Part shown: piece by piece, positions 1 through 40,546 of the stretch
Layout: every line of letters begins with the position of its first letter
Numbering within the stretch: position 1 is the first letter of the stretch
DNA from: Prasinococcaceae sp. CCMP 1430
Taxonomy: Eukaryota > Plantae > Prasinodermophyta
Assembly: GCA_013416795.1 (NCBI GenBank)
Contig: RQSC01000020.1
Span: forward strand, 1 to 40,546
Length of the DNA: 40,546 bases
Reading direction: 5' to 3'
Program-made: the position numbers and the translations under genes
The notes under the pieces: generated by a model
The model's input: the letters and a program-made list of their open reading frames with translations, nothing else
Database searches by the model: none
What the model was told of the DNA's origin: nothing

Positions 1-244
1 GCGCCCGCTCCCACCACGCAACAGTTCGCCGCGCATGCCAGCCGCCGCCGATCTCCCACCAATTGAAACCCTTACACCCCACCCCAAACCTCCAAACATT
101 ATTTCATCACCGTACACTGCTCGAGGACCATGGGTACAACCACATAATAAAAGTATTTTATCACCCCAAAAAGACGTTATGAAAGAAATTGGAGAGTGGA
201 ACTGCAAACCTGTACGAGGCGCCCGCGGTGCCGGCGCGTCCCCC

Positions 245-563
245 GGCGAGCGCGGCGCGGCGCCGTTCCCCGCCGCTGGCGGTTGTGGCCGGACGGTCTA
301 GGTCGATGCCGATCTGGTCGGCCAGCGCGGCCACTGCATGGGGGGCTGGCGCGTCGGGTCCCGCCAGAGCAAAGTCACGCAGCGTCGCATGCCCGGCAAA
401 GCTCGGTTCCTGTTCCAGCATGACGACACGGGTACCCGGCACGATGGTGCGTTTGCCGCTGTCGGCCTCTATCCGGTCGGCGAGCAAGCGCAGCAGCGTC
501 GATTTGCCGGCGCCATTGCGGCCGATGAGCGCGAGCCGTTCACGCGCGCCGATATAAATATCC
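245..563 (-). other. uup: Internal fragment of a bacterial ABC-F ATPase (Uup-like, alphaproteobacterial/Sphingomonadales style); probably contaminant sequence filled into a gap
   Basis: Translates DIYIGARERLALIGRNGAGKSTLLRLL...VMLEQEP...ASGGERRRAALA, with Walker A, Q-loop and ABC signature. Similarity stops before Walker B and starts exactly at the N at 564. No start or stop of its own. Confidence 0.8.
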
Positions 564-564
564 N

Positions 565-1178
565 AGCCCTCGGGGCGCTGCTCGTGCCACTTGCGGCGGA
601 GCACCTCGGCGTCAATCACGGCGTCCCAGTCGGTCTCGCCGTCGTCCTTCTTGAACTGGGAGAAGTCCCAGGTGCCGCCCTTCCACTGCGAAGGCATTGG
701 GGGCGGGGGCGGGGGGAGGACGGGCACGGCAGCAGGGCGCAGCGGCGGCGCGCGCGGTGCGTGCGCGGAGTGCGCGTCGGGCGAACGAGGCGAACGTGTC
801 AGCCAAACGTGGCAAAGGCGACGGATCCCCGCGGTGCACGAAGGCACCGGCGTGGCAAGCCTGCCGCATGGCACGCGCGCGGCACACGCTCGCGCCCCGC
901 ACGTGTACGCGTCCGCGTGGGTTTCGCGCGGTCCTGCGCGCGGCCTCCCCCGCGCCTGCTGCGTTCGCGCGTACCCTCGCGTCCTTGAAGTCGCTGGTGA
1001 ACTGGATGATGTTGCCCTGGCTGGCCGCGTCCTTGCCACGCGCCTTGTCGCCCTTGAGCGTGCCACCCGTCTCGAGCGGCCCCGCCTTCTTCTCGGTCGC
1101 GACGGCCATCGCGCGGGCGCCGCGGCGGCGCTGCGCGGGGAGCGCGACGCGCGCGGCCGCGCGCGACACGCACTGCAT
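565..1178 (-). CDS. LIL3: Light-harvesting-like protein 3 (LIL3), 5' part only; exons 1178-975 and 685-565, intron 974-686; truncated at N564
   Basis: ATG at 1178 with a transit-peptide-like start ([19 protein letters not shown]). The spliced product FKDAR|[33 protein letters not shown] matches the LIL3 motif (F.D.RW..GTWDL.QF...G.TDWD.VI.AE..RRKW). GTACGC donor and CGCAG acceptor. The LHC helix and C-terminus are absent from the window. Confidence 0.88.
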
Positions 1179-3574
1179 CCTCGCTGGCGGGGGGGGGGGG
1201 GGGCGAGGGGAGAGTCGAGCTCGGCGGAAGGGGAAGGGGAAGGAGAGCGAGGCTGCGAGCCGCGCGCACAGTGGCACGTCCGCCCGAGAGCCCACGCCAC
1301 CCTTCCCTCCCAAGCCCCCCAACCCCCGCCCCACCCCCGCCCCGACCTCCCCACCCCCGCACGCACGCGCGTCGCAAACCGCCGCCGCAGAGCTTAGCCG
1401 CGCCCGCGCGCGCGCCGCGCGGAACCCCTCTTTTCCTACGTCAGATCTGAGGAATCCACCCGGCCACTTTACGTGTTCATTACCATTTCATCCCCCTTTT
1501 GGATTCCGCACGAATCCGCGGCATGCGCCGTCGCGTTCCGCCGCCGCCCCGCGGCCGCGGCCGAGATCTCCTCTTATCTTGTTTCCGAGATCTCCGCCGG
1601 CCGGGCCGGCCCGGCGGCGGGACCCTCCCAACAGGGTCTGCGCGCGGGGGATTTAAAAAAAAAAAAGCGCGCCAAGCGCCAGGCCAAATCGCACCTCGAA
1701 AGGGGGCGCGGCACGAGCTGCACGGAAAATAAATAGAAATAAAAATAAAAAATAAAAATAAAAATCTGCGCCGTGTGCGCGCGCGCGTGCGCGGCAAAGA
1801 AACAAAAAGTAAATAAATAAATAAATGATCTGCTGTGTTTGTTGCGCGCGCGCGCCCGCGGGCGGACGACGACGCGGGAGGAATTCGGGCCGGGCGGCGC
1901 CGGCGTAGAAAAAAAAAGGCGCGCCCGCCCTCCGCGTCCCTCCGATCTCCTTCGGGCCTTTTTTTTTTTTTTTGGTCGGTCGGTCGGTCGGAGGTCCGCG
2001 CGCGCGCGCGGGGCGACGCCGCCGAGGCATCACCCCATCAAATCGCATGCCGTTTTTCCGCCTCGTTTGTTTCGCTGTCTGCCGAAGGATAGATATTTAC
2101 CTGTCGCACCATCAGTCCGGTCGCATTGGCGTCCCTCAGCATCTCCTTTTGTTGCGGGGTTTTTCCCCATTTTTTTTTTCCGCGCCCCGGGCGTCGGAGC
2201 TTGAGTTTAGGTTTGGGGTTGGGGTTCGGCCCGCGCGCGGCCCCCCCGCCCGGCGGAGGCGGCCAAGGGCCCCGCTTACCGACCGCATGCATTTTCGGCT
2301 GAGGGCGGGATCTCGCCCGGGCGGCGGCGGCGACGGCGGGGGCCGCCAGCGCGGCTCGCGCCGAGGGGGGGGGAGGCTTCGGTTTGGGTTGGGTTGCGTC
2401 GAGCGAGCGAGCCGTCAGCGCGCGGTGGTGGACGACGATGACGGCGTCGATCGACGCGACGCGCGCAGTTGGTGTACACACATGGCGCGCGGGTCACCTC
2501 CGCCAAGGGCGTTGGGGTGGTTGGGGTAGGAACCCTCCCTCTCTAGTCTAGTGGGAAGGTACTGCAGTGTTGGTGCTGAGGTCCGACCGAGGACTGCTGA
2601 ACTGGCCGGGGCGTGTGCCGGCCGCGCGCCTGCGTGCAGGCCGATGCCCTGCTCCTGCTCCTGCTCCTGCTCCGCCCCCGCGCGCGCCGCGCAATCCACA
2701 CCCCGGCCGGGTACGCCCTCCCTGCCGGCCGGCGACGGCGACGGCAACGCGCAGCGCCCCCCACAGCCCGGCCCTCGACCCGACAGGGGAGGGGCACTGC
2801 TGCCGCACGCGGGTCCCGCGCGCAGCGACCCGCGGCTGGGTCGGCTGCGGGCTCCGGTCCCCGCCGCAGGCCTCGCTCGCTGCTCTGCCCCGGCCAAGGT
2901 GAGAGAGACGTAGTTGAGGGTTTAGGGGCCGCCGCCGCGCGCCCCGCCGCGGGCGTCAAATCTCGTACCCCACCCCCCAACTCCCCAAATACAAACCCTG
3001 TCCAACTTTCTTTCATCACAGAAGCTTACAAGAGACACAAACCGTAATTGCGGTTCCGCGCGCGACTTCGGCGGCGGCGCGGTGCCGCTGCGCGGCGCCG
3101 GGCCGCCGCGCGGCCGGGGTTGGCCCCAGGGGGATCCGGAGGCGGCGCTGGGTCGGTGGGGCGCAGCCTCGATCGAGGGCGCCTGCCGGTCCTCGCCACG
3201 CCGAAGTGCCGCCCGCCAAGTCAGCTAGGTCTGAGTGAGAGGCTGCAGGCTGGCTCGGCGCGGCGCGCGAGCGCATGCGAACGGTGCGGGTTTGCGTCGG
3301 GTGACAGTGGTGCGCACCGCCTCCCCTCTCCCCCCCAGCACACGCACACGCACACGCACGCGCCCTGGGCCACAGCGCGGACGTGCGCGGCGACGCTGCG
3401 GGCTCGGGCGGCAGGCGCCGGGGAGGGGGCTCTCGCGGGAGGGCTCGGCCGGCGGCGGCGTCATGATCGTTCGGCTCGGCGGGCGAGCAGCGCACGCCCG
3501 GCGGCCTCATCCTGCCCGGGCAGCGCCCGGACCCGACGGCCGACCCGCGCGACGCGCAGTTCGGCGGCGGCGGG

Positions 3575-4819
3575 ATGGCCGGCGGCGGCATGACCAACAT
3601 GGAGGCCAAGGCGGCGCAGACGGCAGCGTCGTTCCGCCCCCCGCCGAGCTTCGTCGAGGAGGTCAACGACGGCTGCGAGAACGACCAGGAGCGCCTGCAG
3701 CGACTCACCATGCGCATGGGCACGTGGTCGGAGCTCGCGAAGCTGCTGCCCACGCTGCGCCGCGGCGGCGTGGACGCCAAGACCGTCGAGATCGCCACGG
3801 GGCTCACGTGCGCGGAGCAGAACGAGATGGAGGGCGCGCTCGCCGTGCGCAGCTCCATGGAGGCCGCCGGCGCCGACGAGATGCTGCTGCGCCAGTTCGA
3901 CAACGAGGACGGCTTCCAGGTCCTCTACCGCATGGTGCGCATCCCGGCCAACCTGCGCCTCCCGTCCGCGGAGTGGGTGCTCGCAGTGGGCGGCGGGAAC
4001 GAGACCGTCAAGGAGCTCTCCGACGCCATCACCAAGTTCGAGCGCTACAAGGGCAGGGCGAAGGGCTTCGAGGAGCTTCCGGGGGATTGCATGGCCTTCA
4101 ACCTGTGGCGCACCGTCGACACGGCGGTCGTCAAGAAGACCGAGGCGCTGGAGACGCTCGGGCGCGCGATGGAGCTCTGCCAGTCGGAGAGGGCGCTCGA
4201 CACGATCCAGGCCACGCTCGACCAGTACGGCGACGTCCAGGCCGAGGATGACACCTCCAAGGACACCACCGCCGACATGGTCGCGCGGCTCCCGTCGTCG
4301 CGCATGCGCGAGGACGAGGCCGCGGGCGTGCTGGTGCCCGTGGCGGGCTCGCTCGCTGATCAGGGCATCGCCGCGCTCGTGCGCGCGTGCGCCGCGGCGT
4401 CGCCCTCGCCCGCCGCCAAGCCCTTCGGTGTCATCGAGGCGCCTGCCTCCAAGTACATTTTCGTCCCCGGCGGCTGGGCTATTTCCAAGAGGATCACCAA
4501 CCCGGTCGCCATCTTCGTACCCAATCGCACGACGCTGCCCGAGCAGACCAAGGCGTCTGCTGAGCCCGCCATGCTGGTGATCGACGCAGCCGACGCGCGC
4601 GGCGAGCCGGGCGCGTACTACGCCATGGACACCGGCAGCGGAATTCAGCTGATCGCCGGCGGGTCGGAGCAAGCCATGAGCGCCGCCGCCGGCGGCTACC
4701 TCCTCGGTGCGGGCGTGATGGTGCTGTTGGTGCCCCAGAGGGGCTCGGACTCGGCGTTCGACTCCCCGCCCGACGGTGATGAAGTGGTGGCGCAGGCGCT
4801 GGGCGGGAGCGGCTTCTAG
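3575..4819 (+). CDS. RAF1: Rubisco accumulation factor 1; true start and transit peptide uncertain (frame open from 3467)
   Basis: W.ELAKLLPTLRRGG.....VEIATGLTCAEQN......VRSSM, FD......LY, PGDCMAF.L.R and the C-terminal beta domain (LVPVAG...PFGVI....KYIFVPGGW) align with plant and cyanobacterial RAF1. Strong codon bias; TAG at 4817-4819. Confidence 0.85.
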   Translation: MAGGGMTNMEAKAAQTAASFRPPPSFVEEVNDGCENDQERLQRLTMRMGTWSELAKLLPTLRRGGVDAKTVEIATGLTCAEQNEMEGALAVRSSMEAAGADEMLLRQFDNEDGFQVLYRMVRIPANLRLPSAEWVLAVGGGNETVKELSDAITKFERYKGRAKGFEELPGDCMAFNLWRTVDTAVVKKTEALETLGRAMELCQSERALDTIQATLDQYGDVQAEDDTSKDTTADMVARLPSSRMREDEAAGVLVPVAGSLADQGIAALVRACAAASPSPAAKPFGVIEAPASKYIFVPGGWAISKRITNPVAIFVPNRTTLPEQTKASAEPAMLVIDAADARGEPGAYYAMDTGSGIQLIAGGSEQAMSAAAGGYLLGAGVMVLLVPQRGSDSAFDSPPDGDEVVAQALGGSGF

Positions 4820-4927
4820 GCCACCGAGCGCGAGCGGCATGGCGCGCCTGCCCCCAGAGGTGAGTATGTAACATTATGAATACAAGCAGCGCACGTTCGC
4901 GCGCGCGATGACGAACGTCGGCGCGCG

Positions 4928-6944
4928 CTAGAGCCTGCTGCGTGGCGGCTGCTGAGGCCGACTCCGCACATCCGCGGGTTGCTCTCTCCATGCGAGCTCA
5001 GCGATGACCACGCGCCGCACATCCGCCTTCACCACCTTGCGCGAGGCGTTGCGCGGCAGCGGGGCGCGCGTCAGGACAAGCCGGCGCGGCAGCTTGTACC
5101 GTGCGAGCCCCCGCGCCGCGCAATGGTCGACAAGTTCGCGCGCCAGGGCCGCCTCCGACGCTGTCTCGGCGCCGTGCGCAGCCCCGTCCGTCGCCTCGAC
5201 GGCGCGATCGCCGGCGACCACGACGAGCGCGGCGACGGTCTCGCCGAGGCGCGCGTCGGGCACGGCCACCACCGCCGCCTCCTTCACCGCCGCGTGGGAC
5301 TCAAGCGCGGCGCCCACCTCGGCGGCCATCACCCACTCGCCTCCAGTGCGAATGGAATCCGACGCGCGCCCAAGCACCCACAGCGCTCCCGAGCTGTCCA
5401 ATCTGCACAGGTCGCCAGAGGTGTACCAGCCATCGGCGTCCAGCACCGCGCGCGTCTCCCGCGGCATCCCCCAGTAGCCAAGCATCACGTGCGGCCCGCG
5501 CGTCTGGGAGAGCCGCCCGACTGCATCGAGCTCGTTTCCATCGCCCCCCCCGTCGCCGTTGCCACTGCGCGGCGTCGCCCTCTGATCGAGGCGCAACTCG
5601 ACGTGCGGCGGCGCCCACCCAACGCACGTCCCAGCAAACGCTGCGCACTCGCTCGTGCGTTCAAGAGCGCGCGCGCGCGCGCGCGCGCTCGCCTCGGTGA
5701 CGGGTACGCCCGTGCTGGCACTCGTAGTGCACGCCTCGCCAGCGGCGAGCCACGTGGCATGGTCCGCGCCGGCATGCAGGGCGGCGGCAACGGGGGCCTC
5801 AATGAACGTCACGGACGAGCACGCCTCGGTCATTCCGTACGTGTAGACGATGCGCGCGGCGTCAAACAGGCGCATCGCCCCGTGTGTCGCGGCTTGAGTG
5901 GGTGCACCGCCACCTACGAGCACTGCACGCACGCGCGCCGCGGCACGCGCCGTACGATGCGGATGCGCGCGCGCAAATGCGAGCAGATCCTCAAGCATTG
6001 CGGGCACCGCTATGAGCGCATTGACGCCTTCGTTCTCAATGGCCTCGATGACGCCCTGGGCACTGTATCCAACCGCCGCGCGCGCGGGCCACACGTGACG
6101 CGCGCCAGCCATGAGGCACGCCACTGCGCTCGAGAGCCCGCCCACGTGACTCAGCGGCGCAGACTGCAGCAGTGCCGTCTCCGCGGTGAACCCGCAGTGC
6201 GTCAGCTTGGCGAGGCCCTGCGCGCCGAGCGCGCCCAGAGACAACGCGACGCCCTTCGGCGCGCCAGTCGTGCCAGAGGTGAAGCACACCATCGATGCTC
6301 GCTCGCCACTGGGCCATAGCTGCGCCGTCTGTACCGGCACACGGACTTCCCCTGCCATGTGGCCGCTCGAGGGCACGGGCACGGTTGGCTCCTCGTGCGC
6401 GCGGGCGACGGCGAAAGCGACCACGTGCAGCCCGCATGACCTGCACAAAAGGGGTCAGAGGCCTGGCAAGCGCGCACGCGCAGGGACAGAGGTGCGAGAG
6501 GAAGCGCTGTGGGACACGCGGAACACGCCACTCCGCGCTCGTGCGCTCGCGGGCACCCCCGTGCTGCGCACGGGAGGCGACAGCGCGCTCGCGCGCTCTC
6601 ACCTGCCGGCTGCTGCCGCTGCTGCGCTCGCGGCGGTGCCAGCGTCCGCGGCGCCGACGACCACGACGACCGCCCCGACCGTACGCATTGCCACACTCGC
6701 TTCCCGCTCAGTCCACCGCGGGTTGAGCGCCGCCACCACCGCGCCCGCCTCCCACAGCGCCATGTAGAGCTCGAGCGTCTCCGCGCAGTTGGGCGCGCAC
6801 ACGCACACCACGCCGCCGCCGCCCCCGCCGAGCGCCGCGCGCCATGCGGCGGCGGCACCGCGTCCGCCGGCGCCCGCCGGCGCGCGCGCTCGCGCGCTCG
6901 CGCGCTCGCGCACACCCCCACCGCTGGAGCTCTCGTCGACACAT
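4928..6944 (-). CDS. AAE14: o-succinylbenzoate-CoA ligase (AAE14/MenE), phylloquinone pathway; intron 6602-6441; exact start uncertain
   Basis: AMP-binding motif CFTSGTTGAPKG, plus LAKL..CG, APLSHVGGLSS, YGMTEACSS, GPHVMLGYW, SGD, GRASDSIRTGGEWV and YKLPR. The AQGLAK/HVGGLSS/TEACSS combination is typical of plant AAE14. The intron AG|gtgaga...tgtgcag|G keeps frame. No in-frame ATG found for the upstream exon. Confidence 0.8.
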
Positions 6945-6949
6945 ACTGT

Positions 6950-6963
6950 AAACCCTACCCTAA
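6950..6963 (+). promoter_or_regulatory. Telo-box (AAACCCTA plus CCCTAA) in the divergent AAE14/uL2m promoter
   Basis: Exact AAACCCTA upstream of a ribosomal-protein gene, the usual context for plant telo-boxes. Confidence 0.45.
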
Positions 6964-7249
6964 TTCGGATTCAACCTGGTGAATGACTCGAGGATCGGGA
7001 CATGAACCCGTTCTGACGGCCGGCAGACCGCGCTTAGACCTGGTTGATCGAGATAAGACCGGGGATGGCGCAATGCACACGGCCGCGGGTCGGCACGACC
7101 GCGGCGTGGAGCAGGCGGTGATACCCTAACGGAGAGGGGTGCGCGGCACACGGCGCAGGGGCCGCGGGCGCGACCCCGCCCCTCGCACCCCTCACCCCCC
7201 ACACACACCCACCCACCCACCCGCCACCACATCCCCCCTGCCGCGGGTG

Positions 7250-8495
7250 ATGCTTCGGCGCGCGGGCGCGGCGGCGGGGCTTGCGGGACGTGCACATGGG
7301 CCTCAGCGTCATCGCTGGTGCGGCTGGGACGCGGGGGCGGCGGCGCGCGGGAGCGGCGGGCATGAGGGCGGCGCGCGGGCCTACGCGACGTCGGAGCAGA
7401 TGCGCGGCATGAAGAAGTACAAGCCGACCACGCCGGGCTTCCGCGGCCGCCAGATCACGTCCCGCGAAGCCCTCTGGAAGGGTGGGCCGTACAAGCCGCT
7501 GACGGTCGGCATGCGCAAGACCGGCGGCCGCAACAACAAGGGTCGCATCACCATGTGGCACCGCGGCGGCGGCCACAAGCGCAAGTACCGCATGGTCGAT
7601 TTCAAGCGCGCGCCACGCACAGACGAGGAGGTCAAGGCTGAGCAAGAGGCTGCACAGGAGAATCCCAACGCGGGTGCCGCTCCCGTGGTGACGGGCGGTG
7701 GCGGCGGTCTCGGCCAGGCCTCGGCGGCGCTCATGCAGCTGGGGTCGCGAAACTTGAACGGCGTTGTCGAGCGCATCGAATACGACCCCAACCGCTCAGC
7801 GCGCATCGCGTTGGTGGGGTACCAGCGCTCGTCGGGCGACCACTTCAAGCGGTACATCCTTGCGCCGGAGGGCCTGGCGCCGGGCGACTCAGTGACGAAC
7901 TCGCCTGTGGGCGGTGGCGTTGGCGTGAGCGTCGGCAACGCCATGCCACTGCGCGACATCCCTGTGGGCATTCAAATCTGCAACGTCGAGCTGCGCCCTG
8001 GGCGCGGTGGCCAGGTCGCGCGCGCCGCTGGCACCTTCGCCACCCTCGTCAAGCTGGACGAGGCCACCGGATACGCGACCATCAAGCTCGCGAGCGGCGA
8101 GCAGCGCTACGTGCTCGACTCGTGCATGGCCACTATCGGGCAGGTGTCCAACTCAAAGCACAACCAGCGCAACCTGGGCAAGGCTGGCGCGAAGCGATGG
8201 ATCGGTCGCAGGCCCATCGTGCGAGGCGTGGCTATGGTGCGTGCGCTCGCGCGCGCGCGTTTCGCGCCGCGATGCCCGCACGGGGTGCGTTTGCTGACAC
8301 GCGCGTGCGCTGGCGCACACGCAGAACCCGGTGGACCACCCGCACGGCGGCGGCGAAGGCAAGACTTCCGGTGGCAGGCCCTCTGTCACTCCATGGTCCA
8401 AGCCTACGAAGGGCTCCAAGACACGCAAGAAGAACAAGCCTTCGGGCAAGTTCATCAGGGTCACCAGGCACCAGGCCAGGGAGGGCCAGCGGTGA
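7250..8495 (+). CDS. rpl2: Nucleus-encoded mitochondrial ribosomal protein uL2; exons 7250-8236 and 8325-8495
   Basis: [51 protein letters not shown]...RP.VRGVAM|[12 protein letters not shown]. The N-terminus is Arg/Ala-rich and ends in ARAYA, like a mitochondrial presequence. 88-nt GT-AG intron with GCTGAC branch. Confidence 0.92.
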
Positions 8496-8713
8496 GCTGC
8501 GCCTCGAGCGCGGCCCATTCCTAATACACATTCTTTTTTGGCGCACCGGACGGACGGGGAGGGAGGCGGGGAAGACGGGGCGGCTACGCGGGGGGCGATT
8601 GCACGCGTGCGTGAAACTTGCGAACGAGAGTTTAACACCCTGAAAACAGGTGAACGCGTTGCCGGCACGCGCACGTCGGCCGGCTGTCGCGGGCTGCCCT
8701 CGCGCGCCGCCAC

Positions 8714-10813
8714 TCACAGCCCCCTGCTATCCATGCTCTCGAGATCCTCCCACCCGCCGCCCGTGGTGATGATTTCGGTGAAGGACCCGCCGCCGGGGAT
8801 CATGGGCAACACGTGCTCCTGGTGGGGCACGACGACGTCCAGCAGGTAGGGGCCGGGCGTGTCACACATGGCCCTGATGGCGTCCTCGAGGTCGGCCATG
8901 CGGCTCACGCGCGCGGCCGGCACATTAAAAGACTCGGCGCACTTCACGAAGTCGGGGTAAATGTCGGCCTCCTCGAAGACGGTCGTGTGCGACTTGTCCG
9001 GATCACCGATGTAGGTGTGCCCGCGGTTCTTCTTGTAAAACCTGTCCTCCCACTGCACCACCATGCCCAGGTGTTGGTTGTTGAGGATCATCATCTTCAC
9101 CGGGATCTTCTCCGCGAAGAGCGTGGCGAGCTCCTGGATGTTCATGACGAACGAGCCGTCGCCGTCGATGTCAACCACCAGCCGGTCGGGGCACGCGGCC
9201 GCCGCGCCGATTGCGCTGGGCAGGCCGAAGCCCATCGAGCCCAGCCCGCCGCTGGTGATCCACGAGCGCGGCTGGTCGAACTTGTACCACTGCGCGGCGA
9301 ACATCTGGTGCTGGCCAACGCCCGTGGACACGATGGCCTCGCCCTTGGTCACCTCGAAGAGCTTTTCGATGGCGGCCTGCGGAGGAATGAGGTCGTTCGG
9401 CGGCAGCGAGTAGCGCATCGGGAACTCGTTCTGCTGCTGCTTGACGGTGTCGCGCCACTCGTCGATGGCCAGCGACACGTTCCGCTCCTTAATCATCGCG
9501 TTCATGGCCTTGAGCGTCTCCATCACGTCGGCGTTGATCGAGACGAAGGGCGTCTTGTTCTTGCCGATCTCCGCCGGGTCGATGTCGACGTGCACGATGG
9601 AGGCGCCGGGCGCGAAGGCCTCCAGCTTGCCCGTCACGCGGTCGTCGAAGCGCACGCCGAGCGCGATGAGCAGGTCGCACTCGTGCACGGCGAAGTTTGC
9701 GGCGACAGTGCCGTGCATGCCCAGCATCTGCAGCGCACGCTCGTCCGTCTCCGGGAAGGCGCCCAGGCCCATGAGCGTCTGTGACACCGGGATGTTGGTG
9801 AGCTCGACGAACTCCTTGAGCTCATCCGGGCAGTGGTTGCAGCCGCCGCCGACGTACAGCGCGGGCTTGCGCGCCGTCTGCACGGCGCGCAGGAACTGCT
9901 CGAGACCCTCCTGGGCGGGAGGCGCCGGCAGCCGGCTCATGTACGTGTTGAGGCGCAGCGGCTGATCCCACTTGGGCACCATCATGGTCTGCTGGACGTC
10001 CTTGGGGATGTCCACCAGCACGGGGCCTGGCCGGCCTGTGGAGGCGAGCACGAAGGCCTCCTCCATCACGCGCGGGATTTCCTCCGCCGACATGATGAGG
10101 AAGTTGTGCTTGGTGATGGTGCGCGTGATCTCCACGATGGGCGTTTCCTGGAAGGCGTCCGACCCGATCAGCGCGCGGGGCACCTGCCCCGTGATGGCCA
10201 CCACCGGCACGCTGTCGAGCATCGCGTCCGCCAGGCCCGTCACCAGATTGGTCGCGCCGGGCCCCGAGGTGGCGATGCACACGCCAACGCGGCCGGAGGC
10301 CTGGGGAGAGGGCCGGGGCGGATGGCCAGGAATGCGCGCGCGGGGGGGGGGGGTGCGGGCGGGCGAGGCGCTGCGGTCAGCGCTTGCGCTGCATGCGCCC
10401 CTTTCCCCCTGCCCTACCATCGCATTCGCCGCAGCACGCCCGCATCCACGCGATACGAGCAAAGACTGTGCGTGTGCGTGCGCGTGTGCGCGTGCGCGCG
10501 CGTACGCCTGTGTGCGCGTGTGCGTCGCGCCGGCGCACCTTGGCGTAGCCCTCCGCAGCGAAGATCTCGCCCTGCTCGTGTCTGCAGAGGATGTTGCGGA
10601 TGTTGCTCTCGGCGCGCGTGAGCGCCTGGTGGATCTCCATCGACGCACCGCCCGGGTACGCGAACACCGTGTCCACGCCCTGCCGCTCGAGCGCCTCGAC
10701 GAGCACATCGCAGCCCTTGCGCGGCTCGTCGTCACCGAAGCGCGACACGAACGCCTTGCCGTCGGCGGCCGAGCCCGCCGCGGGCGCCGACACCGACGCC
10801 GCGGCGCGCGGCG
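8714..10813 (-). CDS. ALS: Acetolactate synthase large subunit; exons (gap)10813-10539 and 10300-8714; start lost at N10814
   Basis: [41 protein letters not shown], ThDP motif GDGSF...[18 protein letters not shown]. The intron AAG|gtgcgc...ccccag|GCC keeps frame. Confidence 0.95.
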
Positions 10814-11107
10814 NCGCCTGGGGCTGGGGTGGGGTGTCGATCGGCCCGCCGCCGCCGCCGCCAGCCGCCGCGTGCGCGCGCGCGCCGAAACCGCGCTTCC
10901 GAAACTCCCGCCAACCGCCCCCGCAAAGCACGCGCGCCCTCCAACAAAACCGCGTATCGACGGATCGAAACCCCTCCGGAAACGAATCCGAACGCCCGCG
11001 CGCGGCGCGGGCGCGCCCGCGCGCGCGCGAAAAACCCCGCGCCGCGCGCGCGAACCCACGTCAAAACGAGACCGAAACGCACAAAGGTTCAGACCCTATA
11101 GAAGCTG

Positions 11108-11116
11108 AAACCCTAA
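11108..11116 (+). promoter_or_regulatory. Telo-box AAACCCTAA in the divergent ALS/TOM2A promoter
   Basis: Exact motif in an AT-richer intergenic stretch; related CAGACCCT motifs nearby. Confidence 0.4.
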
Positions 11117-11744
11117 AAAGGGGGGCGGGGGGCGCCTGTGATGCACGTGCTCTCGTGGCTGGCGCCCGGAACGCGTTCGAAACCAACCGAGTCATTTGGT
11201 TCGTTTTGATCTACCGGCAGGTCCATACCTCAAAGTCGCATACGTACGCACTCTTTTTGGATACGTCATCTCTACTCTAGATACGTTGGGGGTATGTCCA
11301 AACCTCAACTCGAACCTGGGCAATTAGGGTCTGCGACGGGGCGGTCCGAGTCGTCTTCCGGGCTCTTTTTGACGTGGCCGGCGGGGTGCCCCTGGAAGCG
11401 CATCATCGCGCACGTGCGCGCGAGCACCAAATCAGACCCTGAATATTACGTAAACCTCATATCGAAAACCTCAACCTCCGCGCGGGCGTCGCCCCGGCCG
11501 CCTCGCTGGCGCTGCTGGGCCGGGGCGGCGCGCCCCGAACCCGGTCTGATCGCGGACTTTCGCTGGTCACGCCAACGAAAGACCCGCATTCGCACTCGAA
11601 TTCTTTGGCACAGACCGGGTTGGGGCGGGCCGTCCCCCACGGTTTTCGCGCGCTGGCGGCGCTGCTGCCGCGCGCCACAGCGCGGACACAGCAGGGGCGG
11701 CGCCTCGCCGCCCCGCCGCGGGGCGGTGGCGCCCGGTGCCGGCC

Positions 11745-12617
11745 ATGGCGGCGAGCTGCACGCGCACCTCTCTGAAGCTGCTGCTCTGGTTGCAGCTCCT
11801 CCTCGGCCTCGCCGTCGCGTGCTATGGCGCGTACCTCGTGCACCAGGCTGGCGCGTTCGCGCCGGACGCGCCTCCCGCCGCGGGGAGCTCGCCGCCGCCG
11901 CTGGCGCCCGCGCCCCCCCCGCCGCCGTGCGACTCGCCGAAGGCAGAGCAGTGGTTTGTGCGCGCCATCTTCGCCGTCGGCGGCATCACAGTCATCACGC
12001 AGCTCGCGGGGCTGCTCGGCACGCGCTACAGGTGCTGCATGACGGTCTTCATCGCCTTGCAGTGTGCGTCGCTGCTCACCCAGGCGGGCTTCGTGGCGAG
12101 CGTGTACGTGGGCACGGCGTGGGTGGGAAAGGTGCCTTGTCCAGGCGAGGCGGAACGCATCGAGCATTTTCTGAAAACGAACGTGCGCATCGGGCAGTGC
12201 GCCGTCGGCGGGCTCCTCGCGTTGGAGCTCGTGGCGCTCGTGCTCGCTTGCTGCGTGCGTCGCAACAACAGAGAGCATGAAAGGACGGGCAGCTGGGACT
12301 TCTCGGACGACGAGGAGATGCGCCGCCGGCCGCTGATCGATTCGCCCTCGCCGTCGCAGCGCAGCACGCCGCTCAGCCCCTCCCCTTACGGCACGCCGAT
12401 GGGGTCCACACCCGCTCGAGCCGGCCCCAGCGCGACACCCGCGTCGGCGGCGGCGGCTGCAGACGAGAGGTGGTCGCAGCGCATGCGCGAGATGTACGGC
12501 CTGGACACCACGCAGTACTCGTACGTCCCGAGAGACGAAGCACCCGGGCGGGCGGAGGAGGGCGGGCACACCGATGGAGGGCGCGGGGCGGGCCGGGCCG
12601 GCTGCGCGGTCATGTAA
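11745..12617 (+). CDS. TOM2A: TOM2A-like tetraspanin (plant TET18-20/TOM2A family) with C-terminal CaaX
   Basis: Four hydrophobic segments, conserved tail WSQRMREMYGLDT (plant: WS.RMREKYGLDT), and a CAVM* ending. Confidence 0.85.
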   Translation: MAASCTRTSLKLLLWLQLLLGLAVACYGAYLVHQAGAFAPDAPPAAGSSPPPLAPAPPPPPCDSPKAEQWFVRAIFAVGGITVITQLAGLLGTRYRCCMTVFIALQCASLLTQAGFVASVYVGTAWVGKVPCPGEAERIEHFLKTNVRIGQCAVGGLLALELVALVLACCVRRNNREHERTGSWDFSDDEEMRRRPLIDSPSPSQRSTPLSPSPYGTPMGSTPARAGPSATPASAAAAADERWSQRMREMYGLDTTQYSYVPRDEAPGRAEEGGHTDGGRGAGRAGCAVM

Positions 12618-13241
12618 GAGACAGGATGCAACCACCCCACACCCACCAACCACCTTTTTTTGTTTTTGTTTTTTGCCTTGCAGGCGCTTTTTTTTGTGCG
12701 CGCGCGTCGGTCGCGTGCGTTCTGATGGCGGGCCTCCACCGCGCATGGGCATTGATGGCGGCGCGTTCCCCGCGCACAACCCGGCCGGTCGGGTGCCTCG
12801 CGCCGGATGCGGAAACGCGCCCCGCCGCCGCGGCCGTAACCGTCGCCGCTGCTGCTAGGGAAGCCGCGGGTCGGCGCGCGCGACGCGCGGGCGCGCGCGC
12901 GCGCTGACGCGGTGCCCGCGTATGACGGGGCGCGCGCGGTGGAAGAGGGTGTCGGACGGGGATGGTGGGGGCGGGGGGGATGGAGAGTGGATGGAGGGGG
13001 CTAGAGGCCGAAGCTTCACCCTCTAGCCGCAGAGGCCGTGGCACTCTGTGCGCGCCGCGCGCGCGGCGTGTGCGGGCACGCTGAAACGGCTGGAGGCAAC
13101 AGCGCGGTTGCGCTCGCGGGGCGGGGTGAGCGCACGCGCGCACACACGCGTGCGTGCCCGCCGTTGCCCCAACGCACATCTGCGCGTGCTCACGTGCGCG
13201 CCGCCCGCCCACCGAACTAGTTCCGCCCCACGACGCTCGCC

Positions 13242-15575
13242 ATGGGGAAGGCGCCCGTGCGCGTGTACGTGCGCATGCGCCCGACAGCTGGGGCCTCCGA
13301 GCGCGTCGAGGTGTTGCCCGACCGCAAGTCGATCGCGGTGCACTTCGGCAAGGATGCGGCCGCAGGCACTGTCAACAACCAGGTGGACAAACTGCGCTTC
13401 TCCGCCGACGGCGTGCTGGTGTCGGCATCACAGGAGGACGTGTACTCGACGTGCTGCTCGGGCGTGGTGGACGACGTCATGGCAGGCTACAACGGCACGG
13501 TGTTTGCATACGGCCAGACCGGCGCTGGAAAGACGTATTCCATGAGCGGCGACCCGCAGGCGTACCGCCAACGCGGCATGATTCCGCGCGCACTGCACAC
13601 CATCTTCAGCGTGGCAGACCGCCGTGCGGACCGTGAGTATGCCATTCGCGTCTCCTACCTCGAGATATACAACGAGGTGCTCTACGACCTGCTCTCGGAT
13701 AGCCCCGCAACAGCAGAGAAGCTCACCATCGTCGACGGGCCGACCGGCGGCGTCGAAGTCCGCGGCATGGCGCAGCATGTCGTCGGGTCCGAGGAAGAGG
13801 CGCTGAGTCTCTTCTTCCGCGGCGAGGCGTCGCGCGCCACGGCGTCGCACACGCTCAACTCCGCGTCGTCTCGCTCGCACGCGATTTTCACCGTCCACGT
13901 GGAGGCGCGCGTGGGCAGCGGCACCGATGAGCGCGCGACGACCTCCAAGCTCAACTTGGTGGATCTCGGCGGCTCGGAGCGCACCAAGAAGACGGGCGTC
14001 ACTGGACAGTCGCTGCGTGAGGCCATGTACATCAACACGAGCCTCACCTTCCTCGAGCAGACCGTCAACGCGCTCTCCAAGCGCGGGCGCGAGCACGTGC
14101 CCTTTCGCCAGTCCAAGCTCACCGCCGTCCTTCGCGACGGACTCGGAGGCAGCTCGAAGACAGTGATGCTCGCCAACGTGTGGCCCGAAGACTCGAACTT
14201 GGAAGAGACGGTGTCCACTCTTCGATTTGCGCAGCGTGTGCGCATGCTCGTCACCGATGCGGTCATCAATGAGTCTACCGACCCAGCACTGCTCTGCCGC
14301 AGATACGAGCGCCGCATTGCCGAGCTCAAACAGGAGCTCGCCATGCGCGACACTTTCGCGGGGCGCGGCAAGGTCTCGTATGATGACTTCGACGAGGCGC
14401 AGCGTGGCGAGCTACGCGCCACCGTAGAGCGCTTTCTGCGCTCCGAGGCCAACGTGTACACGGTGCCCGTCGATAGCCTCAAGATGGTGCGCGAGGCGTT
14501 CATGGCGATGCGCGCAGCCTACGCCGACCTGGACAAGCGTATGGCCGACGCTTTGGCGAGCGCAGCCACCGCGTCGGCAGCGGCGGCGGCGGGCGGCACA
14601 GGCGCAGCAAGCGGTGCGGCACCAGCGGGCGGCGACCCCGGCGGGGCGGGCGGCGGGGCGGGTGGCGGGGATGGCGGCGATGGCACCGACGCCGACGGCG
14701 CTCCAGCGCTTGTCGGCGATCTGGACGCAACATCAGGTGGTTTTGACGCGGGCGAAGCGCCCTCTGGCGCGCGCCCGCCGCGGCTCGACGCGCCCACTAG
14801 CACCGGAGGCGGTGCCGGCGAAGACGTCGAGGGCCCTGCGGATGCCACAGAGGGCGCCGTGGGCGAGGGTGGCGCAGGGAGCGAGGGAGGCGCAGGCAGG
14901 GCCGCCGACAAAGCAGCGGCCTTCGAGGCGTACAAGGCGGGGGCGGGAGCTGCGCTGGCTGTGGCGGCGCGCGAGGCGCGCGGTGCGGCGGTACGCGCGC
15001 GCAAGGACTTGGCAGCTGCCGGCGCGCGCGTGAACGCCGCAAAGCGCGCGATCGACGCGGCCAAGAATTCCGCCGAGATGAAGCAAGGAGGTGCAGACGA
15101 CCGAGGCGAGGATGACGTACTCGACGAGGAGGAGTTCTTGCTGCTGGTTGCGCTGCGAAATGCGAAGGCCGAGTATCGCGCAGCCTTCGATGACGTGCGC
15201 GAGGCACGAGAGCGCGCCGGGCCGGCAAGTGCAGCCGAGCGTCGGACGAAGCGCGCGCTGCTCGACGCGTTTGCGGAGTGGCACAGCGCGGGGGGATACG
15301 AGAGCGCGCTCGCGGAGGATCGCAACGCGGTCGACGCAGTGGCTGATGGGGACGCAGGCGCGCCGCTGGATGCCGCCGAGGAGTTTGACGCTGTGTTCAT
15401 GGCCCGCGTGCTGCACGAGGATCCCGAGAGCTCTGCCTTCCATGCTGCGCGCAAAATCGTGCGCAAGGCGAAAGCGACTGCCGCGGGGCGCGTCCCGGCC
15501 GCTGCGTACAAGGGCGCCAAGGGCTCGGCGCTCATTAACCGCAAGCATGAGATGCTCGCCGCCAGGATGGGCTGA
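13242..15575 (+). CDS. KIF9: Kinesin-9 (KIF9/KLP1-like), intronless
   Basis: VRVYVRMRP, AYGQTGAGKT, YLEIYNE, NSASSRSH, LVDLGGSERTKKTG, HVPFRQSKLT, TLRFA. The post-motor YERRIAELKQELAMRD segment and the tail are kinesin-9-like. Confidence 0.88.
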   Translation: MGKAPVRVYVRMRPTAGASERVEVLPDRKSIAVHFGKDAAAGTVNNQVDKLRFSADGVLVSASQEDVYSTCCSGVVDDVMAGYNGTVFAYGQTGAGKTYSMSGDPQAYRQRGMIPRALHTIFSVADRRADREYAIRVSYLEIYNEVLYDLLSDSPATAEKLTIVDGPTGGVEVRGMAQHVVGSEEEALSLFFRGEASRATASHTLNSASSRSHAIFTVHVEARVGSGTDERATTSKLNLVDLGGSERTKKTGVTGQSLREAMYINTSLTFLEQTVNALSKRGREHVPFRQSKLTAVLRDGLGGSSKTVMLANVWPEDSNLEETVSTLRFAQRVRMLVTDAVINESTDPALLCRRYERRIAELKQELAMRDTFAGRGKVSYDDFDEAQRGELRATVERFLRSEANVYTVPVDSLKMVREAFMAMRAAYADLDKRMADALASAATASAAAAAGGTGAASGAAPAGGDPGGAGGGAGGGDGGDGTDADGAPALVGDLDATSGGFDAGEAPSGARPPRLDAPTSTGGGAGEDVEGPADATEGAVGEGGAGSEGGAGRAADKAAAFEAYKAGAGAALAVAAREARGAAVRARKDLAAAGARVNAAKRAIDAAKNSAEMKQGGADDRGEDDVLDEEEFLLLVALRNAKAEYRAAFDDVREARERAGPASAAERRTKRALLDAFAEWHSAGGYESALAEDRNAVDAVADGDAGAPLDAAEEFDAVFMARVLHEDPESSAFHAARKIVRKAKATAAGRVPAAAYKGAKGSALINRKHEMLAARMG

Positions 15576-15847
15576 GCTGGCGTGGAGCCGCTGCGCGTAC
15601 GGCTAGAAGGAGGCACGCGCGCGACAGCACGTAACAAGCACTCTGAGGAGACCATTCGGCAATGCGGCCACTTTCCGGCGAGTCGAGCGCGCGTGCGGCT
15701 CGTGCGGCGTCGCCAGGTGGAACGGCGAGCCTGAACAGGCCTTCTTCTCATAAGCGACAAAATTTAATATTAGGGGGCGCAAGGGAAGTGTGGAACGTCG
15801 AACTGGCTCTTGAATTCCCGAGGGCGCCGTGCCGGACAGCGGTTTCA

Positions 15848-16948
15848 TCACACGTCCAGCTTGCGCCCATCCATGCTCTTGTTTCGCAGCAGGCGCTTGG
15901 ACGCGCCTTGCAGACGGGCGATGGCCCACAGCGTCAGCAAGGTGGCCGCTCCCACCGACGCGTTGGCCAGGGCGTTCACCAGGGCCGACGTGTGCACCGG
16001 CGTCGCTACGGGGGCCGCGCCAGGCGCATCGCTGCCGTAGTAGGCGTCCACAGCTACGCGGAACACCTCGAAGGCGCAGATGCTGCCGACCGTCGCAACA
16101 CCTATTGTCTCGGCCCCTGCCTTCTCGACGGCCTCCGGCACCATGTCGGAGATGACCAGGTAGATCATGGTGCCTGCCGCGAAGCCCATGCACAGCGGCA
16201 GCAGGTGCATGATGGCCGACGCAAAGACGAAGGCGGGCACCGCCACGACGACCTGTGGCAGCGCGGCGATCGTCGACCACGCCAGCGCGTCGCGCGCGCT
16301 CACGCCGCGCGCGGCCAGCACGAGGGCCAGCGCCGCCCCCTCCGGTATGTTGTGGATGCCTATCGCGGCGGCCACGCCCACGCCCTGGCGCCACCCGTCC
16401 GCGCCCGCGAAGCTCACCCCCACCCCGCTGCCTTCGCCGAATGCGTGCAGGGTCATCACGCCCAAGAAGAGCACCGTTTTTCGCATGGCGCTCGCACCGC
16501 CCTGCTCGCCGCTGACCAGCGCCCCGGCCGCGTCTGTGCCCTCCAAGAACCGCGCGCACTGCCGCACGAACGCCGCCCCGAGCGCCACTCCCAGCGCGGT
16601 GAGCACGCCCGAGGCGTACGCGGCGCCTCCGCCGGCCCCGCCCCCCACATCCTGCCCCTCGTGAATGAGTCCGAAGCTCGCGGCGAGCATGACGCCGCAC
16701 GCGAGCGCGTGCGCGACCCCCTCCAGCCAGTCCCCGAGCGCTCGCCCCCGGTTGAACAGCAGCGGCAGCGCGCCGAGGCCGGACGCCGCAGCCATCACGA
16801 GCGAGCACTTCAGCACGAACCACGCGTCGCAGCCGTCGGCGGCGGGCGGCATGACCGCGCGACGCGCGGCGGCGAGCGCTGCATCCGCGCCCACGGCGGC
16901 GACGTCAGCCGTCAGCCCGCCCCCAGCGCCCACCCCCGGCTCCGCCAT
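15848..16948 (-). CDS. ZIP-family (GufA/At3g08650-like) metal transporter, 366 aa
   Basis: SGLGALP, A.GVMLAASF, MTLHAFGEGSGVGVSFAG, AIGIHNIPEG and GFAAGTMIYLVISDMVPE, with about 8-9 TM segments. Confidence 0.9.
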   Translation of the reverse strand: MAEPGVGAGGGLTADVAAVGADAALAAARRAVMPPAADGCDAWFVLKCSLVMAAASGLGALPLLFNRGRALGDWLEGVAHALACGVMLAASFGLIHEGQDVGGGAGGGAAYASGVLTALGVALGAAFVRQCARFLEGTDAAGALVSGEQGGASAMRKTVLFLGVMTLHAFGEGSGVGVSFAGADGWRQGVGVAAAIGIHNIPEGAALALVLAARGVSARDALAWSTIAALPQVVVAVPAFVFASAIMHLLPLCMGFAAGTMIYLVISDMVPEAVEKAGAETIGVATVGSICAFEVFRVAVDAYYGSDAPGAAPVATPVHTSALVNALANASVGAATLLTLWAIARLQGASKRLLRNKSMDGRKLDV

Positions 16949-17952
16949 GGCGCGCCGCTTTTTTGCGCGCGTGCGATCGCGCGCGCACCACTCGGGCCGT
17001 ACGCGAACCACCTCGCGTTTGCTGGGTAGACCTGCGCGCTCAAGTAGTCGTCGTGCTTGATCGTGAAGCGCAGCGTGGGGACGCCGTCCACGTCCGAGCG
17101 CTCGCCATCGACGTTGACTAGGGTGGACGAGCGATTGACCTCCTCCGCCCATACGACGANGTGAACGCGGGCGGCGTCGGCGGCGGCGTTGACAGCGCGC
17201 GCGCCCGCGGACCGCATGCCGTTTGATATAGAGCCTCGCAACGCACCGACACCTTCGATGTGTTTTTTTTTTCCCTCTGTTTTTTTCGCCTGCATGCCTT
17301 CCCGGGAAGGCAAAAGAAGGTGCGTTCGCGCCGCGCGCAGCCGGGGGGAAAAAAACGGCGAAGGTTGCGCGAAACCGCGCGGGCGAAAACGCGGTGACCG
17401 GTGCCGCCGCGCGGGGATCCCGCCGAGCGCCGCAGGAAAAGATGCTGGCGAATGCAGAATATGCGCGCATCGATCCGCAATTCACGGGGCGCGTTACGTA
17501 AATTGAGCACCCGGCGGAAAATCCGTTTTACGGACGCAACGCGCCCGCGCGACTGCAGGTTTTTTTTTTTTTTTGGTGAGAGCCGTTCCCGCGGCCCGCA
17601 CGCCCGTTAACGAGGCCGCGGGGGTCCCATCGTGTCGCGCGCGTTGAAGAAGGCGGCCGTGGGTGTATTTGATTTATTTTTGCACATGATATGTGGCGCG
17701 ATGCGGCACGCGCGCAGTGGCGGGGCGGGTTCAAAGTTCCCCCTGGCGCGCGCGCGCGTGCGCCCCCACGGGCGGAGGGGGGGCACCACGCCACTGGGCG
17801 CGGCGGCGCCGCGAGGAGAGGCGGGGCGGAGAGCGCTGGCGCGCCGCGGGCGCCCTTGCCTGCGCGGGCGGCAACAGGCGGTGGCGGCGGCGGCGCGGGA
17901 AGCGTCGAGTGGTGTGCGAGGGAGAGCCGCCTCGAGACAGGGGTAGGCCGCG

Positions 17953-20900
17953 ATGTCAGCGACCTTGGCCTCGATCGGCGCGGCGGCCGATGCCCTCGAG
18001 GGTCAGCTGGCGGCGCTGAAGATTCTCGACGGCAACGCAGGGCAGTGGCCCGGCGTCACCGAGGCCGCCGAGGCGCTGCGGGCCGCCGCCGAGGCAGCCG
18101 CCGCCGAGGCGCAGCGCGAAGCGCTCGCCGCGCAGCAAGCGGTCGCAACGGCCGGCCAGGATCACGCGGACGCCGAGGCGAGCCGCGCAGATGCTGGCGA
18201 GGCTCGAGCGCAGGCGCGCGCGGCCGAAGAGCGCGCGGAGGCCGCGCGTGCCGATGCCGCCTCCGCGCGGCAGGAGCGCGACGCCGCGCGAGCGGAGGCG
18301 AGCGACCTCGCCGAGGCCCTCGAAGTCACGCGCCAGCAATTCGCTGATGAGGAGGCTCGCTCGGGCGAGCTCGAGAAACAGCTGGCGTACTCCGAGGGCG
18401 AGCTGGAGGGGCTGCGGCAGGCCGCGGCCGAGGCCGCTGCCGCGGCCAAGGCCGCCGAGGAAGAGTCAGAGCGCTGCCGAGCGGCGGTCGACGCGTCGGC
18501 CGCGGTGGCGAGCAGCGGGCAGGAGCGCGTGGAAGAACTGCTTGAGGAGCGCGCGCGCCTTGATTCTGAGCTCGAGGCCGCCAGGAAGCGCGACCAAGTG
18601 CATGCGGCGCAGGTGGCGGCGCTCAAGAAAAGCCTGGGCGACGCGACCAACGCGTCGGCGTCGAGCACCGCGCGCTGGTCCAAGGATCTGGAAGCCACAC
18701 AAATCAAGCTCGCTGCGGCGCTCGAGCGTGCCACCAAGGCGGAGGAGCGCGCGGAACACTTTGCCTTCGAAGCGGACAAGTCCAACGCCGCCGCGCTGGC
18801 CGCCGCCAACACCACCGAGCGGCTGCGGCGCGAGGACGCCGACAAGGTCAAGCGCTGGGGGGAGACGGTCGCTGGCCTGCGCGAGGCGCAGGGCGGGCAT
18901 AAGGCCGAGATAGCAAAGCTCAAGGTCGAGCTCTCCACCGCGCAGAAAGCCGCCTCGGAGGCGGTGACCGTACGCAAGGAGCGCGACGACCACTCGCTGC
19001 GCATCAAGGCGCTCGCCATCGACCTGCGCTCGTCCAGGGCGGACGAGCAGCGCGTTGCTGCGGATGCGGAGAGCCTGAAGGTCGCGCTCGACCGCGCGCA
19101 GAGCGATTCGTCCGCTGCGGCCAAGCGCTGGAACGAGGAGATCGACGCGCTGCGCGCGTCATGCGCCGACGCCACGAAGCGCGCCTCGCTGGCCGAAGAG
19201 GCGCTGGCATCGCAGCGTTCGGCAGCGAAGAAGGCCAACCTCGAGGCGCACGCGAAGAGCAAGGCGCTCGCGAGCTTGCAGACGGATGTGGCGTCAACCA
19301 CCAAGCGCTGGTCGACCGACGTGAGTCGTCTCAAGCTGCGCTCAAGGCCGCCGAGGCCAAGCGGGACACGGCAACTGCCGAGGCGATGCGGTCGATGGAG
19401 GCAGAAAAGGAGGCGCTCCGAGCGAAGGAGGCGGCCGAGCAGGCGCTGGCGCTTGCCCAGGCGGCGAATGCGCAGGCGACTCGACGGTGGCACGCGGACG
19501 TCCGGCGCGCCAAGGACGACACGGCCAAGAAGACCGCCTCCGTGGCAGGCCTGGAGGCGGAGCTCGCGGCGGCCGCGAAGACCCTCTCGCAGGCAGAGGC
19601 CGACAAGGTGAAATCCCTGCTGCAGGCAGAGACCGGCAAGGAGGCCGCGCTTGGGAAGCTCAAGGCCGACATAGAGATGCTCAAAGGCGCGCTCGCACGC
19701 CAGCACAGCGACCACGCGGTGTCTGTCAAGCGTTGGGGAGACGACGTGGAGCGCCTCAAGCGTGAGCTCGCCAGCGCGCGGGGCGAGGTCACCGACGCAG
19801 AGAAGCGTGTGGCGGCGGCACAGCACGCCATGCGACAGGCTGGCGACTCGCGCGCCGCAAAGGAGAGGGCTCTGGCACAGATTCAGGCTGAGTCGGCGGC
19901 AGCGATCAAGCGCTGGTCAGGGGAGAATGTGGCGCTCAAGAAGAAGCTTGCTGCCGCGGAGACCTCACTCGCAAGGCAGCGTCAGCTCGCTGCAGCAGCG
20001 GACAAAAAGGCGGCAACGGCAACATCAGGTTTCGAAAAGGTGAAGCAGGCGCACGAGGAGGCCACCAGCACCGCCGCCGCGCGCACCGCGAGGTGGGGGA
20101 AGGAGGTCCATTCCGCAAAGGCGCAGGTCGCCGGTTTGCGTGAGCGCCTGTCCTCCGCCGAACGCGAGCGAGACGCGCTGCGCGAGGCTGCCTCTGAGCT
20201 GCGCGCTAGATTGGCCGCGTCGGATCAGGCCAAGGCGTCCGCGCAGGACACGCAGGTGAGCGCGAGCGCCCAGTGGTCGGAGCAGCTCAGCCAAGCCACC
20301 GGGCGGTGCGCGTCGCTCGAGTCGCAGCTGAAGGCGTACACCGCCGAGGCAAAGGAGCGCGACTATGAGCTGCAGGTGGCAAAGGAGGCGCTCGCGGCGC
20401 GCGATCGCGAGCTCGCCAATGAGCGCGCGGTTGCCGAGGGCCTCATGGTCGACATGCGCGCAGAGCAGGCCAAGGTGAGTGCCCTGCAATCCGAGCTCAG
20501 GGAGCAGGCCGCCGAGGCGCGGGTGCACGCCGCTCGCTACGAAAGGGATGCCGCGGTGCAGGCCGCGATGGCTGGCAGCTGGGAGCGAGAGCTCGCCAAG
20601 TCGGAGGCCGAGCGGCGGGCGATGCGAGAGCGCGTCGACCGCGCAGAGGCGGAGATGGCCGAGTTTCGTCGGGTAGCGACCAAGGGCATCGAAGCGGCGG
20701 CAGTGACGCACATGCACGCCGCGAGGGGGCGCACGCCAGGCAGCGCGAAGTGGCCCTCGAAGCCCCAACGAGCAGAGAAAGGCGCGCAGCCGCTCGCTGT
20801 CGCCGACGCCAACGCGATGGCCGGCGTGGGCGGCGCCAAGGGCAGGCTAAGCACAAAGGGGGCGCAGGCCGGCGCAAATGCAGCCTGGGCCGACGACGGC

Positions 20901-21131
20901 GAAGACTGGGGCAACGCCGCGATGGTGTCGTTGGCGAGCACGCGCGACGCCATCTTGCCGCCCATCCAGGAGGCGCGCGCCCGGGACCCTGCAGTCACGG
21001 CGGCGGCACGCAGGCGGCCGGCGCGGCGCGTGTCGTCGGCGCCATCTGAGGCGAGGCGTTTCGGCTACCAGCGCGGCGGCCTCACGCCAAGTCTGCCACC
21101 TGAAGAGCCCTTACAGCCGCGCTGGCAATAA
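17953..21131 (+). CDS. Long Ala/Glu/Lys/Arg coiled-coil protein (~1060 aa) with [KR]-R-W repeats; -1 frameshift near 19335
   Basis: ORF 17953-19335 continues in another frame (AAG/GCT GCG CTC AAG GCC) to TAA at 21129-21131. Composition, codon bias and the Trp periodicity continue across the shift. Confidence 0.75.
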
Positions 21132-21241
21132 TACAAACATAATACAGCAAGGCAGCTCGGCGCTGCGCTGCCACTGCCACTGCGAGGAGCGCGGCCGCTT
21201 GGCAGCAGCGCCACGCTCGCCGCGGCGGCGGGGCGCATGCG

Positions 21242-21778
21242 TCATCGCTCAGCGAGCAGCGCGGCGCGTGCTCGTGCCGCGCGTGCGTTCAACTCCGCGA
21301 CGTAGGCACGCAGCACGCCGTCGCTCTCAGCGACCTCCTCAAATCTGCCTCGCCACGCGCCCGCGTTCCCGTGCTCGAGCCACTCCGCCTCCCCGCACCC
21401 CGCGCCAGCGCCCGCGGTGCATCCAGCGGCAGCCGCGGCGGCCGCCGACGCAGCTGCGCCCGCGGCGGGGTGCGTTGCGGAGTGGAGGTCCGCCTTTTTT
21501 CTCCTCGCGCTGTTTTTAGCGAGCGAGGCGTGGTGAGACACGCACGCGAGTGGGCGGTGGCAGAGAGCGCGCCCTCCGCGCAGGCAATGGTGCTCGTGCT
21601 GGTGGTGCACGCGCCGGTGGCGGGTGCGGGTGGTGGAGGGCCTGTCGAGGCGGCGGGCGCCTTGCGCGCCGCCGCCGAGGCCGCGGACGCCGGGAGCGCC
21701 GCGGGCTGCGAACGTGCGGCGGCAATGGGCCTCCGCGGCGTCGACAGCGGCGACCACCTCTGCCGCCGGGGCGCCCAT
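21242..21778 (-). CDS. Small hypothetical protein (possible internal intron)
   Basis: ATG-started 178-aa ORF. The N-terminal (MGAPAAEVVAAVDAAEAHC) and C-terminal (EAEWLEHG...VLRAYVAELNAR) parts look coding; the middle looks intron-like. No family recognised. Confidence 0.35.
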   Translation of the reverse strand: MGAPAAEVVAAVDAAEAHCRRTFAARGAPGVRGLGGGAQGARRLDRPSTTRTRHRRVHHQHEHHCLRGGRALCHRPLACVSHHASLAKNSARRKKADLHSATHPAAGAAASAAAAAAAGCTAGAGAGCGEAEWLEHGNAGAWRGRFEEVAESDGVLRAYVAELNARAARARAALLAER

Positions 21779-22027
21779 TGCCGCCGCACGTGCGGGTTGT
21801 GGCGCGGCGCCCGAGCGCCTCTCGCACGTTGCCCTTGCAAACACCCGCGAAAACAACGTCCACGGGTGCGGGACCGGCAGAGGCGCCACAGAGCACGCCG
21901 CCGCACGCGCGCGCGCGCGTGCGCGCGCGCGCACGCGCGCACGTGCGTGCGGAGGAGGTTGGGCCGTCATTGGCGGTGGCGGTGGCCGTGGCAGTGGTGC
22001 GGACGCGGCGCGCCGTAGGCGCGCGCC

Positions 22028-23494
22028 ATGGCGGGCACCGTGCGCCCGTCTGTGCTCGACCGCGTGGGCGAGGAGATCCAGAGTGTCGTCGTGCCCGTGT
22101 CGATATGCATGGCGATGACGGTCGCGCTCGTGCGCTACTTGATGCCGCACGGTGCGGCGGGCGCCAGCGGTGTGGCCATTGCCACGGTGTACTACCACGA
22201 GAAGGCCTCGGACTCGGCGGGTACCAAGTTCGAGGGGTCGCTCATCAACAGCCTCATCTTCATTGGAATCATCGGCTCGATGACCTTCGTGCTCTTCCTC
22301 CTCTTCAAGTACCGCTGCACCAAGGTCATATATGGCTATTTCGGCTTCGCGGGCTTCTCCATCTTTGCTGTGCTCGGGGGCAGCGTAGCCCTTGGCGTGC
22401 TCATCAAGGCGGGCGTTGCCATCGACGTCTACACGTTTGCGCTCGTGCTGTACAACTTCTCTGTGGGAGGCGTGCTCTTCACGTTCTACCTGCCGGGACC
22501 ACTGGTTGTCAAGCAGGGCTACCTGGTCTTCGTTGGCACCATAGTGGCCTTTTGGTTCACCAAGATTCCCGAGTGGACGACGTGGATGCTGCTGGCGGCC
22601 ATGTCGCTGTACGACTTGTGCGCGGTGCTGCTACCAGGAGGGCCGCTCAAGGTACTCGTCGAGCTCGCCGAGGAGCGCGACGAGGACATTCCTGCTCTCG
22701 TATATGAGGCGCGCCCGACGTCGTCCACGCGCTCGACCGCCGAACTTCGCCAACAGAGAGAGCACGCAGAGAGACGCAGGCAACAACAGCGGCGGGCGCG
22801 ACAACAGGGCGGGCACACAGGCGGTGCGAGACGAAATGCGAGTGTGGGTGTAGAGGAGGAGGACGGTGTGGGTGCAGAGAATTCTAGGACGGTGCGCCCA
22901 GACGTTTCTGGTGAGGGTGCTCCGGCGGGCGGCGCGGAGGGTGCTTGGACAGCGCCAACGGCCCTCGGTGATGCGGCTGCTGGAGGGAGCGCTTCGCCAC
23001 CGCCGTCGCCACCATCGGAGGCCGAGGACGCGCAGGATGAAGAGACGCGCCTGCTCCCACCAGCCGACGAGGGAGCGGACGCCGACGCCGGCACGCTCAC
23101 GCCCCCCGCGCGAGTTTCTGCCCGGGGGAGAGGACCGTCGCGGCACGGCCGCGAGCAACAGCGGCGGTCGCAGGATTTGCAGGAAGAGGGCGACGACGAC
23201 GACGACGACGACGACATGATGCTGCCGGACGCAATCAAGCTCGGCCTGGGAGACTTCATATTCTATTCTGTCCTGGTCGGCCGCGCCGCCATGTACGACC
23301 TGTCGACGGTCGTCGCGAGCTACCTGGCGATCGTGGCCGGCCTGGGCGCCACCCTGCTGCTTCTGGCCGTGTACCAGAAGGCGCTGCCGGCGCTGCCCAT
23401 CTCCATCGCGCTGGGGATGGCCTTCTACTTCATCACCCGCTTCGTCCTCGAGCCGTTCACGACCAGCATGTCCACCAGCTTGGTGTGGGCGTGA
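22028..23494 (+). CDS. PSEN: Presenilin (gamma-secretase catalytic subunit), intronless
   Basis: Catalytic YD (SLYDLCAVL) and LGLGDFIFYS (GxGD), the LPALP motif, and a large acidic loop. Confidence 0.95.
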   Translation: MAGTVRPSVLDRVGEEIQSVVVPVSICMAMTVALVRYLMPHGAAGASGVAIATVYYHEKASDSAGTKFEGSLINSLIFIGIIGSMTFVLFLLFKYRCTKVIYGYFGFAGFSIFAVLGGSVALGVLIKAGVAIDVYTFALVLYNFSVGGVLFTFYLPGPLVVKQGYLVFVGTIVAFWFTKIPEWTTWMLLAAMSLYDLCAVLLPGGPLKVLVELAEERDEDIPALVYEARPTSSTRSTAELRQQREHAERRRQQQRRARQQGGHTGGARRNASVGVEEEDGVGAENSRTVRPDVSGEGAPAGGAEGAWTAPTALGDAAAGGSASPPPSPPSEAEDAQDEETRLLPPADEGADADAGTLTPPARVSARGRGPSRHGREQQRRSQDLQEEGDDDDDDDDMMLPDAIKLGLGDFIFYSVLVGRAAMYDLSTVVASYLAIVAGLGATLLLLAVYQKALPALPISIALGMAFYFITRFVLEPFTTSMSTSLVWA

Positions 23495-23711
23495 AAAACA
23501 AAAAGGCAAAAAATGATTTTTTAATAATGAATTTAGGGCACCTCTAGAGACCGGACACAGGCGCACCACGCCCCTGCCCAGCGCCTCGTGCGCGCCCTGG
23601 GGTACCGCGAGCGGGCCGCGGGGGCTCACCCGCGCGCTCGCGATCCCTCATATTATGCGGTGGATGGTACAAGTACATGCGCAGCGGCCGCCGTCACGAG
23701 CACGCCTCCGG

Positions 23712-24019
23712 TCACTTGGCGCCGCCGGCTGCCCACGGCCTCAGCGCGCCCTCCGGTGCGGGCCCGCGCTGCACGTACGGCTTGAGCGCGAAGCCCTCCA
23801 GGTCTGGCACGACGTAGTCCGGCAGCTTCTTGGGATTGACCCTGAACCCGCCTTTCTTCGTGGTGGAGCCCACCGACTTCACGCCCTTGCCCTTGTAGTA
23901 GCCCTTGGGACCCGTCTTGCCCGTGAGCTGCGTGCGCGTGCGCCGCACAAAGTGGCGCCCGCGCGCGAGCAGCGCCGACGCGGCGCCGCCGAGCAGGCCG
24001 GCGTACTCGCGCGGCGCCC
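23712..24019 (-). CDS. MRPL41: Mitochondrial ribosomal protein mL41; start lost at N24020
   Basis: LTGKTGPKGYYKGKGVKSVGSTTKKGGF.V...KLPDYVVPDLEGFALKPYV matches the mL41 (MRP-L27) family. Confidence 0.9.
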
Positions 24020-24020
24020 N

Positions 24021-24170
24021 TATCATGACGAGGCTGAACTTGTCTCGCTTCCACCTCGGGAGCATCGCCTGCGCGGCCTCTGGCGAATCGTCGAGCCCCG
24101 TGAGCGTGCCATCCACTCGCAGCTTGCTCCCGACCTTGGTGATAGCATACGTGTCGTGCGGCGCGTGAGC
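24021..24170 (-). other. Isolated ANKRD13-like (GPCR-chaperone domain) coding fragment next to a gap
   Basis: APHDTYAITKVGSKLRVDGTLTG resembles the ANKRD13 motif P.DTY.I.K.G..LR.D.TL.G. No start and no rest of gene; abuts N24020. Confidence 0.5.
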
Positions 24171-24436
24171 AGCGCAGGGCGGCGTGGCGCCGCGCGCGCG
24201 GGTGCGTGGGTGGGTCGGTGGGGCATGTGCGCGCGCTGCGTTCGGTCGGCGGCGGCGGGAAGCGGCGCAGCGCATCTCAGCGCGGCGTGGCGCGGCGCGG
24301 ACCCGTGCTCCGTCAGGCCTTCCTCCGCGCCTGGAGGCGCCATTGGTGGAGTGAGGGACGCCTGCTGACTCAATCTCGCTCGTGCGTGCCCGCCTGCGCT
24401 CTGCGCGCGCACATGCGCTGCGTCGCGCGCCTGCAG

Positions 24437-27400
24437 TCCGAAGTTCTACCGATGGGTGAGCGAGCGGTACCCGCTGCTCAACCAGCCCCTAACTCGACTG
24501 GGCGCTCCCGAGGTCGACAACTTTTACCTCGATATGAACGGCATCGTCCACAACTGCACGCACGGCCCCGACACCGACATCAACAGCCGGCTGACGGAGG
24601 AGCAGATGATGCTGAAGATCTTCGCATACCTTGAGCGCATGTTCGACCTCATTCGTCCCAAGAAGCTCGTGTACATGGCCATCGACGGCTGCGCGCCGCG
24701 CGCCAAGATGAATCAACAGCGCTCGCGTCGCTTTCGCTCGGCTAAGGACGCCGCGGAGGCGGCCGAGGCGCAGCGGCGCAGCGGCGAGGCTGTGCCCGAG
24801 GGCCAGCCTTTCGACAGCAACTGCATCACGCCGGGCACGGACTTCATGGTGAGGCTAAACGCACACCTCAAGTGGTTCATCCGCAAGAAGGTCGGCAGCG
24901 ACCCGCTGTGGCAGTCGCCGCAGATTATCCTGTCAGGCCACGACGTGCCTGGCGAGGGCGAGCACAAAATCATGGAACACATCCGCTGCGCGCGCGCGTC
25001 GCCGCACTGGAAGCCAAACCAGCGCCACTGCCTGTACGGTCTCGACGCGGACCTCATCATGCTCGGCCTCGTCACGCACGAGCCTCACTTCTGCCTGCTG
25101 CGCGAGAAGGTGCGCTTCGGAGGCGGCTTCAGGGGACAGCCCAATAGGGAGATCTTCGATGCGTCGACCGATCCGGGCGACTCCTTCGTGTTGCTACAGG
25201 TTGGCCTGCTCCGCGACTACCTTGACGGCGAGATGCGCAATGGCCTGGCGTTGGATGCGCTGCCCATGGAGTACAACCTCGAGCACGTCATCGACGACTT
25301 CGTGTTCCTGTGCTACCTTGTCGGAAATGACTTCGTGCCATCACTGCCCACGTTCGACATCAATGAGGGCGCGCTCAACAACCTCATCGACCTCTACGTC
25401 GAGATGCTCCCGTCGCTCGGGGGATACCTCGTCGAGGACGGGGACGTGAAGCTCGAGCGGCTCGAGATGATTCTTGCGCAGCTGGGCGCGCAAGAGGAAG
25501 ACATCCTGGCGGCGCGCGCGAGGGATGCCGAGGCGTTCGCCAACAAACAGGACAGGCGCTCGGGGAGGCGCAGGCCGAAAGAGGTGTCCGACATGACAAT
25601 CGACGAGGAGGCGGACACGAGCGCGATGAAGGACTTCTCCGAGATGTCGAAGGTGCTGATGCCCCGCGCGGAAAACGATGGCAGCGGGGGCGACCTGTCA
25701 GGGGCTGAGAGCGACGGGGTCTCAGACTCGGACATGTCGGACGCGTCCATCTCGCGCATTGCGAGCGAGCCCACCATGATGTCTGAGAATTTTCGCCGGA
25801 TCTTTCTGGAGGGCGGCGAGGGCGAGGGAGGCAAAGGTGCTGTTGACATGTACAAGGAGCACTACTACTCGCAAAAGCTGGGGATCGATCCAAACAACCC
25901 GGAGGAGGTCGCACAAGTGGCGCACGACTACCTGGAGGGGCTCATTTGGGTGTTCAAGTACTACTACTGCGGATGCGCGAGTTGGCAGTACTTTTATCCC
26001 CACCACTACGCTCCCCTGGCGTCCGATCTGAAGAATCTCACCGCGCGCAAGATCGAGTACGTCAAGTCGGAGCCGTTCTACCCCTTTCAGCAGCTGCTCA
26101 GCGTGATGCCAGCCGGCAGCGCGCACCTTCTGCCGCGCGCGTATCGCCCACTGATGTGCGAGGAGAGCAGCCCCATTAGAGACTTCTACCCCGAGGACTT
26201 TCCGATCGACTTCGAAGGCAAGCGGAACGACTGGGAGGGCGTGTGCCTCGTCCCCTTCATCGACGCCTCCAGGCTCCTCGAGGCGGAGCGCACAATTGAT
26301 CCCTCGCTGCTGTCAGCTGCCGAGAAGGAGCGAAACGTGCGCTCGCTGCCGCAGCTCTTCCAGTACGACGAGTCTGTCACGAGCGACGTCTGCCCGTCGC
26401 CGTCCACGGACGGCGCGTCCAAGTACATGCCCGCCATCCACGGCAGCAAGTGCGCCGTCTTCACGCTGCCCCCGTACCCCGCCGAACAGCCGCCTTTGCG
26501 CCCGATGCTCGCCAAAGGCACGTCTGTCGGCGTGCGCTCACCGGCGGGCTATCCGACGCTGCGCACGCTGCAGTGCGACATGCGGCGTGAGATGGCCGCG
26601 GTCAATGTGCTCGGGACTGCCAGCAAGAAGGACAGCGTAATCGTGCGCCTTGACCAGGTGGCCGAAAGCCTGAAGGTTGCGACAGCCGAGGCGGTGGCGC
26701 AGGCGACAATGGGTCAGCGCTGCTTCGTTGAGTGGCCGTACCTGCGCGAGGCGCTCGTGGTGGCCGTGAGCGATGCCACGCAGAAGATCACACCCGCGGG
26801 CAAGCAGGTTTTCTCTCACGAGCAGGCCATTCAGTGGAAGAAAGACTGCCAGGGCATCCACCGGGACTTCCGGGTGGGGCGCGGCACCGATGTGGGCGTG
26901 ATCAGTGTGATGCTTCACGTGCGCACCTGCGTTGGGCTCAAGACGCAGCTCGATGGCAGCCAGGTGAAGACGTTCGACGACGCTGAGGGGCTCTTCCCGC
27001 TCCAGGTCACGCTGCGCAAGCACCCAGCCCCTGACATGCGGCGCAGCGAGCGCGCACAGCCGACCGAGGAAGAGGCCAAGCAGGCGCTCCCAACGGGCAC
27101 CAATGTGGTTTTCCTAGGCGAGTCGCACTTCGGTTGCTCGGCCACAGTCACTGACAGCCCGGATGCCACGAGGCAGAGTGCGACCACCCTGACCGTTGCC
27201 ATCCAGCCACCGGCTATCGCGCTGCCGAAGAAGGGCGCTACGCAGCGCCTGGCCAAGTCGATCGAGACCAGGTTTGAACCTGCCCACGTCGCGAGCAAGC
27301 GCGCCAAGTGCAATGGCATGGAGTTTGGGCGCGTGACTTCGACCATCTTCGTCCAGCTTGCGGAGGATCCAGACGAGAGCGGCAATTCCTTTGGTGGCAA

Positions 27401-29048
27401 GCGCGTAGACCTGGGCCTGGGCCTGAAGCACGGCGCCAAGCAGGCATACGTGCCCGGATATGTGAGGCCAAAGCCAGGCACTGGCCTTGACGGGGAGAAG
27501 ATGCAATGGGAATACTCGGACAAGGCCGTGCAGCTCGTGGCGGCGTACAAGCGTGCCTACCCGTGGCTCTTCAACGCGCTCTGCGCGTCGGACGACCTGA
27601 AAATGAGCGCCGAGGACCTGTTCCCTGGCATGGACCCCTTGATGGCCAATGCGCAGGTTCAGAACGCGCAGAAGTGGGTCAAGGCCCAGCCTGTCAATCG
27701 CCGCAAGCTTGTGGGTCTCGAGGTCAAGCTGGCATCAGACGAGGCCATCGCGGCGATCGAGGCGTCCATTCCGCAGTCGCCGTTGCTGCCCCCACCGGTA
27801 CTGGTTGAGAACGTCAAACCCAAGCTGCTCCTATGCGCTCCAGAGAAGGGCAAGGCCGACACGGTCGCCGCCGGTGGGGCGATGGGCCTAGGCGACCGCG
27901 TGGTCTTCGTCGGTGGGCTCTCCGACACGGGTAGCGTGTCGATTCCCTTCGGTGCCTGCGGCACTGTGGTGGGCCTGTATGGGGACAAGCACGTCGATCT
28001 GCTACTTGACGTGCCGGTAGCAGGTGCGAGCGACCTGTCGGGGCGCTGCTCGAAGGGGAGGGGCTTGCTCGTTTCGAGCTCATGCCTCCTGAATGTGTCG
28101 CGGCCTGCCTTCGCTGTGACATCGGCGAACGCGCATTTGAAATCAGGGGGCCAGGCGCCCACCATCGCCCCGGCCGCGTCGCAGTGGGTGGCACGCCAGG
28201 CGCGGCAGGCGGCGAGCGTGTCCACGGCTGCGGCAGCCGCAGTTGAAATGGCCGCGGCCGTCGCGCCAAACGCGATGGCAGCGGCGGCTGCCGCTGCTGC
28301 CGCGGCCTCGGCGGCGACACAGGCAAACGCCAAATCCTCTGCGCCGGCGCAGAAGGTTAAGGGTGCGGGAGCGAAGGGCACCAAAAGCGAAGTCGAGGAC
28401 GCCAAGACGGCGGCGGCAGCGGCCATCATGGGTAGCCTCATGGGGGGTGCCAACGGCGCCAAGGGCGCAGCGCCCGCCGATGCGGCGAACTTCTGGAAGA
28501 ACCTGCAGACGCAGGCGGGCGCTGCGCCGACCGCCCCCGCAGCGCCCGCTCCTTCCGCGGCGACCACCGAGGCTGACGCCTTTTGGAAGTCGTTGCAGGC
28601 GCAAAACGATGGCGCGGGCGCGCCCGCCTCTGCGCCGGTGCCCTCCCCCGCGCCGCCTCCGAAGCCCTCGGCTGCACTGCTGAAACCGCAGGTGATCACC
28701 GGCGCGGCGCGGCCAGCGCCACCGCCGAAGCGCACCGCAAAGCCTGCTCAGCGCGGCGGATTCCAAGGCGACTCGAGGAAGCTCGATGCTGGGGAGCACC
28801 CCAGCGGCGAGGACGTGGAAACGCGCGCCGAGCGCTTGGAGGACATCGACTCGGAATGGATGCAACCTACCGAGCACAACCCGGCCAACCCGAAACTCGG
28901 GGAGGGTGCCAGCATGAGCTGGCAGCAGGAGCACCTCATGGAGGGTAAGTCGGAGACCGACTTCCACGCCGAGATGGATGCGCGCCGCGGTGGCGGGCGC
29001 GGGAGGGGACGCAGCGGTGGGCGTGGCAAGGGGGGCGACCGTTCGTAA
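24437..29048 (+). CDS. XRN1: 5'-3' exoribonuclease XRN1 type (~1540 aa); first micro-exon (M-G-V/I) not found
   Basis: After a ctgcag acceptor: PKFYRWVSERYP, DNFYLDMNGIVH, AIDGCAPRAKMNQQRSRRF, PGEGEHKIM, GLDADLIML, GNDFVP. C-terminal XRN1-specific domains are present (VEWPYLREA; DLGLGLK...VPGY...WEYS; LGDRVV...G.G.VVG...DL.GRC). Confidence 0.93.
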
Positions 29049-29061
29049 TATTAAGACCCAC

Positions 29062-32000
29062 TCACTTCCAGCTGCGCGGGCCGCCGCGCCTGCCCCTGTG
29101 GTGTGGGCGCACGAGGGGGGCACCGCCGCGCTCTGTCGCCCAGTTGTTGACGGTCCGCGCCGGTAGCGCATCGCTGCCGTGCCGTCCATCGCCGCTGGTG
29201 CTGCGTTGGGACTGCGAGCCCAAGGTGATATCGGACACATCGTCGTCCGTGTTGTCGTTGTGAGTCGTGCTCGATAGCAACGGCTCCTCGTCCATGTACA
29301 CCTCGCCCTGCCCCAGGTGTACAGAGGGGCCGTGCACGCCACGCTGCGTCGACACGCCGCCGCGCGGCGCGCGGACGACGTGCTCGTGCGGCACAGCCAA
29401 AGTCTTGAACCTCTGCAACCTGGCCGTGGGGTCAGTCATCTTTTCCCTTTTGGCGATCGCCCTGGACGCGCGCGTGCGCCTCGACTGCGCCCTGTAGAAA
29501 GCCTCGGCGGTGGCTTGAGAGGTAAAGCCCCACTCGCTCTGCACCTTCTCAACCTTCTTGTCGCGCCGATCGCTGAGTAGACGCTGGCGCTCCTGATAGG
29601 CCTCTGTGGCGGGGACGCCAAACGCCTGCGTGAGGCGCAGCGGCGATGCGCCGCTCGCATCCGAGGGAGCGTACGAAGCCGACGGCCCTAGCGACGACGC
29701 GTCGCTGTCCCCAACTTGTGCCACACCAGGCACATCGGGTGCGCCCTCCGGACGGGCCTCATCGATCCATGCCTTCGCGGCGCGGCGTGTCTCCTCTCTG
29801 CGCGCGAAAACACCCGCTTCGATGGCCGCGGAGCGTTCGGCCTCAAGGATGACATCAGACGTGGCGCCCATCGCGCGCGCGGAGATCGACGAGACTGCGG
29901 AGGGCTCCTGGGGCTGCGCTTGCGCGAGCTGGAGGGTGGGGAGCGTGACCATGCCGCTCGCAAGTGGCGATAGGGCGGCGTGCTGATCCGCTTCAGTGTC
30001 CGGTCCGAAGTCGAAGCCCTCTGGCGGCATGTACATGGCCTCGTCCACCTCGTCGTAGGCGAACTCGTCCTCGTCTACGAACTTGGCCGCCTCCAAGGCA
30101 TGGGCGATGCGCCTGCGCACCGCGCGGCCTCTGATTGCCGCCTGTATCCGCCTCGCGGCCGAGTGCTGGCGCAATACAGCCTCGTGTCGTAGTGCACAAA
30201 GCGCTTGCGATCGCCGCGTTGTCGTGCCGCGCCAGTGTGCCTGGATGGTCGCTGCGGCGTGGTGCAGGCGCTGGCGAGACGCGAGCAACGCGCGCCAAGC
30301 GCGCTGCACTCGTGCTGCGGCCAGCGAGCGCACGCGCAACACTCGCGCGGCGTACGCGCATCCCGCATCGCCACCTGTACGAATCAGCCTCGCCTGGACA
30401 TCGGCGAAGCGCACACCGCCGACCGCGCCCTCCGCTATGTCGCCCAACGTGCGAGCCTGCACGTGCAGCACCTCGCGAGCAGCTGTGCATTCTGCCGCCT
30501 GCGCTGCCAGCGGGCCAAAGCCCTCAAGCAGGCGCGAACCACGCGCAGCAACCGCTGCTACACCACGCTCGCGCGCTCGAGCGCACTCAGAGCGCTGGAC
30601 GCGCACCAGTCCGCGGAAGCTCGTGGCGTGCCAGTGTTCAGACACAGCGCGCCGCCACGCGCATGCAGCGGACGCCCTCTCCATGCTCGCGCCGGGCTCG
30701 CAGTACTCGGCGAAATCCGCGCAATCCGCGGGTGCGCTAGTGAAACCGCATCCCTCAGGCGCCAGTGCACGCTCGGCGCCTGTGAGCGCCCATCCTGCGC
30801 GCGACACGGCCGCCACTGCACCCGTGCCGCCACACACGCTCAGATTCAACGCTGGGGTGTGCGTGTCGGCCAGTGTCACTCCGACTCCTGCCATTCCCTT
30901 GCCGGCATTGACGCCTGCAAGAGCCTCGGCGCCGGCAAGGAGTTCGTTGTCGAGTTCTTCTAGCTGAGGAAGCAGTGCGCGGGCAACCGCGCGATACCCT
31001 GCCTCGCCCGCCACCGGATTGTCGCCCAGATGCAGTACACGGAGGGCAGCGCACGGTGCGAGGCGCGCGAACGCGCACACCGCGCCCTCTGAGAGCGCGT
31101 TGAAGGAAGCGTCCAATTCGCGCAGGCATGGCAGGCGCTCGGCGAACCGCAGCGAGCTCAACGAGTTGTCGCTCACTCGCAGCACTTCCAGTCGTGGTAG
31201 TGGCGGCAGCGTGAGAGCGCCCGACAGGCGGTTGCCGGTTAGGCGCGCCTCGCACAGCACCGAGTGCGCCCCGCAGGCGAGCGCTGCTGGCAGCTCTGCC
31301 AGCGCGTTGTGGCTCGCGTCGAGGTACGTCAACATGGGTGGGAGGCCTTCGCCCAAGTCCGCCAGTCGGTTGAGCGAGACGTCCAGATGCTGCAGGCGCC
31401 GAAGCTTGTCGAGGCGCGCACTCCGAAGTGTGGTGAGTGCGTTGCCGCTCGCGACGAGCCGCTCGAGGGCCGCGCAGCGCTCCGCTCCAGCCATCGAGGA
31501 CAGCGCGTTCCCAGAGGCGCTTAGCACGCGCAGATTGGGCAGGGTACCCAGCCCGTCGAGGTTCGTGAGAGAGTTGTTGTCGAGGCAGAGCACCTGCAGG
31601 TTGGCCAGTGGCGCGAGCGGCTCCGCCGAGGTAATGCGGTTGTCCTTGAGCGAGAGCTCTCGCAGGGCCACGCAGCGCCCCAATCCACGCAGTGCGTTGG
31701 ACGTGAGCATGTTCACATTGAGGATGAGACTCTCCAGCGACGTGCACGCCCGCAGCGCAGACACGCCACAGAGCGATTCGAGGCCCAAATCGAGCGCGAT
31801 GACGCCGCCAACGGCGCCCGCGCCACCCGCCGCACGAGCAAGCGCATCGGGGCTTAACTCAATGCCGCCGGTGATCGCGCCGGCGCTCCCTGCACTCTTT
31901 TTCGCATCATTCGAGTGCGTGCGCGCGGGGGGGCATTCAAATGCGGGGCTTGGCGGGCGAGCAGTGGCTGCGTTCGATCGCGCGTGCAGCACCTCGTCGC

Positions 32001-34982
32001 GCGCAGCAGCGAAGCGCGTGAACGCGGCCGCCGGGGCAGGTGTCACGACCAGGCCTGGCGCAACGGATGGCAACGTCACGGGTGCGCCTTTGTCACTGCA
32101 CACATCGATGGACTTCGACACCGCGAGCGCCTCATGGAGCAGGAGCCCGCCCGCTTCATCCACGCAGCCGACATTTGCATCGCCCACACCGGCCCGTGCG
32201 CCGCACGTGATCGCGGGCGCAGGCATGCCGAACGCATCCACGTTCGCTACCACCGCCATGGACGGTGCGAACTCAGGTCGCAAATCGAGCGCTTGCCGCG
32301 CAGCTGCACGCGCCACGTCCGCCGCGTCAGCCTGCTCCCGCAGGTTGAGCGCTCGCGCTGCTGCCTGCGCCTTTCCGAGCGCGCTCTCCGCTGCGCGTAA
32401 GTCTTGCCCGACGGCGGAGGAGGTGGCCACTGGCAGCAGCCGCGTAGCAGCATCTGCAAGCGCACGTGCAGCTGACGCGCGACGATCGCCCAAAATGTCC
32501 TGTGCGCTGCGCACGGCGTCGCCGAGCCCGAGCGCTGCCGCGCGCCGGCAGGCTCGCGCGGCCTCGTGTGCGGTGCCGCTGCGCGCCGCGCCGCGCAGAG
32601 AGCGCTCCACTTCTGTGCAGAGTGCTGCTAGCTCCGTCTCGGCCTTCTCCGCCTCGCCATCGAGCCCCAGCGTGCGCAACTCGACACACGCCACCCCGAC
32701 CCTGGCGACCACCAAGCCACCCTGTGCTCCAGACACATGCGCGTCTCCATCACCCGACTCGTGGGTTGAATCCTCCACGGCCGTCCTTTCGCGATCCCCA
32801 CCAGCGATCTTGGCATGCTCGAGTGCGTCGTCCGTGGCCGCGCGTGCGCGCTGGCGTCGCTCGTCGAACGCGCCCGTGACACGTGCGAGCGCATCCGCGC
32901 CGCATCCGAGTGCCTGCGCGGCCTCGCACGCCGCCTGGAAGTCCTTGACGCCAGCGTGCACCGCCGCCTCACGCGCAGCCTCCACTGCGCGCCGTCGTCG
33001 CGCCTCTAGAGTCTGCTCGGCAATGCGAGCTTCCTGCGCGAGCCCGAGTCGGGCCGCTTGTTCGCAGAGCGAGCGCACCTCCGCCTGCGCACCAGTCTCA
33101 GCCGCCGCTGTCAGCTGGGCCTTCAGCCGTTCGTCGCGCACCTCTGCCGAGGCGCGCAGTGTATCCACCTCCGATGCCAGGACCCCCAGCGAGAGCGCCG
33201 CCGCAGCAAGTGCGCTCACCTCCGAGGTCGGCGCGTGCGCACCAGCTGCGGCCGCGAGTGCCGCGAGTGCCGCCCGCTGTCGTGCCTCGAACGTAGCGCG
33301 CGCAGACGCTACGATCGAAACAAACCCAGAGCTTGGCGCAGCGACGTCGAAAGCACGTACAACGTCCGCCGCCGCTGTGGCTTTCTCGTACTGCGCCGCG
33401 TCGGCGCTCGCGGCCGCACGCGCGAGCGCCTCGCCACAGTCGCCCATCGCGCGTTCGCAGCGCGCGACGACGGCTGCCACGCGCGAGCGCTCACAGCCGG
33501 CGGTTGTTGCCCCCGACAACAGCGACTGCACACTCGGCCGCGCGCCCTCGTTTGCCACCCCACCGGCGCCACCGCCCGCGCCTGGATCGGCGCCATGCGA
33601 GCCAACTGGCGCACCATTCTGTGCGGCGGCTACCTCGGCGAGCATTGCTTCGGCGGCGGAGCGCAGAGCACGCAAAGCTTGCGCGCGGCGACTAACCACG
33701 GCCGCCTCGCGCCGGCCGAGCGCGCCGCGCCAGTGCCGCTGAATGAGCGCCGCCGCTGCCCTGCGTGCGGCCCATGCAGGCCCCTTCAGGTGCGTGCGGT
33801 ATGCCCGCGCCAGCTTGGAGGCAGCAAGCACGCGCCGCGCGTCCGCAACGGCGGCATCAGCGCGTTGCTGCTCGCGCCGCGCACGCGCCGCTTCGCGCTC
33901 GGCGTCCGCGGCTTCGAAGGTGGCCTGTCGCGCAGCGACCTCCCTCTGGCGGCGTTCGGCCTCCTCGGCCTCGAAAGCGAGGCGCGCCCGCTCCTCCTGC
34001 TCCTCGCGAGACAACCGCTGGTACTCTGCGCGTGTTCGAGCGAGGCGAAGAGTGGGAGTGGGAGACCACCGTGGTGTGTGCCCGAGGCACGGTCAGCGCG
34101 CGTCAGGGATGCGGGACGCGCGTGGGCCGGCGCGTGTGAGAACGTACCCTCTTCCATCGCCGCTTCGAGCGCCTCCGCTGCCTCCGCTGCGTGCCTCTCC
34201 GCCTCGGCGTTAGCGCGCTCGAGCTCCTCTCGCACCCGTGCCTCCTCAGCGGCCGCAGCTGCTGCCGCCTGCGCGCGCGCCTCCTCGCGCTCGCGTGCCT
34301 CCTCTGCCTCGGCTTCAGCGCGCCGTCTGCGCTCCTCTGCGAGTTCGGCCGCGGCGGCGTTGGCCTCGGCGATAGACGCGTCGTCGAGTGTGTGTGCATC
34401 GCTGCCCGCGCCCGCTTGGTCGCGTGCGCTGCCAGCCGCAGCTCGCTCGGCGGCGGCGGCCCTCGCGCCCATCGCCTTGACGGCCGCGCGCGCGGTCGCG
34501 AGCTCGGACTCGATCCTCGCGACCGCCATGGCTTCGAGCGCCGCGTCCACATCGTCGCCCTCCCCGGCCTCCCCCTCGCCCTTCGCGCCACCGCTGCCGC
34601 CCGCGCTGCCACCCGCGTGTGCATGCGCCTGCTCGACCGCCGGTCGCTCGACCGCCGACGCAACGGCGGCCTCGATCTGCGCGATGAGCTCCGCCTCGGC
34701 GCCGCTGGCCGCGGCGGCCAGAGCGTCCGACCGCTCGTCCCAGCGCCGCGCGAGCGCCGCCAGCGCGTCGCCCGCGCCGCCGCTCGCCCCGTCGCCATCG
34801 TCGCTGTCGCCCTCGCCGTCGCTGTCGCTCAGGCTGAACGCCGCCGCCCCGTCGCGTCCTGTTGTCGCACGCGGCGAGGCGGACGCCACGGACTCGCCCT
34901 CGCCGTCCGAGCCGTCGGAGAGCGCGGCGAGCTCTCGCGCGAGCTCCGCCTCCGCCTCGGCGTCGAGCTCCTCCCCTCCCAT
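29062..34982 (-). CDS. LRRIQ1: LRR- and IQ-motif protein (LRRIQ1-like), 1932 aa; exons 34982-34148 and 34025-29062
   Basis: About 10 LxxLxLxxN repeats with a cap (LGDNPV...YR....LPQLEELDNE), IQ motifs (IQRHWRG, IQAHWRG, IQAAIRG), DEFAYDEVD, and a C-terminal EWGF..TA motif. The 122-nt intron G|gtacgt...cgcag|AG keeps frame. Confidence 0.75.
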
Positions 34983-35361
34983 CGCCGCGGCACCACCGCG
35001 GCTCCGGCGGCCCCACCGCGGCCGCGCGGCCGCGACGCGCCCCGTCGGGGAACCGCGCCCGACCCCCGCGCCGAGCCCAGGAACCGATCCGGTTTCGCGC
35101 GCGCGCCAGCGCCCGCGAAAGCCTCGATTGAAAAAGATGCGGCCGCCGCGAACGAAACCGCGCGCGCCCAGGAATCGAACCTGGCGAGCGCGCGATGCGC
35201 CCGCGCGCGCCCCCGCGCGCGCGGTGCGAGCCACGTGACAAATCCGGAGTGCGCGGCCCACTCCTGTTTTTGTTTTGTTGTTGTTGGTTGGTTGGTGGGT
35301 TGGCAGGAAGCAGCAGCCGAGCGCGAGCGCGCGCTCGCCCGCGCGCGCTCTTTGGGGGGGG

Positions 35362-35446
35362 CTGGAGTAATCACCGGGGTCAGCGAGAGTTGAAACGGGG
35401 TATACAGACGCCACTCCGCGTAAGCTCGGGGTAGTCCGCTACTTAC
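35362..35446 (-). other. Candidate 85-nt non-coding (UTR) intron
   Basis: On the minus strand: GTAAGT donor, GCTGAC branch and TACTCCAG acceptor, lying between the MOC1 stop and the LRRIQ1 start. Confidence 0.45.
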
Positions 35447-35621
35447 CCCGGGTCATCCGTGGCGGGAGACGTCAACCCGGGTGCGGTGCGGCAGTGGGTG
35501 CTCGCGCTGGTGGGCCCCCCGAGGCGCCGCTCGGTGCGCGCAGCACGCGGCAGGAAGCCGCGACGACCAGCACGGCGGAGCGCGCGGACGCACGCGCGGG
35601 TGGACTCACGCACGAGATGTA

Positions 35622-36578
35622 TTATGATTTGCCGCCCTCCTTGGCCTCGGCCTCGGCCTTCTCCTTCGCCGCGCGCTTCTTCCTCGCGGCCGCCTCGGCC
35701 TTGGCGGCCTTCGCCTCGAGCGCCTTCTCCTCGGCGTCTGCCCCCCTGCGCACCGAGACTCCGAGGCCGTAGGCGGCGATGAGCGCGGCCTCGGCGCGGC
35801 CGTGGTGCTTCTTCAGCCGAAGGTTGTCCTTGAGCGCCGGAAATGTGCGGGAGGCCGCCTCGCGGCTGTCGTCCTTGGTGTATTGCTTTCCCGCGAGTTT
35901 GACTCCCTTCTTCCACGTCGCAGGCGTCACCGTCTGCACGTCGAAGCCCATCGCGGTCAGCGCGCCCATCCACACGCCGTAGCCATACCCTGCGGATCAC
36001 CCGCGCGCGCGGCGCAGTCAGCGCGCGAGCGGTGGGCGCGCGTGTCGAGCGGGGCGATGCGGGACCGCGCCTGGGCAGCCACGTACCGCTCCCGAAGAGG
36101 CTCTGCGAGCCGTTCATCGGCCGCGGCCCCGGCTGCTCGAGGAACGCGAGCGAGCCCGGGGGCGCGTGCAGCCCGCGCAGGAGCTCGGCGATCGCACGTG
36201 CGTCGTGCCTCCGCCGCATGGTCTTGCCGTATTTGATGCGCACGACGGGCGTGTCGTACACCGCGGCCGTCAGTGCGCCGTTGTGCACGTCGCTGAGCGA
36301 GTGGTCCGCCGCGGCGGACACCGCGGCCGCGGCCGCCTCCGCGAACGCGTCCGCAGGCGCGCCGGCATCGCCGAGGCCACCGCTCGTGGCGCCGGCGCTG
36401 GCGCATGCTCTGCCGTCGTCGTCGCCATCATCGACCTCGACGTCATCACACGAGGCGCCACCCTCTGCTCGAGGGGCGCCCTCAGTCGAGGCGGCCGCCG
36501 CGCACCGGCCGCACCGCCGTCGATGACGAGGCGCGCGCGCCGGCCGCCCCACCGCCGCTTCAATGGCGGCGCTCGGAG
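35622..36578 (-). CDS. MOC1: Organellar Holliday junction resolvase MOC1 (RuvC-like), 5' incomplete; intron 36086-35990
   Basis: AVYDTP.V....G...RRR.DA..I, FLEQ, G.GYGVWMG, WKK, TKDDSR, FP, KKHHGRAEAALIAAYG all match plant MOC1. The first GIDPD strand and the ATG are not found. Confidence 0.85.
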
Positions 36579-36639
36579 CTGCGCGCGCCGATCCGTGTCA
36601 AAGTACTGTACGGTCTCGCTCGCGGTTGTCGCCGCCGCC

Positions 36640-37152
36640 TCACCACCTGGCGAGTTCTGCGTGTTTCTCGTCGAGCTCCTTCTGCACCTTCTTGCGCCGG
36701 TAGAAAATAGCGCAATCCCTGTTGCTGCACAGCACATCCTGGTGAAGCGTACCCGAACAGCTCTGACATTGCGTCCACAGGCGAGAGAATTGCTCTTCGA
36801 GGTCGTTAGCGGCGCTCAGGCTCTTGTAGTAGATCTCCCCCGCGCGCGGCGAGCAGTTGGGACAGAGCGCGCCCTTGGCCGCAGCGCCCGACAGCGGCGC
36901 CTTGCAGCCGAGGCATTTGGCCTGCACCTTGGCGAACCGCATGATCCCACCGCCGGACATGCTCGGCGTCGAGATGGTGATGGCGCGCGTGTGATCGCCG
37001 GTGAGCAAGCTCTGCGCGTTTTTGAGACAAGGGTCGAAGATGCGAAGGAGGGGCGCCTTGAGCATTTCCAGGTAGTGCCGCGTATCGAGCGGCAGGTTGT
37101 GCTCGAGCGCATAGATGGGGTCCTCGGCTTTCTCGTACGCCTTGGCGCCCTT
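36640..37152 (-). CDS. POLD1: DNA polymerase delta catalytic subunit, C-terminal 170 aa only (cut at N37153)
   Basis: AYEKAEDPIYALEHNLPLD..HYL, LLRIF, GDHTR, CysA (CLGC...CPNC) and CysB (LWTQCQSC...QDVLCSNRDCAIFYRRKK). Confidence 0.93.
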   Translation of the reverse strand, partial: KGAKAYEKAEDPIYALEHNLPLDTRHYLEMLKAPLLRIFDPCLKNAQSLLTGDHTRAITISTPSMSGGGIMRFAKVQAKCLGCKAPLSGAAAKGALCPNCSPRAGEIYYKSLSAANDLEEQFSRLWTQCQSCSGTLHQDVLCSNRDCAIFYRRKKVQKELDEKHAELARW

Positions 37153-37153
37153 N

Positions 37154-37793
37154 CCCCCCGCCCCCGCCGCCGCCGCGCGGGCCGGACCGCAGGTGGCCGG
37201 CGCGCCGCGCCGGGTCACTCGCCAAGAGACCGGGTCTACCCTCGAGCTACCCGTGGCTACCACCGCGACTGCGACGAGAGAGACCCGCTCCCATCGCGCA
37301 TTGCCCCGGTCCATCCCGCGATCGATCCGAGCGCCGCTCCCATCATCTCCTTCCTTACCGTTGGTGCCCAGCCAGCAGATACGCAGAGCATGTGCCATGC
37401 AGACAGGCCCCCAGCCAGCCCTGCAGGCAGCATGCCGTTGGTGGGGGTGTGGGCGGACGGGAGCCTCCGTCGAGGCGGCCCGCCGGACGTCCGTGCGCCG
37501 TTTCGTGGGCCGTCGCCCCTCCTCGCGCCGGCCGCCTTGGTGTCTGCACGCTGTCGCGCGCTCCTCAGACGCCTCATTGACGGCAAGGCTTCCAACACAT
37601 GGCGAGCGGATCTTTCGACAAAGCTCCTCGATGCCATTCGCAATGACCTCAAGCTGCAGCAAATCCCTCGCTGGGACGCTCTTAGCGCCCAGGCTCGCAG
37701 CAAGCTGCAGTTCAGGACCGGCGGCACCTTGCTGCTTTCGTGCCGACGATACGAGGCACGCAGCGAAAATGAGTTGGCGACGCGTCGCGCGAA
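37154..37793. other. 640-bp unassigned segment bounded by single Ns
   Basis: Lower GC skew and a different style from the flanks. The plus frame gives a protein-like stretch (LSTKLLDAIRNDLKLQQIPRWDALS) unrelated to POLD1 or FAM98. Confidence 0.4.
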
Positions 37794-38353
37794 NCGGCGG
37801 CCGCGCGTATCAAATCGCGGCGCCGCGCGCGATCGGTGCGATCCGCACGCGCGCGCGCGCGCCAAGTGCGCGCGCGCGTCTGCGCCCAGTTAGGGCTGAA
37901 GACAGGGTTCGTACCCACCGTCCCGACCCCACGCACATGCACCGTGCGGGTGGTGTGCCGTGCGCCGAGTCGCGGGTGCGTCGGCGTCGCCCTCACGCCC
38001 TGCCCAGGCAACCAAGGCGCAAGGGCGCGTGTCTCCCTCTGCGTGTGCGCGTGCGGGTGCGGGTGTGTCTCCGCGTGCGGGTGCGGGTGTGGGTGTGGGT
38101 GTGGGCGCGGGCGTGCGCCCGCCCGTGGGTCCGCGCGCCTGGCTCTGTCGGTCGGTCGGGGTCGTCGTCGCCTCCCCTGGCTGGGTGGTGCTGGCTGGCT
38201 GGCTCCCCCCGGGGGTGGCGTGGCGTGGCGGGGGGTTTGGGTTGGCGGGTGCGCCGCGCGCGCGCCACGCGCGGGCCAAACACACGCTGTGTCAGCGCCG
38301 TGCGCTGGCAGAAGCGCCAGCTGACTCGGAGGCCCACAGGCAGGCGCGCGCAC

Positions 38354-39076
38354 CTTGATGACCATCTCGCGCCGCACCCGGTACTCGCTAGTGAGTGCGG
38401 CGTGCACCTCGCCGAGGAGCGCCGTCTGCGCGTCCGAGAGCGCCGTCGGATCCACGAGCCGCCGCATCGCGCCGCTCTCCTCGGCGCGAGCTGCGGCGCC
38501 CGCCGTCGTGTCGGCTGCCGCGCGCAGCGCGGCGGCCGCGCTGGTGTTCAGGGTCTGGTCGACACCCGCCGCGGCCGCCACGCGGCGCACGCACTCGGCG
38601 GCCATCGCCGACTCGCTGGTGTCCCCCGACGAGCCCGTGCGCACGGACGCCGCCTGCGCGAGCATTCTGCGTGCCTGCATGGCCGCGACGAGCTCCTCGA
38701 TGGCGGTGATGGGCACGGGCTCGTTCGCCGCTATCGATTCCGGCACTCCCGCCTTGACAGCGGCCGCGATGAGCTCCGCGCGCATCTCCGCCGGCGTCAT
38801 GACTTCGACCATCTCCTTGAAAGACACGCCCGCCGACACCGTCTCCTCGGAAGACACCGCCGACACCATCTCCTTGGAAGACGCGCCCGCCGACACCAGC
38901 AGGGCGACTGCCATCCTGCGGAACGCGCGGCTCCCAGGGCCGGCGAGGTCGGCAAGCTCAGGCCCGGTGCACGGTATGTCGCAGTCGGACAGCCGCTCGG
39001 CGAGCTCGGCGAGGCGGTCGTCCGCAGACACCGCGGGCGACATCGCAGGCGGTGCCATCGCTGACACCGATGCCAT
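38354..39076 (-). CDS. FAM98: FAM98-family protein, first exon; the remainder is lost beyond the gap at 37794
   Basis: L..VHAALTSEYRVRREMVIK|gtgcgc matches the FAM98 motif L..EY..RR.ML.KR. The downstream sequence is an intron-like (GT)/(GC) microsatellite. Confidence 0.7.
38810..38896. repeat. Three-copy 27-30 bp in-frame minisatellite inside FAM98 exon 1
   Basis: catctccttgaaagacacgcccgccgacac / cgtctcctcggaagacaccgccgacac / catctccttggaagacgcgcccgccgacac. Confidence 0.8.
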
Positions 39077-39290
39077 CGCGCGCGGCCACGCCACACCAAG
39101 CACAGGCTATGCTCGCTATGCCCCCGACCCCCACCCCCTCTTCCCCGCGCGCACGCTCCCCAGCTCCCCGCACGCGCAGCCCGACCCCCGCCGCAGCTCA
39201 CCCCGCCTGTGCGGGGACGAACGCCCCCCCGGCGCGGGCGCCGCGCGCGGCCCCCTCCTCGCCCGCCCGCCCACCCACCCGCCCGTNNNN

Positions 39291-39950
39291 AAGGTGCCGG
39301 GCCACATCGCCCGCATGGAGGCCGCGCGCGCCAAGGCGAACGGCGTGGACCCCCGCGCGGCCGCCGCGCGCAACGCGAGGCCGTCGTTCAACTCGGCGCC
39401 GTCGTCCGCGCCCGCATACACCCCGCCGCCCGCCTCGCCCACTCCGGCGGCCCGTTCCTACGAGCCCGCCCCCCAGCGCAGCGGACGGAAGGTGCCGGGC
39501 CACATCGCCCGCATGGAGGCCGCGCGCGCCAAGGCCAACGGCGTGGACCCCCGCGCGGCCGCCGCGCGCAACGCGAGGCCGTCGTTCAACTCGGCCCCGG
39601 CGGCCCCGCCCGCATACACCCCGCCGGCCCGGCCTACGCCCACTCGCGCCCCCGAGCGGAGCTACCAGGCCGCGCCCCGCCCGACCGGCGGCAAGGTGCC
39701 CGGCCACATCGCCCGCATGCAGGCCGCCGCCGCCAAGGCCGCCAGCCCGGACCCGCGTGCGGCTGCGGCTCGCAACGCCAGGCCGTCGTTCAACGCCGCG
39801 CCCTCGCAGGCCTCGTACACCCCCCCGCCGCGCTCGACTGAGAACGAGTTCGCGGCCCGCGCTGCGTCCGTGTCCTCGCCCGCCCCCTCGGGCGCCAAGG
39901 TCCCGGCGCACATCCGTCGCATGGAGGCTGCCCGCGCCAAGGCCCTCGCC
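39291..39950 (+). repeat. Coding tandem repeat, unit 198-204 bp (66-68 aa)
   Basis: Units start at 39291, 39489, 39693 and 39897 (aaggtgccgggccacatc / aaggtcccggcgcacatc). Confidence 0.92.
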
Positions 39951-39953
39951 TAA
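39291..39953 (+). CDS. Low-complexity basic tandem-repeat protein, 5' end in gap; candidate pyrenoid Rubisco linker
   Basis: The reading frame starts right after NNNN and has 3 full repeats plus a terminal fourth motif KVP[GA]HI[AR]RM[EQ]AA[RA]AKA, then TAA at 39951-39953. Strong codon bias and a TGTAA polyA-type signal at 40043-40047. Confidence 0.8.
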   Translation, partial: KVPGHIARMEAARAKANGVDPRAAAARNARPSFNSAPSSAPAYTPPPASPTPAARSYEPAPQRSGRKVPGHIARMEAARAKANGVDPRAAAARNARPSFNSAPAAPPAYTPPARPTPTRAPERSYQAAPRPTGGKVPGHIARMQAAAAKAASPDPRAAAARNARPSFNAAPSQASYTPPPRSTENEFAARAASVSSPAPSGAKVPAHIRRMEAARAKALA

Positions 39954-40546
39954 GGAGCACCAGGCAGTGAGTGAGTGGCTCGGACGGGGGATGGGCCCGA
40001 CCGTTGCTTCACGCAGTTTTCACACGTAAGCATGTCATGACGTGTAAATTAGTCTCTCGCTTCCCTCGCACCTCGCAGCGTCTCCTCGCCCGCGCCCACG
40101 GCGAGGGCCGGCTCGCAGGCGACGCCCGCGCCCGGCACCACTCAGGGGCCACTGGCGCGTGACGCCAAGTGCTCGGCCCAATGCGCGTGCGCCCCCTGTG
40201 CGATGCCGGCCGTTGTTCTCAGGCCAACAGGCTGCAGGGGGGTTCGCCCGGGCTGGAGGCAGCCTCTGCACCAGCCGAGGGGAGAGCGGGAGGCGCACGC
40301 GCCGCTGCCCTCGCCTCCGCCGCCTCCTCCTGGTCCCAATCGCGGCCGATGCCGCGCAGGTGCGCTGGCACTCGCCCCTCCCCCCCCCCCCCTCCCTGGG
40401 GGGCGCGCCCGCCTCCGCCTCGGCCTCGGCCTCGGCCTCGGCCGCGCTGCGCCCGTCGCCCCTGTGCCCGCACCAAAACCGCGGAAGGCGCCGTCTCGCG
40501 CGCACGGAACCGCACAAACGCCGCCCCGCGCGCGGCTCGCGCGGCA

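Follow-up and report, generated by a model that had tools for sequence, protein, structure and literature searches.

A candidate third Rubisco linker and tether motif system in the green lineage: a basic helix-repeat protein of the alga Prasinococcaceae sp. CCMP 1430

Pyrenoid linkers have no sequence in common between lineages, and each of them has been found afresh. According to a 2026 review, separate linkers have been characterised in no more than three species; the review adds the innate RbcS linker of hornworts and a single suggested candidate, and it mentions neither prasinophytes nor Micromonas or Prasinoderma. In Chlamydomonas, the motif of the linker EPYC1, [D/N]W[R/K]xx[L/I/V/A], is repeated within the protein and present at its C terminus, and it is shared with SAGA1 and SAGA2, where it occupies the exact C termini. 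In Chlorella, the motif of CsLinker is shared with PMST, a protein made up of an N-terminal CBM20 and six copies of the motif. For the order Prasinococcales as a whole, a pyrenoid has been described that is large and sheathed in starch. The genome paper of Prasinoderma coloniale (2020) makes no mention of pyrenoids, and a full-text literature search for pyrenoid, Rubisco or linker in connection with Prasinoderma returned nothing relevant. Here we describe the 3' end of a gene from Prasinococcaceae sp. CCMP 1430 whose product we propose as a candidate member of such a linker and tether system.

The gene lies close to one end of the stretch of DNA under study (hereafter the window; 40,546 nucleotides, GC content 70%). 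Positions 39291 to 39953 of the plus strand comprise 220 uninterrupted codons followed by a TAA stop (39951 to 39953) and form the 3' end of a nuclear gene that is real and transcribed and encodes a repeat protein. In this frame the GC content at codon positions 1, 2 and 3 amounts to 0.71, 0.73 and 0.94, which is what a coding frame is expected to show in a genome of 70% GC. Where residues are invariant between repeat copies their codons differ synonymously (GTG/GTC, CCG/CCC, GCC/GCT/GCG), and conservation therefore acts on the peptide. Sequence of the repeat protein is present in contigs of four marine metatranscriptome runs, and in the two runs compared with the window RNA contigs cover 39291 to 40064. 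RNA contigs end at 40054 and 40064, about 100 nt past the stop codon and 7 to 17 nt 3' of a TGTAA pentamer (40043 to 40047), which places the 3' UTR at 39954 to 40064; UGUAA is the poly(A) signal of green algae. Between about 40064 and about 40300 the RNA depth is zero, as it is upstream over 39010 to 39195. In the RNA run X16, contig depth, which is a rough guide only and a poor measure of expression, amounts to 88 to 262 over the repeat gene versus 6.9 over the neighbouring minus-strand gene. Independent Tara/ENA assemblies contain identical or near-identical pieces of the gene as well: the DNA encoding protein P0005 (on contig L004) is 98% identical to the window gene and that encoding P0007 (on contig L005) 96% identical to the window. 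The GC content at third codon positions, the synonymous variation, the RNA coverage and the independent assemblies together rule out that we are dealing with an artefact or a non-coding stretch. Downstream of the gene, 5.5 copies of the hexamer GCCTCG are found at 40411 to 40443; Logan contigs of the runs X1 and X3 skip 40365 to 40451, and the copy number may vary or be collapsed there.

The translation bears out the repeat anatomy which an earlier note had read from the letters of the window. Four copies of a helix motif KVP[GA]HIxRM[EQ]AxxxKA, starting with KVP[GA]HI at residues 1, 67, 135 and 203, follow one another at a spacing of 66, 68 and 68 residues. Copy 1 (KVPGHIARMEAARAKA; 39291 to 39338, plus strand as for all features of the gene) and copy 2 (39489 to 39536) are of an E-type, while copy 3 (KVPGHIARMQAAAAKA; 39693 to 39740) is of a Q-type and equals the second repeat of the relative P0003 described below. 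Copy 4 (39897 to 39950) forms the exact C terminus, ...KVPAHIRRMEAARAKALA, immediately before the stop codon, so that the protein does end on the helical motif. Each of copies 1 to 3 is followed by a second motif, DPRAAAARNARPSFN (39348 to 39392, 39546 to 39590 and 39750 to 39794), behind which come spacers that, according to an alignment of the units, vary in sequence and length, as had been claimed. Recounting the charged residues of the first repeat yields the same figures as before (10 K/R versus 3 D/E). Tandem Repeats Finder describes the array as 2.6 copies of a 198-nt period with 85% matches (score 709). Besides the first helix and the second motif, the units have in common an [AS]YTPPP element, which is present in every spacer (39420 to 39434, 39618 to 39632 and 39813 to 39830); the rest of the spacer, Pro-rich and with many AP, SP and TPPP, varies. 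In the 40.5-kb window neither the helix nor the second motif was found a further time in any frame.

A single-sequence AF2 model places helices on both motifs, at residues 4 to 16, 70 to 82, 138 to 151 and 206 to 219 for the four copies of the first and, shorter, at residues 21 to 28, 87 to 94 and 155 to 162 for the three copies of the second. One additional helix is modelled apart from the motifs (residues 184 to 193), and the remainder is of low confidence (pLDDT 47 to 67). The 220-residue fragment has a pI of 11.8 and consists of 28% Ala, 16% Pro and 12% Arg. Judged from model and composition, it is a very basic, Ala/Pro/Arg-rich and mostly disordered protein of the sticker-and-spacer type. 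Each of its units, about 67 residues long, joins a helix of 13 to 16 residues (KVPGHIxRM[EQ]AxxxKA) to the short helix DPRAAAARNARPSFN and to a Pro-rich spacer that varies. Across seven distinct copies of the first helix, 10 of its 16 positions are invariant (K1, V2, P3, H5, I6, R8, M9, A11, K15 and A16). On a helical wheel the invariant positions centre on a mean of 345 degrees, while the variable positions 7, 10, 12, 13 and 14 lie opposite at 149 degrees. On the invariant face two basic residues flank a small patch of hydrophobic ones, and conservation confined to one side in this manner is the signature of a helix that meets a partner via one face.

With EPYC1 the window protein has in common that it is very basic and disordered, that it comprises about four to five repeats of 60 to 70 residues with one short helix each, that the exact C terminus is formed by a copy of the motif and that the motif recurs in relatives, here putatively, with a starch-binding domain. 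The EPYC1 motif itself is absent, as the earlier note had stated, there being no Trp in the 220 residues and the C terminus reading ...AKALA. The two proteins show no sequence similarity, the units of the window protein carry a second conserved motif, and its role with Rubisco is a proposed one. In CsLinker, as in the window protein, helices of about 10 to 13 residues are set into disordered repeats. The binding face of CsLinker consists of two basic residues on a hydrophobic patch, and the face of the window helix offers R8 and K15 together with I6 and M9. The CsLinker helix contains ...EQREFLERKARE... and the window helix ...GHIARMEAARAKA; upstream of the helix both proteins harbour an [AS]YT(A/P)P element (ASYTAP in CsLinker), a likeness which may be compositional. 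For CsLinker as for the window family, homologues occur only in close relatives and the motif is common to a protein with a CBM20, which in the window family is a predicted one. A profile search of 1.84 billion protein representatives revealed no similarity to EPYC1 or CsLinker and returned no Chlorella protein. By homology the window protein stands outside both families; that it works like them is something we infer. PYCO1 of Phaeodactylum likewise unites two kinds of repeated element in one disordered protein (here the helix and DPRAAAARNARPSFN), but its stickers are unrelated and it serves a red-type Rubisco. The N-terminal repeats of CsoS2 in the alpha-carboxysome are short basic Ala/Arg-rich helices within a disordered protein and bind Rubisco multivalently; CsoS2 is bacterial and has no detectable homology to the window protein, which limits the comparison to analogy. 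Among look-alikes from the Atlas, EspF repeats and CsoS2_M were set aside, since scores of 0.68 to 0.69 (CsoS2_M 0.68) are too low to carry weight.

Directly before the first Lys codon the window contains an assembly gap of 4 N (39287 to 39290). A DNA contig of run X3 matches 38700 to 39286 exactly and then continues for 455 nt which are absent from the window; hence, the 4 N stand for at least 455 missing nucleotides. As the earlier note had supposed, the 5' part of the gene, and with it the N terminus of the protein, lies in this gap. Judging from contig L005 (see below), the gap may conceal a starch-binding domain and not just the transit peptide and further repeats named in that note. A tblastn search with P0001 to P0004 found neither the leader of P0003 nor the exon with CBM20 likeness in the 40.5-kb window, and nothing related to the family in the 184 nt between the adjacent minus-strand ORF and the gap. 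This ORF (37712 to 39103, minus strand) shows a weak match to DUF2465 (E 3.7e-05, below the cutoff), harbours a 30-nt tandem repeat at 38808 to 38898 and is transcribed at low depth in X16. The end of a further minus-strand ORF (36640 to 37662) we take, by eye, to resemble the Cys-rich C-terminal zinc-finger region of the catalytic subunit of a family-B DNA polymerase.

A word-based protein search identified four relatives of the window protein, to which a cluster look-up added P0007; the relatives stem from samples of Tara Oceans. Word searches with one repeat (proteins of 293 to 931 residues) or with a single 66-residue unit gave nothing beyond P0001 and P0005, and a HMMER profile of the 38-residue unit run against the 1.84 billion representatives retrieved only the protein's own kin. 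One match of the profile search, P0006, is an unrelated repeat protein without a matched stretch and was rejected. In the JGI metagenome contigs, a scan with P0003 and a degenerate DNA pattern coding for the helix both remained without match, and Pfam yielded nothing meaningful for the window protein, sub-threshold matches to IS66_C, zf-CCHC and Kinin being noise. Since the protein and metagenome searches produced only kin, the family is limited to one narrow lineage; it is small and lineage-restricted.

Within this family two architectures can be discerned from the sequences, the first of which is represented by P0003, a protein from a Tara metatranscriptome. It starts with a leader of 26 residues, among them 11 Ala, 5 K/R and no D/E, which ends VAVRAA; its arginines are spread throughout and no uninterrupted hydrophobic core is present. 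The leader passes directly into a Q-type helix, followed by a spacer and then by a unit identical to window repeat 3. We regard the leader as transit-peptide-like and the repeats-only architecture as probably linker-like. The junction between repeats 1 and 2 of P0003 occurs also in DNA of run X3 and in the two RNA runs (window position 39832 joined to 39668 with 48 letters between).

The second architecture would combine the same repeats with a CBM20. On the metagenome contigs L001, L002, L003 and L005 a CAG acceptor is followed by an exon reading VLPAGEATEYKYVHMD...HAWQPGYNQ.... Compared with Pfam CBM_20 this exon reaches E 0.0068 and 16.6 bits, the cutoff being 23.3 bits, over profile positions 50 to 86 of 97; its best PDB match is the archetype of the CBM20 family, the starch-binding domain of Aspergillus glucoamylase (1AC0), colinear over residues 61 to 107 of 108 with E 0.044. 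Each of these matches is weak and covers half a domain only, yet they agree with each other and both stop at the end of the domain. We take the exon to encode the C-terminal half of a CBM20, the remainder of which would reside in an upstream exon; such an exon was not found on L001, L002, L003 or L005. In P0001, P0004 and P0007 three to four helix copies come after the CBM20-like exon and a helix closes the protein; in the proteins from L001 to L003 this closing helix is the variant KVPAHILRMQAQAAKAHA. This layout resembles that of SAGA1, SAGA2 and PMST, in which a CBM20 is combined with copies of the linker motif: three to four helix copies in a disordered tail are what would be expected of a tether, with Rubisco as the putative partner. 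In contrast to SAGA1, SAGA2 and PMST, the CBM20 can be traced here in its C-terminal half only, at scores below curated thresholds, and starch binding is a prediction. While SAGA1 possesses a long coiled coil, the CBM20-bearing relatives have none.

Contig L005 bears on which of the two forms the window copy represents. In it the CBM20 exon is followed by a single repeat of the E-type and then by repeat 3 and the terminal helix of the window. It is 96% identical to the window over 39482 to 40546, downstream flank included; the part comprising repeat 3, the terminal helix and this flank agrees at 95.8% over 1080 nt up to the end of the window. Its upstream intron and CBM20 exon are common with L001 (2 differences in about 500 nt). 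Because this syntenic contig has the CBM20 exon upstream, the gap may hide a starch-binding domain, and it may be that the copy in the window is itself of the CBM20 form, which would make it a tether. Beyond this common part, L005 (1 to 1049) and L001 (1 to 1115) differ in their C-terminal repeats and in the terminal helix, which is KALA in the former and KAHA in the latter, and their downstream flanks bear no relation to each other; such a pattern could arise from a recent duplication, from recombination between paralogues or from an assembly chimera.

We propose, by analogy with the two green algae discussed above, that the helix is the Rubisco-binding motif of this lineage, the repeats-only form being a linker and the CBM20 form a tether; to our mind this is the likeliest of the readings, at about even odds. 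According to it, the helix face with H5, I6, M9 and A16, flanked by R8 and K15, would dock on Rubisco. In the repeats-only form several such helices on one flexible chain would cross-link Rubisco holoenzymes into a pyrenoid matrix, while in the CBM20 form they would glue this matrix to the starch sheath; targeting of the protein to the plastid is presumed. A leader followed by regularly spaced helices on flexible spacers suggests multivalent binding of an abundant partner with many sites, and since the same helix sits behind a putative starch-binding domain that partner would adjoin starch. Filters of the FLIPPer type select disordered proteins of high pI with repeated structured elements 20 to 120 residues apart. 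The window protein has these features, its elements being 66 to 68 residues apart and its pI 11.8. They are not specific, as 13 Chlorella proteins passed of which one is the linker; our candidate stands above this base rate by virtue of a motif shared with CBM20-like proteins, the leader, the C-terminal motif and its expression. Of the linker reading put forward in the earlier note, the sticker-and-spacer anatomy, the basic character, the restriction to one lineage and the transcription have stood, while its application to the window's own copy is weakened by L005, according to which this copy may be the CBM20 form.

The presence of a CBM20-like exon, as the only recognisable domain in the family, can also be understood without Rubisco. 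The family might scaffold the starch sheath or granule, the helix binding, for instance, a starch-metabolising enzyme or another granule-associated protein, and the repeats-only form would then be a multivalent adaptor for that partner. The suggestion from L005 that the window locus carries the CBM20 exon agrees with this explanation. In both green algae studied, however, a CBM20 with a disordered tail of short helices is a Rubisco-starch tether which shares its motif with the linker, and a repeats-only form that is highly expressed and very basic is more readily understood as a condensate linker than as an adaptor for an enzyme; we consider a starch scaffold of this kind unlikely, if worth keeping in mind. 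Alternatively, the likeness to linkers might be compositional only, and the disordered protein might serve the plastid or another organelle in some unrelated way, for instance in nucleic-acid or membrane binding or as a regulatory adaptor; this strikes us as decidedly unlikely. The co-occurrence of the helix with a CBM20-like domain, the confinement of conservation to one helix face, the regular spacing of 66 to 68 residues and a motif at the exact C terminus all speak against it, pointing to a specific protein partner that is bound multivalently. Such a role would nonetheless suit the high pI and the Ala/Arg-rich helices, which could equally well contact nucleic acid or acidic lipid, and it accords with the lack of homology to any known linker and with the Atlas look-alikes, which are generic repeat proteins at weak scores. 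The abundant AP, SP and TPPP of the spacers, finally, are reminiscent of arabinogalactan- or extensin-like modules, so that one might think of a secreted or cell-wall Pro-rich glycoprotein with the P0003 leader as its signal peptide. The scattered arginines of this leader and its want of an uninterrupted hydrophobic core are hard to reconcile with that idea, a pI of 11.8 and conserved amphipathic helices are atypical of such glycoproteins, and algal relatives of CBM20 act on plastid starch; we hold it to be very improbable.

A rival explanation of a different kind concerns the order of the repeats in the window, which might in part be a product of assembly, repeats 1 and 2 stemming from a CBM20 paralogue and repeats 3 and 4 from a repeats-only gene, the two having been joined across the region of the gap. 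Repeats 1 and 2 are indeed about 99% identical at the DNA level to the first two repeats of L001, whereupon the sequences diverge and the 3' flanks are unrelated; P0003 moreover joins a different repeat to repeat 3. The RNA depths of run X15 fall into two levels: 7.2 for the CBM20 exon, 7.1 for the E-type repeats (7.1 to 7.2) and 7.2 for the KAHA tail versus 50 for the P0003-type junction (B1 to repeat 3) and 36.5 for the window-type 3' UTR, repeat 3 lying with the latter (36 to 50). An assembly product would be in line with this distribution. Yet a Logan DNA contig of X1 spans 39593 to 40364 without mismatch, across the junction of repeats 2 and 3, and in X1 the depth of the P0003-type junction is zero; as this run may be the very sample from which the window was assembled, its support is not independent. 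L005, derived from another sample, another assembler and a strain diverged by 4%, has the same junction between repeats 2 and 3. At least some strains, then, have the window-type junction in their DNA, and an order created by assembly appears quite improbable to us. The two levels in X15 suggest that two transcripts occur in the sea, a CBM20 form and, five to seven times more abundant, a repeats-only form which ends like the window. Speculatively, the two genes recombine via their shared stretch 'APRPTGG-KVPGHIARM', whereby strains come to differ. Every short-read contig assembles the repeat arrays differently, which makes copy numbers minimum values and the gene count uncertain. Differences between strains, or in part the assembly process, may account for the P0003-type and L005-type arrangements.

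Further genes of the strain seem to carry the helix motif, in at least two or three sequence contexts. At loose ends of X1 DNA contigs (window 39488 to 39536), helix-like copies KVPGHIARMEAAR... continue into other sequences, namely ...KQAARAKGQGG, ...KEAARATAQGG and ...KAQGKQVGAEGR, one of them being preceded by ...AAGPPAPKPK; their depth is 324 to 411, compared with near 390 over the neighbouring gene. Helix copies in several contexts are what one would expect if more than one pyrenoid protein made use of the motif. At a distance from the repeat gene, the plus strand of the window contains long Ala/Glu/Lys-rich coiled-coil ORFs (17953 to 21131) with an element [KRA]RW[GSNH]xx[VIL] about every 60 residues. 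This element recalls the Rubisco-binding motif [D/N]W[R/K]xx[L/I/V/A] of Chlamydomonas, where SAGA1 is a long coiled coil as well, and by this analogy the ORFs may encode another pyrenoid structural protein. Pfam gave no matches for these ORFs or for the ORF downstream of the gene on L005.

Returning to the proposal that the helix binds Rubisco, what is new here is a candidate third motif system of linker and tether in the green lineage. In its full form the proposal holds that this Rubisco-binding-motif system evolved independently, with a repeats-only linker and a CBM20 tether; that the helix KVPGHIxRM..A...KA possibly docks on a surface of Rubisco unlike those used by EPYC1 and CsLinker; and that recombination between the two genes at the level of strains would shuffle the N-terminal module. 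Taken together we put this forward tentatively, its probability falling somewhat short of one half. A candidate motif common to a repeats-only protein and a CBM20 protein would make pyrenoid assembly open to direct tests in a lineage which is sister to all other green plants and which branched off before the Chlorophyta and Streptophyta separated. It would also put to the test how general the principle is by which Rubisco serves as a hub for proteins carrying one and the same motif, and would add a further sticker for the engineering of pyrenoids into crops.
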